Positions 1 through 64,000 of a DNA stretch of 64,000 nucleotides are shown here, piece by piece. Source of the DNA: Cyanobacteriota bacterium (GTDB taxonomy: Bacteria > Cyanobacteriota > Cyanobacteriia > Thermostichales > Thermostichaceae). The notes under the pieces are model-generated. The model saw only the letters and a list, made by a program, of their open reading frames with translations. It did no database searches and was not told where the DNA came from. Both the position numbers and the translations under genes were made by a program. The DNA is taken from NCBI GenBank assembly GCA_033764955.1, contig JANRIL010000040.1:74524-138523 (forward strand). Direction: 5' to 3'. Each line of letters begins with the position of its first letter. The stretch's first letter is position 1.

Positions 1-1
1 A

Positions 2-310
2 CCGACAGACAAAATAGCTGAATTTTGTCACAAATGGCAGGTAACCGAATTTGCTCTGTTTGGTTCTATTCTACGCAATGACTTTCGCCCGGAGAGCAAC
101 ATTGATGTGATGGTGCAATTTCGCCCAGAGGCACACCCCACCTTTCATGCCCTAGACCAGATAGAAGCAGAGTTGCCAACCATTTTTTGTCGAGAGGTTA
201 ACCTGCTTACCCGGCAGGGGATTGAAACTAGCCGCAACTACTTACATCGCCACGAAATTCTTTCCTCAGCCCAGGTGATTTATGCAGCGGGATCTTCAAT
301 TTCTACTTGA
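2..310 (+). CDS. MNT-type minimal nucleotidyltransferase antitoxin, 5' end outside the window
   Basis: The frame from position 2 reads PTDKIAEFCHKWQVTEFALFGSILRNDFRPESNIDVMV..., the LFGS-x-R-x-DF-x3-S(D)IDV motif. The first catalytic Asp reads Asn. Confidence 0.8.
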   Translation, partial: PTDKIAEFCHKWQVTEFALFGSILRNDFRPESNIDVMVQFRPEAHPTFHALDQIEAELPTIFCREVNLLTRQGIETSRNYLHRHEILSSAQVIYAAGSSIST

Positions 311-371
311 TATGCTGCAATCCCCAGAACTAATCCTGGCTTACACAGCAAAGTCGCACCTGGCAGCATGA
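282..371 (+). pseudogene. Truncated HEPN/DUF86-type toxin remnant
   Basis: MQRDLQFLLDMLQSPELILAYT... overlaps the MNT 3' end as a DUF86 partner would, but stops after 29 codons. Confidence 0.6.
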
Positions 372-453
372 AGCCTGCAACTATCAAGAGATAACCTGTT
401 GAAGGCAAAAATTATTGGTGGCGGATGAGCTAAGCCGCTATGCATCTAAATAC

Positions 454-469
454 ATAGACTAGAATCTAT
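454..469. promoter_or_regulatory. NdhR/CcmR-type LysR operator ATAG-N8-CTAT
   Basis: ATAGactagaatCTAT about 90 bp upstream of ndhF3, a known NdhR target operon. Confidence 0.7.
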
Positions 470-556
470 CCGTCAAATAGCATCTTTTGATTTTTATCTA
501 TGTAGCTTTCGCCGTAAGATGACGGAGAGTTAGCCGTGACAACGTAAACATCCACC

Positions 557-2392
557 ATGAGCCACTTCTTATTGAATACCGTCGGTTGGATCCCACTTTA
601 TGCCCTAATCGGTAGTTTGGGAGCTTTACCCTGGTCTCCAGGAGTTACCCGCAAAACGGGGCCACGTCCTGCTGGATATATCAATGCCTTGATGACGTTG
701 CTAGCCTTTTTGCATAGTTTGGGGGCTTTAATCGCTATCTGGGGGCAATCGGCCTATACCGTTGAGGTGACCTGGTTGCAGGTGGCGGATCTGCGTTTGG
801 GGATCCCGATTATGGTCTCCTCAGTAACCTTGGGGGCTTGTCTCTTGGTGACCGGGCTGAATTTGCTGGCTCAGATATTCGGCTTTGGCTATATGGAGAT
901 GGACTGGGGCTGGGCACGCTTCTATGCTCTCCTGGGGTTATTTGAGGGGGGCATGTGTGCCTTAGTCCTCTGCGATTCGCTGTTTTTTAGCTACATGATC
1001 CTAGAGATTTTGACCCTAGGGACTTATCTGTTGGTGGGGCTTTGGTTCAATCAGCCCTTGGTGGTGACGGGGGCACGGGATGCATTTTTGACGAAGCGGG
1101 TGGGAGATTTGTTCCTGCTCATGGGGGTGTTAGCGATTTATCCCCTGACAGGAACCTGGAATTTTTCAGAGCTAGCTCAATGGGCAGAAACCGCTCAGGT
1201 GGATCCCGCCCTGATGACCTGGGTAGGATTAGCGCTTTTGGCTGGTCCGATGGGGAAATGTGCTCAGTTCCCTCTCCATCTCTGGTTGGATGAAGCGATG
1301 GAAGGCCCTTTGCCCTCGACGATCTTGCGAAATTCGGTGGTGGTGGCGACAGGGGCTTGGGTGTTGGTCAAGCTGGAACCTGTCTTTGCCCTCTCTCCGA
1401 CGGTGCATTGGGTGGTGATCGGGATAGGTCTGGTGACCGCCATTGGGGGATCCCTGGTGGCAATGGCGCAGATTGATATTAAGCGGGCGCTTTCTTATTC
1501 CGTCAGTGCCTATATGGGGCTAACCTTTATTGCTGTGGGATGTGGACAACCGGACTTAGCTCTGCAACTGGTGTTGACCTATGCGGTAGCGATGGCTCTT
1601 TTAGTGATGAGTGTGGGAGGGGTGATTTGGAATAGTATCACTCAGGATCTACGGCAATATGGCGGATTGTGGTCACGCCGACCGATTTCTGGTTTGTCAT
1701 TTGTGGTTGGGGCTGTCGGGATGTTGGCTTGTCCTCCACTGGGAACGTTTTGGGTGCTGGTACAACTGGCGGATCAAATCAGTGTTTACTATCCCTGGTT
1801 AGCTGCTTTGTTAGTTGGAATTAATGGCTTGACGGCATTTAGTTTGATGCGGGTTTTTAGCCTGATTTGGGGGGGTAAGCCCAAACAAATGACCGAGCGC
1901 TCTCCCGAAATTCACTGGCCGATGGCACTGCCCATGACGATTTTACTGGGCTTTACGGTGCATGTACCCATGCTATTAGCCAGTTGGAATTTGTTACCCG
2001 ACTTCCAGCTTGTTACCCATCCAGTCGGTATTTTACTGATAATCTCAAATGCAGTAGGAATAGGGTTAGCGGGTTTGATTTTCCTGAATGAGCGAATTCA
2101 GAAACCTTTGCAACTAAGATTCATCACTGATCTGCAAGATTTATTGGCTCAAGATTTTTATACCCAGCAACTTTACAGAGCGAGTGTGGTTTGGGTTGTG
2201 GACTGGATTTCTCAAGCAGTGGCTTATTTAGATCGAGTTTTAGTAGATGGTTTAGTCAATTTAGTGGGAGTATTGTCAGTTTTTTCAGGACAAACTCTCA
2301 AATATACGGTGTCTGGCCAATCTCAGCTTTATCTCTTAGCAATTCCTCTGGGGGTTATCCTAATTATCTTGGTGGCTTTTGGCTCTATCTAA
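557..2392 (+). CDS. ndhF3: NDH-1(3) subunit F3 (inducible CO2 uptake)
   Basis: NuoL/ND5-family membrane protein (GKCAQFPLHLWLDEAMEGP), N-terminus with RKTGPRPAGYIN, first gene before ndhD and cupA. Confidence 0.92.
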   Translation: MSHFLLNTVGWIPLYALIGSLGALPWSPGVTRKTGPRPAGYINALMTLLAFLHSLGALIAIWGQSAYTVEVTWLQVADLRLGIPIMVSSVTLGACLLVTGLNLLAQIFGFGYMEMDWGWARFYALLGLFEGGMCALVLCDSLFFSYMILEILTLGTYLLVGLWFNQPLVVTGARDAFLTKRVGDLFLLMGVLAIYPLTGTWNFSELAQWAETAQVDPALMTWVGLALLAGPMGKCAQFPLHLWLDEAMEGPLPSTILRNSVVVATGAWVLVKLEPVFALSPTVHWVVIGIGLVTAIGGSLVAMAQIDIKRALSYSVSAYMGLTFIAVGCGQPDLALQLVLTYAVAMALLVMSVGGVIWNSITQDLRQYGGLWSRRPISGLSFVVGAVGMLACPPLGTFWVLVQLADQISVYYPWLAALLVGINGLTAFSLMRVFSLIWGGKPKQMTERSPEIHWPMALPMTILLGFTVHVPMLLASWNLLPDFQLVTHPVGILLIISNAVGIGLAGLIFLNERIQKPLQLRFITDLQDLLAQDFYTQQLYRASVVWVVDWISQAVAYLDRVLVDGLVNLVGVLSVFSGQTLKYTVSGQSQLYLLAIPLGVILIILVAFGSI

Positions 2393-2444
2393 GTCCTGTT
2401 TTGCTTGAAAAATTCCTCATTCCCCATGACAAGGAGATAATGCC

Positions 2445-3989
2445 ATGTTGAGTGGTTTACTTTGGATCCCAATTGTTGGAGCCACTTTGCTGGGATTCTG
2501 GCCGGGATCCCTGACTTTTCAGCAAACTCGTCGCTTAGGGTTAGTATTTGCAACTGGATTGACTGTCTGGACAGTATTCCTCTTTGGTCAATTTGATTTG
2601 ACGCAGGGGGGATTGCAAATGCGTGAGTTTATGCCCTGGATCCCTATGTTGGGTATGAACTATGAATTGGGTGTGGATGGTTTATCGCTGCCATTGTTAG
2701 CCGTCAACAGTGGCTTGACCTGGATTGCCATCTATGGAACGGGAGAAAAGCTAATTCGACCTCGTTTGTTCTATTCCCTTCTTTTATTAGTCAATGGAGC
2801 TGTTGCCGGAGCTTTTCTTGCCCAAAATGCCTTGCTTTTCTTCCTGTTTTATGAGATCGAGTTGGTTCCTTTTTATCTGCTCATTTCGATTTGGGGAGGT
2901 CCACGACGGGGGTATGCAGCCATCAAGTTTCTCCTCTACACTGCTGTCTCCGGTATTTTAATGTTAGCCGGATTCTTAGGGCTGTTCTGGTTAGCAGATT
3001 TACCCAGTTTTGATTATCAAACTTTGCAATCTCAGGTGCTGCCTCTGGGATCCCAAATGGTTTTACTGTTAACTCTCTTGGTTGCTTTTGGCATTAAGAT
3101 TCCTCTGGTTCCTTTTCATACTTGGTTGCCCGACGCCTATACGGAAGCCTCTGCTCCAGTAGCCATGATTTTGGGGGGGGTCTTAGCCAAATTAGGAACC
3201 TATGGATTGGTGCGATTTTGCTTGGGCTTCTTTCCGGATGCCTGGTCAGCACTGGCTCCCAATCTTTCTATTTGGGCAGTGGTTTGTGTCTTGGGGGGAG
3301 CATTCGCTGCTATTGCTCAAAAAGATATCAAACGGATGGTTGCCTACAGTTCTGTGGGTCACATGGGCTATGTGTTGTTGGGTTGTGCAGCCGCTACTCC
3401 GCTATCTATCGTGGGGGCAATTGCTCAGATGGTTAGTCATGGTTTTGTCCTAGCTTTGCTATTTCACTTGGTAGGGGTGATTGAAGAAAAAGTGGGCACG
3501 CGGGAGCTGGATGTTTTGAACGGTCTCCTCAACCCAATTCGGGGGCTACCCATGATTAGTGGTTTACTGATTTTGGGGGGAATGGCCAGTGCTGGGATCC
3601 CTGGATTGGTGGCCTTTGTCGCAGAATTTCTAGTTTTTCAGGGCAGCTACTCCATATTCCCGTTGCAAACCATTTTGTGTGTGGTTGGCACTGGTTTAAC
3701 GGCAGTTTATTTTGTGATTTTGTTGAATCGAACTTGCTTTGGAAAACTGGATAATAAAACTGCTTATTACCCACAGGTGATGGGGTGGGAGCAAACGCCT
3801 GCTATTCTCCTGACCTTAGTTATTTTTATCTTAGGTGTTCAACCCAATTGGTTGGTGAAGTGGAGTGAGCCTTTTTCTTATCAATTGAGCACTCATACTC
3901 CTCAATTAGTCAGCCATTGGATCCCACCTGTTATGGGTAAAAAGTTAGAAAATACTCCCATCATGATCGCTGAGGATCCATTACTTTGA
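2445..3989 (+). CDS. ndhD3: NDH-1(3) subunit D3
   Basis: NuoM/ND4 family (KIPLVPFHTWLPDAY, KRMVAYSSVGHMG), located between ndhF3 and cupA. Confidence 0.92.
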   Translation: MLSGLLWIPIVGATLLGFWPGSLTFQQTRRLGLVFATGLTVWTVFLFGQFDLTQGGLQMREFMPWIPMLGMNYELGVDGLSLPLLAVNSGLTWIAIYGTGEKLIRPRLFYSLLLLVNGAVAGAFLAQNALLFFLFYEIELVPFYLLISIWGGPRRGYAAIKFLLYTAVSGILMLAGFLGLFWLADLPSFDYQTLQSQVLPLGSQMVLLLTLLVAFGIKIPLVPFHTWLPDAYTEASAPVAMILGGVLAKLGTYGLVRFCLGFFPDAWSALAPNLSIWAVVCVLGGAFAAIAQKDIKRMVAYSSVGHMGYVLLGCAAATPLSIVGAIAQMVSHGFVLALLFHLVGVIEEKVGTRELDVLNGLLNPIRGLPMISGLLILGGMASAGIPGLVAFVAEFLVFQGSYSIFPLQTILCVVGTGLTAVYFVILLNRTCFGKLDNKTAYYPQVMGWEQTPAILLTLVIFILGVQPNWLVKWSEPFSYQLSTHTPQLVSHWIPPVMGKKLENTPIMIAEDPLL

Positions 3990-4053
3990 TAGCAAGACGG
4001 ATAAAGTCCTCCTAAATTGTTTCCTCAACTAATGACTGGTAAGGATAGAACTC

Positions 4054-5370
4054 ATGGTACAAACAATCGCTAAACCCACTCAAAAACTCCCTCCCTCCCG
4101 ACATCCTTTTGCTGAAGTGGTTCACCGCCTTGAGGCGGGTGGGGCAATGCTGCCGGATACTCCCGAAAATTTAATGCAAATTATTGGGCTTTATAAAGCC
4201 TATGCTGTGCCAATGGACTTTTATTGGCGGGATCTCCTCTATATCGCTGAGCGAGTTTTTCTGGATCCGTTACCATTTTTTAAGTTCTTCTTACCCAAAG
4301 AGTATATTGAACTGCATAACCATTATGCGGGAGATGATGCGGATCTGCGGATTTGGCGAGGGCCAGCTACCGCTCACCCAGAATTGATCGAGTTTATGGA
4401 GAAGGGTGAATTAAACCGCAAGCTTCCCAAGATAGTTCATCATCTTTGGCATGACCGCATCAATATGGAGTTTGCAGAAGAATGTATGCGGGCTATGCTT
4501 TGGCATCGCGATATGGGTGGGCTTTTTGACCCTTATTTAGATAGTGACGAATACAAGCAAAATGCAGATCGAGCTATTCGGGCATACTTTCGATATAATC
4601 CGCTCATGTTAGGACTTTATCGACTATTCCCTGACTTATTTTTAGAGCAATGTCGGCAAATGTCTTATTATGCCAACTTGGGTTTGTTCTGGGAAATCAT
4701 GGCTCCTGTCTTTTTTGAGATGTCTGATCTCTACGATGAAGGCAAGATTGCAAGTGTGCCGGAAGCTATGAATTTTTTGGTGAATGGGATTTTTGCAATT
4801 GCAGGACGACCTATTTATCATCATGTTTATATTCGGGGAGAATGCTATGAAATTATCCCGAAATCAAAAGGATTCACATGGCTTTACGAAGCTGCTTTTC
4901 CCTATGTAGAAGCCGTCTTTTACCGTACCTCCCCCTTCCGTGGCACCAAATCCTATAATGCTCAAGCAAATCAAGTTCCGGCGGATCAAAATGATTTTCA
5001 CTACGGCATTCTTTATGCTGACAAGTTTCCTGTAGCGACTGCCGGGATCCCTCCCACACTGCTGCATCAAGATATGTATCACTTCTTACCCAAGTATTTA
5101 GTGGATTACTATAGCCAGCATTGCCGAGGAAAGGATGATATGTTGATCCAGTTGGGAGTCAGCTTTCAACGCTCGATGTATTGTGTTACCTCTGCCGTAA
5201 TTCAAGCAGGTCGAGCTGCCTTTTTGTATCCTCTAGATGATCCTAACCCTGATCATTTGCGAGCAAATCGAGCTTATTTTGAAGGCCAGCTTAATCGGTT
5301 TTGTCGCTCGGAATATAATATTCGTGATGCTGCCCGTCTGAGTTATATTCAAAATCAGGACTACCGATAA
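4054..5370 (+). CDS. cupA: CO2 hydration protein CupA (ChpY)
   Basis: HPFAEVVHRLEAGGAMLPDTPENLMQIIG and HLWHDRINMEFAE motifs; 438 aa is CupA length. Confidence 0.93.
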   Translation: MVQTIAKPTQKLPPSRHPFAEVVHRLEAGGAMLPDTPENLMQIIGLYKAYAVPMDFYWRDLLYIAERVFLDPLPFFKFFLPKEYIELHNHYAGDDADLRIWRGPATAHPELIEFMEKGELNRKLPKIVHHLWHDRINMEFAEECMRAMLWHRDMGGLFDPYLDSDEYKQNADRAIRAYFRYNPLMLGLYRLFPDLFLEQCRQMSYYANLGLFWEIMAPVFFEMSDLYDEGKIASVPEAMNFLVNGIFAIAGRPIYHHVYIRGECYEIIPKSKGFTWLYEAAFPYVEAVFYRTSPFRGTKSYNAQANQVPADQNDFHYGILYADKFPVATAGIPPTLLHQDMYHFLPKYLVDYYSQHCRGKDDMLIQLGVSFQRSMYCVTSAVIQAGRAAFLYPLDDPNPDHLRANRAYFEGQLNRFCRSEYNIRDAARLSYIQNQDYR

Positions 5371-5408
5371 TAAATCCTCCTCATTGAATAGCATTTTGAT
5401 AGAAACAT

Positions 5409-5441
5409 AAAAAAGAGGGATATCAATGATTCCCTCTTTTT
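5409..5441. terminator. Bidirectional intrinsic terminator between convergent cupA and cupS
   Basis: AAAAAAGAGGGA-tatcaatgat-TCCCTCTTTTT stem with A and T tracts on either side. Confidence 0.75.
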
Positions 5442-5501
5442 ACTTTAATCCATTTAATTGATTAAGAATGAGGAGACGTTGAGCTGCAACATACGGCTAT
5501 T

Positions 5502-5960
5502 CTAAAAGCGAGCCATGGATGCTTCGCCACTTGCCATAATTCCAGCAAACCAATGGGGACGCATCAGAATGACAGTATCAATAACATGAATAACCCCATT
5601 GTCGGCTTCGATATCTGGGGCAATTACGGTGGCGTTATTCACCTCAAAGAGATCAGAAGTCACATGCAAGTCAATAGTGGTTCCCTCCAGCGAGGTAAGA
5701 GTTTTCAAAGATAGCAAATCTACCCTTTTATAGCGACCCGAAACTACATGGAAGCAAAGAATGCGAGAAAGCTGAGGGATATTTTGAACAAGAGTTGTGA
5801 TCGTTCCCGGAGGTAGTTTGGCAAATGCCTGATCATTAGGGGCAAATACAGTAAATGGGCCAGGACTCTTGAGTGCACCCACTAAATCAGCCGCTTTGAC
5901 TGCCGTTACTAAGGTTTCAAAGCTACCCGCGCCTACCGCAATATCAACAATATCTGGCAT
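5502..5960 (-). CDS. cupS: Fasciclin-domain protein CupS
   Basis: MPDIVDIAV...[31 protein letters not shown]...[11 protein letters not shown] (FAS1), adjacent to cupA. Confidence 0.85.
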
Positions 5961-6449
5961 AGTTATTTTAGAGGATTGGGATCCCTTTTATTTTACTGGA
6001 TCTCAAAATATTCTGATAGCTCATTCTTTTCTTCATCTATCAATCAGTACTAATCTTCTCTCAAACACAGATGTTCAATCAAAACTTGATAGCGTGTATA
6101 TGAGCTTGGAAAAATTTCTGAACTCTGATTCTATCCTTGGGATCCTCATGATTTGAGAAAATGGGTAGTGCCCTATAGGTAATGTTGACAAACTCAGCAA
6201 GGCACTTGTTGAGAATAAACGAAGTCTACGCCCCTTATTCCAGGTTATTGATTCTCAATACAGCCCTTTCGACGATCATCAAGTACGGATGTATTCCCCT
6301 TGCCTTCTGGAGGAAGAGATGGGAGTGAGGGCTGTGCTATTCAATTATAAAGATCACATGGGGGATGAAACAGCCATGGGATCCCCTGCCTCCAAATACG
6401 CACACATTGGTAGGTAAGGGGATCCCAATTCTATCGGGTTTATGCAGGA

Positions 6450-8114
<1,665 letters not shown>

Positions 8115-8143
8115 TTAATCCATCCTGAGCCGTAGCGGCGATC

Positions 8144-8170
8144 TTAGCACTCTGGGTGTTCGAGTGCTAA
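8144..8170. promoter_or_regulatory. CIRCE element (HrcA operator)
   Basis: Perfect TTAGCACTC-N9-GAGTGCTAA about 30 bp upstream of the groEL start. Confidence 0.97.
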
Positions 8171-8239
8171 TTTATCGCAAGTGCGGCGGTAAGAGCAACC
8201 TGTTGGGAAGGGATCAATAAAGCTAGGAGCAGCCTCAGA

Positions 8240-8539
8240 CTAGGAATTTCCCCCAAACAAAACCTCAGGAAATTTGAGTTGAGCCTCCGCCATAGGGCGA
8301 TTGCGCCCTTCACTTTGCCAGTAGTTGATCACTTCTGTGGCCTTGTTGAGCAATTCCACACGTTCGGATTCTGAGATCCAGCTTTTGGCTTCTAACTCGG
8401 CTTTGAGTTGTTCCCAGGCGTCATCTCGTGGCCAGAAAAAGTAATGGGTGAGGGGACTGCGGTTTTTGGCCACCAACTGATCGACCGCAATCGCCAGATC
8501 TTTTTCTAACCAGAGCGCTTTGAGGGCAAATTTGGGCAC
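8240..8539 (-). CDS. ycf65: 30S ribosomal protein PSRP-3 / Ycf65
   Basis: [10 protein letters not shown]...[28 protein letters not shown] signature. Confidence 0.9.
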
Positions 8540-8663
8540 GGGATCCTCTTAGGGTGAAAGGGTTATTTTTGAGCATTGATCATCTTACCTGATCTGAGGA
8601 TCCGCTTCTAGATCTCTGGCCGAATATGCTGGCGGGATCCTCTGGCGAGAGACAGTACCATCT

Positions 8664-9779
8664 TCAGGGGTGCAAGAACTGATTCTGCGCCGCCAAGCCA
8701 TCGATCCACTGTTGATGGGCGGGTTTGGGTTCTAGATTTTCGTCATAGAAACAGGGATCCGCCAACGGGGAGGTGTTTTCTGAGGGAGGCGTCTCCAGCC
8801 AGGAATAGGGATCTGCTAACCCCCACACACTCAGGGTGTCTACTCCCGCTTCTAGAGCCGCTTGCAAAACGGTCTGGTAAATCTGGGCTTGTTGCTCAAA
8901 ACGTTCGGCTTGCGTACCCGCCACTGCCCGCATGTCCACATCTAGCTCCGTAATGTAGACGGGGATCCCGTAGGAGCGCATGGTTTGCACCAGATCCGAT
9001 TGAGAGGGAGGTTCGGAGCCGTTGAGGTGCATCTGTAACCCAACCCCATCAATCAAGCCTTTACGCCGTAAGCGTTGCACAATTTGGCGGGTTTGGCGGG
9101 TGTTACTACCACTGGCGGTTTCGTTAGCAAAGTCGTTATAGAGCAAAATCGCCTGCGGATCCTGTTGTCGAGCCATGGCAAACGCTTGATCCACATAGTC
9201 AAAGCCCACCTTTTCCCGAAAAAAGTCACCTGGGCTGTAAGCCTCATTCACCACAATCCAGGTATTGATGCGACCCTCAAACTGAGTCATCACCTGCTGG
9301 ATGTGATTTTGCATCAGCCCAAGAGTTTGTCGGCGGTTCCACCTGCCATTGCTAAGCCAATCGGGCAAAACTTCTCGGTTTCCCCAAACGATGACATGTC
9401 CAAACACTTTTTGTTGAGCAGCCTCAGCCAGTCCTAGTAACCGTTCTTGCTCAGCAAAGGTATAGACATCGGGTTCTGGATTGACGCTAAACCAATACAC
9501 CTCCAAAAAACCAAAGTTGAATTGTTCGGCAGCAATCTCCCCAATTCTGGGATCCGGCCATCCATAGGAGTCTGACAACACATTTCCCACCGCAATCCCC
9601 AAGGGATCCGCCAAGGAACGTAAAGTGGCTGACTCGCGGCTGTTCAGTGCCACAGGATTGTCTGCCAAAACCGTGGGTGGAGATAAAGCTGTCGAGGATT
9701 CTCCACAACCCAGCACACTGAATGCGGATCCGCAGATCAAGCAAGACAAAACCAGAGAAGCATACTTCAATCTATTCAC
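8664..9779 (-). CDS. GH10 endo-1,4-beta-xylanase-like protein, probable lipoprotein
   Basis: GHVIVW, WIVVNEA (acid/base Glu), LLYNDF, GVGLQMH, IYITELD (nucleophile Glu); signal peptide ending VLGC. Confidence 0.85.
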   Translation of the reverse strand: MNRLKYASLVLSCLICGSAFSVLGCGESSTALSPPTVLADNPVALNSRESATLRSLADPLGIAVGNVLSDSYGWPDPRIGEIAAEQFNFGFLEVYWFSVNPEPDVYTFAEQERLLGLAEAAQQKVFGHVIVWGNREVLPDWLSNGRWNRRQTLGLMQNHIQQVMTQFEGRINTWIVVNEAYSPGDFFREKVGFDYVDQAFAMARQQDPQAILLYNDFANETASGSNTRQTRQIVQRLRRKGLIDGVGLQMHLNGSEPPSQSDLVQTMRSYGIPVYITELDVDMRAVAGTQAERFEQQAQIYQTVLQAALEAGVDTLSVWGLADPYSWLETPPSENTSPLADPCFYDENLEPKPAHQQWIDGLAAQNQFLHP

Positions 9780-10074
9780 AAATTTTTCCTGAAAGCGTAA
9801 AACTACTGCCCAGCCAGATGGAGGTCACTATCCTGTATTTGGGGAACTTTCAGGGAAGCTAGGTTGACGATCCCCGCCTCTGTGGAGTGGGATCTTCTGA
9901 AACTGAGTATTCCCCTCCCAACCTCACCAGGTAACAGGGGATCCCAACGGCAGATGTTGTCGCCAAGTATTCGACACGTCTAAAATAACGGCGGCCAGAA
10001 AGGCAACCCGATAGGATAAAAAAAAGGGATCCCCTGCCGATCCCTACAGCCACTTACCCACGAGAACCTGCCCC

Positions 10075-10941
10075 ATGCCCCAGCCCCTCACCGACCGCGT
10101 TGTGTTGATTACCGGTGCCTCCGCTGGGATTGGCGAAGCGGTTGCCCTGGCTGCTGCCCAACAAAACCCTCGCCTTGTCTTGGCCTCGCGGCGGGAGGGA
10201 GTGTTGCAGACCATAAAGGATGTCTTGGAGAAACAGGGAGTAGAAGTGCTGATTGTGCCCACCGACATGGGGGATCCCGATCAGGTCAACGCCCTGGCAG
10301 AAAAAGCCCTAGAGCGGTTTGGGCAGGTGGATATTTTGGTGAATAACGCCGGATATGGACAGATGGGACCCATTGAGGAAGTTCCCGAAGCGGCTGTCCG
10401 CCAGCAGTTTGCCGTGAATGTTTTTGGTCTGCTCGGGTTAACCCGTGCCCTCTTGCCCTCTATGCGCCAACGAGGACAGGGACGCATTCTCAACATTAGT
10501 TCTGTGGCTGGTCAGATTTCTATGCCCTTCAGTGGTATCTATAACGCCAGCAAACATGCCGTAGAAGCGATCAGTGATGCGTTGCGGGTGGAAGTGGCTC
10601 CCTTCGGCATCCAGGTGGTCATTATCGAACCTGGCCCCGTCACCACCGACTTTTTTCGGGTTGCCCGTGAGACAACCCTAGCGGTTCGATCCCGCGAGAC
10701 TCCTTATCAATCTCTGGTGGAGGGTCTTGATGACCTGACCGACTCGGTGAAAAACCTAGCATGGCCCGTCGATAGAGTAGCCAAACAAATTCTCAAAGCC
10801 ATGACAGATGATCGCCCCGCTGCCCGTTACACGGCTTTTTCAGGAGGCAAGTTGGGCTTAGGGTTCATGCGAGCCATGCCCGCTGCTCTGGCGGATCGGA
10901 TGTGGACAAAAGCCTATCGCATTGGTTCTCCACCGGCTTAA
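10075..10941 (+). CDS. Short-chain dehydrogenase/reductase
   Basis: TGASAGIG, NNAG and YNASK motifs. Confidence 0.92.
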   Translation: MPQPLTDRVVLITGASAGIGEAVALAAAQQNPRLVLASRREGVLQTIKDVLEKQGVEVLIVPTDMGDPDQVNALAEKALERFGQVDILVNNAGYGQMGPIEEVPEAAVRQQFAVNVFGLLGLTRALLPSMRQRGQGRILNISSVAGQISMPFSGIYNASKHAVEAISDALRVEVAPFGIQVVIIEPGPVTTDFFRVARETTLAVRSRETPYQSLVEGLDDLTDSVKNLAWPVDRVAKQILKAMTDDRPAARYTAFSGGKLGLGFMRAMPAALADRMWTKAYRIGSPPA

Positions 10942-10977
10942 CTGACCGAGAATTTGACGAGTTGGGATCCCCCAAGG

Positions 10978-12048
10978 CTAGCGGGTGGGCAGATCTATCA
11001 CAATATTGGCTAACTCGATATCGTCATAGTCTAAAAGATCGCGGCGCGGGATCCGCGATTCCAGGGGAATGCCGATTCGCAAGTTTCCTCCCAAAAGGGG
11101 GATGCTGACGGGAACTTGCTGTCCACGTTGAGCAATGCTGGGGTGGTAGGTTTTACCGGTACGCAGAATGACCGTATTCAGCCCCACCCGCAGATGGTTG
11201 AGGGGCAGAGGGATCCGCAAATCGTTACCACTCACGGCAATCGTACTCACCTGTACCCCATTGAGTTCCACCGCCAGAGGAGTCATATCCGATTCCACCA
11301 AGCGAGTTTGTCCTGCCCTTGCGGCTTCGGGAGTGTCCAACCCAATCAGCGATCCAATCCGCAGGCTGGGCGGTTGAGTAGGCAGGCGGCTTAAGGAGAA
11401 GGAACGAGTTAATTCGGTTCCCTGGGTTTTGAGGCGAAATTGATCGGCTCCGGCAGAATTGGGGGAGTAGGCATCATCTCCTAGGTGCACCACATCGGTT
11501 TGCAAGAGTAAGGTAGTCGTCGGATCCAAGCGATCCAATTGCAGTTGCAAGCTTTGCCCCTGTTGAGTGGTTTGAGAGTAGGGGACGTAATTTTCCAGTT
11601 TAGCCACTAGAATCTGGTCATCGGGCAGGCTTTCTGGTAGTTGAAACCGCCCTTGGGCATCGGTACGGACGGCTACGCCTGCCCCCGGCACCTCCACCTC
11701 GACGTTGCTGAGGGGCTTACCCGTTAAGCGATCCACCACTTGCCCAGCATAGGCGGAGTTGAGGTTGATCTGGGAATTGGGCTCGCCCGCTATCGCCTGC
11801 ACGCTTTGTTGCACCTGCTGCCAGTCCCGCTCCGTAATCCGCCCATCCCGATCCACATCGGCGGCGGTAATCTGCTGATCGCTCAGGGTGCGGATCCCGC
11901 GTAAATAGTCATCCAAAATCGTCAGATCGGCGGTAGTGACTCGCCCATCTCCATCCAAATCTCCTGGCAAAAACGTTTGGGCACTCGCCACGGTGGGTAC
12001 GAGGATCACGAAGCCACGGATTGCTCTACTTAGCCATTGCCTGCCCAT
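10978..12048 (-). CDS. Secreted protein with a dockerin type I-like domain and a carboxypeptidase-regulatory-like domain
   Basis: Signal peptide (ASA), paired GDLDGDGRVTTADL and ADVDRDGRITERD Ca-binding repeats, then GQVVDRLTGKPLSNVEV...TDAQGRFQL. Confidence 0.8.
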   Translation of the reverse strand: MGRQWLSRAIRGFVILVPTVASAQTFLPGDLDGDGRVTTADLTILDDYLRGIRTLSDQQITAADVDRDGRITERDWQQVQQSVQAIAGEPNSQINLNSAYAGQVVDRLTGKPLSNVEVEVPGAGVAVRTDAQGRFQLPESLPDDQILVAKLENYVPYSQTTQQGQSLQLQLDRLDPTTTLLLQTDVVHLGDDAYSPNSAGADQFRLKTQGTELTRSFSLSRLPTQPPSLRIGSLIGLDTPEAARAGQTRLVESDMTPLAVELNGVQVSTIAVSGNDLRIPLPLNHLRVGLNTVILRTGKTYHPSIAQRGQQVPVSIPLLGGNLRIGIPLESRIPRRDLLDYDDIELANIVIDLPTR

Positions 12049-12272
12049 TGCCTTTGCCCTACTCGACAGCTTTACTCAGTTCTACCCCAGCTACCACTTT
12101 GTCTAAAAACCTGCTAACGGTCAGATTGCCCACTCCAGATGGCAATTTTGGCTACTGGTAACCCGCAAAAAAAATCTCGCCAACCAGTTGTACAAATATG
12201 GGGAGGGCAGCGTAATATAGTAGATCGCTGTATTCAACCACCATTTCTGACTACCCGTTGAGGATTTTCTGC

Positions 12273-12884
12273 ATGTCCCGCTTCACAGGCCCTCGTCTCA
12301 AAGTTGTCCGCCGCTTTGGTGGCCTGGATCTCCCTGGTCTGACCCGCAAGCGCCCCAAAAACACCAATCCTCCTGGCCAGCACGGAGCCGAGCGCAAAAA
12401 GAAGTCTGAATATGCGGTTCGTCTTGACGAAAAACAAAAGGTTCGCTTCAACTATGGCATCACCGAGCGGCAGATGGTGCGCTACATGAAACGGGCACGC
12501 CGTTCCACCGGATCGACGGGGTTAGCCCTCCTGCAAATGTTGGAGATGCGGTTGGACTGCATCGTCTTTCGCCTGGGGATGGCTCCCACTATCCCTGCGG
12601 CTCGCCAAGTCGTCACCCACGGACATATCGAAGTGAATGGGCGGAAAGTGACGATTCCTAGCTATGGCTGCCGAGTGGGAGATGTGATCACTGTTGCCAA
12701 TCGACCAGTCTCCCGTAAAGTAGTCAGTACCTACGCCGAATATCCCGGCTTGTTTTTGCCCGATTTTCTTGAATTTGACAAAAACACCCTCAAAGGTCGT
12801 ATTAAAGAACTGCCTCCGCGTGAGCAAGTGTCTGCCCCTGTCAATGAACTGTTAGTGGTGGAGTTTTATTCCCGCAAACTCTAA
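12273..12884 (+). CDS. rpsD: 30S ribosomal protein S4
   Basis: [14 protein letters not shown]...LEMRLD...[11 protein letters not shown]...VEFYSR; start placed at ATG 12273. Confidence 0.97.
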
Positions 12885-13019
12885 GCATTGGCCGCCTAGG
12901 GATTGGCCGGGATCCTCCCTGGACATTATGGGTGAGGGATACCGACAAGGGATCCCCTAACATTTGAGTAATCATCACCGGAGATCTGTGGATCCCTATG
13001 GAGCAAGGGGTTCACTCCC

Positions 13020-13406
13020 TCAGGAAGGCTTTCTCGCAATTTGAGCTTGCCACAGTATCAAAAGGGGAAAAGCTAACTCCAGTCCAGTAAAGATCAACAT
13101 CATGGGACTTGGTATACCTACCTGCCAGATGGAGACTACTCGACCCACTCCACCCAGAAATACAGAAATGCCAATAATGCGAAAAAGGCTGGTGTGTTCT
13201 TCGATTCGGGGAATAACCCACAAACCAATCATCCCTAGTGAAAGATAATAGCCTGTAATGTAGCGATAATGGCTATCAAAATCGGGGGTAATACTAGGGT
13301 CAGGCAGCCATCTTGATAACCCCTGAGTTATCCCCAGTAGCCCAACCCAAATCGGGATCCCACTGAGTATGGCCAGAATAATTTGTAGCCCTCGTTTCAT
13401 AAGCAA
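13020..13406 (-). CDS. Small four-TM membrane protein (DUF4345-like)
   Basis: Hydrophobic helices with DSHYRY and GGVGRVVS...G.P...ELAFP pattern. Confidence 0.65.
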   Translation of the reverse strand: MLMKRGLQIILAILSGIPIWVGLLGITQGLSRWLPDPSITPDFDSHYRYITGYYLSLGMIGLWVIPRIEEHTSLFRIIGISVFLGGVGRVVSIWQVGIPSPMMLIFTGLELAFPLLILWQAQIARKPS

Positions 13407-13467
13407 TGGTTCTATTCCTGCTATTTTTGGCTAATCATTCAAGGAACTGGTTCTTGCCTCTGCCACT

Positions 13468-13995
13468 TTAGGGATCTTGAGGAGAACGGGGAAGGAAATC
13501 GAGCCAGCCTTCGCCCCGTTCTTCCAGAAATTTGGCTAAAAGTCGCCGTTGTTGTGGGTTGAGAATATCTCGTATTTCCAACATAATTTGGAAGCGGGTT
13601 TCCTGCAGTCGTTGTTGCTGTTGCTGCATCACTCGAAACTGATTTTGCAGCTCAGAAGTCGAGACATCCATTGCTAAGGATTGCCGCAACTGCTGACGGG
13701 TTTGGCGGAGGGAGTGTTGCTGTTCTTGGATGGTTTGTTGGTGTTGCCGCCGCAGGGCTTGCATGTCCTGAAGTTGTTGAGGGGTTAAGCGCAGTTGCCT
13801 CAGCCAGCCTGCTTGGGGGGGAGCGAGTCCCGGAGGTGCTTGGGCATTGCCGGGATCCCTGAGTCCTAACGGTTCAGCCGACTGGGGGGGATCCCCCTGC
13901 CCTAAGAATCCTGACCAGCCCTGGCAGCCCAGCGATAGGGATCCCAACCCAATTGCGACCAGAACCGAACATAAACGCTTCATATCTCTTCTCAT
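13468..13995 (-). CDS. Spy/CpxP-family periplasmic chaperone, lipoprotein
   Basis: SLGC lipobox, LRLTPQQ and ILNPQQR (LTxxQ) motifs, Gln-rich coiled coil. Confidence 0.8.
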   Translation of the reverse strand: MRRDMKRLCSVLVAIGLGSLSLGCQGWSGFLGQGDPPQSAEPLGLRDPGNAQAPPGLAPPQAGWLRQLRLTPQQLQDMQALRRQHQQTIQEQQHSLRQTRQQLRQSLAMDVSTSELQNQFRVMQQQQQRLQETRFQIMLEIRDILNPQQRRLLAKFLEERGEGWLDFLPRSPQDP

Positions 13996-14023
13996 CCTTA
14001 AACACTAGCGATCCACCCCTGAT

Positions 14024-14422
14024 TCATAAATACTCCGAAGACGCCAACGTAACCTCAGCCCAGTTATCTTCCAAAAAATCCTCCAATTCCTGCATCTCAG
14101 CCATCTGATAGCGGGTGGTCAGCAGCCAAGGTAAGCCCATAGCCAGGAGCAGACTGGCTGCCGCTAGCACTGGGATCCCCCATCGGTGGTGCAGGGAGAT
14201 CCCCCAGATCAGGTTTTTCGGAGGGATTGCCTTAGCTACCCTGTCGGACTGAATGCTCTGAAGAATGCGATCTTCTAGATCCTTGGTTGCCACGGGAGCC
14301 ACTGGGGCATAACTACGCAGAAAGGTCAGCCAACGCTGCTCGGATTCAGTCGGATCCAGACCATCCTCAGAATCAAAGTAGCAGTGGGGTTGTCGAGGGG
14401 AACGACGAGAGGGATCAGTCAT
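14024..14422 (-). CDS. Putative single-TM anti-sigma factor
   Basis: Overlaps the ECF sigma stop; one TM helix; LEDFLEDNW C-terminus. Confidence 0.65.
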   Translation of the reverse strand: MTDPSRRSPRQPHCYFDSEDGLDPTESEQRWLTFLRSYAPVAPVATKDLEDRILQSIQSDRVAKAIPPKNLIWGISLHHRWGIPVLAAASLLLAMGLPWLLTTRYQMAEMQELEDFLEDNWAEVTLASSEYL

Positions 14423-14976
14423 GGTTGGATTCCTGCTTTTTGCAAGTAGGTACGGAGAGCAGCACGGGCATGAAAAAGGCGAGATTTAACGGTTCCCACT
14501 GGGATCTTAAGGATATCGGCAATGGCTTTCTGGGGTTGTTCCTCCAGATCGTGCAGGACAAGCACACTTCGATGTTGCCAACTCAACTGAGCCAATCCCT
14601 GCTGCAAAACTTCTTGATAGTGCCTTTTCATCAGATCCGGAGCCTCCTGCTGAAGGGGAGCAATCCGCCCCAACACCTGCACCTGTTGACGCTGTTGAGC
14701 AAAGCGCCGACGCTGATCACAGGCCACATTCCAGGCAATCCGATAGAGCCAAGTGGAAAACTGAGCCGATTGCTGAAACTTGGGTAAGCCTCGCCACGCC
14801 CGCAAAAACACCTCCTGCACCAGATCATCCAAATGGGTAGCTCCCGCCAGTTGAAACAAAATCGATCGAACTCTTGCCTGGTGGCGCTGATACAGTTGCC
14901 GAAAGCTGCGGGGATCCCCCTCCAGACAAGCCTGTACCAAAGCCAGATCGTCATTCACCTCGGTTTGGCTGGCCAT
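14419..14976 (-). CDS. ECF RNA polymerase sigma factor
   Basis: DDLVQEVFLRAW, FSTWLYRIAWN, IPVGTVKSRLFHAR. Confidence 0.92.
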   Translation of the reverse strand: MASQTEVNDDLALVQACLEGDPRSFRQLYQRHQARVRSILFQLAGATHLDDLVQEVFLRAWRGLPKFQQSAQFSTWLYRIAWNVACDQRRRFAQQRQQVQVLGRIAPLQQEAPDLMKRHYQEVLQQGLAQLSWQHRSVLVLHDLEEQPQKAIADILKIPVGTVKSRLFHARAALRTYLQKAGIQP

Positions 14977-15131
14977 AGCGATTTAATCCTGCCGCCTCAG
15001 CATACCCACACCTCCTTATTCCAGGCCAGTTACCGATTAGACCGTCGAGGAGGGGGAAGGGTTCAACGGGAGGAGATAGGGGATCCCAAAAAGCGGCTCG
15101 CCCTGACGTTTTCGTGACTGGCGGCGACTGG

Positions 15132-16232
15132 CTACTGGCTGAGGCGAGTGCGGATAGCGACTGCATCCAATGCCTTCCCGATCACCACCAACTGGGTTAC
15201 TTTGGCCTCACCGACTTGCCAAGGACGGTCATAAAACCAGTCAAATCGTTGTCCAACTCCCTGCACCACCAACCGCATCGCTTTGTCGGGCACCACAACA
15301 AATCCCTTAATCCGATAGATTTCCTGCTCCTGAACAAGGATTTTCAGGCTGTCGATCAGGGCTTCCGGCTGAAAGCTTTGGGGTAATGTCAGAGGAATTG
15401 ACTGAATCGTCTGGTCATGATCATGGTCTTCATGCTCATGATCATGCTCGTGACCACCCCAGCGCTGCTCAAGATCGGCTTCTGCTGCCGCCAGCAAGCC
15501 CATCCAGACGGGCGGAGGCACCTGCCCATTCCGCGAGGAAAGAATTTTCACCCCTGGGCGAACTTGGGGGACTAGCCACTGATGCACCCGCTCTAGAGTG
15601 ATCGGGTCGAGGCGATCCCCTTTGCTGAGCAAGACCAAATCGGCACAGGCCAGTTGATCCTCAAACAGTTCCTCTAGGGGCGTCTCATGATCCAAACTGG
15701 GATCCGCTTGCCGTTGCGCCATCAACGACGGCAGATCCGCCGCCACTGATCCCGTTGCCACCGCTTCCCCATCCACCACCGTAATCACCCCATCCACTGT
15801 GGCGGCATGACGAATCTCAGGCCAGCGAAAGGCTTGTAGCAAAGGCTGGGGCAGAGCCAAGCCGGAGGTTTCAATGACAATCGCATCCAGCCGATCCCGC
15901 TGTTCCAGTAGATATTGCATGGTGGGCAAAAACTCCTCCTGCACCGTGCAGCAAAGGCAACCGTTGGTCAGTTCCACAATCGGCAAGGAAGGGGAAAGGG
16001 ATCCCTGGGTTTGTTCCTGCTCAACCTGACCGTCCTGACAAATGCCACAGTTATCTTGGCTAGCATCTTGGCTGGCTCTCAGCAAATCTCCATCAATGCC
16101 AATCTCCCCAAACTCATTGACCAGGATGGCGATCCGCTTGCCCTCGTTATGGAGCAAAAGGTGGCGCAACAGGGTGGTCTTGCCACTCCCTAAAAAGCCT
16201 GTCACCACCGTTACGGGAATTTTGGCTGCCAT
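15132..16232 (-). CDS. cobW: Cobalamin biosynthesis GTPase CobW (COG0523)
   Basis: TGFLGSGKTT, NGCLCCTVQEEF, ETSGLALP, DHETPLEELFEDQ and a His-rich linker; start set at MAAKIPV. Confidence 0.9.
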   Translation of the reverse strand: MAAKIPVTVVTGFLGSGKTTLLRHLLLHNEGKRIAILVNEFGEIGIDGDLLRASQDASQDNCGICQDGQVEQEQTQGSLSPSLPIVELTNGCLCCTVQEEFLPTMQYLLEQRDRLDAIVIETSGLALPQPLLQAFRWPEIRHAATVDGVITVVDGEAVATGSVAADLPSLMAQRQADPSLDHETPLEELFEDQLACADLVLLSKGDRLDPITLERVHQWLVPQVRPGVKILSSRNGQVPPPVWMGLLAAAEADLEQRWGGHEHDHEHEDHDHDQTIQSIPLTLPQSFQPEALIDSLKILVQEQEIYRIKGFVVVPDKAMRLVVQGVGQRFDWFYDRPWQVGEAKVTQLVVIGKALDAVAIRTRLSQ

Positions 16233-16320
16233 CGCCCATCCTACCAATCAGGGCTTTTATCCTAGCAGGTTGGGTGTGCCTCCCCCTTGGCTAGTCGTGG
16301 GTCAGTTAGGCTCGATACCC

Positions 16321-17241
16321 CTAATGATCTGGGTTGGCTTTGAAAACGACCAAGACTACCCCCGACAGAATGACCAGCATCCCCAGCCATCCCATCGAAC
16401 TGAGTTGTTCTCCGGCTAGGGCAATTCCTAGCATGACAGCCACCACTGGATTGACATAGCTGTAGCTGGTGGCGAGGGAAGTTCTGACATGGCGCAGCAG
16501 GTAGGTATAAGCGCTGTAGCCTACCAGGGATCCAAAAATGATCAGATAAACCATCGCCAGCAACGGGATCCCAGTCGGGAAGTGGGTGAGGCGCTCCCCC
16601 CGCAGACCACCGATCAGCAGCAATACCAAACTCCCCCCCAGCATCTGCGCGGCACTCGACATCATCCCCCCTGGCAGGGGCAAGTGCCGACTCCAAACGG
16701 ATCCCAGTGCCCAACTCATGGCGCAGCCGATCAGCAGCAGTGCCCCGCCGGGGTTGGCTTGCAGATTCCCCTCCAGATTGAGGAACCCCACTCCTAGCAA
16801 CCCAATCGCCATTCCCAACCACTCACGGCGACTAGTGGGATCCCCCCAGAGGCGGGCAAACAGGGCGGCCCAGAGGGAGGTGGTGGCGATAATCAAAGAG
16901 GCCAATCCAGTATCTACCCACTGTTCGGCGTAGGCTAAGCCGCCATTGCCGAGGGCTAACAACAAGCTCCCCACCAGGAGAGAGCTTCCCCATTGGGGGA
17001 GAGTAGGGGAAGGGGATCCCTGCCAGCGTGACCAGCCATAGAGCAAACTGCCCGCCACCATAAAGCGCAGCCCCATCAGGGTGAAGGGGGGGAAATCGTG
17101 GGTAGCGATGGCAATCGCCAGGTAGGTGGATCCCCAGATAAAGTAGAGAACAATCAGGCAAAAGATGACCGTGGGACGATGGGGTAGAGGCGGCTCAGTC
17201 CTGGTAACGGGGGCGGTCAAAAGGGGACTTTTGGTATCCAT
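16321..17241 (-). CDS. EamA/DMT exporter (YedA-like)
   Basis: YFIWGSTYLAI and YSYVNPVVAV motifs, about 10 TM helices; start uncertain. Confidence 0.88.
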   Translation of the reverse strand: MDTKSPLLTAPVTRTEPPLPHRPTVIFCLIVLYFIWGSTYLAIAIATHDFPPFTLMGLRFMVAGSLLYGWSRWQGSPSPTLPQWGSSLLVGSLLLALGNGGLAYAEQWVDTGLASLIIATTSLWAALFARLWGDPTSRREWLGMAIGLLGVGFLNLEGNLQANPGGALLLIGCAMSWALGSVWSRHLPLPGGMMSSAAQMLGGSLVLLLIGGLRGERLTHFPTGIPLLAMVYLIIFGSLVGYSAYTYLLRHVRTSLATSYSYVNPVVAVMLGIALAGEQLSSMGWLGMLVILSGVVLVVFKANPDH

Positions 17242-17332
17242 AATCCCCGTATGATAGACGGGATCCCCCTCCTGCCCACCGTCTTTCTGCACAGTTCCCC
17301 TAGCCAACGATTCTCATCCAGCACGCTTTCTC

Positions 17333-17638
17333 ATGAATCCGCAGGAGCTACAAGATAAAGCTTGGCTGGGGGATGCGGTTCTTTCTTTGTATGCGCGGGA
17401 GTGGTTGCTCCGCCATCCTCTCGATTCGGATCTGACCCGCAGTCAGTTGTTTATTCGCATGACCTCCAATAACTTTCTGTCAGGCTTAGGGGATCCCACT
17501 CGCATCGAAGCCGAAATCGGTCTGATCTATGAACAGCAGGGGTTGACGGCAGCCTTCCAGCACATTCAAGAAAAGATTTTGCCTTTGTTTCTCCGGCAGA
17601 TGGCGAAGCGGCAGCGGGGACTACGGGGATCCCGATAA
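17333..17638 (+). CDS. Very small RNase III-domain protein (Mini-III-like)
   Basis: AWLGDAVLSLYARE signature and EAEIGLIY; no dsRBD. Confidence 0.7.
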   Translation: MNPQELQDKAWLGDAVLSLYAREWLLRHPLDSDLTRSQLFIRMTSNNFLSGLGDPTRIEAEIGLIYEQQGLTAAFQHIQEKILPLFLRQMAKRQRGLRGSR

Positions 17639-17804
17639 CCCTAGCTTCCTCCATCCAAACCCCCAGCTCTATCTATCAAGGAGATAAAAGCATAAGGATG
17701 CTAATAATAACAAGAGTCATCTTTCTCTGAGGGCTGAGATTAAATCCACTGCCATCGGAAAGGCAGACGGAGCCACTTCTTTTGATTACTATGAGTACCT
17801 ATTC

Positions 17805-18725
17805 ATGTCTACTTTAATGGCCAGCCATTTGCATAAAACCTATCGCTCTGGTCGGCAGCGCATCACCGCTGTTAATGATGTATCACTGACCCTCAAATCC
17901 GGTGAAATTTTGGCCTTTCTGGGTGCCAATGGAGCAGGCAAAACTACCACGGTCAAGATGATTGCCGGACTGATTCGACCGGATCGGGGACAGGTGCGGA
18001 TAGAAGGTAGGGATCCCTATCAAGACACCTCTGTTTTGGGATGGTTAGGAGCAGTTTTAGAAGGAAACCGCAATCTTTATTGGCGGTTGACTCCAATACA
18101 AAATCTAGAATATTTTGGTGTCTTGAGGGGGCTAAGCCAGAGAGTTTCTCGTCAACGGGCTGAGCAATTACTCGATCAATTTCAGCTAGCCCATAAACGA
18201 CAAACCCCTGTGGAAAAGTTATCGCGGGGGATGCAACAAAAGGTTGCCATTGCGGTGGCATTGATTCATCATCCCCCTCTGTTGCTGCTTGATGAACCCA
18301 CATTGGGATTGGATGTGGAATCAACCCAGCAGATCAAATCTCGTATCCGCGAAATTGCTAACGCCGGACAGTCCATTTTGCTAACCACCCATCAGCTTGA
18401 TATGGTGGAGACCCTGGCGGATCGGGTTTCGATTATTCATCGGGGAGAGATTATTGTAGAATCAACTCCCAAACAACTCATTCAACAGTTTTCTAGTGCT
18501 ACCTATCGCATTGAATTGGCAGAACCTTTAGATACGGAACGGATGATCAAGCTGCAATCCTCACAAGTCACAATTATTGACACACAAACCATTTCCTTTG
18601 CTCACACCCCTGAGAAGCTGTACCAAACCCTAGATATTCTCCGTCCTTTGCCTCTGATTCTTGTCAAAAAAGAGGAGGCCGACTTAACCCAAGTATTTTT
18701 GAAATTGGTGCGGGATCATGATTGA
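17805..18725 (+). CDS. ABC-2 type exporter ATP-binding protein
   Basis: GANGAGKTT, LSRGMQQK, LLLLDEPT. Confidence 0.92.
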   Translation: MSTLMASHLHKTYRSGRQRITAVNDVSLTLKSGEILAFLGANGAGKTTTVKMIAGLIRPDRGQVRIEGRDPYQDTSVLGWLGAVLEGNRNLYWRLTPIQNLEYFGVLRGLSQRVSRQRAEQLLDQFQLAHKRQTPVEKLSRGMQQKVAIAVALIHHPPLLLLDEPTLGLDVESTQQIKSRIREIANAGQSILLTTHQLDMVETLADRVSIIHRGEIIVESTPKQLIQQFSSATYRIELAEPLDTERMIKLQSSQVTIIDTQTISFAHTPEKLYQTLDILRPLPLILVKKEEADLTQVFLKLVRDHD

Positions 18726-19491
18726 GTTGTTGAAAGCGGAGCTAAAGCGCACATGGATTCAGTCTACTCGTTATCCCTTGGAGGCCTTGGGACGCATTTT
18801 TATTACTACCTGTTTTTTTTATGCCCTGTTTCTGGGATCCAAATACATCGCAGAACCTCCGGCCTCTTTTGGCAATCGTTTGGATAGTATCGTGATTGGC
18901 TATATTTTATGGACACTGGTTATTTTTATTGTCAATGATATTGCCATCACCCTACAAATTGAGGTGCAAACCGGAACTCTCCAACAGGTTTTACTCTCCC
19001 CTTATGAGCCAGTTAAAATTTTTTTGGCTCGCGCCTTAGCCAGTTTACTGTTAAGACTGACAACCATTATCACCATTTTGCTAATCATCTTGGTTTTAAC
19101 AGGTAGCCAACTGGCTTTTCCAATTTCGCTCCTGTTGCCGCTTCTGAGTGTCATTTTAGGAGCCTATGGTCTGGCTTTTATGATGGGATCCCTAGCGGTT
19201 TTATTGAAGCGTATTCAACAACTGTTGGTGATTCTGCAATTTGGGTTGCTGTTTCTTTTGGCAACCCCCATCGAAGACTGGCAAGGGATCCCTGCCCTGC
19301 TGGGGCTATGGCTGCCGATGACTGCCGGGGCGGGTTTACTCAGACAGGTAATGGCGCAGGGTATGGCGCTAGACGGATTCCGTGCGGGGTTGGCCTTATT
19401 AGTGGGATTACTCTATTTCATTGTGGGGTTGGCTTGCTTTCGTTGGGCGGTCAATCATGGCAAGCAACAGGGAAATCTGGGAACCTACTAG
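18718..19491 (+). CDS. ABC-2 type exporter permease
   Basis: About 6 TM helices, EVQTGTLQQVLLSP motif, overlaps the ATPase stop. Confidence 0.88.
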   Translation: MIELLKAELKRTWIQSTRYPLEALGRIFITTCFFYALFLGSKYIAEPPASFGNRLDSIVIGYILWTLVIFIVNDIAITLQIEVQTGTLQQVLLSPYEPVKIFLARALASLLLRLTTIITILLIILVLTGSQLAFPISLLLPLLSVILGAYGLAFMMGSLAVLLKRIQQLLVILQFGLLFLLATPIEDWQGIPALLGLWLPMTAGAGLLRQVMAQGMALDGFRAGLALLVGLLYFIVGLACFRWAVNHGKQQGNLGTY

Positions 19492-19795
19492 GTTGTGTTG
19501 ATCTTTCGCTTTCACTGCTCAATTTCGTCATATTTTTGGGCATCCGTTGGTCGTTTTTTTCATCCCTAGAGCTACTCTCTAAGTCTTGCCATAGTCTAAA
19601 ATCCCGCTTCATCATCTCGACTTACCCCTGCTCCATCCGCCAGGGATCCCCAAGTTCCTTGAAGTGTGTTCAAGAATACCTCAGCTTTTGTGCTCTATTA
19701 AGAATTACCACAGTTTTTTTTCAAAGAGTACCTGAGTCTGATACCTTGTGGGCAGTTCAGAAAAGTCTCTGATTTCTTCAACTCATTTTCTAAAG

Positions 19796-22366
19796 ATGGG
19801 ATCCCTTTTCCGCAGAATGACTCACTATTTGTTGTTGGGATCCCTATTGTTGGGTTTGCTTGCCTGTGGCTCAGACACCCCCAGTACCCTAACCACTCCA
19901 GGGGATCCCGATACCACTCAGGTTTGGTTTGAAGGGGATCCCACGACTTTTGACTCGACCGATGCCGCCATTGCCTTTGGGATTGCGGTGCTCAAAGAGC
20001 CTCCCAACTCAATAGCCAATCCTGTCAATGACCAAATTCGGGTGGAGGTGGAAAGTCGGTTTGGTATTTCTCTGAGTGAGCAACAACTCAATAGCAGCAA
20101 TGGCTTTGTCTTGGCTGCTGCCGATTTGGATGGCAATGGTCAGGTTAATTCTCAAGATGCGGCGGTGGCCTTTGCGGTGGCGGTGCTGCGAGAACCTCCC
20201 AACAATGTTGCTTGCCCATCTAAGGTGCAGGTGCAAACGGAGGTGGAGAGGCGATTTGGATTCTCGGTCACCTTACTCAAACCGATTCCTTGTTCGGGAT
20301 CCGCATTCCCCCCAGGGATCCCTAGTCCTGATGTGACACCCAGTGCAGAAGCAAGCGAACCACCCACCGGAACCATTCAAATTATTGGTGTGGAGGACAA
20401 AGATGGGATCCCGCTCACCATAGGCGAGACTCTTAGGTTAGAAGCGGTGGCTATCGATGCTGAGGGCAGGGATATTTCTCAGTGGATTGAGTGGCGCAAT
20501 CCTCAAAATCAGGTGATGGGGAGAGGAGCCGTTCTGGATTATCCAGCCAATAGTGTGGTCATGGAAACTCTGACGGCGCAAATCGGGGAAGACCAAAGTA
20601 AAGCTCAGACTGGGATGGCTTCAGCCAGAGTCAGTTTTACGGTGTCTACACCAGAGGCGGTGATTGCTCCCCATGTCAAAGTCTTGCCAGAACAAGCGCA
20701 AGAACAGATTTTGCTGCTCGATTTTGAGAAGGGGTTGCTGCAACTAGCCGACATCTCTGCTCTGCCGACACTGCGAGTTGGGGATGTCGTGTTGGGGGCT
20801 GGAGTCGAAATTCCTCCCCATCGGATTAGCCAAATCGAGGCTCAAGATGGCACCCTCTCCTTGACCATGCAGCCTGCTTATCCGCAAGAGGTGATTAGGC
20901 AAGGAAAGATTTCCCAATGGCAGCAGGTGAGGCTTGATAGTCAAGGCAAGCTGGAAGCACGCTCTCCCCTCACCGCCAAAGCAGGCTGTGCCGGAGCTAT
21001 CACCAAAAGCCTCGACCTGCCGATCTATTCCCAAGCAGCGGTGGGAGTGGGTGTGCAAGTCAACAATTCAGTCAATGGGTTTCAGGCGGTAGAGAGTCAA
21101 CTGACCACCAGTTTAGAGGTGAGAGGAATTGCTGAGGTTAGTCTATGTCCTGTATTTGAGCCACCCACGATTGAGTTTAACGAAGAGGGGAATCTCTTTT
21201 CGGGTATCCGCCGTTTTGCGATGGGGGCAGGGGTAGAAGATATTACGGCACAGGCTTATCTACAAATGCAAGGGTTGTTGGAATGGGGATTTATCCGGCG
21301 GATCCCGACTCCGGCGATTAGTTTGGTGACGACACCCACGTTTTATTTGGGGCAGGTGGGGCCAGTGTCGGTGTGGGTGAGTTTTGAGGCATTGGGACAT
21401 TTTCCGGTAGAAGCGGGGGTGAGCTTATCGGCAACGGGAGTGAAATTGGGGGTGGGGTATGGGGGAGGGAGTTATCTGCAACGGATCACTTATCAGGATG
21501 AGGGAGAGAGTGGGAAATGGGAAAACACTTCGGAATCGAGTTTGGGAACATTCAGTCCCATTTTGGAAGGAGATATTGACTTAGATGGCTATATACAAGT
21601 GGGGTTTAACCCAGAGATTGAGACCAGTTTATGGGGATCCCCGCCTGGGTTATCGACAGCGAGATTAAAGCTCTTTGTTTTGCCGAAGATAGGGCTGAAC
21701 TTTTATGTGAGGGGGGAGGTTGAGCTACTGCCAGATGAGATTGGGGTGGAGATAGAGCAACCTCAATCGGGCACTACATTGGCAGGGAATGAAAGTATTG
21801 CCCTGAGGGCAAGAGCAAGTGGAGATCCAAAGCTGACTTTGTTGGCGGGAGTAGATTTAACCCTCCGCGATGGTTCTGTAGAAGATGGGTGTTCTTCTTC
21901 CTATGGAGCACAAGAAAACCAAGATAATGAGTACACTCTTCTATTAGAAGTGCAACCTTGTTATCTACAACCAAATGGTCGCCACTGGTTTAATAAAATT
22001 AGTGGTAGTAGCCCCTCTAAAGATAAAAATACTGTAATGATGCCCGACATAGATGTTTATAATGATGTGTCAGAAATAAATGAGGGAAAGACACCTAAAG
22101 TTCAAGGGATTTTTACACTGTCTAATGGGAGAAAATATTCATCTGAAACAACATCAGCAGGATATCGACTTGTACCTGAAGAAGGCCCAGGTTTCTTTCG
22201 GATGGATAGAGGTGCGTATACAGCACTTACCATCATCAAGAAATATCATGGTATTACAGAGGCTGCATTAAATGAAATAAACCTAAATCCAGGCATAACA
22301 GATAGTCAAAGGGATGAAGCAATTACAGTTTATGAACTTGGAGTGAGCTTAGGAGGCAAGCCCTAG
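19796..22366 (+). CDS. Large lipoprotein with dockerin-like and Ig-like domains and a variable C-terminal tip (putative polymorphic toxin carrier)
   Basis: LLAC lipobox (start 19796 or 19817); duplicated DSTDAAIAF..LKEPPN / DLDGNGQVNSQDAAVAF..LREPPN repeats; Ig-like segment; abrupt switch to AT-rich sequence after 21882. Confidence 0.75.
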   Translation: MGSLFRRMTHYLLLGSLLLGLLACGSDTPSTLTTPGDPDTTQVWFEGDPTTFDSTDAAIAFGIAVLKEPPNSIANPVNDQIRVEVESRFGISLSEQQLNSSNGFVLAAADLDGNGQVNSQDAAVAFAVAVLREPPNNVACPSKVQVQTEVERRFGFSVTLLKPIPCSGSAFPPGIPSPDVTPSAEASEPPTGTIQIIGVEDKDGIPLTIGETLRLEAVAIDAEGRDISQWIEWRNPQNQVMGRGAVLDYPANSVVMETLTAQIGEDQSKAQTGMASARVSFTVSTPEAVIAPHVKVLPEQAQEQILLLDFEKGLLQLADISALPTLRVGDVVLGAGVEIPPHRISQIEAQDGTLSLTMQPAYPQEVIRQGKISQWQQVRLDSQGKLEARSPLTAKAGCAGAITKSLDLPIYSQAAVGVGVQVNNSVNGFQAVESQLTTSLEVRGIAEVSLCPVFEPPTIEFNEEGNLFSGIRRFAMGAGVEDITAQAYLQMQGLLEWGFIRRIPTPAISLVTTPTFYLGQVGPVSVWVSFEALGHFPVEAGVSLSATGVKLGVGYGGGSYLQRITYQDEGESGKWENTSESSLGTFSPILEGDIDLDGYIQVGFNPEIETSLWGSPPGLSTARLKLFVLPKIGLNFYVRGEVELLPDEIGVEIEQPQSGTTLAGNESIALRARASGDPKLTLLAGVDLTLRDGSVEDGCSSSYGAQENQDNEYTLLLEVQPCYLQPNGRHWFNKISGSSPSKDKNTVMMPDIDVYNDVSEINEGKTPKVQGIFTLSNGRKYSSETTSAGYRLVPEEGPGFFRMDRGAYTALTIIKKYHGITEAALNEINLNPGITDSQRDEAITVYELGVSLGGKP
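21559..21882 (+). repeat. Direct repeat copy 1 (~324 bp) immediately before the carrier tip
   Basis: Matches 23200-23523 at offset 1641, about 15 mismatches by manual alignment. Confidence 0.97.
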
Positions 22367-23127
22367 TGGAGATTTTTATTGATAAATATCCATCACTAAT
22401 TGAGATTGAGCAAGCTTTAGCTGAGCTACTTAAAGTTGATATCTCTCAGGTTGCAGCTACTTTGAGCTTCTCGGAATATTTAAAAACGAATAAGATTATT
22501 CCTCCTGTTGTTTGTGAAATAAAAATGGTTTCTGGGAATTTTTCTTGTTGTGTTTACCTACATCTACCTATTGAAAAAAATAAGGAGAAAGTCCTTGAGG
22601 TTATAGGTGGACTGTGTGAAATTCTAAATTGCAGGGCAATGATTTCTTATCGCGTTGGAAATTCTGGAGTTAAGATGTATTTATTTCTATCAAGGAGGGA
22701 ATACTATAGAATTGCAATTATGGATGATGAAGAGTATTCAATTTGGCAACAAGTTTTAGAAATCTTAATTGAAACCCCTCCGATAGCACTAGATTTAAAG
22801 AATATTTTATCTGAATCTATGTGCTTGCCAAAAGATAATTTTTTTCATGAAGATGATTGGCATAAAACTCTTTTGTCAAGAAAAGTTATTTACTCATATT
22901 ATAATTCTCATCAAAAATCTTCTGGCAATCTTTGTCTTTATATTCCTACAAATCATAGGTTTCTGAATCCATATAATGAGATGGAAGTTGCAAAGAATAT
23001 ATCGAGAAAAATACAATGCAGAATTGCTATTCAGGATCTTTCAATAAATGAGAATGAAAGATTATGCTTTGATCCGTTAGTTAATAGTATAACTGTTATT
23101 CCTTTGTCTGAAATCACTGGTCAATGA
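22366..23127 (+). CDS. Putative immunity protein for tip 1, two internally repeated domains
   Basis: GTG start overlaps the carrier TAG; AT-rich; the halves resemble each other (MEIFIDKYP..IEQALAE..LCEILNCRAMI / LEILIETPP..LKNILSE..ISRKIQCRIAI). Confidence 0.65.
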   Translation: MEIFIDKYPSLIEIEQALAELLKVDISQVAATLSFSEYLKTNKIIPPVVCEIKMVSGNFSCCVYLHLPIEKNKEKVLEVIGGLCEILNCRAMISYRVGNSGVKMYLFLSRREYYRIAIMDDEEYSIWQQVLEILIETPPIALDLKNILSESMCLPKDNFFHEDDWHKTLLSRKVIYSYYNSHQKSSGNLCLYIPTNHRFLNPYNEMEVAKNISRKIQCRIAIQDLSINENERLCFDPLVNSITVIPLSEITGQ

Positions 23128-23199
23128 GATTTTTATATTGACAAATGAGAGGGTATTTTATTGTTTCTCGTGTGAGCAAAATGACTGATGAACTAGCCT

Positions 23200-23523
23200 C
23201 ATTTTGGAAGGAGATATTGACTTAGATGGCTATATACAAGTGGGATTTAACCCAGAGATTGAGACCAGTTTATGGGGATCCCCGCCTGGGTTATCGACAG
23301 CGAGATTAAAGCTCTTTGTTTTGCCGAAGATAGGGCTGAACTTTTATGTGAGGGGGGAGGTTGAGCTGCTGCCGGATGAGATTGGGGTGGAGATAGAGCA
23401 GCCTCAATCGGGCAGCACATTGGCAGGGAATGAAAGTATTGTTCTCAGAGCAAGAGCGAGTGGAGATCCAAAGCTGGCTCTATTGGCGGGAGTAGATCTA
23501 ACCCTCCGCGATGGTTCTGTAGA
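23200..23523 (+). repeat. Direct repeat copy 2 heading the orphan cassette
   Basis: Near-identical to 21559-21882. Confidence 0.97.
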
Positions 23524-24088
23524 GGAATGTTCAGATTCTCAGCCTAGTTCCACATCTGCTTTGACAACTAAAAGAACATTACTTAATACAGCTACAGGAG
23601 GAGTTAGCTATAAGGGAATATGTGAATGTAAGCAGGTTTATGTTAGAGATGGAGTTGATTTAGCTACAGTTCCAGAACCTCCTAGTCTTCCACCGTTACC
23701 AAGACATACAACATGTAATACTCATGGACAAAATACTAGAGATACAGGAGGAGTCAACTCTCGAAAAAAATGCTACGCAGGTAGCCCATTTGAGTCACAT
23801 CATATTATTCAAGAAGCTGCGGTTAAAGGTATTAATGGCTACCCTACAAGTAAATCGACCAAAGCCTATACAGTTCTGTTATCTCCATCAGATCATCAAA
23901 AAGCAAATGCAGCTCAACCTCGCCCGCGACCAGCGGGAACCTATAGTAGTGAAAGAGACATTGCAATAAATGCATTGACAGCAGCAAACCTTCAGGGTGA
24001 TGAGGTTACAAAACAAATTGAGTGTGCTGACACTTTCTTTTATAGTCTTGGATTTCAGGATGATACAATTACCAATGCCGTAAATTAA
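23204..24088 (+). CDS. Orphan toxin cassette: carrier repeat plus Tox-SHH-like HNH/EndoVII nuclease tip
   Basis: No in-frame ATG or signal peptide and an in-frame TGA at 23189; tip has FESHHIIQEAAV..GY..A.TVLL..H..AN..Q..GTY..ER.IA. Confidence 0.72.
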   Translation: MEGDIDLDGYIQVGFNPEIETSLWGSPPGLSTARLKLFVLPKIGLNFYVRGEVELLPDEIGVEIEQPQSGSTLAGNESIVLRARASGDPKLALLAGVDLTLRDGSVEECSDSQPSSTSALTTKRTLLNTATGGVSYKGICECKQVYVRDGVDLATVPEPPSLPPLPRHTTCNTHGQNTRDTGGVNSRKKCYAGSPFESHHIIQEAAVKGINGYPTSKSTKAYTVLLSPSDHQKANAAQPRPRPAGTYSSERDIAINALTAANLQGDEVTKQIECADTFFYSLGFQDDTITNAVN

Positions 24089-24107
24089 CTTGTGGAGAAC
24101 TCTTAAA

Positions 24108-24602
24108 ATGACACAGGATCAAGATCAAAGCTGCAAAACGATAGAACTGTCTAGCCTCGTTCCCATACTCAAAGAATTAGCTCATGATATCGTCAATAGA
24201 AACTTCGAGAAACTGCTTTCAAAGAATCAAATAGAACCAGAAAACTTAGACTATATGACTCAAGCTCTAGATAATTATGCTGGGACTGCTGTAGAACCTC
24301 CTGACACAGAAATATATCGAGCAATTGGACAGATGGCTCAATACACACTAAGTAGTTTCATGGCAAATGAGATACCTAACTATGAGGAAGACTATGAGTC
24401 TTACACTAAGCAAGATATTGATAAGATGGTTGTTACTATAGATTTACCCAGTTTACCCAGTCTTTATATTGAATTATTGCTTGAGCCTAGCCCAACAGAA
24501 AAAAAAGAAAAGCATATTACGACTGCTATATGTGTTTGCATAGATGTTTTCCTATCAAATGATAGATTCTCAGTAAAAGCTAACTACATGTATATTTCTT
24601 GA
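24108..24602 (+). CDS. Putative immunity protein for the SHH tip (paralog A)
   Basis: Acidic, AT-rich gene right after the toxin tip; ATG 24108 aligns with the start of paralog B. Confidence 0.7.
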   Translation: MTQDQDQSCKTIELSSLVPILKELAHDIVNRNFEKLLSKNQIEPENLDYMTQALDNYAGTAVEPPDTEIYRAIGQMAQYTLSSFMANEIPNYEEDYESYTKQDIDKMVVTIDLPSLPSLYIELLLEPSPTEKKEKHITTAICVCIDVFLSNDRFSVKANYMYIS

Positions 24603-24673
24603 TGGAATGCATTGACACTTTCTTTTATAGTCTTGGATTTCAGGATGATACAATCACCAATGCCATAAAATAA
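24602..24673 (+). pseudogene. 23-codon remnant of a variant SHH-toxin C-terminus
   Basis: MECIDTFFYSLGFQDDTITNAIK* versus the cassette tail IECADTFFYSLGFQDDTITNAVN*. Confidence 0.85.
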
Positions 24674-24692
24674 CTTCTGGGGGACTCTTAAA

Positions 24693-25190
24693 ATGACACA
24701 GGATGAACATCAAAACCGCAAAATGATAGAATTGTCTAGCCTCGTTCCCATACTCAAAGAATTAGCTCATGATATCATCAATAGAAATTTTGAAAAACTA
24801 ATTTCGCAAGATCAAATAAGACAAGAGAGAGTAGACTATATGATTCAATCTCTAGATGATTATGCTGGAACTGCTGTAGATCCTCCTGACACAGAAATAT
24901 ATCGAGCAATTGGACAGATGGCTCAAGGCACACTAGATAATTTCATGGTAAACGAGATACCTAAATATGAGGAAGACTATGAGGCTTATACCAAGCAAAA
25001 TGTTGACAATATGGTTGTTACTACAGATTTACCCAGCCTTTATAGAGAACTATATATCGAATTATTTCTTGAGCCTAACCTAACAGAGAAAAAAGAAAAG
25101 CATATTACGACCTCTTTACGTGTTTGCATAGATGTTTTCCTGTCAAATGATGGATTCTCAGTAAAAGCTACCAACATGTATATTTCTTGA
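24693..25190 (+). CDS. Putative immunity protein (paralog B)
   Basis: About 75% aa identical to 24108-24602 by manual count. Confidence 0.7.
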   Translation: MTQDEHQNRKMIELSSLVPILKELAHDIINRNFEKLISQDQIRQERVDYMIQSLDDYAGTAVDPPDTEIYRAIGQMAQGTLDNFMVNEIPKYEEDYEAYTKQNVDNMVVTTDLPSLYRELYIELFLEPNLTEKKEKHITTSLRVCIDVFLSNDGFSVKATNMYIS

Positions 25191-25290
25191 TGGCATTATG
25201 AGTCTAATACTCTTGTCTGCTGGGTAAAGAGCTTTGCTTAATAAGCTTCTGATTCGTAATTATCATTTACTATAATCTTCCGAAAATAAC

Positions 25291-27966
25291 ATGAAAAAGA
25301 CTTTTCTTTTCTTTGATGAATCTCTAATAACTACCTTTTCCCCTTTTCAAAGACTTATGCAAAATCTAGGACTCCTCTGTGGAATTTTGCTGCTATTTTT
25401 GATCACCAGTTGTGGCTCTAGCACCTCCTCTACGATTGCTCCTGCTGCTGCCTCCGATTCTTCCCCTCTCCAACTGTCCCTAGAAGTTCCTCTCCCTGGT
25501 TTTGCTTCCCTAGAGGTTCCCCTTATCCAAGCAAGTGAGATCTTGTCTGTGGATATCCCCATCTATAGCGCCCACTACCCCATCATCTGGAGCAGTAGTG
25601 CTAATCCAGACCAAGTGATCGCCCAATCTCGCTCTCAACTAACCGTCTCTCCGGATCCCTGTGTCATCCCCAGCGCAGGCAACCACACCCTGACGGCGAC
25701 TGTCTTCAATCCCCTCGACTTTGGCCTCTATTTCCCCCTTGCCACTACGGCTATTCCCATTACCCTTGACCCTGGTTGTATCAGCCTCTCCATTGAGTCG
25801 GTTGCTCTGCCCGCTACGACTAACGATGGCACTCCCGAATCTCTCAAAGTTTGTGTGGCGCTAGAAGATGCTGATGGCTCCCTCCTCCTCGATGAAACCG
25901 GCAATCGTCCGGCAGTCTCACTCTTGTTTGAGCCACAATCAGGTACGGTTGACCCCGCAACAGGCAGCACAGATAACCAAGGATGCTTCCGTACCACTGC
26001 CACCCTCACTCAAAACCTGGGGACGTTCCAAGTCAAGATCACGGCTGAATACCAACCAGAGCCAAATAATTCCTATACGCTGACCGCCAGCGATAGTGCC
26101 CAGATGAGGGATCCCTGTGATGTCAGTGACCCCGCCGAGAAACCCTTTTGCACTTGTGAAGCAGGTTCCTGTCCTTCTCCCTCTCCGGATCCCTCTCCGG
26201 ATCCATCACCTAATCCCTCTCCTAATCCATCCCCATCGCCACCGCCTCCATCCCCACGACCTAGTCCACCTCCTTGTTCTAACTGCACTCCAGGCGGTAG
26301 TTGGGGTGAGCCTCATGTCTATACCTTTGACCGCCTTGCCTACGATTTCCAATCGATTGGGGAGTTTGTGCTGGCTGCTTCCCTCTACTCCGATTGGCAA
26401 ATCCAAGGGCGTCAAACCTATTGGCTTCCCAAAACCCGTCAAGTGGCTATCAACCAAGCCATGGCCACTCGTCTCGGCTCCACTCGCCTGATGATTGATG
26501 CTTTTGCGGACATCCCCCTCTGGCTAGACGGTCAACCCTCTCCCCTCCAGGATGGACAACTGCTCACCTGGGAAGATGGTTCTGCTCTCTACTATGACCT
26601 TGATGAGCGAAAGGGCAGTGGCTGGCACACCTACCGACTGATTTGGCCGGATGGATCCCAACTGCAAGCTCAAGTGCGGGGGATCAATGGCATTGATCAA
26701 GGTGAAGCCCGTTTCTTAGATCTGACATTACACTTACCTGCTCAGTTAGCAGGCTCAGTACGAGGATTATTGGGCAATTTCAATGGGGATCCCCAGGATG
26801 ATGTGCAAACTCGTCAGGGAGAAGTGTTGAGTGGGGTGCTCTCCTTTGAGCAGATCTATCAAAGTTATGCCAACTCTTGGCGGATTTCCCAGGCGGAATC
26901 CTTGTTTGACTATTCACCTGGGGAAAGCACAGCCACCTTGACTGACCTCAATTTCCCCCAGCAATATGTCAGTGCCAGTACCCTGCCAGAGGAGGACTAT
27001 CAGGTGGCTCAAACCGCTTGTCAAAGCGCTGGAGTGCCAGAACTATTGCTGTCAGATTGCATTCTGGATGTAGCACTGACTGGGGATCCCAAACTGGCTA
27101 CGGTGGCAGCAGAAACGGCAGCAAGCCTTGGCGCAGAAAATTTACCCACGGCTAGCTTGGGGGTGATCACTCCCACCACACCAACTCCTGGCTACCTGTT
27201 GTGGGGCATGACTGCTGCTGGAGCCGATATCATCGCCATCACCGACACCGCAGAATTAGTGCGGATTAACCCCCAAGGAGAGATTGGGTCGATAGCGTCT
27301 GGGCTGGTCAATAATTTCACCTTTGTGGCTGGGCTAGAGGAAGATTTCATTGTGGCCTCGCCCAGTGGTTATCCGCCGCTGCGGGTGACGCCCACGGGTG
27401 AGGTGACTCCCTTCATTAGCTTTGCCGTGAGCGAGTCAGGGCCTTGGATTGAATTGGTGCGGGGATTAGCTTCCCAAGGGTCATCGGTGTGGATGACGCT
27501 CAACTCTCAATATGTGGGGGGATCCCTCCAGAGCCGCCAGAGTCCTTATGTTTTACCTGTGGGATCCCATCTGGTGAGGGTGAATGAGCAGGCAGAGGCA
27601 ACGACACTATGGTCTGACTTGGAGGATCCCTATGCTTTGGGGGCGGTGACGGTGATGGGAGAGGAGGTGGTTGTGGTGAAGGGCAATCAGCTCCTCAAAA
27701 TCTCTCCGACAGGACAGGCAAGAGAATGGGTCAGTTTGGATTTTGTGGCGGCGGTGCAGGGGTTGGTGGCTGGGTCGGATAGGCTGTGGTTACTTGGTCA
27801 GCCCAGCTATGGATCCCCTCCTTCCCTCTGGCGGATTAGCCCTGATGGGGAGGTGAGTCTTTTGCTGGAAGGGTTACCTCAGATCGGTGGCATGACCCTC
27901 CTCAAGACTGACTTGATGTTGGCAGACCTCACCCACCGCCAACTGCTGCGGATCTTTCAACCCTAA
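25291..27966 (+). CDS. Lipoprotein with Ig-like, Pro/Ser linker, von Willebrand type D and C-terminal beta-propeller-like domains
   Basis: ITSC lipobox (start possibly 25357); GSWGEPHVYTFD..YDFQSIGEFVL and GLLGNFNGDPQDD VWD motifs; PSP repeats; TATAAT at 25271. Confidence 0.8.
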   Translation: MKKTFLFFDESLITTFSPFQRLMQNLGLLCGILLLFLITSCGSSTSSTIAPAAASDSSPLQLSLEVPLPGFASLEVPLIQASEILSVDIPIYSAHYPIIWSSSANPDQVIAQSRSQLTVSPDPCVIPSAGNHTLTATVFNPLDFGLYFPLATTAIPITLDPGCISLSIESVALPATTNDGTPESLKVCVALEDADGSLLLDETGNRPAVSLLFEPQSGTVDPATGSTDNQGCFRTTATLTQNLGTFQVKITAEYQPEPNNSYTLTASDSAQMRDPCDVSDPAEKPFCTCEAGSCPSPSPDPSPDPSPNPSPNPSPSPPPPSPRPSPPPCSNCTPGGSWGEPHVYTFDRLAYDFQSIGEFVLAASLYSDWQIQGRQTYWLPKTRQVAINQAMATRLGSTRLMIDAFADIPLWLDGQPSPLQDGQLLTWEDGSALYYDLDERKGSGWHTYRLIWPDGSQLQAQVRGINGIDQGEARFLDLTLHLPAQLAGSVRGLLGNFNGDPQDDVQTRQGEVLSGVLSFEQIYQSYANSWRISQAESLFDYSPGESTATLTDLNFPQQYVSASTLPEEDYQVAQTACQSAGVPELLLSDCILDVALTGDPKLATVAAETAASLGAENLPTASLGVITPTTPTPGYLLWGMTAAGADIIAITDTAELVRINPQGEIGSIASGLVNNFTFVAGLEEDFIVASPSGYPPLRVTPTGEVTPFISFAVSESGPWIELVRGLASQGSSVWMTLNSQYVGGSLQSRQSPYVLPVGSHLVRVNEQAEATTLWSDLEDPYALGAVTVMGEEVVVVKGNQLLKISPTGQAREWVSLDFVAAVQGLVAGSDRLWLLGQPSYGSPPSLWRISPDGEVSLLLEGLPQIGGMTLLKTDLMLADLTHRQLLRIFQP

Positions 27967-28185
27967 AGATGAGCACTGCGGCTAGCCCCTTGCCTATGGA
28001 GCGGGATCCCACACCCACTCTTGAAAAACTGGTATCTCATCATCCCAGGGATCCCTTGCCTCAACATCTGCTCTCTCAGGCTCTCTGCTTGCTGGGCGCT
28101 CACTTCTGGCTCAAATATTAAACATCAACAGAACCTAGAACCCGACGAGGCATAATAATGAGGCTCCCCTCTGCTCGGATGGAAT

Positions 28186-28512
28186 TTGATGGAGTCTTCT
28201 TCTTCCCCCGCCCCCAAGCCGGAACTAGGATTTTGGAATAGCCTGCTGGGCACTCTCCTGGCGGGATCCCTTGGCTACGGATTTTATCTGTTGCTGAATG
28301 GCATCGCTGCTAAATTGCCGGCAATCTCTGATAACGCTGCCCCCCTGGCTCGCAGCCTCAGCATTTTGATTCGCTATTTCTTGGTGGGATCCGTTGCCCT
28401 AATGACCTTTATGTTTGGGGTGGTGACTCTGGGTTTATTGGGCTTGACCCTACAACTGTTGGGGCAGCAAATTCGTGGCTGGTTGACAAAGCCGGATCCC
28501 TCCCAACTTTAG
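28186..28512 (+). CDS. Small membrane protein (DUF3082-like)
   Basis: Two hydrophobic helices in a pattern resembling cyanobacterial DUF3082. Confidence 0.6.
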   Translation: MMESSSSPAPKPELGFWNSLLGTLLAGSLGYGFYLLLNGIAAKLPAISDNAAPLARSLSILIRYFLVGSVALMTFMFGVVTLGLLGLTLQLLGQQIRGWLTKPDPSQL

Positions 28513-28669
28513 TTAGAAAATTGAGATCATAAGTCAACACAAAAACTCCTCACCATAAAGATAGTCAGGAGAGATAGTCAGGGAGTTCTTAGCGAGCTTG
28601 AGTAAAAAACTTGGAAAGCTAGCTACTGCCTTTCCCTTAATTATCAAGCACAGATCATGCACAGACCAA

Positions 28670-28710
28670 CTCCCCTCTCCTGTCTGGGGAGAGGGGTTGG
28701 GGGTGAGGGC
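28670..28710. repeat. Cyanobacterial palindromic intergenic repeat
   Basis: CCCCTCTCC-tgtctgg-GGAGAGGGG followed by TTGGGGGTGAGGG, between convergent genes. Confidence 0.6.
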
Positions 28711-28752
28711 TGTATTTAACTATCTAGGGACAATCTGTAAGTCCTTTTCAGG

Positions 28753-29712
28753 TTAACGAGCTAAGTTAAGCAACTCTTTGGGAGAAGCCAGCAAATCAAT
28801 CGCTACAAAGAAGATTTTCCCTTCGGGATTGAGCAAAAATCTCCAGGCAATATTCATCCCTACATTGGCTCCAAACCAGGGGGTTTGCACCTTGCCCGTG
28901 ACTTTAACTTGCGTAAATCCATCCTCAATCAGTTCCGAAACACCCCGCTCAGGCAGTAATTTTAGATTTTGGCATTCTTCTAGCAAATAACGGAAGATCT
29001 CCTCCCGTCCCACAATCGGCTTTTGAAAAGGAGGCTGCAATGCCCCATCCGCTGCAAAAAGCTCCAGAACCGCACTAAAATCGTTGGCATTCATGTTGTC
29101 TATATAATTGAGGACGGTCTGGTTAAAGAGTCCTTCAATCGTGGCTTTTGTGCGTTGGGAAAGTTCTTTGGGAGGAGAGAGGGGTTCGGCAATACGGGTG
29201 TAGTTGCCAAAGGCGGAAGAGTCGTATCCCATATCCACCACAGCGCTACGCAAAATCGTGATCTGTTGCCCTTTATCTGCTTCTTGAATGGTTTTCAGAA
29301 CAGCCGCTGCATTAGCCGACAGTTGATAATCACTGGGAATCGGCGCGACTAACCCCTTTTCCATCCATTGCCCTAACTGATACCAAAAGCCCAACTTGAC
29401 ATTAGGAGTAAAAATCCCGTAGGTGCGCCCAATCGGAGTATCAATCCGTTTGACCAAATCAAACATCACCTTGGTTTGTTCGGAGAAAGGCATCTGCTTA
29501 ATTTGGTTGAGGATCCCTTCCGCCAAGACCATGCTGGCAGCTCCGGGGGCAGCAATGGTGATGGTTTTCCCCATTTCTACATAAGCAAACCAGATCAAAG
29601 CCAGTTGATCTTCGACACTAAGCTGGGCAAATCGAGCAATCGTAGCTGGAACCACATCTGCCGTCAACGTGCTAGGGAAAATTCCTCGTGCAGAATCAAC
29701 AGTAAAGCGCAT
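28753..29712 (-). CDS. ocp: Orange carotenoid protein, full length (NTD plus NTF2-like CTD)
   Basis: MRFTVDSARGIFP..EDQLALIWFAY..KLGFWYQL..VQTPWFG..DLLASPKELLNL; 319 aa from ATG 29712. Confidence 0.95.
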   Translation of the reverse strand: MRFTVDSARGIFPSTLTADVVPATIARFAQLSVEDQLALIWFAYVEMGKTITIAAPGAASMVLAEGILNQIKQMPFSEQTKVMFDLVKRIDTPIGRTYGIFTPNVKLGFWYQLGQWMEKGLVAPIPSDYQLSANAAAVLKTIQEADKGQQITILRSAVVDMGYDSSAFGNYTRIAEPLSPPKELSQRTKATIEGLFNQTVLNYIDNMNANDFSAVLELFAADGALQPPFQKPIVGREEIFRYLLEECQNLKLLPERGVSELIEDGFTQVKVTGKVQTPWFGANVGMNIAWRFLLNPEGKIFFVAIDLLASPKELLNLAR

Positions 29713-29959
29713 AGGGTGTCCTACTTTGAAATGATTTTTGGCATCCGTCAAGGTCAAGAAACCCTGGGAATGTTGGGGACGCTGACCCAGCAATTTTTAG
29801 CCTTGACTTTACTTAGCTTATCATAATGCAACATTTCTTTACAAATTTTTCAGGATGGGCACGCCCAAACGGCTCCTCTCCCTCTCTAAACAGGCATGAA
29901 AGAGGAACCATGGGATCCCCTTTAGGGTTGGATCCCCCTAGCTCAAACCAGAAAAGTGT

Positions 29960-31126
29960 TTAGGAATGATGGGTCGCTGGCTGAGAGGCTGCCTTCTCAG
30001 ATAAGGCTTTAGCCATTGTGGAGAGCAAGAGCTTTGGATCAATAGGTTTGGCCATAAAGTCGTAACAGCCCACCATCTTGGCGCGAAAACGGTTCACAAT
30101 ACCGTCACTGCTGCTTAGGGCAATCATGGGGGTTTCGCTAAAATGTGGCTGTTTGCGGAGTTGCGTAACCAACTCATAGCCACTCAGATGGGGCAGCTCC
30201 AGATTGACAAGGATCACATCGGGTTTCTGCTGCATCAACTGTCGAATGGCTCGCAAGGGATCCTGAAAGGTTACCACCCGATGTCCGGTGCGGGTAAGCA
30301 GTATCTCTAGGGATTGACAGACCCAGCGATCTTCGTCAATGCAGGCAACCAGGATGGCTGGGCAGGAGTCGCGGCTAATGGGAGGAATGGGATCCGGCAA
30401 GTCGGGTAGGGTAACCACCTCAATTTGGCCGGACTGCAAATAAGGGGCTAGGGAGGATCCCAGATCGGCGATGTCTTGGTTGAAGGAGCGAGCCAGATCA
30501 AAAAAAGTTTGTTGCCCATCCAATCCTTCCGCCCAGGGCAGTGTTGACCAGTCTTGCCCCACCTCGATCTGAGAAGGGCAAAGAATCGGAGCCTGCCAGG
30601 GATAGCAGTGAGCTAAGCCCCTTTCCTGCCAGCGTTGGATCTGCTGGGGCAAACCCGCGAAGAGGACTTCGGGATCGAGCAACACAGGATGGGTGGAAAA
30701 GGGACTCTCTTGGGGAATCAGCTTGAGATCAGACCAAGCCAAAAGGCTGACCTCCAGCAAGACCTCTTGCAGAGCCGCCTGAATCAGTGCTGTTACCTGC
30801 TCGCGGCCAATCCAACGTCGCTCCAACCACCAGCAGAGCAGTTCATATTCCCAGCACACCCCTAAACTGTTGGAAACCGCGTCCGAAAGATTGGTGGGCA
30901 GTTGAATGGTTTCTAGTTGGAGGTTAGGACAGTAGGCGGCTAAACAACGTCGCCAGCGCCGCACCCGATGTGGCCCGCCATTGGCGTAGAGCAACCGCCC
31001 TAGGTGAAAGTGAAAGGTATAGCTCTGGGATCCCGTCAGGATCATTTGCCCACTAAAACAGTCCCGCTTAAGGCTGAATAGTCGGTCAGACAAGCTAGAG
31101 AGAAGAAGGGTGCTGCGCCTAGACAT
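29960..31126 (-). CDS. PatA-family response regulator (PATAN plus receiver)
   Basis: LGRLLYANGGPHRVRRWRR..WEYELL N-terminal domain; C-terminal receiver with KPDVIL and KP. Confidence 0.85.
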   Translation of the reverse strand: MSRRSTLLLSSLSDRLFSLKRDCFSGQMILTGSQSYTFHFHLGRLLYANGGPHRVRRWRRCLAAYCPNLQLETIQLPTNLSDAVSNSLGVCWEYELLCWWLERRWIGREQVTALIQAALQEVLLEVSLLAWSDLKLIPQESPFSTHPVLLDPEVLFAGLPQQIQRWQERGLAHCYPWQAPILCPSQIEVGQDWSTLPWAEGLDGQQTFFDLARSFNQDIADLGSSLAPYLQSGQIEVVTLPDLPDPIPPISRDSCPAILVACIDEDRWVCQSLEILLTRTGHRVVTFQDPLRAIRQLMQQKPDVILVNLELPHLSGYELVTQLRKQPHFSETPMIALSSSDGIVNRFRAKMVGCYDFMAKPIDPKLLLSTMAKALSEKAASQPATHHS

Positions 31127-31452
31127 CTGTGAAACCCGCCAGCCGAGTGTTCAATAAATTGAATGATGGGGAACTTTTGTTGCAAAATTTTGACTAGAGA
31201 AATAGGGATATTTATCCAACAAATTTCTGGTATTTATCTTCGCACAAACTCGAAAGCCTTGCCAGTCAAGGCATTAGACATATCCAAACTTGGGTAAAAT
31301 CTCGATTATCTCATTCGTTGCAGACAGCTAGACCCATCTGTACTTATACGGATATAAGGAAGAGGCTAGGCCAGATTCCAGGCAAGAATACTCCCCATGG
31401 GTGAGGACAATAAGTGATAAAAAGAAGGCAATGGTAGGGATCCCCGACACTC

Positions 31453-32460
31453 ATGCAGATCAACCGGATTTTGGCTGTTACTCTGATTCTTGTTTGCCTA
31501 CTGGCCGCGCTGGTGGGGGGATCCCGTACCCTCAAGGCCAGTCCGGCCAGTCCATTGGCGGGGGGGGGGCTAGGGCGAATTGCCGTCGTCAAAGTAGAGG
31601 GAGCGATTGGACAGGAGAGTTCGGGGTTTGTCTCAGCGGGATCCCTAGAAACCCGTCTACTCAAGCTAGCCAAAGCTAGTGATGTGAAAGGGGTGCTCTT
31701 GCAGATCAACAGCCCCGGTGGACGGGTGGGCACCAGCCAAGAGATTTATCGAGCGATTCTGGCTATCAAGGCCGCCCAAAAACCCGTGGTGGCCACGATG
31801 GGGGATATTGCCGCCAGTGGTGGATACTATATTGCCAGCGCCGCCGATAAAATTTTTGCCAATCCGGGCAGCTTGACGGGCAGTATTGGGGTCATCCTGC
31901 AAGGACTGAGTTTTGGGGAATTGCTGGAGGAGTATGGCATTCAACCGCAAACGTTTAAGACGGGAGCCTACAAAGATATTTTGTCTCCCTATCGTCTGTC
32001 CACCCCCGCCGAGAAGGAATTGTTGCAAGCCTTGATTGAAGATACGTTAGATCAATTTGTCGAGGATGTTTCCCAAGGACGGCAGCAGATCCCCAGCCAA
32101 GCAGATATTCTCTCGGAGGAGATGCTCACGCTCCGCCAGCAGATGACTCCTAGCCGTGTGCGCGAGCTAGCGGATGGACGGGTTTTTACGGGACGACAGG
32201 CGGTGACGGTGGGTTTAGTGGATGCCATCGGTAGTTATCCAGAAGCGCTGGCGGATCTGCGGCGATTGTTGAAGGATGACCAGGAAATGTTGAGTGTTGG
32301 GGAAGAGGGAGCCGGAGTGGAAAGCGTGATTCGCCGCTTATTGTTGTCGCAGTTGTCCGGATCTGCTGGCTTGGGATCCCCTTGGGCAGGCGGGCTATGG
32401 CAAGAAGGGCGTCCAGAGGTGTCGCTCCTCTGGTTGGCTCCCGCCTGGTTAACTCATTAA
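31453..32460 (+). CDS. sppA: Signal peptide peptidase SppA (short form)
   Basis: INSPGG, AASGGYYIA, TGSIGV, ADGRVFTG. Confidence 0.92.
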   Translation: MQINRILAVTLILVCLLAALVGGSRTLKASPASPLAGGGLGRIAVVKVEGAIGQESSGFVSAGSLETRLLKLAKASDVKGVLLQINSPGGRVGTSQEIYRAILAIKAAQKPVVATMGDIAASGGYYIASAADKIFANPGSLTGSIGVILQGLSFGELLEEYGIQPQTFKTGAYKDILSPYRLSTPAEKELLQALIEDTLDQFVEDVSQGRQQIPSQADILSEEMLTLRQQMTPSRVRELADGRVFTGRQAVTVGLVDAIGSYPEALADLRRLLKDDQEMLSVGEEGAGVESVIRRLLLSQLSGSAGLGSPWAGGLWQEGRPEVSLLWLAPAWLTH

Positions 32461-32474
32461 AGGGAGCATAAGAG

Positions 32475-33680
32475 ATGGAGGGATCCCTGGTGGAGCGGGT
32501 GGGATCCGCAAGCCCGTTCCCACAGCTAACGAGTGCCCATTTGCTTTTGCCCAGCGACGCTTATGAGCTAGCCAGGAGTCGCGCCTGGGTTGAGGTGGAT
32601 CGGCAGGCTTTGCACCACAACCTAAAGGTGTTGCGCCAGCAGTTGAGGGCTGATACCCAGATTTGGGCAGTGGTTAAGGCCAATGCCTATGGTCATGGTG
32701 TCCAGATTATTGCTCCTACCGCCATCGCTGCCGGAGCCGAAGGGGTTTGTGTCGCCACCCTGGCGGAAGGGATGGAGTTGCGCCAGCAGGGGTTAACTGC
32801 CTCGATTTTGGTGCTGGGGGCACTCAACACCGAACTGGAGGTTAAACTCGCCCTCTCTTCCCAACTGGATTTGACCCTTACGGATGCAGGTCAGATCCCT
32901 CTTCTACAGGCCGTGGGATCCCGCCATCCCACCCCGATTCCCCTACACCTGAATGTGGATACGGGCATGACCCGCTTGGGTGTACCTTGGCAGCAAGCCG
33001 CCGCTATTTGGCAGGATTTGCTCCAGATCCCAGAATTTGCCTGTCGCAGTTTGTATTCCCATTTGGCTACCGCCGATGAAGTGGATACCCAGGTGGTGGA
33101 GCTGCAGGAGCAGCGCTTCCAGACTGTGATTGAAGACTTACAGGCACGGGGCTTAGGGATCCCTGTTTTGCATGTCGACAATTCGGCGGGAGCTTTAGCC
33201 AGTCGGCGGCGGCATCATCAACGGGTTCGTCTGGGGCTGGTGCTTTATGGGTTGGCTCCGGCATCCCATCTCCATCTAGAGGATTTGCGCCCCCTCCTAC
33301 AAATCAAAGCCCGCATTACCCATCTGCAATGGGTGGAGGCAGGCACAGGGGTCAGCTACGGCCATCGCTATCTCACCCCTCAAGCCGCCCGCATTGCCAC
33401 CGTGGCGATTGGCTATGCCGATGGGATCCCCCGCCGATTGTCCGGTTGGTTGCAGGGCTATCTGCACGGACAAAAAATTCAACAGGTGGGCACAATCACC
33501 ATGGATCAATGTATGTGGGATGTCACCCCCCTAAAGCAGGTGGCGGTTGGGGATGTGGTGGAACTGTTTGGAGCCGATCTCACCCCCCAGCACTGGGCCG
33601 ATCATCTGGGCACGATTGCCTATGAAATTTTGTGTGGCTTTTCCGCCCGCTTGCCCCGCCTAGAAAAAGCATCCGGTTAG
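32475..33680 (+). CDS. alr: Alanine racemase
   Basis: AVVKANAYGHG, VDTGMTRLG, GYADG, TMDQCM. Confidence 0.95.
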   Translation: MEGSLVERVGSASPFPQLTSAHLLLPSDAYELARSRAWVEVDRQALHHNLKVLRQQLRADTQIWAVVKANAYGHGVQIIAPTAIAAGAEGVCVATLAEGMELRQQGLTASILVLGALNTELEVKLALSSQLDLTLTDAGQIPLLQAVGSRHPTPIPLHLNVDTGMTRLGVPWQQAAAIWQDLLQIPEFACRSLYSHLATADEVDTQVVELQEQRFQTVIEDLQARGLGIPVLHVDNSAGALASRRRHHQRVRLGLVLYGLAPASHLHLEDLRPLLQIKARITHLQWVEAGTGVSYGHRYLTPQAARIATVAIGYADGIPRRLSGWLQGYLHGQKIQQVGTITMDQCMWDVTPLKQVAVGDVVELFGADLTPQHWADHLGTIAYEILCGFSARLPRLEKASG

Positions 33681-33737
33681 TTTGAGGGGACGGCTGCTCA
33701 CGTTGACCCCGTGCCGTGGCCGTCATGGATGTCAACT

Positions 33738-35097
33738 AGAACAGCATTCCTCCCGCGCTCTACCTGAAAGGTGAGCGTCGGGAGGAATGCGCGGCAGATT
33801 GAGGGGTTCGATACCCTGAAAGCTGCCAAATACGGTATAGTCGAAGCAAGAAATTTCACCATTTGAAAATGACTCAAGTCCTTACGGTTTCTTGTAAATT
33901 GACGGTCACGCCGCAGCAGGTTGAAAAACTGGATGCGGTGCTTTCCGCCTTTGCAGCCTGCTGTGAGTTCGTGAATGCTAAGACCCCTGAAAAGCTGACA
34001 AACCAGATTGCCGTGCAGTCCTTGATTTACAAGGAGGCTAGAGCGCATTCTGGTTTGTCCGCCCAAATGACCATCCACGCTATCCGGCGTGTCTGTGCGA
34101 ACCGGAAGACAGCTAAGCAGAAGGGTAGGCTCGTTAAAGGGTTTGCCCCAACTTCCGCCACTTACGACAGCCGCACCTTCACGTTGCGCCAAGGCGCCGC
34201 TAGCACGAACAGAGAACCCGATTGGGTGGTTAGCTTGACTATGTTGAAGGGTAGAGAGAAGTTTAAGCTGCACATCGGCAACTACCAGAAGCATCTGCTG
34301 CAAGGGCAAAGCCCCAAGTCGGCAACGCTGGTTAAACGCAATGATGGCAGCTTCTACCTGCAAATCCAGTTGGAGTCTGAGCCGCCAGCCATCCCCGATA
34401 CGGACGATGTGCTGGGAGTCGATTTGGGGCGCACCGACATCGCTTGTACATCCGAAGGAGGGAAGTTCAGCGGAAGGCAGGTCATGCAGACCAGGGACAA
34501 ATACAGTCGTGTAGGGGCTTGGTTGCAACGCAAAGCGTCCAAAGGCACAAGGTCTAGTCGGCGCCGCTGCCGTCAGCTCTTGCAACGGTTGAGTGGACGT
34601 GAACGAAGATTCCAAGCATGGTTGAACCATACCAGCAGTTATCGACTGATCCAGAAGGCCAAAGCCGCAAATCAGTCCACCGCCCTTGAGGATCTCATAG
34701 GTATCAGAGAACGCACCAACGAACTGCCACGCTCTAAGACGGAGCGTAGACGGTCTAACAGTTGGGCGTTTTATCAGTTGCGCCAATTTCTGACCTATAA
34801 AGGCGTGAAGTTTGGCGTGGACGTGAGGCTGGTAGATCCTCGCTACACCTCGAAAACTTGTCATTGATGCAAAGTGATCGGCAATCGACAGGGCAAAAAG
34901 TTTGAGTGCCTGAACCTGTCCTGCGGATGGGTCGGTGATGCTGATGTAAATGGAGCGAAAAATATCGCTACTTTGGGGGCGCTCGTAAACCGCCCTAGAG
35001 GCTCCGAGGTAATGTCTTGCTCTTTGCAAGATGTTGTCTTGAGGGCTACTGAAAGCCCGCTCCCTACCGATTAGGCGGTCGGAGTCGGGTAGTTTAC
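33738..35097 (+). mobile_element. IS200/IS605-family tnpB-only (IS1341-like) element
   Basis: Left-end hairpin 33744-33790; right-end hairpin 35056-35089 preceded by AAAG and followed by TTAC; no tnpA; no GGGATCCC inside. Left boundary is approximate. Confidence 0.85.
33869..35074 (+). pseudogene. tnpB: RNA-guided endonuclease TnpB with an in-frame nonsense codon
   Basis: RuvC motifs GVDLG, LEDL and DADVNGAKNI are intact, but TGA at 34865-34867 interrupts the Zn finger (TSKTCH*CK). Confidence 0.9.
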
Positions 35098-35328
35098 ACT
35101 CGTCAGCCCCTCTGCCCGACTCCGATGGGGTGACAGCTTGCCGATCTGATCCCATTCGCGTTTGTAAAGATTGTTATCAAGAGGCAAACATTCGGTGAGG
35201 ATCCCTTGTCTTTGCGGGAGAAGGGTCTCTCAGGTCAGAGTTTCGGGTGATAGTTGGCATAGACACAGTTGATCCGTTAATGGTTGCGTAAGGGGATCCC
35301 AATGGCTATGGATAGGGCAAAGCAGGAG

Positions 35329-36966
35329 ATGAATACAGCGGAATTGTTGGTGCGCTGTCTAGAGAATGAGGGGGTTCGCTATATTTTTGGCCTGCCTGGT
35401 GAGGAAAACCTGGAGGTGTTACAGGCGCTACGCCATTCCTCGATTCAGTTTATTACCACTCGCCATGAGCAGGGAGCTGCCTTTATGGCGGATGTCTACG
35501 GTCGGCTGACGGGCAAAGCGGGAGTTTGTCTCTCTACGTTAGGACCAGGAGCCACCAATTTGATGACGGGGGTGGCGGATGCCAATCTGGATGGAGCGCC
35601 CTTAGTGGCCATCACCGGACAGGTGGGAACGGATCGGATGCACATTGAATCTCACCAATATCTGGATTTAGTGGCCATGTTTGCTCCGGTAACGAAGTGG
35701 AATGCCCAAATTGTTCGCCCCAGCATTACCCCCGAAATTGTCCGCAAAGCCTTTAAGCTTGCCCAAACCGAAAAGCCGGGAGCCGTGCATATTGATCTCC
35801 CCGAAAACATCGCCGCTATGCAGGCAATCGGACAACCATTGCGGAAAGATGGCCATGAAAAAACCTTTGCTTCCTATCATGCGTTAAACGAAGCAGCAGC
35901 CCTGATTTCGCGGGCAGTTAACCCTCTGATTTTGGTGGGTAATGGAGCCATCCGTGCCCAAGCCAGCAACGCCCTCACCGAGTTTGCTACCCGTTTGCAT
36001 ATTCCGGTGGTGAATACCTTTATGGGCAAGGGGGTGATTCCCTATACTCATCCCTTGGCGCTCTGGGCAGTTGGGTTGCAGCATCGGGACTATATTAGCT
36101 GCGGGTTTGATCAAACCGATTTGGTGATTGCCATTGGCTACGATCTGATTGAATATTCTCCAAAAAAGTGGAATCCTGATGGACGGATCCCGATTGTACA
36201 TATTGCTACCACCCAAGCGGAAATCGACAGCAGTTATATCCCAGAAGTTGAAGTTGTGGGGGATATCTCCGATTCATTGCTAGAGATTTTGCGGCGGGCG
36301 GATCGAGAGGGAAAACCGGATCCCTATAGCCTAAGTTTGCGAGCCAATATCCACGCTGACTATAAGATGTATGCCCATGACGAAGGGTTTCCCATCAAAC
36401 CACAGAAGTTAATTTATGATCTGCGGCAGGTTTTAGGATCCGAAGATATTGTCATTTCGGATGTGGGTGCTCACAAAATGTGGATGGCTCGTCATTATCA
36501 TTGTGACAAACCCAATACCTGTTTAATTTCTAATGGCTTTGCGGCAATGGGAATCGCCATTCCAGGGGCGGTGGCGGCTAAGTTAGTCTATCCTGATCGC
36601 AAGGTTGTAGCCGTAACGGGAGATGGCGGGTTTATGATGAACTCCCAAGAACTAGAAACGGCCTCTCGAATTGGCACTCCTTTTGTTACCTTGATTTTTA
36701 ATGATGGGGGATATGGCTTGATTGAATGGAAGCAACACAATCATTTTGGCGAATCGGCATTTGTCAAATTCACCAATCCCGACTTTGTTAAGTTGGCTGA
36801 AAGTATGGGACTAAAAGGCTATCGTATTCACTCAACAGAGGAGCTAATTCCTACCCTAAAAATGGCTCTTGACCAGCCAATTCCTAGCGTGATTGACTGC
36901 CCAGTTGACTATAGTGAAAACCTTTATTTCACCCAAAAATCTGAACAAATCAGTTGTGCCATTTGA
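35329..36966 (+). CDS. ThDP-dependent acetolactate-synthase-like enzyme, probably the cyanobacterial 2-oxoglutarate decarboxylase
   Basis: MNTAELLVRCLENEGV..GLPGEENL, RHEQGAAFMA, GDGGFMMN; AGGAG RBS before ATG 35329. Confidence 0.8.
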   Translation: MNTAELLVRCLENEGVRYIFGLPGEENLEVLQALRHSSIQFITTRHEQGAAFMADVYGRLTGKAGVCLSTLGPGATNLMTGVADANLDGAPLVAITGQVGTDRMHIESHQYLDLVAMFAPVTKWNAQIVRPSITPEIVRKAFKLAQTEKPGAVHIDLPENIAAMQAIGQPLRKDGHEKTFASYHALNEAAALISRAVNPLILVGNGAIRAQASNALTEFATRLHIPVVNTFMGKGVIPYTHPLALWAVGLQHRDYISCGFDQTDLVIAIGYDLIEYSPKKWNPDGRIPIVHIATTQAEIDSSYIPEVEVVGDISDSLLEILRRADREGKPDPYSLSLRANIHADYKMYAHDEGFPIKPQKLIYDLRQVLGSEDIVISDVGAHKMWMARHYHCDKPNTCLISNGFAAMGIAIPGAVAAKLVYPDRKVVAVTGDGGFMMNSQELETASRIGTPFVTLIFNDGGYGLIEWKQHNHFGESAFVKFTNPDFVKLAESMGLKGYRIHSTEELIPTLKMALDQPIPSVIDCPVDYSENLYFTQKSEQISCAI

Positions 36967-37038
36967 GGGTTCAAAAGCTCTTTTTGATCTTTTGTGCTTG
37001 CCTTTTCTTCTCTTAAGATCGTGAGTAGTGTAAACGGC

Positions 37039-39264
37039 TCAGGTAACGGGATCCACCGTTACCCAGGCATTGTAGTCGGGCACACCCTCCTGGGAACGGC
37101 GAGTCTTATCGAGGAGGATATTCCCCTCCGGCCAATAAATTTGTAGGTTGCCCGGTTTAACGGCAGCAATCTGGATGCGTCCCTGATATTCTCCTTGGGC
37201 ATTCCGCAGGATCACGGGATCCCCTGCCCGCAGGTGGAGAGCTTGGGCGTCGGCTGCATTCATATAGACGGCATCCCGTAGCGCTCCCGTGATGGCATCT
37301 TTCTTCTCCTGTACCATGCTGTTAAATTGCTTGCCTCGCCGTGTGGTGACCCGAAATTGCCCCGGAGGGATGGCGGAGTCGGGCAAGGGTAGGGCACTAA
37401 AGTGAGCTTTGCCGTCGGCGGTGGGAAAGTTCCAGCCAAAGCAGAGATGGGATCCCCCATACTGAAACTGATCGCCCGCTTCCTTGAGGTGTTGGATGCC
37501 AGCATATTGAGGATTCACCCGTGCAATTTCGGCGCGGATGGCTGCCGTCGAGTCAAAGCGCAATTGATCCTCCAACTCAGGACGCACCCGTTGGGCGATC
37601 TCCATAAACACCTGCCATTCTGGACGCGCTTCGCCAATCCGAGGGCCAGGAATTTCGGGACTAAAAATCACCCGTCGTTCGGTGCTGGTTTCCGTGACTC
37701 CCCCTGTCATCTCGTAGCGGGTGGTGGCGGGTAGCAAAATGACTGTATCGGCGGGATCCACCAACATCTGACTGGAGCAGACGATATCCCAATGCACCCG
37801 CAGAGGCACCTGGGCGAGTGCTCCATCCACATAATCGGGATCCGGCAAAACCTCTAGGAAGTTCCCCCCCACCGTCAGTAACACATCCAACTCTCCAGCC
37901 GCCGCCGCCTCGATCATCTCGGTCGCCGTCCGCCCCACCTGATCCGGCACCGGAAATCCCCAAAGCTGGCTGAGGGACTCGGCATTTTCAGGACTAATCG
38001 GTTTGCCCCCCGGCAGAACGGTGGCATAGCAGCCCATCTCCGCTCCTCCCTGCACCCCCGAATGTCCGCGAATCGGCATTAAGCCGCAGCCTTCCCGTCC
38101 GACAAACCCTTTGGTTAAGGCCAAGTTGATGATGGCACGCACATTGTCTTCCCCACAGGCATGTTGGGTGATCCCCATACTCCAGACAAAAACCGCCTTA
38201 TTAGCCTGGGCAACCATCTGGGCAAAGCGCCCCATTTCTGCTGCTGATATACCGGATAACCGTTCCAGATCTGACCAGGATTGCTGATCCAGAGAGGCTT
38301 TTAGCTCAGCAAAGCCAGTGGTGTAGTTTTCAATAAAGGCGTGATCCACTCCATTTTGCTCAATTAAGTGTTTGATCACCCCATGCAAAAAGGCGACATC
38401 CCCGCCGATATTGACCAAGAAAAAATCTTCGACAAACTTAGTGCCAAATAGGGCGCTTTCGGGAATAGAGGGCACCCAGTAACGTTCCATCCCCGGTTCT
38501 CGATAGGTATTGATGCCCACCATGCGAGTCCCTGCTTTTTTCGCCCAATGCAGATACTTGACGGTGACGGGCTGGTTGTTGGCCACATTCGAGCCAATAA
38601 ATACCAATAGATCCGTACCAATCCAGTCTTTATACGAACAGGTGGTGGCGGCGGCTCCGATCGAGGCTTTCAGGGCAGCGGTGCTGGGGGAGTGACAGAT
38701 ACGGGCTGCATTATCGATGTGGTTGCATCCCATTGCCCGCATCGCCTTTTGGATGGCATAGTAAGTTTCATTAACCGTGCCTCGACTGGTCACATATCCA
38801 CTAATCCGTGCGGGGGAGGAGGCGCGAATCCGCTCAGCAATAGTGGAGAGGGCTTCTTCCCAGGAAATACGCTGAAAGCCGGCATCCCCTTTTTGTCTCA
38901 ACATCGGATAGGGTAAGCGCCCCATTTCCCGCAGTTGGGCACTTTTGAGTCCGCGCAATGCCGCCACATCCTGCAAACGAGCGATATCCAGGGATCCCAT
39001 CGTATTCATTTGCAAGAGGCGCAGCCGCACATTACAAACATGCAGCCCATCCAACGTCCAATCCTTCATGCCCGTTGTACCAAGGGCACAGCCATCGCAA
39101 ACCCCTTTGTTGAGAATCTCCCAGGCATAGGGCAGATTTTGCCGACTTTGCCAGATAGCCCGCATCACCTCCCAATAATTGTTGGGATATTGCTCTCCCC
39201 ATCCAAAGGGCTTCCAGGTAGCCCAATGTTCGGGAGTCCAACCAGATTGGGGTTTTGGCAGCAT
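37039..39264 (-). CDS. FdhF/YdeP-family molybdopterin oxidoreductase
   Basis: GVCDGCALG, ARICHSPS, PIRGHSGVQG, TRRGKQFNSMV. Confidence 0.88.
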   Translation of the reverse strand: MLPKPQSGWTPEHWATWKPFGWGEQYPNNYWEVMRAIWQSRQNLPYAWEILNKGVCDGCALGTTGMKDWTLDGLHVCNVRLRLLQMNTMGSLDIARLQDVAALRGLKSAQLREMGRLPYPMLRQKGDAGFQRISWEEALSTIAERIRASSPARISGYVTSRGTVNETYYAIQKAMRAMGCNHIDNAARICHSPSTAALKASIGAAATTCSYKDWIGTDLLVFIGSNVANNQPVTVKYLHWAKKAGTRMVGINTYREPGMERYWVPSIPESALFGTKFVEDFFLVNIGGDVAFLHGVIKHLIEQNGVDHAFIENYTTGFAELKASLDQQSWSDLERLSGISAAEMGRFAQMVAQANKAVFVWSMGITQHACGEDNVRAIINLALTKGFVGREGCGLMPIRGHSGVQGGAEMGCYATVLPGGKPISPENAESLSQLWGFPVPDQVGRTATEMIEAAAAGELDVLLTVGGNFLEVLPDPDYVDGALAQVPLRVHWDIVCSSQMLVDPADTVILLPATTRYEMTGGVTETSTERRVIFSPEIPGPRIGEARPEWQVFMEIAQRVRPELEDQLRFDSTAAIRAEIARVNPQYAGIQHLKEAGDQFQYGGSHLCFGWNFPTADGKAHFSALPLPDSAIPPGQFRVTTRRGKQFNSMVQEKKDAITGALRDAVYMNAADAQALHLRAGDPVILRNAQGEYQGRIQIAAVKPGNLQIYWPEGNILLDKTRRSQEGVPDYNAWVTVDPVT

Positions 39265-39462
39265 AGGAGGTATCCGCAGGAATAAATAGGAAGAATCGAA
39301 TCAGTCGTTGGTGGGGGTTTATCTGAAAAGTTTTTTGTGGGCACTTGAGGCTAAAGTTGGCGGGGTCTATTTAGTCTCTGGTTAACTATAGATTCAGAGA
39401 GCAAAAAACGAAAGCTCAGCTTCTCCCCCTGCACAGGCAAGAAACCGACTCAGGCCATTGCT

Positions 39463-40695
39463 TCAAAAAACGGTTCCATCACTGATAATTTGTAGGGGTG
39501 GGATCCCACCGGGACGCCGCTGTGCCGCCATCTGACGACCCGCCAGCCAGGTTCCTCCCTGAAGCACTTTCACCAGGGGCAACGATTGGCTGGTCAACCC
39601 CAAACTCTGGCGGATGACCTGAGCCACCTCATCCAAGAGACAAACCGTTAAAGCTCGCCACTCCACCACCAGCTCAGAACCCACCCAATGCGCCTGTTGG
39701 ACGTGCGTCGGATCTCGGAGGGTGAGCAACCCTAGATCGAGAAAAAGGCCGCCATTGCGATATTCTGGTAAACCTGTCAAAGCATCAAGATCCGTGATGG
39801 ATGCTCCCAATGCCTGGAGGGGCTCCAACAAGGAATAGGTTAACCATTGGGAGAGCTTGTGAAAAGGCACCCATTGGTGGTGAGGCTGGGATCCGCTAAG
39901 GGACGAGTGGAACCAGGCATCTCCCAAATTGACCCCTTGCCAGTGCAGCCGACCCGGCCAAATCGTGCCCAAACTAGCCATGACCGCATCAAAGACCGCC
40001 TGCGCTGAAATTGGGGATCCCGTTTGCCAAAGATAGTCCACCAGATAACCCAGACGCCCCGGAGCGCTGCCAAAGAAGGCTGGCTGATTGGTTAGCGCTT
40101 TGCCCAATTGCTGCAATAAATGCCAACGTCCCTCCAGCCCCACCAATGGATTCTCCGCGCTGACCTGCAATCCCACCGCCAACTGCTCTAGGGTGAGGTT
40201 TTGTAACCCCTGCCCATCCGTTTGCCAAGGAAAATCAGGACGGCTAGAAAAAGATCCTGTCTTAAATAGGTGAAAACTGGCGATGGCTAAGCCTTCTGAG
40301 CGAGCATAGCGGGTTTGGGTGAGGGGATCCCAATAGCTCCAGCCCGCTCCGGCTCCCGCATCCAGCAACACACTGGGAATCACCCAGTCAAACTTGACTC
40401 TCGCCTTGTCTAGAGCCGATAGGGGGGGCAACTCCTGGTCTAGGTGCTGCCAACGATCCACACCTCCCACTTCTAGGTGTCGCCAGCGACTGTGAAAAGG
40501 GATATCAAGATCGGGATAATGACGGCGCATTGTTGCCACAACATAGTCCGCTACCCCTTGCATTTTGGAAGGATTCACCCGAAAGTGCGGCAGATGATCG
40601 ACACCAGCCAACTCAAAAAGCTGAAGGCAGCGGTCTCGAATCGCCGGAGCCGACAGCAGATAACGGACGGGATCCCCAGGATAATCTTCTGGCAT
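39463..40695 (-). CDS. URC4/Urg3 (DUF1688) family protein
   Basis: IPFHSRWRH, SVLLDAGAG, FHKLSQWLTYSL, LTGLPEYRNGGL, SDGTVF. Confidence 0.9.
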   Translation of the reverse strand: MPEDYPGDPVRYLLSAPAIRDRCLQLFELAGVDHLPHFRVNPSKMQGVADYVVATMRRHYPDLDIPFHSRWRHLEVGGVDRWQHLDQELPPLSALDKARVKFDWVIPSVLLDAGAGAGWSYWDPLTQTRYARSEGLAIASFHLFKTGSFSSRPDFPWQTDGQGLQNLTLEQLAVGLQVSAENPLVGLEGRWHLLQQLGKALTNQPAFFGSAPGRLGYLVDYLWQTGSPISAQAVFDAVMASLGTIWPGRLHWQGVNLGDAWFHSSLSGSQPHHQWVPFHKLSQWLTYSLLEPLQALGASITDLDALTGLPEYRNGGLFLDLGLLTLRDPTHVQQAHWVGSELVVEWRALTVCLLDEVAQVIRQSLGLTSQSLPLVKVLQGGTWLAGRQMAAQRRPGGIPPLQIISDGTVF

Positions 40696-40708
40696 GGGAT
40701 ACCCAAAA

Positions 40709-40912
40709 CTAGTGGCCGGAACGACGCAATCCCATCACCACCGTATGGCGAAACTGCCAAAGCAAATTTCGTAGATAAAGGGAGAGATTGCGCTGGGAGA
40801 GACTTTGGTTTTTGAGGCGGACTAATTGACTCCGTTGCTGTAAGGAACGACTACGCAGATGAACGGCTTTCTGACGAGCCGCCAACAAACGACGGGAATC
40901 CAAATCAGTCAT
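40709..40912 (-). CDS. Possible small basic coiled-coil hypothetical protein
   Basis: ATG-started ORF filling the gap between two co-oriented genes; no motif recognised. Confidence 0.35.
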   Translation of the reverse strand: MTDLDSRRLLAARQKAVHLRSRSLQQRSQLVRLKNQSLSQRNLSLYLRNLLWQFRHTVVMGLRRSGH

Positions 40913-40959
40913 GCTGGCTCAGGGAGTAGGGATGTTTACGATTATACTCATCCGTCCTT

Positions 40960-41355
40960 CTAAGAAAGCCACTGTCCCCAGCGAGTCAGTTGATTCTGGT
41001 AGCGCCTCAACCACCCTCTCAACGAAGAGGGGTGGGGATGCTCCTGCCCCTCCTGCAAGCGCTCCCACAACACCCGCCCCAAGGGAGCAAGCCGATAGCT
41101 GTCGGTAATCCCCTGTCCATCCACCTCTCGCCGCAGGATCCCCACCTGGATCAGCCACATCAACTCATCATCCGCCTGTCGCTCCGATAGAACCTGTTGG
41201 GTCAACCCCGCCTGATAGCCCACTTGACCCGCAATCCGGCTGAGGGCAATTCCCCGCGCCGAGAGCGCCGCCAACAACTCAACCCGAAACGGCGCGCACT
41301 GCCACGCCCGTAAAGCCCGTTCATAAATTTCTGCGGAATAGTCAAACTGAGACAT
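40960..41355 (-). CDS. Npun_F0494-like cyanobacterial protein
   Basis: LMWLIQVGILRREVDGQGITDSYRL signature; start at MSQFDY. Confidence 0.8.
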   Translation of the reverse strand: MSQFDYSAEIYERALRAWQCAPFRVELLAALSARGIALSRIAGQVGYQAGLTQQVLSERQADDELMWLIQVGILRREVDGQGITDSYRLAPLGRVLWERLQEGQEHPHPSSLRGWLRRYQNQLTRWGQWLS

Positions 41356-41406
41356 CGTGCAGTTACCGTCCAGTTGGCTGGGAACTCTGTTACAATAGTT
41401 AATACT

Positions 41407-41682
41407 ATGATATTCATGATTGCGATTGTGATCGTCCTGGGTTTTTGGGCTTTGCGCCTGATGGAGCAAGCTTATGAACAGCAGGAGTTTTCCAGGATGC
41501 TAGCCGGCGTCTTGGTGGTGGTGGCTGCCGGTGGGGTTTTGACCACCTACTTTTTGATGAGCGACTATTTCAGCTTTGTCCGACAGGGATCCCTCCTCCA
41601 GCAAACCGCCGAAACACCCCCTGTACAGGTGAGCTGGGCGGAGGATGGAGACTATTGGCGGGTAACGTCCCCCTTTCCTTAA
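41407..41682 (+). CDS. Small two-TM hypothetical membrane protein
   Basis: Two hydrophobic helices; start uncertain. Confidence 0.55.
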   Translation: MIFMIAIVIVLGFWALRLMEQAYEQQEFSRMLAGVLVVVAAGGVLTTYFLMSDYFSFVRQGSLLQQTAETPPVQVSWAEDGDYWRVTSPFP

Positions 41683-41851
41683 CGTTTGCTGCTTCCTAGC
41701 CTTGTCCTTCCATAAAGAGAGTGGATCCTTTCAAGTCTTCTCGATCTACCCGATTCTCATCTGGTCAAGGTGGGCAGAAGGGATCCCCCACTAGAATGGG
41801 GAGAGGGCGGGATCCCTCTGCCGCCCCCCTCAGTGGATCTAAGGAGAAGAT

Positions 41852-42277
41852 ATGCGTATTTTGCATACTATGCTGCGAGTGGGCAACCTGGAGCGGTCGT
41901 TGGCTTTTTACTGTGATGTCTTAGGGATGAAACTGCTGCGCCGCAGTGATTATCCGGCGGGTGAATTTACCCTCGCTTTCGTTGGGTATGGAACGGAATC
42001 GGAGGGAGCCGTGCTGGAGCTGACCTATAACTGGGGCACCGATCACTACGACTTGGGCAACGGCTATGGTCACATTGCCCTAGGGGTGGATGATATCTAC
42101 GCAACCTGCACCGCCATTGCCGACAAAGGGGGCAAAATTACCCGTCCTCCTGGTCCGATGAAACATGGCTCTACTGTCCTCGCTTTTGTGGAGGATCCGG
42201 ATGGCTACAAGATTGAACTGATCCAGGTGAGGCTAAATCCGAACCATCAGCCTGCTCAGGTTGCCGCGGTTTCTTGA
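41852..42277 (+). CDS. gloA: Lactoylglutathione lyase (glyoxalase I)
   Basis: [33 protein letters not shown]. Confidence 0.95.
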
Positions 42278-42339
42278 GGAGTCCCTCCGCTCCCGTGGTT
42301 CTCAATAGGGATCCCCGTGTCTAGCCGCAGGGGTTTTGT

Positions 42340-43462
42340 TCAGGCAATGGCTTTTTGCTGTTCCTGTCGTAGATAGGCTTGGATGAAGGCCATGATTGGC
42401 TCAGGATCCCCATTCATAAAGGCATCTACGTTATAAGTCTCTGCGTTGGTGCGATGATCTTTGATCAGTTTGTAGGGGTCAAAGGTATAGGTGCGAATCC
42501 GTCCTCCAAACCCCTGAGTGACCATCTCTCCCCGAATTTCGGCTAGCTTCTGCCGCCGTTTTTCCTCCTCTAGCTCAATCAATTTGGCCTGCAAAATCTG
42601 GATGGCTCGCTCTTTATTTTGTAGCTGGGATCGTTCTTCGGTGCAGCGCACCGCCAGCCCCGTCGGTTTGTGGATGACGCGCACCGCCGTCTCGACTTTA
42701 TTGACGTTTTGCCCTCCTGCTCCCCCCGATCGGGAGGTTTCAAATTCGAGATCCTCCGGTTTGATGACAAACTTACCCTCATCCGCCACAATCGGCATAA
42801 TTTCTACCCCCGCAAAGCTGGTCTGCCGCTTACCGTTAGCGTTAAAGGGACTGATCCGCTCCATGCGATGGTTGCCTTTTTCGGCGGAAAGATAGCCATA
42901 AGCATAGCGCCCCTCGATCATCAGGGTGGCTGACTTGATACCCGCCTCACTCCCCTCGGAATACTCCGACAGACTAACCTTGTAGCCCTGATTCTCCCCC
43001 CAACGGGTATACATTTTCAGGAGCATTTCCGCCCAATCTTGGGCGTCGGTTCCGCCTGCTCCGGCGGTGATGGTCAAAATCGCCCCGTGATCATCGTAGG
43101 GACCTGACAACAGTTGCTGCAACTCCCACCGATCCAAGCCCCTCGCCACCTGCCCAAGCACCTGCTCCATCTCTGCGAGAAGATCGGGATCCGCTTCCAC
43201 TTGCAGCATCTCTAGGGCAGCTTCCGCATCCGCCAACTGGCTTTGCCAGCGATGCACTTGCTCCCAGGTGCTCTTCAAATCCGTCAGTTTTTGCATCTCA
43301 CGACGAGCCGCCTCCGCATCCTCCCAAAAGCCGGGATCCGAAGCCTCCTGTTCCATCACCGCGATTTGCTCAGCTATGTTGGGCAAGTCAAAGATAGTCC
43401 TGAGCATCGCTCAGGCGGTTAGTGAGGACAGTGTGGCGGCGTTTGAGTTCAAAAAGTTCCAT
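42340..43462 (-). CDS. prfB: Peptide chain release factor 2 with programmed +1 frameshift
   Basis: SPF and GGQ motifs. ORF0 MELFELKRR...AQDYL ends at CTT-TGA-C and continues in the +1 frame as DLPNIAE. Confidence 0.96.
43387..43393 (-). promoter_or_regulatory. prfB autoregulatory frameshift site CTTTGAC
   Basis: Minus strand CAGGACTATCTTTGAC, an SD-like AGGA just before the slippery site. Confidence 0.93.
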
Positions 43463-43560
43463 AACTTGTTAGGGTCCAAACCTGTGGACGGAAGGAGAGG
43501 GATCTCTACTTTACGGCAGGGATCCCCCACGAGGCCATGTCTTGCCCAGAATGAAACAGT

Positions 43561-44544
43561 TCAATTGGAAGTGGATCCCATTGGATCGGGACGATGGTTG
43601 GTGGTGGGGATATAAATCCGGCTACCTGCCCATTGCAGTTTTTCGCGGAGGGTGCGGAAGTAGGACAACTGCCGTTCCAGAATCACCATCTTAGCCATGT
43701 GGGGAGCCTGGCGGATCTCCACCCATTGCCCAGGATTGACACTTTGCGCGGCCACCCCATCCGTCCAGAGGCGGGTCAAGCCTTCGGGATCCGAAAGCGG
43801 CCAAATCTCCACCCGCACATCCCCACCAATCACAATCGGGCGGCTGGATAAACTGAGGGGGCAGATAGGGGTAATCGTGATCACGTCCAATTCGGGGGCA
43901 ATGATCGGGCCATTGGCGGCTACGGTATAGGAGGTCGTACCCGTTGGGGTAGCCACCAACACCCCATCCCCGTGATACTGATCCAAAATTTCTCCGTTCA
44001 CCTCGATTTCCATAATCGCCGAGGGCAAACGGGTTTTGCTGGTGGGTTTGAGACACATCTCATTCAAACAATAAAACACCTCGCTGACGGACTGGCGCCG
44101 CCGATGGCTCCCCCCCTGCCCCGGCACGGGATCCCCCTGCCCCAGTTGTACCTGCTCTTGAATTTCTGCCTGAAGCATCATGCGCGACTGCCAGACAAAA
44201 TCATCGGCGGCAATCCGCTCCCAGGGATCCTCCTGCAACACCTGCGCGGACTGAGCCAAAAAGCCCAGATGTCCCCCCGCTTTCACCGGCAAAATCGGGA
44301 TGCCAAAGGGAGCCAGATAGCGAGCCGCCGCCAGCACCGAGCCATCTCCCCCCAACACCACCGCCAGATCAATCGGCTCGGAGGTGGCCTCCAGAAACAC
44401 CGGATAAGGATTGTGATAGGTGCCCGTCGGAGCCGTCAACACCGTCACCCCCCGTTGACGCAATTGCTCAGCACACACCTGACAGGCGGTTTTGCTGGTA
44501 TAGTCTCCCTCTTTGTAGGCAATCACAACTTGATGCAGATGCAT
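43561..44544 (-). CDS. nadK: NAD(+) kinase
   Basis: GGDGSVL, GHLGFL, LNE, GDGVLVATPTGTTSY. Confidence 0.93.
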   Translation of the reverse strand: MHLHQVVIAYKEGDYTSKTACQVCAEQLRQRGVTVLTAPTGTYHNPYPVFLEATSEPIDLAVVLGGDGSVLAAARYLAPFGIPILPVKAGGHLGFLAQSAQVLQEDPWERIAADDFVWQSRMMLQAEIQEQVQLGQGDPVPGQGGSHRRRQSVSEVFYCLNEMCLKPTSKTRLPSAIMEIEVNGEILDQYHGDGVLVATPTGTTSYTVAANGPIIAPELDVITITPICPLSLSSRPIVIGGDVRVEIWPLSDPEGLTRLWTDGVAAQSVNPGQWVEIRQAPHMAKMVILERQLSYFRTLREKLQWAGSRIYIPTTNHRPDPMGSTSN

Positions 44545-45128
44545 GGGATCCCTTGATGGTGTGCAGATAGTGGCGGGCGACTGGAAGCCAATGACAATTT
44601 AATGACAATTTATAGCTGGCGACCCCTCAGGCGTGACGATCATCACAGCTAACCCTCGATAGCTATCACTGTTGCCGGATGGATCCACCTTCTATCTTCA
44701 TAGAAGAGAGTCTTTTCGCCACTACCCTCAGGATAAGAACACGATGGCCAGTCTCGGCATGGACATTCAGCTACTCTGGACAATTCTGGGCATACCCAAA
44801 CGGACAACCCTTCTCAAGCGGTTGTGGCTCCTAGCCGTCCAAAAGTATTGGATTGGTTGGGATCTCTGCGGTTGGTGGCAGACGTGCCGCCCACTGCTCT
44901 GGCTTGGATGTGGCCTCAAGATTGACTAGCCGCATGGATGCTTGGGCAACGTTGACGATGCAGAGGCGATCAATCACAGGCGATCCATCACAGACCCAAA
45001 AGTAGACCTTTAATTATGACAAGCCCTTCCGGTTCGATCTATCGTGGTCTAGAAGCATCTCCTTTATCATTGGATAGTTTTCTGGATATTTTCTGGATAG
45101 TTGTGCTCCCTAAATTTCCCCAAAGATT

Positions 45129-47717
45129 ATGGCTACTGATGATCTAATTGGCAAAATCATCGACAACCGCTATCGCTTGACCGAAGTGGTGGGGGGTGGC
45201 GGTATGGGTTGTGTCTACAAAGCTGAAGACACAAAACTACACAATCGTGTGGTTGCCATTAAGGTTCTCTACCAAAATATGTCGGGGGGGGATCTAACTC
45301 GCAAGCACCTACGCGACCGTTTCTCCGAAGAGATCCGCATCAGTATTTTGTTGGGGGAACACCCGCGCATCATCAAAGTTTTTGATCACGGATTGGAGGC
45401 GGATCAACCCTACCTGGTGATGGAATATCTGAGGGGAATCGATCTCTCGGTTTTGATCAAGCAAAAGAAAGATCTGGATTTGTTAAGAATCGTGAGGATT
45501 GCTACCCAGATCTGTGATGGGCTGCACCATGCCCATTGTTTTGAGACCACCCTAGACGGGCGACAGATTAAAGGGGTTGTTCATCGAGATATCAAACCCA
45601 GTAACATTTTTATTTTGAACGAGCGGGGGATTGGCGAAACCGTGAAAGTCCTTGACTTTGGGGTAGCCAAGACAGTTTCCGATTTATCCGTGAGTATGGG
45701 AACCCAAAAGATGGGGGGATTTATTGGGACTGTGCGCTACGCTTCCCCCGAACAACTCAAGGGGAAGGTGCTGGATGCTCGTTCCGATATTTACTCCTTG
45801 GGTATTGTCCTCTACGAAATGTTGACGGGCAACATGCCCTATATCCCGGAAACGGATTCCTTCCCTGGCTGGTATGAAGCTCATAATTTCAAGGATCCTC
45901 GTCCCTTCACAGGCGTGGGCTGGGCACGTCCTATTCCCCCCAGTTTGCAAGCGGTAGTGCTGGATTGTCTGCAAAAGGATCCCAATCAGCGCCCCCCATC
46001 CATGCAGGTTTTGAGTGAACGGCTAGAGTCTGCCCTCAGCCAAGCCGCCCAAGAAACACAACTGCCCGGTCAATGGGTTGCTCCCCTCGGTTATGGGGAT
46101 GGAGGGGATCCTCAGGTAGCTCCCGCCACAACCCCCCTAGGAAATTTGGCAGACAAACCCCCGATCAGTCCGGTGGTGCCCGTCGGCCCCCATAGTCCTA
46201 ACTCCAATTTAGGGGGCTATCAATTTGGGGATCGAGATGCTGAACCCTTGCCGATTGGGGAATGGGAAGCCGGTGAGATGTGGGATCCCCTCACGTCTGA
46301 CGCTTCAGGAGGAGCGGTGTCCATCGGGGACAGTGAAAAGCAACCCCCCACCCTGACCCTACCGCCCATTGAACAGCGCCACACCAGCCCTCCCCAGCCC
46401 AGCCCCGCGCAGCCTCGCTCAGCCCAACTTAGCCCAGTGCCATCCGAGCCAATTGTGAAAATTGCGCCTGCCCTTCCTGCCTCGGTGGTTAAGCCTATCT
46501 CCACTCCGCAAGCCAACATTCCCTCCTCTGCTCAGCCTGTGGGTAGTCCTGTCGCCGCGACTCCTATCACGGATGCTACTATTCCCCACAAACGTCCCCC
46601 CGCCCATACCCAAGGGATCCCTACCCTGATTCTGGATAAACGACCCGCCCAACCCTGGGGATGGATAGCCGCCATCCTGGTGGCCGGGGTGGGATCCCTG
46701 ACGCTTGCCCGCATGGTTCCTTGGGGAGAACTGACGGAGAAATATTTTTCGGGATCGACCCCCATCCCAACCCGTCAGCCCCAACCCACCCCCACCACTT
46801 CTCCGGTAGCTAGTCTCCCCAACCCGATGACTTCTGCGGGATCCCCGTCACCTGCCGCCGCTAGCCCCCTCCCCACCGCCACGCCCCTAGCGGCTAACCC
46901 CTCCCCCACCGCCACGCCGGTTCCCCTGCCGACCCCCCCCAAGCCCAAGCCTCCCATTGCGTTGAAAGACTATTACCGTGAACTGGACAAAGTGGCCCAA
47001 GCATCGGTAGCCAACCGCAATTGCCAGCCTACTATTGATTTGATCGATAAGATTTTGTTTGACTATCCAGACCAGCAGGCCAGCCTCAACAAGTATTGGG
47101 TAGAACTCAAGCCCCGCTGTCAGGCCACCCCACCCCCACCCCCACCGACCCCTGCCCCCACCTCGCCTCCTACTCCCACTCCCACTCCTCCTCCGACCTC
47201 AACACCGCCGCCTGCAACTCCTCTTTCCACACCCGCAACACCTACTTCCCCCCCCCCAGCGACCTCAACCCCAATTCCCAGGCTGAGTCCGCTCATTCCC
47301 AAGACGACTGTGCCACCTGCTACTCCGGCTGCCACCCCCACTCCGGTTCCGCTTGCGGTGGCTACCCTCCCTCCTACCCCAGAAACTCAACCCCTCAACT
47401 TGACGGGCACTTGGACTTATCGCGGGGGGGTCTTTGCGTGGCCCAACGCCAGTCAGTGCCGCGTCGATGTTACTGGTGGACGGCAACTAGCGGTAACGAT
47501 TTCTCAAGACGGCGGCAACCTGAGTGCCAGCTATGGAACCACCCGTCCCCGCTCTGGTACCTTGCAGGGCAATTCGGTAACGATTAGTGGCAAGATTGAT
47601 CTGGGATCCCCAGAGATTATCTGGAATGGAACCGTCAGCCCCGATGGAAAGACCATCTCCGGCACCGCCACCTGTAAAAATGCTTCTTTTCCCATCACCT
47701 TGACACGGGGATCCTAG
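45129..47717 (+). CDS. Hanks-type Ser/Thr kinase with a TM helix, Pro/Thr-rich linkers and a C-terminal beta domain
   Basis: GGGGMGCVY, VAIK, HRDIKPSN, DFG, YASPE, DIYSLG. Confidence 0.93.
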   Translation: MATDDLIGKIIDNRYRLTEVVGGGGMGCVYKAEDTKLHNRVVAIKVLYQNMSGGDLTRKHLRDRFSEEIRISILLGEHPRIIKVFDHGLEADQPYLVMEYLRGIDLSVLIKQKKDLDLLRIVRIATQICDGLHHAHCFETTLDGRQIKGVVHRDIKPSNIFILNERGIGETVKVLDFGVAKTVSDLSVSMGTQKMGGFIGTVRYASPEQLKGKVLDARSDIYSLGIVLYEMLTGNMPYIPETDSFPGWYEAHNFKDPRPFTGVGWARPIPPSLQAVVLDCLQKDPNQRPPSMQVLSERLESALSQAAQETQLPGQWVAPLGYGDGGDPQVAPATTPLGNLADKPPISPVVPVGPHSPNSNLGGYQFGDRDAEPLPIGEWEAGEMWDPLTSDASGGAVSIGDSEKQPPTLTLPPIEQRHTSPPQPSPAQPRSAQLSPVPSEPIVKIAPALPASVVKPISTPQANIPSSAQPVGSPVAATPITDATIPHKRPPAHTQGIPTLILDKRPAQPWGWIAAILVAGVGSLTLARMVPWGELTEKYFSGSTPIPTRQPQPTPTTSPVASLPNPMTSAGSPSPAAASPLPTATPLAANPSPTATPVPLPTPPKPKPPIALKDYYRELDKVAQASVANRNCQPTIDLIDKILFDYPDQQASLNKYWVELKPRCQATPPPPPPTPAPTSPPTPTPTPPPTSTPPPATPLSTPATPTSPPPATSTPIPRLSPLIPKTTVPPATPAATPTPVPLAVATLPPTPETQPLNLTGTWTYRGGVFAWPNASQCRVDVTGGRQLAVTISQDGGNLSASYGTTRPRSGTLQGNSVTISGKIDLGSPEIIWNGTVSPDGKTISGTATCKNASFPITLTRGS

Positions 47718-47730
47718 TCTCCGCCGAGCC

Positions 47731-48600
47731 TTGCCCGAAATTGCTTTACGGGGTGTGCCCCATTACTACCAGTGGATCACCGACCAGGGAGATGCACGGG
47801 ATCCCCTTAGCCAGAAACCTGTCCTGCTGTTTGTGCATGGGTGGGGAGGCTCCAGTCGGTATTGGCAATCTACCGCTCACGCACTGGTGACAAGCTATGA
47901 TTGCCTACTCTACGATTTACGGGGCTTTGGCCGTAGCCAGGCGGCTGCCAGTAGCCCCCGTGATCCGATCTATGAAATGGGCTATTATGCCGCCGAATTG
48001 AGCGATCTCATCCATCAGCTTGGCTTAGGCAGTGTGATCATCAATGCCCATTCGATGGGAGCCTCGCTAGCGACGTTGTTGGCGGCGCGCGCTCCTGAGC
48101 AAGTTCGGCAGTTGATTCTGACCTGTAGCGGCATCTTTGCCTACAACCCCGTTACCTTTCCCCTCTTTCATCAGATTGGCGGAGGAGTGGTAAGCATCCG
48201 TCCCCGTTGGCTAGGCCGCATCCCTGGCATGGATCGCTTATTTATGGCACGTTTTTTGCATCGCCCCCTACCTTTTGCTTTTCGGCAAGCCTTTTTAGAG
48301 GACTATCTCAACGCCGATCAGACCACGTTATTGGGCACCATCTACACAGCAGTCAGCCAACAGGCCAGCCAAGAAATGCCCAGTGCTTTTGCTCAGTTAG
48401 GGATCCCTACGCTCCTGATTGCAGGAGAAAAAGATATCATTATTCCCACCCAATTAGGCCAAGCCGCCGCCCGCCTCAACCCGATTATTCAATACGTTGA
48501 AATTCCCAGAACCGCCCACTTTCCCATGCTAGAAGATAGCTCCGCTTATCTGTCGATTGTTCAAGCCTTTCTATCCCAAGGGGATCCCCTAACTGCTTAA
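47731..48600 (+). CDS. Alpha/beta-fold hydrolase
   Basis: HGWGGS, DLRGFGRS, AHSMG, AHFPMLE. Confidence 0.9.
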   Translation: MPEIALRGVPHYYQWITDQGDARDPLSQKPVLLFVHGWGGSSRYWQSTAHALVTSYDCLLYDLRGFGRSQAAASSPRDPIYEMGYYAAELSDLIHQLGLGSVIINAHSMGASLATLLAARAPEQVRQLILTCSGIFAYNPVTFPLFHQIGGGVVSIRPRWLGRIPGMDRLFMARFLHRPLPFAFRQAFLEDYLNADQTTLLGTIYTAVSQQASQEMPSAFAQLGIPTLLIAGEKDIIIPTQLGQAAARLNPIIQYVEIPRTAHFPMLEDSSAYLSIVQAFLSQGDPLTA

Positions 48601-48627
48601 TAATGATGGCCTGTTCTCTCCTGATTT

Positions 48628-49104
48628 TTAGGTCTCGCTCGATGGAGATGGATCACAACGGATCTCCAGCAACAACCCATCGGGATCATAAAAATAGATT
48701 CCTCGTCCCGTGGGGCGTTGAATTGGGCCATGATCAATAACAACCTGATGGTCATGCAAAACCTTGACAGCATAGTCAAACATGTCAGGATCAATATCAA
48801 AAGCAAGATGGCTAATTCGTGTAAATTGCTGGGTTGGATCTGGGTGAGGAGGGTAAAGATCCGGCTCAGAAAACAGATCTAAAACTAGCCCGTCTCCCAT
48901 CACAAAGTTACATACCTTTCCAGCCGCTACTAAATCGACCAACGTGGATGGGATCCCTGCCCCTGTTAACTCTGTCAACCCTAAGACTTCTCCATAAAAA
49001 TGCCTAGATGCCTTCATATCTCGAACATTCAGAGCAATATGATGCACCTTTCGCAAACCGTTCTTACTGAGAGTTACTGGTGGTGTCTGCATAAAGACCT
49101 GCAT
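48628..49104 (-). CDS. VOC/glyoxalase-like protein
   Basis: VHHIALNV, HLAFDI, YFYDPDGLLLE; start uncertain. Confidence 0.85.
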   Translation of the reverse strand: MQVFMQTPPVTLSKNGLRKVHHIALNVRDMKASRHFYGEVLGLTELTGAGIPSTLVDLVAAGKVCNFVMGDGLVLDLFSEPDLYPPHPDPTQQFTRISHLAFDIDPDMFDYAVKVLHDHQVVIDHGPIQRPTGRGIYFYDPDGLLLEIRCDPSPSSET

Positions 49105-49161
49105 AAAAACTATAGAGGCAGATGGGAGTTTGCAGAATCTGACAACTATTCGACACGGCAA

Positions 49162-50178
49162 CTATCCCAAGCTATTAAGTCGATAAACTAATTGCCAAAG
49201 GCGGCCAAAGTTACGTTGATTAAAAGACATCGCTAGACGAGGTAAATGGGCGATCTCTGGTTCATCCTCTTCAGGAAAAGCGGCACACTGCCAGATGGAT
49301 CCCGACTCTAAGATATCGGAAAACTCATCATTGAGAATATGCAAAGCCTCTTCAGAAAGGGGTGTATTGATCCGTAATACCAACAAATCTTTGATGTAGC
49401 GATTGCTATGAAAAATGTGGTAAAAATTAGTGACATGATGACAGGCTCCCTCTACACTGTCCGTCAGGGTATAGAGGCTCAAATCTTCAGGACTAATCAG
49501 AGATCGCACCAAAACATGCTCTCGGATGTATTGATCCCATTCTTGCCAATAACGACCATTTGGTTTGTCAACCAACACCAACGGCATCAGCTTGGTTTTA
49601 CCCGTTTGCATCAAGGTCAAACACTCAAAGGCTTCATCTTGGGTGCCAAAACCCCCCGGAAAAAGCACAACGGCATCGCTCTCTTTTACAAAAAATAACT
49701 TGCGGGAGAAGAAGTACTTAAAATTAATCACCCGATCACTGGCGGCTAAGACTGGATTGGCCATTTGCTCAAAGGGCAGTTGAATATTGAGGCCAAAAGT
49801 ATTTTCCAGTCCTGCCCCACGATTGCCTGCCTCCATGATGCCGCCCCCTCCCCCAGTCAGCACCATAAACCCCTGCTGACTAATCTGATAGGCAAAAGCT
49901 ACAGCCTGTTGATATTCAGGAGTGGTGGGTTCTAGACGGGCAGAACCGAAAATCGTCAGCTTACGCTGTTGCCGATAATGGTGAAAAGCGGCAAAGCCCT
50001 GCTCCAGATCCTCAAGGGTCGCCGCCAAGATTTTGGCATCCAAACGACTCAGCCCCAGAGTGTACATCTTGAGCAGGGAATGAAATGAGCGCAACCAAAA
50101 CCCCTGGTTGGGATCTTGGTGCAGTTGCTCAAGCTCCTGCTGCAATGCTTGCAGCAGATTAGAGATCTCTTGTGTCAA
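49162..50178 (-). CDS. LOG-family protein
   Basis: TIFGSAR, TGGGGGIMEAGN, FPGGFGTQDE. Confidence 0.9.
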   Translation of the reverse strand: MTQEISNLLQALQQELEQLHQDPNQGFWLRSFHSLLKMYTLGLSRLDAKILAATLEDLEQGFAAFHHYRQQRKLTIFGSARLEPTTPEYQQAVAFAYQISQQGFMVLTGGGGGIMEAGNRGAGLENTFGLNIQLPFEQMANPVLAASDRVINFKYFFSRKLFFVKESDAVVLFPGGFGTQDEAFECLTLMQTGKTKLMPLVLVDKPNGRYWQEWDQYIREHVLVRSLISPEDLSLYTLTDSVEGACHHVTNFYHIFHSNRYIKDLLVLRINTPLSEEALHILNDEFSDILESGSIWQCAAFPEEDEPEIAHLPRLAMSFNQRNFGRLWQLVYRLNSLG

Positions 50179-50388
50179 CCAAGCAACCAGAATTCATCTG
50201 TAAATTACTTTAATTCTAGCTACCCACCAAAACTTCACTGATTTGGGCGTAGTTGCATAAAGTAATCATTCTGACCGAAAGAACCACTTCAGACCCAAAA
50301 GTTGCTTGAATCTGAAGTATGCAAATTCAGTTCCAGGAGTTTTACCTCAGCCAACCCACAAAAACTCTCCCCATCTTGCTGGTTGAGT

Positions 50389-50730
50389 TCAGGCTGTAGC
50401 TTCTGCATTGAGGTGACGTTCTAGAGTGCTGGCAAGGGTAGCCTTGGGAACCGCCCCTACGACCACATCAACTTTCTGCCCACCCTTGAAAATCATTAAG
50501 GTTGGAATACTGCGGATCCCGTACTGGCTGGCAGTTTGAGGGTTTTCGTCCGTATTGATTTTGACAACTTTGATCTTGCCCTCGTATTGCTCGGCGATCT
50601 CTTGGACAACGGGAGCAACCATTCGGCAGGGGCCACACCAGGGAGCCCAAAAATCGACGAGGACAGGCATTTCGCTGCCCAAAACTTCTTGCTCAAAGGT
50701 GGCATCAGCGATATCGACGGCGGCGGACAT
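50389..50730 (-). CDS. trxA: Thioredoxin (m-type)
   Basis: [25 protein letters not shown]. Confidence 0.95.
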
Positions 50731-51007
50731 GCTGGCAGAACTCCTGATAGGTACTCTTCCTTATATTATCATAGGCATTTTGACGGTTGAGAAGGCAGGC
50801 TACCCGCCATCGACAGCCGAGAACCCCTGTTCAACCCAAGCTCTCTAGCCTACGGCAGGGTAGGGTGACTGAGGCAGCAAACCGGAAATTAAAAAAATGC
50901 AGAATAAAAACTTAACCGTATCTCTGCTCTGTCTCGGTTTTATCTGTGGTGTTTAGGGCTGAGGGTGGTTACCCTAGCAGGGTTGAGAAGGAATCCGCAA
51001 GGATAGG

Positions 51008-51664
51008 GTGATGTCTATTTATTTTCATGAACAGCTTTATCGTTCGATGACTGTGATGAGCCGTCTACGACAGCAACCGGTGGTGATTGGGGGGGCAGGG
51101 TCACTGGGATCCAACATCGCCGAGAACCTAGCCCGCTCCGGCTGGGGGCAACTGACCGTTATTGATCGGGATCGCATTGAACAGCGCAACCTCTCGACCC
51201 AACCCTATTACCAATCTGATGTCGGAGCTTTCAAGGCAAAAATTCTTGCGAACAGCCTCTACCGAGCGATAGGGATCCCGATTGCTACCGATACCCGTGA
51301 GCTAACTGCCGATAACACCCCTCAACTATTGGGGAATCAGGCTTGGCTGATCGATACGTTTGACAATAGTGTGGCTCGACGAGCCGTAGCGGAGCACTGT
51401 CGGCGGACGGGACAGCCCTGTCTACATGTGGGATTGGCGGCGGATTATGCGGAGGTGATTTGGGATCCCCTGTATCGGGTTCCTTCCGAGGCTCAGGACG
51501 ATATCTGCGACTATCCTTTGGCGCGCAACCTGGTTTTGCTGGCGGTGGCGGTGGCCTGCGAGTCCTTGACCCATTTTTTGATGACTAATGAGGCGAGCAG
51601 CTATACCATCACCCTGCGGGACTTATCGGTTCACCCCCTAGAAGCTGGATCCTCTGTGGACTAG
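51008..51664 (+). CDS. ThiF/MoeB-family adenylyltransferase
   Basis: GAGSLGS, IDRDRIEQRNL, DTFDN. Confidence 0.85.
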   Translation: MMSIYFHEQLYRSMTVMSRLRQQPVVIGGAGSLGSNIAENLARSGWGQLTVIDRDRIEQRNLSTQPYYQSDVGAFKAKILANSLYRAIGIPIATDTRELTADNTPQLLGNQAWLIDTFDNSVARRAVAEHCRRTGQPCLHVGLAADYAEVIWDPLYRVPSEAQDDICDYPLARNLVLLAVAVACESLTHFLMTNEASSYTITLRDLSVHPLEAGSSVD

Positions 51665-52064
51665 CCATGGTCGGTGTCTTGGCAACTGGATTTTTGCTCC
51701 AAGATTAGGATCCATAGTTCAGCCACTTACCCCAAAATTCGATAGGATTAACGTAGATTTTTCTTAACTCTCTCTTAGCCTGAAGCTGTTGAGGAGAGCC
51801 TCCCAAGGGTGGCTGAGGAGTCAAGTCAGTCCACTCCGCCTACCCCCTGTAGTCTGCCCTAAAGGCTTCAAACACTTAGGCTTGCCTGGCTAGAGCCTGT
51901 ATATCCGGATACCTCAGCACCAGTTATCTGACTGTATATATCACTACTTTTAATCAGAGAAAGGAAATGTTAAGGTTTGGATAGATTTTTGAGACGAGTG
52001 ACACAGGAAATCGGCGAAAAACTTCAAAAGCAGTTGAAATTGTAGCTGGAGCGGTTGGAACACA

Positions 52065-52646
52065 ATGGTACATGCCTCTAAGACTGTGTTAGTAGCTCAG
52101 CAACTATCTGAGCAGGCTAATCTCTGGAAGGACGTTCTGGAATCTCAGTCTTGCCAGGTGATTTTTAATCCTCCTCAGCCCGACCTTTTGAACGTTGCGG
52201 CTGCCTACAACTTAGACCTGATGATCGTAGATATGACCACTGGGCTATTCAATCCCTATGCCCTTTGTCGAGAAAGCCGTACTCGCTTTCCTCAGGTGCC
52301 GATCGTCCTCACCCATCAGGTGCAGCGGCAGATTGAGCCAGCCGAGCAGCGTTGGGCTATCTATCAGGGGGCAGCGGAAGTCGTACCTGGACTTTCGGAT
52401 GCTGCCGATATTCTTGAGGCATTGGGGCGAGTGTTTCGCGCCATAGGCTGGCCTGCGGTTGATAGTGAAAAACTTTACGCCAAGCTGGAGAAAATTGGAT
52501 TATGGCCTCGCCCTCAAGATTGGGTAAAAGAAATCCCTCCTCCTGTCAAGGCTGACCCCCCTCCTCCCCCTAAATCAAATCCCGTGTTGGTCAGCGATCA
52601 GGCTAAATATCAAGTCCTCTACCGAGGTCGTCCTGTTAAGTCCTGA
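52065..52646 (+). CDS. Atypical receiver-domain protein
   Basis: DLMIVDM..PIVLT receiver-like fold lacking the N-terminal acidic pair; Pro-rich tail ending YRGRPV. Confidence 0.65.
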   Translation: MVHASKTVLVAQQLSEQANLWKDVLESQSCQVIFNPPQPDLLNVAAAYNLDLMIVDMTTGLFNPYALCRESRTRFPQVPIVLTHQVQRQIEPAEQRWAIYQGAAEVVPGLSDAADILEALGRVFRAIGWPAVDSEKLYAKLEKIGLWPRPQDWVKEIPPPVKADPPPPPKSNPVLVSDQAKYQVLYRGRPVKS

Positions 52647-52757
52647 CGATTCTCAAGCGCAACTAGGGGAAAGTGGCAGGGGATCCCTAGCGTGAGCTAG
52701 CTTGAATATCCCCTACTGAATAGGGGCAGATTCCATACGTTTCTTGGTCACAACGGC

Positions 52758-53777
52758 ATGAATCCCCCTGATCCCAACGCCCTCAGCGTTACGTTTTTGG
52801 GCACAAGCTCTGGGGTTCCCACTCGCCAGCGTAACGTTTCTGCTTTGGCTCTTCAGCTACCTCAACGGGCGGAAACTTGGCTTTTAGACTGTGGGGAAGC
52901 CACCCAGCACCAAATCCTCCGCCATCCTGATCTGAATGCCAGCCAGATTCGTCGTATTTTTATCACCCACATGCACGGGGATCACATCTACGGCCTGCCG
53001 GGATTGTTAGCCACCTGTGGCATGAGTGGCCGACCGGAGGCCATGGATATTTATGGTCCACCCGGTTTAGAGGACTATCTCAAAGGGGTCATCCGCTACA
53101 GTGATACCCATCTCCACTACCCCATCCAGGTGCATACGGTGGAAACGGGCTTGATCTTGCAGGAGGCGGAATATTCGGTTTACTGTGCTCCGTTGGATCA
53201 TCGCGTCGTCGCTTTTGGCTATCGGATTGTTGAGCATGACCGCACCGGATCCTTTGATGTGGCCAAGGCGGAGGCGCATGGCATCCCATTTGGTCCTCTC
53301 TACGGACGCTTGAAGGCGGGCGAACAGGTGACGCTGCCAGATGGTCGCATCCTGGATGGGCGAGATTATGTCGGATCCCCCCAGATCGGGCGAAAACTAG
53401 CCTATTGCACCGACACCACCTATTGCCGAAATGCGGTGGATCTGGCGCGAGCTGCCGACCTGCTGATTCACGAAGCCACCTATGCCCAGGTGGATCTGGC
53501 ACTCGCGCAACGCAGCAAACATTCCACCGCTATGATGGCCGCTCAAGTAGCAGCAGAGGCCAAAGCCCAAACCCTAATCCTGACCCACTTTAGCCCCCGC
53601 TATCACAAAGAGGCGGCGATCACCCTGGAGGATCTACAAGCGGAGGCTCAAACCCTCTTTCCCCACACCCTGATCGCGCAGGATCGGCTCACCTACCCGG
53701 TTCCCCGCCGTTTGCCCCCTCAGCCAGTCACCAGTTTAGCCACAGATCCCTCTGGCAAACGTTCGCAAATCTTTTAA
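52758..53777 (+). CDS. rnz: Ribonuclease Z
   Basis: FLGTSSGVPT, THMHGDH, HEAT, THFSPRY. Confidence 0.95.
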   Translation: MNPPDPNALSVTFLGTSSGVPTRQRNVSALALQLPQRAETWLLDCGEATQHQILRHPDLNASQIRRIFITHMHGDHIYGLPGLLATCGMSGRPEAMDIYGPPGLEDYLKGVIRYSDTHLHYPIQVHTVETGLILQEAEYSVYCAPLDHRVVAFGYRIVEHDRTGSFDVAKAEAHGIPFGPLYGRLKAGEQVTLPDGRILDGRDYVGSPQIGRKLAYCTDTTYCRNAVDLARAADLLIHEATYAQVDLALAQRSKHSTAMMAAQVAAEAKAQTLILTHFSPRYHKEAAITLEDLQAEAQTLFPHTLIAQDRLTYPVPRRLPPQPVTSLATDPSGKRSQIF

Positions 53778-53930
53778 GATCGATGCTATCGATATGCCTA
53801 TCTCCCCCTAGTCCCGCTTGCCCCCAGACAAAATTTCTCAGATTCTACGGGCATCCCTTCCGTTTCGCCACCCCTTTTGCCCACCCTTGCCCATCGCTAA
53901 CATGAAGTTATTCAGTGAGTAGAACCCCCG

Positions 53931-54803
53931 ATGACGGATCCCAAACCTTTTCCTGAACGCCCCAAATATCCCCCCAAGACCGAGCAACTGGATCAAGCCG
54001 AGTGGCAAACCTTTAGCGCCCTACCGCCGCCTCTGCCCAAAATAGGGATCCCCCAGCCGGAGGTGTCCACTCCCCCCAAAACCAGCACCCAAAGCCAAGC
54101 AGCGGCGGTGGCTACCGGAGTTAAGTTGGCAACCTGGCAAAAACGGCTAGGCTCCTTTGCCCTCGATTTTGGTATTGGACTGGGGGCAGCTTATTTAGCC
54201 CAAGGGGTGGCTGCTCTGTTTGGGGCGGGGGGGGGAGCCGTCGATATGGTGGGCTATGGGGCTTTTTTTGCCGCCTGGTTGGCTAATCGTGGCTATTTAC
54301 AATCCCGACCTGAGGGACAAAGCATCGGCAAGTGGTTGCTCAACATCAAAACCATTGACACGGAAACGGAACAATCTCCTCATGTGATCCGCTCAGTGGC
54401 TCGTGAGGGAGTTTTGTCGGTGCTGATTTTGACGGAAGCATTGGTTGTGCCACTGGCTGCCGATGCGCTGTTTGCCCTCTTTGACAAAGAAAAACGGCAG
54501 TCTCTGCATGATCGGGCGGGGCGCACGCAGGTGGTGGAAGCAGAAACTGGCTTTCATTTGGATGAAAAAGCCGTCAAATTATTACAGGAAATGGTGCAGG
54601 GAGAGGCCACCGCCGATGTCAAACAAGCCCTGACAGACCTGCTGGCGCAAGCCAAACGGAACGATACAGTGGCCGATTTGTCTGACCAATTGGAGCGTCT
54701 ACGCAAGGAAATGGATCAAAATACCCGCCATCTTCGCCAACAATCTGGTAAACAAGCCCAAACATGGGTTGATGCCGTCAAGAAAAAGTTGGATAATGAA
54801 TGA
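53931..54803 (+). CDS. RDD-family membrane protein with a C-terminal coiled coil
   Basis: KRLGSFALD, GQSIGKWLL, RQSLHDRAGRTQVV. Confidence 0.8.
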   Translation: MTDPKPFPERPKYPPKTEQLDQAEWQTFSALPPPLPKIGIPQPEVSTPPKTSTQSQAAAVATGVKLATWQKRLGSFALDFGIGLGAAYLAQGVAALFGAGGGAVDMVGYGAFFAAWLANRGYLQSRPEGQSIGKWLLNIKTIDTETEQSPHVIRSVAREGVLSVLILTEALVVPLAADALFALFDKEKRQSLHDRAGRTQVVEAETGFHLDEKAVKLLQEMVQGEATADVKQALTDLLAQAKRNDTVADLSDQLERLRKEMDQNTRHLRQQSGKQAQTWVDAVKKKLDNE

Positions 54804-54849
54804 TTGCACTGCGCTCTGACGCGATTCATTTTGTTACGGACTTTTTCTT

Positions 54850-55044
54850 ATGGCTAAAGCTAAAGGTGCCCGCCTTGTCATCACCCTGGAATGCACAGAG
54901 TGCCGCACTAACCTGGATAAGCGATCCCCTGGGGTGAATCGTTATGCCACTACCAAAAATCGGCGAAATACAACTCAGCGCATTGAGTTGAGCAAGTTTT
55001 GCCCCCATTGCAACAAGCACACGGTTCACAAAGAGATCAAGTAG
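54850..55044 (+). CDS. rpmG: 50S ribosomal protein L33
   Basis: LECTEC...[16 protein letters not shown]. Confidence 0.97.
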
Positions 55045-55172
55045 TCGATCCAGTAACTGAGATCCAAATCATCGTCTGGCATCAGGCTTGTGTTGGTAAT
55101 TTGCCAGATATACTTTTTTCCGGTTGATCTCGATGCCCACTCCATTCTCTGTCCTTTATCCCCACATAATCC

Positions 55173-55391
55173 ATGTCAACTTTCATGCGTAAACGGATGT
55201 CTCCTGTTAAACCTGGGGATCCGATTGATTACAAAGACATTGAATTGCTCAAAAAATTTGTTACCGAGCGGGGCAAGATCCTGCCGCGCCGTATCACGGG
55301 TTTAACCGCCAAACAACAACGAGATCTCACCTATGCCATCAAGCGGGCACGGGTGGTGGGCTTGCTGCACTTTGTCAACAAAGAGGGTTAA
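55173..55391 (+). CDS. rpsR: 30S ribosomal protein S18
   Basis: [23 protein letters not shown]. Confidence 0.97.
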
Positions 55392-55409
55392 CCCCTAGAA
55401 GGGATCCCG

Positions 55410-56438
55410 ATGGGGCTGTCTGCGACACTGCAATCCCGATTGGCTAGTCCGTTACGGATTGGCAACTTTTCTTTGAACAGTCGGGTTTTTCAGGCTCCTC
55501 TCTCTGGGGTGACTGACCAAGTTTTTCGTCAGTTGGTTCGTCGCTATGCCCCCACTAGCATGGTCTATACCGAGATGGTCAATGCCACCGGACTGCACCA
55601 TGCCAAAGCCCTACCGCACCTTATGGAATTGGCTCCCCAGGAAAATCCCGTCGGGATCCAACTGTTTGATTGTCGGCCCGATTTTTTGGCAGAAGCCGCT
55701 CGTATGGCGGTGGATGAAGGAGCCGACTTAGTGGACATCAACATGGGCTGCCCAGTCAATAAAATCACCAAAAATGGCGGTGGCTCTTCCCTATTGCGGG
55801 ATCCTGATACGGCGGCGCGGATTGTCGAATCGGTGGCGAAGGCGGTGTCGGTGCCTGTGACAGTGAAAACCCGTCTGGGCTGGTCGAGTCAAGAAATCAA
55901 CATTGTGCCGTTTGCCCATCGTCTGCAAGAAGCTGGAGCGCAATTGTTAACCCTGCACGGACGCACCCGTGCCCAAGGATTTAGTGGACAAGCTCAATGG
56001 GCATGGATTGCCCAGGTGAAACAGGCCCTGGGGATCCCGGTGATCGCCAATGGCGATATCTTTTCCGTAGAAGCGGCAGTGCGCTGCCTGGAAATAACGG
56101 GAGCCGATGGGGTGATGTGTTCCCGCGCCACAATGGGCTACCCCTTTTTGGTAGGCGAGATTGACCACTTTCTCAAGACGGGATCCCTGTTGCCTACCCC
56201 CACCCCTCGCCAACGCTTGCAAGTGGCACTCGATCATCTGCAAGGGCTATGGGCGCATAAAGGGCTATCAGGGATCCGGCAAGCCCGCAAGCACATGACT
56301 TGGTATGCCAAAGACTTTCCAGGAGCCGCCACTTTCCGCGCTCAACTGTGTCAGATGGAAAGCATAGCGGAGGGAACGCAAATCCTCCAACAGGCCATGG
56401 ATCACTGTCAAGAGAAAGAACCAGCCTGGCTTCCTTGA
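55410..56438 (+). CDS. dusB: tRNA dihydrouridine synthase DusB
   Basis: APLSGVTD, DINMGCP, LHGRT, IANGDI. Confidence 0.9.
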   Translation: MGLSATLQSRLASPLRIGNFSLNSRVFQAPLSGVTDQVFRQLVRRYAPTSMVYTEMVNATGLHHAKALPHLMELAPQENPVGIQLFDCRPDFLAEAARMAVDEGADLVDINMGCPVNKITKNGGGSSLLRDPDTAARIVESVAKAVSVPVTVKTRLGWSSQEINIVPFAHRLQEAGAQLLTLHGRTRAQGFSGQAQWAWIAQVKQALGIPVIANGDIFSVEAAVRCLEITGADGVMCSRATMGYPFLVGEIDHFLKTGSLLPTPTPRQRLQVALDHLQGLWAHKGLSGIRQARKHMTWYAKDFPGAATFRAQLCQMESIAEGTQILQQAMDHCQEKEPAWLP

Positions 56439-56546
56439 GCTGCCGATGGCGACTTCAAAAGATTTGATGGATCCTATCTCAATCCTTCGAGGCTGAGAGG
56501 AATGCGGTAAAATTTAACCTATTGTCTAGCTTGTATTGGCACCCTC

Positions 56547-57788
56547 ATGATCCACGAAATCTCCATGCCGGCACTGAGTTCCACGATGGAAGTGGGAAAG
56601 ATTGTTGCTTGGCACAAATCTGCCGGTGATCGGATCGAAAAGGGAGAGAACATCCTCGTGGTGGAGTCTGATAAAGCAGACATGGATGTGGAATCGTTTT
56701 ATAGCGGCATCTTAGCCAGTATTGTAGTCCCGGCGGGGGAATCTGCTCCCGTAGGGGCGGCTATTGCCTTGGTTGCCGAAACAGAAGCCGAAGTGGCACA
56801 AGCCCAAGCGCGAGTCAGCCACCTCAAGCCCACAGAGGATCCCAAACCCGCCGCTGTCGCGGTTGCTCCCGTTTCTCTCGCCGCTCCTGCCCCCGTGGCC
56901 CCCCCCTCCAGTCGGAACGGAGATCGAATTTTAGTTTCTCCTTTAGCCAAGCGTCGCGCCAGTGAACTGGGGGTGGATCTGACTCAGGTTCAAGGCAGTG
57001 GTCCGCAAGGGCGGATTGTCGAACTGGATGTGGAAAAGGCTGCTCTGGCACAACCGACTGCCAAAACGGCACCCCCGATAGCTCCAGCTGCGTCTCCCCC
57101 TGCCTCTGCGCCTTTGGGAGAAACGGTTCCCCTCACCACCCTGCAAGCGGCTGTCGTTCGCAACATGAATCTCAGCCTGAATGTGCCAGTTTTTCGGGTT
57201 GGCTATACGATCACTACTTCTGCCCTTGATGATCTTTACAAACAGGTCAAGGTCAAGGGGGTAACCATGACGGCGCTTCTAGCTAAAGCAGTCGCCACTG
57301 CCCTCAGCCAACACCCTTTGGTAAATGCCGCCTACACAGAAGCTGGCATTCATTACAAACCGGACATTCACATTGCGGTGGCGGTAGCGATGGAGGATGG
57401 CGGGTTAATTACCCCTGTGCTGCGCCATGCGCAGCAGCTTGATCTCTACGAACTATCCCGTCAGTGGAAAGATTTGGTGGATCGCGCTCGCCGCAAGCAA
57501 CTGCAACCGGAAGAATATAACAGTGGAACCTTTACTATCTCCAACCTTGGCATGTTTGGGGTGGATCGATTTGACGCCATTCTTCCCCCCGGTCAGTCAG
57601 CTATTTTGGCCGTAGGAGCCTCTCAGCCCCGCGTCATCGCCACGCCTGAGGGAGCTATTGCCGTGAAATCTCAGATGCAGGTCAACCTCACTTGTGACCA
57701 TCGGGTTGTCTATGGCGCTCACGCCGCTGCCTTTCTACAAACTCTGGCCGAGATTGTAGAACGAAAAACCCAGTCCCTCACCCTCTAG
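56547..57788 (+). CDS. pdhC: Pyruvate dehydrogenase E2 (dihydrolipoamide acetyltransferase)
   Basis: Lipoyl motif VESDKADM, E3-binding GSGPQGRI, DHRVVYG. Confidence 0.93.
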   Translation: MIHEISMPALSSTMEVGKIVAWHKSAGDRIEKGENILVVESDKADMDVESFYSGILASIVVPAGESAPVGAAIALVAETEAEVAQAQARVSHLKPTEDPKPAAVAVAPVSLAAPAPVAPPSSRNGDRILVSPLAKRRASELGVDLTQVQGSGPQGRIVELDVEKAALAQPTAKTAPPIAPAASPPASAPLGETVPLTTLQAAVVRNMNLSLNVPVFRVGYTITTSALDDLYKQVKVKGVTMTALLAKAVATALSQHPLVNAAYTEAGIHYKPDIHIAVAVAMEDGGLITPVLRHAQQLDLYELSRQWKDLVDRARRKQLQPEEYNSGTFTISNLGMFGVDRFDAILPPGQSAILAVGASQPRVIATPEGAIAVKSQMQVNLTCDHRVVYGAHAAAFLQTLAEIVERKTQSLTL

Positions 57789-58042
57789 ATGGCGCGATCA
57801 TCGATCCCCAATCCGATGGATGCTAAAAGGGATCCCTCTTTCCCCAGAAGGATCCCCATCGCAGGCAAACACGGTTAGATGGCAACGAACTAAAGTAACC
57901 CTGACAAGAGAGCGGAATCGTCTGCTTAGGGATAAACTACATCCGGTAAAAACAGCTTGGCTTGAGAACGGAGCCACCAGCAATAGGGTGACACCAACAT
58001 CAGCCAATGAATCATTCCCTCCGGTTAGTTCAGAGGGATCCC

Positions 58043-58432
58043 TTAACTTTCGTCGATTACCTTGCCATTCAGCAGTTGTTTCAGATGAATGTGCTTATAT
58101 CCCAGGAGAATTTCAAACTCATCTCCGGGAGAAAGATTCATCTTCTCAGTGTAAGCCGCTCCGATAATCAACTGGCCATTTTTGTGAACACTCACTCGAA
58201 AAGTGGGTTCCCGTCCCCGCCGATCTTGACTGGAACCGGGAGACAAGGGTACACCTTTTGCCGCCAGAACCGCATCGTAGAAGTCGGTTAAATTGACGCG
58301 AGTCTTGTTGGTCTTTGTTTTGGTAACATAACCACATCTTTTAGCAGTTTCACGGCGAGATAGATGGGATAGAGACTCAACTTTTTGCAGAAGAGCCTTA
58401 CCCGTTAGTGGCTGGGCTGGAATATCAGACAT
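58043..58432 (-). CDS. Cyanobacterial AbrB-like regulator (cyAbrB2/CalB type)
   Basis: LTGKALL..RRETAKRCGY..NLTDFYDAVLAA..PGDEFEI.LGYKHIHL. Confidence 0.88.
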   Translation of the reverse strand: MSDIPAQPLTGKALLQKVESLSHLSRRETAKRCGYVTKTKTNKTRVNLTDFYDAVLAAKGVPLSPGSSQDRRGREPTFRVSVHKNGQLIIGAAYTEKMNLSPGDEFEILLGYKHIHLKQLLNGKVIDES

Positions 58433-58942
58433 ATAACTCTTAAACAGATTTCTTTTCTAAATAATAGCCCCAAATGGGTAGTTTGCAATGACTTTGAGCC
58501 AGACTAAATTTTTTATTCCTGAACTCTTGCTGCCGATCATCTGCTTGAGCAATATTACCAAATCATCTGATCAGGTTGCGATGGCCGAACCATAGGTTTT
58601 CAGTGGGGCAAGTTGACCAATAGGTGGGGGATCCTATTTATCCCTCTGCGGGGGATCCTATAGATCTATTTCCATTCCGATACCCCAGCATTCCGTATCA
58701 AAAAACAAGGGTCAGACTGCTCGCTTCATCTGCCAGCGAGGGATCCGGAAAAGTTCTGGTTTTGCCTCAGTAACGGGGTTTTTGACTGGCTCAACCCCCC
58801 TCGATAGAGCTTTGGCAGAGCCAGGGATCCGAGAAAAATTTTGCCTCCTGAGAAAGCTGAGATCAGGACAGTCGAGGGGTGACTTAAGCCAGGTATGACC
58901 TGCCTTTCATCATGTTAGAATCTTTATCTTCCACCATTCGGT

Positions 58943-59932
58943 ATGTCAGCAATAGAAGCCCCATTTACATTAGATCAGCTCTTGATTGTTCGCACGATTG
59001 CTCAGCAAGGAAGTTTTCGCCGTGCCGCCGACGCCTTATACGTTTCTCAGCCTGCTATTAGCCTGCAAATCCAAAACTTAGAGCGGCAATTGGGGGTAAC
59101 CCTGTTTGATCGGGGGGGCAGAAGAGTTCAGTTGACCGAGGCGGGACAAGTGTTGGTGGGATATTGTGAGCGAATTTTGAATTTATGTCAGGAAGCTACG
59201 CGGGCGCTAGCAGAATTGCAAGAGATGAAACGGGGGAGTTTGACACTAGGAGCCAGTCAGACGGTCGGAACTTATGTGATGCCCCCCTTGATTGGTCAGT
59301 TTTGCCAGTCTTATCCACAAATTTCCGTGCAACTTTTGGTGCAATCCACTCGCCGGATTGCCCACAAATTGGTTCATGGAGAATTGGACTTAGCCATTGT
59401 GGGTGGGGAAATTCCTTTTGATTTACAGGGTAGTCTCACCATTATTCCGTTTGCTCAAGATGAGTTTGTTTTGGTGAGAGCCGTGCCATCTGTGATAGGG
59501 CTGCCGGAGGAGGTCTTGCAGATTCGTGATTTATTGCTGTTGCCCTTTATCGCCCTCGATTCCCAATCCTCCACCCGCCATACCCTCGATCGGGTATTGG
59601 AGCGGTATGGCATCAATCCAGCAGCCTTGCAGGTCAAAATGGAGTTGAGTTCCCTGGAGGCCATCAAAAATGCTGTGCAGGCGGGACTGGGGGTAACATT
59701 TCTCTCGTTGATGGCCGTGGGGCGGGAGCTAGAGCGGCAAAGCCTGCAGCGGCTAGAAGTGGAAGGGCTACAAATCAAGCGCACCCTCTGGTTAGCGTTT
59801 AATCCCGACCGCTATCAGTCTCAAGCGGCACAAATCTTTCGACAAGGACTGTTGCAGCAGCAGGATTGGGTCAAGACCCCGCTTCCCCATCTGGAGCGTT
59901 TGCCTGGGGCGGGATCCTCCGTGGGGGGATGA
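58943..59932 (+). CDS. LysR regulator, RbcR/Ycf30-like
   Basis: PFTLDQL..GSFRRAADALYVSQPAISLQIQNLE, GASQTVGTY. Confidence 0.88.
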   Translation: MSAIEAPFTLDQLLIVRTIAQQGSFRRAADALYVSQPAISLQIQNLERQLGVTLFDRGGRRVQLTEAGQVLVGYCERILNLCQEATRALAELQEMKRGSLTLGASQTVGTYVMPPLIGQFCQSYPQISVQLLVQSTRRIAHKLVHGELDLAIVGGEIPFDLQGSLTIIPFAQDEFVLVRAVPSVIGLPEEVLQIRDLLLLPFIALDSQSSTRHTLDRVLERYGINPAALQVKMELSSLEAIKNAVQAGLGVTFLSLMAVGRELERQSLQRLEVEGLQIKRTLWLAFNPDRYQSQAAQIFRQGLLQQQDWVKTPLPHLERLPGAGSSVGG

Positions 59933-59961
59933 GGGATCCCTTGCCCGTCGCTAAGCGCAGG

Positions 59962-61518
59962 CTAGACGGAAGTCGAGCGATCCAAACTGCGATACTGAAT
60001 GGCTTCGGCAATATGGCTGGCTTGAATCTGGGGAGACTGGCTGAGATCGGCAATGGTGCGAGCCACTTTCAACATCCGGTCACTACCTCTAGCGGACAAG
60101 CCCAGTTTACGGATCGCCCCTTCCAAAATCTTTTGACAGGCGGCATCCAGATGACACCACTCTCGAATCTGTGCTGATTGCATGTGGGCATTGCAGGAGA
60201 TGGTGGGATCCCCTTGAAAGCGTTGCTGCTGAATGTGGCGGGCTTGCATGACCCGTTCCCTGACCTGTTGGGAAGATTCTCCGGTACGGGAGGTAACAAT
60301 CTCTTCCGGCTTGAGGCGGTTCACCCGTACATGCAAATCAATGCGATCCAAAAGAGGGCCAGATAACTTCGCCCAATAGGTTTCTCGCTTTTGGACGGTG
60401 CAGGTACAGGGATGGACGGGATCCCCATAAAACCCACAGGGGCAGGGATTGGTGGAGGCCACCAGCATCGATTGGGCGGGAAACTCTAGGGAGAGTTTGG
60501 CACGGGAGATAGTGACCACCCCCTCCTCAAGGGGCTGGCGTAACACCTCCAGCACTTCTCGCTTAAATTCTGTGAGTTCGTCGAGATAAAGAGTCCCCTT
60601 GTGCGCCAGAGAAATTTCCCCTGGCTTGGGATAGGATCCTCCCCCCACTAGAGCCACCGAGGAGGCGGAATGGTGGGGAGCACGAAAAGGACGCTCAGTG
60701 ATGAGACGGGTTTCTCCGCTGGTTTGGGATCCCTGCCGCAGCAATCCTGCCGCCGAATAGATTTGGGTAATCTCTAGAACTTCCTCCCAATGCAAGGGGG
60801 GGAGGATGCTGGGTAATCGTTTAGCCAGCATGGTTTTGCCCGCACCGGGACTTCCCACCAATAAAAGATTATGATCTCCGGCGGCGGCGACCTCCAGGGC
60901 ACGGCGAGCGTGTTCCTGCCCCTTCACATCCGCTAGATCCAAGCAGGCTCGGGGTGGCGTCTGGTGCAAGATCTGCTGGCTATCCACCCGTAGCGGGCTA
61001 AATCGGCTGGGATCGTGCAAATACTCCACCACCTGCGCCAAACTGGCTAGACCATAAACCGCCAGACCTGCCACAACCCCGCCTTCTAAAGCATTGGCTG
61101 CCGGAACCACCAAGCAACGATACCCCATCCGTTCCGCCGCCGCCGCGATGGGCAATACCCCCGCCACAGAACGCAAACTGCCATCCAGAGAGAGTTCTCC
61201 CAGAAAAAGGGTTTGCTCAAGAGCCGCTAGCGGAATCTGCTGGGCAGCAGCCAGGATGCCTAAGGCAATCGGCAGGTCAAAACTGGGTCCTTCTTTTTTG
61301 AGATCGGCAGGGGCAAGGTTAATGATAATCTTGCGTTGCGGCAGAGCCAAACCGGAATTTTTGATGGCCGCCCGCACCCGTTCTTTGCTTTCCTGGACGG
61401 CACTGTCGGGCAATCCAACCAAGACCATCTGGGGTAGCCCGCCGCCAATATCCACCTCGACAGTAATCGGGATCCCTTTTAGCCCCAGCAGGGTTGCGGA
61501 TGTGACTTGTGCAAACAT
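59962..61518 (-). CDS. comM: ComM/YifB Mg-chelatase-like AAA+ ATPase
   Basis: GLPDSAVQESKER, GSPGAGKT, PFRAPHH, STNPCPCG, SGPLLDRID. Confidence 0.92.
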   Translation of the reverse strand: MFAQVTSATLLGLKGIPITVEVDIGGGLPQMVLVGLPDSAVQESKERVRAAIKNSGLALPQRKIIINLAPADLKKEGPSFDLPIALGILAAAQQIPLAALEQTLFLGELSLDGSLRSVAGVLPIAAAAERMGYRCLVVPAANALEGGVVAGLAVYGLASLAQVVEYLHDPSRFSPLRVDSQQILHQTPPRACLDLADVKGQEHARRALEVAAAGDHNLLLVGSPGAGKTMLAKRLPSILPPLHWEEVLEITQIYSAAGLLRQGSQTSGETRLITERPFRAPHHSASSVALVGGGSYPKPGEISLAHKGTLYLDELTEFKREVLEVLRQPLEEGVVTISRAKLSLEFPAQSMLVASTNPCPCGFYGDPVHPCTCTVQKRETYWAKLSGPLLDRIDLHVRVNRLKPEEIVTSRTGESSQQVRERVMQARHIQQQRFQGDPTISCNAHMQSAQIREWCHLDAACQKILEGAIRKLGLSARGSDRMLKVARTIADLSQSPQIQASHIAEAIQYRSLDRSTSV

Positions 61519-61583
61519 GCCGTTTTATAGAGAAAAACCAGGGGAAACCCCCTGTAAGCGTTTGTTTTGCGTTGGATCTTGAA

Positions 61584-61931
61584 TTAAGTAGAAGGCTGGG
61601 GAGCTAACTCCATTTCTACTGCCATTTTATCCATTTTGAGGGGGCAATTTTGCTCTAAGCAACGGGGGGAATCCACCACTACCTGCATGAAGACCATGAC
61701 TTCCCGCGCAATCTGAGCCTGCAAATCTTGATCCGATTGAATCGCCTCCAACGTATAGAGGGATCCCTGAAAGCTATTGGCATAACGGGGTCGCAACTGA
61801 TTGAGCACCAAAGCCGCCACATCGGTGCGAAACTTCTCGCAGGAGCAAAATCGTTCTTGGCTGTCCAGCATCAAAATATCGTTGATGGCCTCCAGAACGG
61901 CACGCTCCATTTGATTTTCTAGTAGTGTCAT
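61584..61931 (-). CDS. ComFB-family protein
   Basis: N.ME..V, CSCEKFRTDVAALVLNQLRPRY..SPR pattern. Confidence 0.75.
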   Translation of the reverse strand: MTLLENQMERAVLEAINDILMLDSQERFCSCEKFRTDVAALVLNQLRPRYANSFQGSLYTLEAIQSDQDLQAQIAREVMVFMQVVVDSPRCLEQNCPLKMDKMAVEMELAPQPST

Positions 61932-62054
61932 AGCGATTGCCCTTGGTGTGGACGGTTGCGGGATCGGTTTTAGGAGTTAGGAAAACTATCATCCGGTTAC
62001 CCCATCCCAGCAAGGATGAGATCGTTTGGTAGTATACAAGCCTTCCCTGGCAGT

Positions 62055-63494
62055 CTAACCAATTGTTGCCAATTGGATCCCTCCCTGAACGGGGGGTATA
62101 GGAGAGAGGGTGTAGGCCAGCAACGCCCTGAGCAAGGCATCCGCTCCCCCTCCCACCCGCACTACAGGCGTTTGCAGCTTTGCTTGCAGATCCTGCCAAG
62201 TCCAATCATCCAAAAAGGTGGTGTCGTCTTTGAGGGTGACCGAGGGCAGCAACAGGACATCTCCCAACTTGACTCCCCGCAGGGCTTGCCAGATGTCCTG
62301 CCCGGTCAACAATCCCGTTACGGTCATGGGTTGTCCCCAAAAAGGGCTGGCAATACCGATCAGGTGCACACGGAGGTTAGGGATCCGATTGAGCCGCTCG
62401 ACAATAGGTTGCAAGGCTGGTTCGACGGCATTGCCCACCACCCAGGTGGCTTGTAGGGGGGAGGGGAACTCTCTGGGCAGGGGGAGGTTCTGAAAATCTG
62501 TTAGAAATTGCCGCAGGGATCCTACTCCATTGCCGATTTGGGGATAGCCTTCGTAGTGGGAAGCGGGGGGCAATGGCTGGCCGGCCAGCAAATACCATTC
62601 ATCGGCTAACCAGGCAAATGTGGATCCCAGGCTGTCACGAAATTGCGTCTGGAGGGCGGTTACCTGCTCAATTACCTGCTGGGCTATCGGCTGATTGACC
62701 GGAGTCATGGCATCCTCCGGTGGACGAAAGCGAGTCAAGCCCACCGGAACCACGGCCACCGACAAGACCGTTGGGGGATCCTGCCCCAGCTCACCATGAT
62801 AAAAGCCTGCCAGATCCAAAAGGGTATGGGTCAAATGCTCTCCATCATTCCAGCCAGGACATAAAACTACTTGGGCATGAATCTGGAGGCGATGCTGGCG
62901 AAACCAAGCCAACTGCTCTCGGATCAAACCCGCTCGTGGGTTTTTCAAGAGGCGAGCGCGGATTTCTGGCTCGGTGGCATGAACGGAAATATAAAGAGGG
63001 GATAGGCGCATTTGGGCGATTCGCTCCCACTCCGTTGTGGGTAGATTCGTCAGGGTCAGATAGCTGCCATAGAGAAAACTCAAGCGATAGTCGTCATCTT
63101 TGAGGTGCAAACTGGCCCGCATTTCTGGTGGCTGTTGATCGATAAAGCAAAACGGACAGGCATTATTGCACTGAATCAACCCATCAAATAAAGCTGTCTC
63201 AAATTCTAGACCCAGATCCTGCTGCCAAGGATTGGCCAGATGTAAACGATAGGGTTGCCCATCCCCCCGCCGTATCTCCAGCTCCAGCTCCTCCTCAGCC
63301 ACCGCAAACTGATAATCAATCAAATCCCGCAAGGGTTGCCCATTCACCGATAACAACCGATCTCCTGCCTCGATTCCCGCCTGGGCGGCTAGGGATCCCG
63401 GCAAAACACGGCTGATACGGGCAGGCTGAATTGTGGAGCGGGACATCTTGGGCTGCGATGCTGGATTAGAGTTCAATGATCTCATTCCTAACAT
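62055..63494 (-). CDS. PDZ plus radical-SAM-like DUF512 protein (TIGR03279 type)
   Basis: CNNACPFCFIDQ, KDDDYRLSFLYGSY; start possibly MSRS at 63446. Confidence 0.88.
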   Translation of the reverse strand: MLGMRSLNSNPASQPKMSRSTIQPARISRVLPGSLAAQAGIEAGDRLLSVNGQPLRDLIDYQFAVAEEELELEIRRGDGQPYRLHLANPWQQDLGLEFETALFDGLIQCNNACPFCFIDQQPPEMRASLHLKDDDYRLSFLYGSYLTLTNLPTTEWERIAQMRLSPLYISVHATEPEIRARLLKNPRAGLIREQLAWFRQHRLQIHAQVVLCPGWNDGEHLTHTLLDLAGFYHGELGQDPPTVLSVAVVPVGLTRFRPPEDAMTPVNQPIAQQVIEQVTALQTQFRDSLGSTFAWLADEWYLLAGQPLPPASHYEGYPQIGNGVGSLRQFLTDFQNLPLPREFPSPLQATWVVGNAVEPALQPIVERLNRIPNLRVHLIGIASPFWGQPMTVTGLLTGQDIWQALRGVKLGDVLLLPSVTLKDDTTFLDDWTWQDLQAKLQTPVVRVGGGADALLRALLAYTLSPIPPVQGGIQLATIG

Positions 63495-63859
63495 GCTGGC
63501 TAGCCCACTTCATGCCGGATGGAGGGAATCCGCCGCCATTCTTGGAAACCGCTGGGGATCCCCTATAATGAGACAGGTTTACAAGTCTTTACTAGCAGAA
63601 CGGTATCGTAATGCTAGAAGCAAGACAGATCAAGCGCTGAAAAGTCAATCCCATAGCACTTGTTGCCAGTCCTAGATGGCTTGGGTAGCGAAGGTGACCC
63701 AAATCCATTTTTCTAGCAGCAAGATTATGAGCTACCATTTTTGGTAAACAGCTTGCGGGTTTAGTAAGAAGTTTTGCAACAACTGTCACAACTTCCATTC
63801 CGGCGCACTTTGTAGTTTCATTAACGTACTTATCTTAAAATCCATTAGGAGATCGCCAG

Positions 63860-64000
63860 ATGACGATAGCAGTTGGACGTATGGGGACAGAGCGGGGATG
63901 GTTCGACATTCTCGACGACTGGCTCAAACGGGACAGATTTGTATTTGTGGGGTGGTCGGGGTTACTGCTGTTTCCCTGCGCCTACTTGGCGTTGGGAGGG
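63860..64000 (+). CDS. psbD: Photosystem II D2 protein, 5' part only
   Basis: [52 protein letters not shown] upstream; runs off the window. Confidence 0.97.

Follow-up and report, generated by a model that had tools for sequence, protein, structure and literature searches.

A contact-toxin-like locus in Cyanobacteriota bacterium (Thermostichaceae; assembly GCA_033764955.1, contig JANRIL010000040.1, positions 74,524-138,523 of the forward strand, a stretch of 64,000 nt henceforth referred to as the window) raises the question of how a toxin-immunity array came to lie between two lipoprotein genes and whether the two lipoproteins still act as one. The original prediction held that an Ig-like domain is split across the array, and a sequence check recovered all the strings it had quoted where it had placed them. 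At a probability of about 0.55, we consider that the window contains a polymorphic-toxin locus embedded in a fissioned adhesin gene, that the break probably lies within a composite Ig-like domain and that reassembly of the two products is predicted by structure modelling.

The carrier, its toxin array and the partner lipoprotein

The features of the locus, with window coordinates and strand, are as follows.

19748-22366, + strand: carrier lipoprotein with C-terminal toxin, 872 aa from a GTG start (ORF list)
20375-20584, + strand: first, complete Ig-like domain of the carrier, residues 210-279 (IQIIGVEDKDG...ETLTAQI)
21559-21886, + strand: homology block copy 1 (carrier residues about 605-712), which presumably serves as the handle for recombination when toxins are swapped
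21743-21883, + strand: half 1 of the putative composite Ig-like domain, residues 666-712 (GVEIEQPQSG...GVDLTLRDGSVE)
21884-22366, + strand: Cys-bracketed linker (DGC...PCY) and toxin 1, 160 aa, without a Pfam family
22366-23127, + strand: presumed immunity protein for toxin 1, 253 aa, directly after it
23204-24088, + strand: orphan toxin module, homology block copy 2 (23200-23527, including half 1) and then toxin 2
24090-24602, + strand: presumed immunity protein 2a, 170 aa, an ORF in direct repeat with 24693-25190
24693-25190, + strand: presumed immunity protein 2b, 165 aa, an ORF and duplicate of 2a
25291-27966, + strand: VWD partner lipoprotein, 891 aa, equivalent to the C-terminal part of single-chain homologs
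25510-25779, + strand: half 2 of the putative composite domain, residues 74-163 (LEVPLIQ...IIW...GNHTLTATV...IPITLDPGC), containing 25582-25704
25780-26124, + strand: complete Ig-like domain of Big_1/intimin type, pLDDT 75-94, weak Pfam Big_1 match
26176-26300, + strand: Pro/Ser-rich linker preceding the VWD domain
26308-26826, + strand: VWD domain (PF00094, 36.4 bits against a cut-off of 22.9 bits, E 7.9e-9)
27190-27963, + strand: C-terminal beta-rich domain, no Pfam match

In its database form the carrier starts at the ATG at 19817 and has 849 aa, compared with 872 aa from the GTG, and its lipobox (LLAC, 19856-19867) was read by eye. It begins with a two-repeat N-terminal module (FEGDP..FDSTDAAIAF), continues with an Ig-like domain and a beta-rich core, and ends in half 1 and the C-terminal toxin. 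Its family counts 279 members at E<=1e-3, of which 40 also pass E<=1e-30, among them many short orphan-like proteins (e.g. P0040, P0046 and P0050). The equivalent of the first Ig-like domain in a structure model of a single-chain homolog has a pLDDT of about 90 and resembles Ig/FN3-type chains in structure (Z about 10, rmsd 2.2-2.6). In the same model the beta-rich core has 10 long strands at pLDDT 60-87; Foldseek returned just generic multi-Ig matches for the core fold (TM about 0.1), the rows of a fold search by VIA-align covered only the two well-folded Ig domains and none the core, a PDB sequence search matched only CBM2 modules contributed by other family members, and an Atlas structure search gave nothing for the core at 0.9 or above.

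The carrier and the orphan cassette have in common a homology block of 328 nt (21559-21886 and 23200-23527), whose copies are 95% identical over the first 300 nt and, compared base by base, end right after RDGSVE, at carrier residue 712 (nt 21883). The orphan module therein repeats the last ~110 carrier residues before the toxin and so qualifies as an orphan cassette, its copy of the block ending at the junction. The conserved unit, which had been thought to end at ...ASGD, thus runs on to RDGSVE. The same junction, ...TLRDGSVE or a variant of it with a Cys within 2-6 residues, is followed by unrelated C-termini in P0002, P0003, P0015, P0016, P0023, P0032, L001, L033 and L034; that is, a conserved N-terminal carrier is joined past a conserved junction to unrelated tails, as in polymorphic toxins. 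Since half 1 lies inside the presumed recombination block, any swapped-in toxin would keep the putative docking piece.

Half 1 has about 46 residues with four predicted strands and includes VEIEQPQSGTTLAGNESIALRARASGD (carrier residues 667-693, nt 21746-21826). Its Ig-like nature is suggested by matches to Pfam Big_7 (PF17957), which all lie below the gathering cut-off of 24.1 bits over the 70-position profile: 14.8 bits (E 0.046, profile 3-54 of 70 only) for the whole carrier, 16.9 bits (E 0.01, profile 3-29 of 70 only) for the isolated half 1 segment, 15.2 bits (profile 3-44) for the orphan module and 21.7 bits (profile 3-33) for the carrier L001. The partial coverage of these sub-threshold matches agrees with the earlier claim that the second Ig-like unit of the carrier looks incomplete.

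The small ORFs behind each toxin are presumed, by their position, to be immunity genes. Toxin 1 gave just a weak BA_2335-like match in Pfam, and the toxin 1/immunity 1 pair recurs in genome G004, where a toxin 45% identical to toxin 1 lies behind the same junction and is followed by an immunity 1 homolog (25% identity, E 1e-19). Toxin 2 contains an SHH motif (ESHHII, 23792-23809) and has a sub-threshold Tox-SHH match (E 0.034); immunity genes 2a and 2b, behind it, are 87-90% identical at the nucleotide level. In a paralogous locus of the same genome, on contig C44, the carrier tail matches a NucA/NucB DNase domain (E 6.9e-7), and the gene behind it encodes a ComJ-like protein. The G+C content is 0.34-0.42 across the toxin/immunity array and 0.53-0.56 in both flanking genes. 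A promoter and terminator scan was not decisive and gave no terminator-like site in the stretch from the array to the partner gene.

The partner lipoprotein has a lipobox read by eye as ITSC (Cys at residue 41, nt 25411-25413; LTSC, LTGC, LVSC, LNGC or ATAC in homologs), and its leader is followed by a low-complexity linker. Half 2, which has no Pfam match even at E<=10, was delimited by hhalign comparison with single-chain homologs and by alignment. The missing half of the split domain had been located at 25582-25704, that is from IIWSSSANPDQVIA (partner residues 98-111, nt 25582-25623) to GNHTLTATV (residues 130-138, nt 25678-25704); the conserved region of the partner starts earlier, about 24 residues before IIW, at LEVPLIQASEILSVDIPIYS. 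Upstream of the originally proposed segment lies a conserved strand-like segment (mature residues 36-53), the strand-like stretches of the N-terminus being LEVPLIQ and ILSVDIPIY. The next domain is intimin-like: structural comparison of its counterpart in the homolog model gave Z 11.2 with intimin D00-D0 (6tqd_A; rmsd 2.2 for 98 residues) and Z 10.6 with intimin 1f02_I. At 26305-26316 the window partner has GEPH where homologs, including the C44 paralog, G014-type proteins and the G003 partner, have GDPH. The C-terminal beta-rich domain is also found in the G003 partner, and the last 91 residues of the window partner are 93% identical to the degraded C44 paralog.

Single-chain homologs and the direction of the change

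If the two lipoproteins derive from one adhesin, proteins that carry both parts in one polypeptide should exist, and they do. In G014, a genome of the same family, one lipoprotein of 1934 aa covers both halves: carrier residues 187-690 align with its residues 253-766 (BLASTP E 4e-32) and partner residues 108-603 with its residues 838-1326 (E 1e-50), and in profile comparison the partner match reaches back to residue ~778 (hhalign probability 99.3, E 1.6e-20). Carrier (to ~766) and partner (from ~778) are therefore collinear and without overlap on this protein, and just about 6-12 residues at the break are assigned to neither half; the break itself comes after the RDGSVE junction that is conserved in the family. 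Further single-chain frames of 1657-1757 aa occur in G022, G017, G018 and G002, and others among metagenome proteins (P0036 and P0047); overall the single-chain lipoproteins of related cyanobacteria span 1650-1930 aa. Their order is N-terminal anchor module, Ig-like domain, beta-rich core, composite unit, intimin-like Ig domain and distal VWD plus LRR or other domains. The fused forms surfaced in a search of related genomes and not in a word-indexed protein search, which gave 4 carrier relatives, 10 partner relatives (VWD part only) and no fused form.

The two halves are also found together in other contexts. An HMM of the partner N-terminus, run against a set of 161 proteins, located half 2 at the extreme C-terminal end of five of them (P0042, P0043, P0044, P0049 and P0112), each of which also has half 1 some 75-100 residues earlier in the chain; in P0043, for example, the window block matches residues 827-918 (E 7e-9) and the partner residues 1034-1063 (E 5e-5). 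Three different single-chain architectures keep the order half 1, variable insert, half 2, and only the insert varies between the halves. The likeness of the first Ig-like domain to the two halves, perceived by eye in the original prediction, was not borne out, as hhalign returned a probability of 0.3 when the partner N-terminus was compared with the carrier, and the idea that the partner N-terminus resembles the carrier's own Ig domains was dropped. As this likeness is statistically undetectable, support was drawn from the single-chain homologs instead.

That a single adhesin was interrupted by toxin cassettes is consistent with this collinearity; the polarity of the change is the less settled part of the claim, since the unrooted tree fits fission or fusion. 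In a tree of the core, a single branch (SH-aLRT 99) separates 10 single-chain rows from 18 rows that are toxin or unknown, and one such bipartition without a root indicates a single event, either fission or fusion. The two-gene form, a toxin carrier followed by a helper lipoprotein and comparable to the MafB-MafA pair, might thus be ancestral, with the single chains having arisen once by in-frame deletion of toxin, immunity genes and second leader. One change suffices for this on the rootless tree, a single deletion is mechanistically easy, and MafA/MafB is a known case of a lipoprotein partner beside a polymorphic toxin (PMC3482391). We nevertheless consider fusion distinctly unlikely: halves born separately would hardly be expected if half 1 and half 2 are one fold, as modelling predicts; the single-chain side has three downstream architectures that all contain half 1, insert and half 2; the low G+C of the array relative to the flanking genes is as expected for inserted cassettes; and the low-complexity linker after the partner leader is without a counterpart in the single-chain forms. 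We infer fission rather than fusion as the direction.

Gene order at other loci bears on whether the displaced part still has a role. Half 1 with a toxin lies upstream on the same strand in 7 of the 9 partner-lipoprotein loci examined (C47 with the window locus, C44 of the same genome, G010:C206, G010:C204, G004:C360, G003:C12 and G013:C59), the other two being short fragments. Partner frames with their own lipobox, intact or open-ended, stand behind arrays in G010 (two loci), G004, G003 (820 aa) and G013, at 39-46% identity, which points to long-term retention, and the displaced remainder with its own leader is kept in at least four genera. Such retention, together with the intact 891-aa frame and leader in the window, makes it highly improbable that the partner is a decaying remnant without a present role and that carrier, toxin and immunity protein alone are functional, an account to which the short partner fragments without carriers in G002 and G005 and the state of the C44 paralog would otherwise lend themselves. 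At C44 the carrier is intact, but a TAG and an internal deletion interrupt the partner, which lacks about 338 residues, so that the cis partner there is either dispensable or supplied in trans.

Predicted docking of the two halves

In three runs of complex prediction the two window halves obtained ipSAE values of 0.65, 0.54 and 0.66, and the best of 3 controls stayed at 0.00. This favours reassembly of the two lipoproteins, the alternative offered by the original prediction. Among 157 solved complexes 116 attain the mark for this complex score, and among 215 mismatched pairs 2 do; these counts hold only roughly here because our alignments were user-supplied and the calibration was made without such alignments. 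The predicted complex has 212 contacts, of which 181 are confident, with a partner pLDDT of at least 68, and the runs agree in at least 88% of contacts. Its interface sets carrier residues 642-681 (849-aa numbering) against mature partner residues 36-124 and includes the IIW and HTLTATV segments, so that the originally proposed segment takes part in it. The closest predicted pairs bring carrier I646, L663 and A665 against partner W60, L94, A96 and I115, and carrier T653-L655 against partner I117-L119. Overall, half 1 and half 2 are predicted to dock into one domain.

The AF2 model of a single-chain homolog has a pLDDT of 42-68 over the composite region (model residues 461-630), with the break in a loop below 50, and these low values give no independent structural support for one domain versus two neighbours. 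The genes might accordingly have been split without splitting a domain, by a cut in the linker that joins two beta domains, each complete in itself; half 1 would then be a small pre-toxin domain on the core, the partner N-terminus a complete Ig-like domain, association in trans weak or absent and the partner an independent adhesin. The low-confidence loop at the break suits such a cut, as does the C44 carrier that is intact next to a broken partner. The strand-like segment at mature residues 36-53 means that the partner could supply its own first strands, LEVPLIQ and ILSVDIPIY being candidate A and B strands, and half 1, small as it is, could lean on the core. Yet the partner N-terminus folded alone reaches a pLDDT of only <50 for residues 1-53 and 47-69 for residues 54-120, compared with 75-94 for the next domain; the two halves remain together in all three single-chain architectures with the insert alone varying; and the large, confident predicted interface places the carrier against the partner Trp and F/G-strand residues. 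We regard a cut between self-sufficient domains as rather unlikely, and prefer a break within the composite domain.

On this preferred reading, a single lipoprotein of the ancestral type would have been cut inside the variable insert of a composite Ig-like unit. The upstream gene would end with half 1, the Cys-bracketed linker and a swappable toxin, followed by immunity genes and an orphan module that also carries half 1, and the downstream gene would restart with its own lipoprotein leader, a short linker, half 2 and the remaining protein. Both lipoproteins would be exported, and half 1 and half 2 are predicted to dock as one beta-sandwich, which would re-create the ancestral adhesin with the toxin hanging from a former loop. 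The distal VWD or beta-rich part would make contact with the target, and the re-formed adhesin would deliver the toxin. We put at about even odds this full scheme, in which the array was inserted in a permissive loop of an adhesin Ig-like domain, the two lipoproteins reassemble on the cell by split-domain complementation, the toxin is displayed internally and half 1 is both docking piece and recombination handle.

Relation to known systems and implications

In the usual description of a polymorphic toxin locus, the cassettes follow the 3' end of the carrier gene. Those of the window instead sit inside what is one adhesin in relatives. In other respects the locus resembles the CdiA-CT, Rhs-CT and MafB types, which are polymorphic toxin systems with orphan cassettes (Zhang et al. 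2012, PMC3482391): shared features are a conserved carrier, a sharp pre-toxin junction, unrelated toxins each with a downstream gene (a presumed immunity gene in the window), a downstream orphan module that repeats the carrier end, and low-G+C cassettes. It differs from them in that the carrier is, judged from its sequence, of Sec/lipoprotein type with a lineage-specific N-terminal module, in that the junction falls within a unit of which the rest is encoded past the array, at the start of a second lipoprotein, and in that relatives of the window proteins have both as one toxin-free protein. In Neisseria, the non-polymorphic lipoprotein MafA is encoded beside the polymorphic toxin MafB and has been proposed to tether it to the cell surface (PMC3482391). 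The window likewise has a non-polymorphic lipoprotein gene beside a polymorphic toxin; however, MafA as described there lies upstream and is no former part of MafB, whereas the window partner is encoded past the end of the array and corresponds collinearly to the C-terminal half of the single chains. Among the matches listed by a full-text literature search on polymorphic toxins and gene fission, all concerned Rickettsiales or Wolbachia genomes and, by their titles and abstract openings, described no such architecture; nothing in a full-text search joined strand complementation with polymorphic toxins.

Incomplete Ig-like pilins of chaperone-usher pili are completed by donor-strand complementation, one strand being passed between like subunits. 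The predicted docking is similar in that an Ig-like fold incomplete in one chain would be completed by strands of another, and differs in that two different proteins, products of a gene break, would each contribute about half of the sandwich. The Big_1-like domain after half 2 recalls intimin and invasin, whose inverse-autotransporter barrel family was, in contrast, not found in the window proteins by Pfam or PDB sequence search; a barrel of this kind was considered as a conceivable fold of the beta-rich core. VWD domains with a GDPH autocleavage site are known from mucins and RGM, which the partner resembles in its above-threshold PF00094 match, with GEPH in the window copy.

To our knowledge, little work has been published on contact-dependent antagonism in cyanobacteria, for which the locus would provide a concrete model if the halves reassemble. 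Reassembly would explain why half a domain lies within the recombination block, would allow a toxin to be grafted onto an existing surface adhesin with its distal binding modules kept, and would make the two halves a natural split-domain docking pair. Swapped-in toxins would then automatically be coupled to the same targeting module, and the locus would represent a two-chain architecture not described before among contact-dependent toxins, as well as a way for an ordinary adhesin to turn into a toxin carrier.

The two-lipoprotein locus in the window

The toxin-carrier lipoprotein (henceforth the carrier) and the VWD lipoprotein (henceforth the partner), both classed as lipoproteins from a lipobox identified by eye, and the array of toxin and presumed immunity genes between them are laid out as follows.

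Features of the locus in the window
19748–22366, plus strand, lipoprotein carrier, 872 aa from a GTG start
19817 (start), plus strand, database form of the carrier (P0001), 849 aa
22366–23127, plus strand, 253-aa ORF after the carrier
23204–24088, plus strand, orphan module
24090–24602 and 24693–25190, plus strand, related ORF pair with 87–90% nucleotide identity to each other
25291–27966, plus strand, VWD lipoprotein (partner), 891 aa

The G+C content of the array is 0.34–0.42, compared to 0.53–0.56 on either flank. A block at 21559–21886 is repeated at 23200–23527, and the identity ends immediately past the RDGSVE codons (carrier residue 712, nt 21883). The original prediction held that an Ig-like domain is split across this array by the interruption of a single adhesin, and every sequence string quoted for it was recovered at its position. 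We refer to the end of the conserved part of the carrier up to RDGSVE as half 1, and to the N-terminal segment of the partner as half 2, of a putative composite Ig-like domain. Pfam searches (Big_7 cut-off 24.1 bits) returned sub-threshold, partial Big_7 matches on the carrier (profile 3–54 of 70, 14.8 bits) and on the isolated supposed half-Ig segment (profile 3–29, 16.9 bits), and the VWD domain of the partner above threshold (36.4 bits). Co-oriented genes for an ABC ATPase and an ABC-2-type permease (17805–19491) immediately precede the carrier; since the paralogous carrier on contig C44 of the same genome has no such neighbours, it is doubtful whether they are connected with the toxin system.

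Single-chain homologs and the direction of the event

A profile of the N-terminal 255 residues of the partner, searched against the genome of the window and those of 60 relatives (61 in all), matched in 11, the window's own included, and in five the match lay within frames of 1657–1957 aa. One of these, from a genome of the same family (G014), encodes a 1934-aa lipoprotein, and thus a single polypeptide uniting carrier and VWD protein, as the interruption of one adhesin would lead one to look for, does exist. Carrier residues 187–690 match its residues 253–766 (BLASTP, E 4e-32) and partner residues 108–603 match 838–1326 (E 1e-50); profile–profile comparison extends the latter, with partner residues 34–238 (mature numbering) on 778–990 (probability 99.3, E 1.6e-20), and MAFFT aligned the LAIDLDIPGF... 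of the partners to its ...FKQIDLG-RFEF. These collinear matches indicate that the two window genes partition the single-chain protein, with ~6–12 of its residues unassigned; what the window has in addition is the toxin, the presumed immunity genes, a second leader and a low-complexity linker of ~20–35 residues. The G014 protein is toxin-free and continues into VWD (GDPH) and LRR modules, and a more distant single-chain form (P0047, genome G002) carries several Big_1-like repeats in place of VWD. Scanning 161 collected proteins with an HMM built from the N-terminus of the partner placed half 2 at the extreme C-terminus of P0042, P0043, P0044, P0049 and P0112, each with a half-1-like segment 75–100 residues before it in the same chain (in P0043, the window block matches 827–918, E 7e-9, and the partner 1034–1063, E 5e-5). 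The order 'half 1 – variable insert – half 2' is therefore kept in three different single-chain architectures.

In an unrooted shared-core tree (28 rows, 525 columns, quick IQ-TREE), one branch (SH-aLRT 99) parted 10 single-chain rows from 18 toxin or unknown rows, which amounts to a single event, either a fission or a fusion. We put the probability that this event was a fission at roughly three in four, because half-folds are unlikely to originate separately, the single-chain side has three architectures, the G+C content of the array is foreign, and the leader and linker of the partner have no counterpart in single-chain forms.

Predicted pairing of the two half-domains

Folded alone with three sequences, the partner had pLDDT <50 over residues 1–53 and 47–69 over residues 54–120, and the domain that follows was confident (75–94). 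In an AF2 model of G014 residues 249–994 the Ig domains at both ends were confident and the composite region had pLDDT 42–68; the break between the window genes maps to a loop with pLDDT <50, so this model leaves undecided whether a domain is split. A complex prediction for carrier 580–689 (849-aa numbering) and mature partner 18–128, with a custom alignment for each, gave scores of 0.65, 0.54 and 0.66, and none of three controls rose above 0.00. In the calibration of the predictor, 116 of 157 solved complexes attained its mark, compared with 2 of 215 mismatched pairs; with custom alignments these rates apply only roughly. The complex had 212 contacts (181 confident), a partner pLDDT of at least 68 and at least 88% contact agreement between runs. 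Its interface comprises carrier 642–681 and partner 36–53, 56–60, 70–98 and 110–124; the closest pairs bring carrier I646, L663 and A665 to partner W60, L94, A96 and I115, and carrier T653–L655 runs along partner I117–L119. From these contact pairs, rather than from coordinates, we infer that the carrier would give A/A'/B-like strands to a core of the partner's Trp strand and F and G strands. The predicted interface fits the strand complementation between the two lipoproteins that had been offered as an alternative, with the adjustment that the carrier unit reaches RDGSVE and that a further conserved stretch of the partner, 36–53, also takes part.

A polymorphic toxin family and its loci

The carrier family is a polymorphic toxin family. 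Among 1.84 billion representatives, a carrier-core profile matched 279 proteins with E<=1e-3, 40 of them with E<=1e-30. The junction ...GVDLTLRDGSVE is common to full-length members (variants include GIDFTLRDGSVEEC, GLDITIGGGELNNEC and GVDLTIGGGTEDEC), and their tails past it, of 100–190 aa, are mutually unrelated; many short matches start within the final ~100 core residues, like orphan modules. The C-terminal toxin of the window carrier (toxin 1) has a homolog in genome G004 (45% identity), where a counterpart of the 253-aa ORF (25% identity) again accompanies it. By eye, the tails inspected have a Cys 2–6 residues past the junction and most a second 5–30 residues further on (P0016 has one only); the pair is seen at window 21884–21970 and at equivalent sites in P0002, P0015, P0023, P0032, L001 and L013. 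It could form a disulfide-bracketed linker, by analogy with toxins that are nicked and then freed by reduction.

The N-terminus of the carrier is a two-repeat module, FEGDP..FDSTDAAIAFGIAVL.EPPN...RFG (window 19928–20330), also present behind the lipobox of no fewer than four further lipoproteins from this genome (L006, L007, L008, L009), whose C-terminal parts are mutually unrelated (a Gly/Ser/Thr/Asn-rich repeat protein, one with a beta-propeller-like tail, and others). Its sole Pfam match, to dockerin, is weak (E 0.053), and the module appears to serve in anchoring or sorting and to be specific to the lineage. The carrier core (window about 20650–21730) was modelled as ~ten long beta strands of 13–25 residues each (pLDDT 60–87; AF2 model m22c8ebbbab24, residues 249–464). 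Pfam, PDB-sequence and Atlas searches found no relative of this core, structure searches having covered only the flanking Ig domains; in single-chain forms an intimin-like Ig domain follows further along. A 758-aa lipoprotein on a Synechococcaceae cyanobacterium SM2_3_2 contig (L002 9785–12061), with a small ORF behind it, has in common with the carrier no more than the first Ig domain plus the ~180 residues that follow; its middle and C-terminus differ, and it may represent a further type of carrier within this superfamily.

Half 1 and a toxin lie upstream, on the same strand, at seven of the nine loci with a split-type partner (window C47; C44; G010:C206, the contig of L001; G010:C204; G004:C360; G003:C12; G013:C59). 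The other two are partner fragments of 123 aa (G002:C3) and 98 aa (G005:C33), with no carrier in the flanking DNA examined. By eye, the partner has its own lipobox at each locus. Directly after the G003 partner a further carrier-like gene with a CBM2-like N-terminus begins (L033 14768–15001), so such loci can stand in tandem.

Paralogous locus in the same genome (C44)
L013 6171–10561, minus strand, 836-aa carrier with NucA/NucB DNase toxin, ComJ-like presumed immunity ORF and broken partner

The NucA/NucB domain (E 6.9e-7) forms the C-terminus of this carrier, and the ComJ-like ORF is next. The partner is broken by one TAG and lacks residues ~441–778 (about 338). Its linker (CDVSDPAEKPFC..SPSPDPSPDPSPNPSP) is nearly identical to that of the window copy, as are its final 91 residues (93% identity), a pattern suggestive of gene conversion between the two partners. 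The VWD site reads GEPH in the window copy (26305–26316) and GDPH in the C44 paralog, G014-type proteins and the G003 partner. The Asp-Pro bond of GDPH is the autocleavage site in animal VWD proteins; if it serves likewise here, the window copy may be non-cleaving.

Full-text literature searches found no published description of such a split-adhesin toxin arrangement. The nearest analogy to partner and carrier, described by Zhang et al. 2012 (PMC3482391), is MafA/MafB, in which the MafA lipoprotein adjoins MafB.
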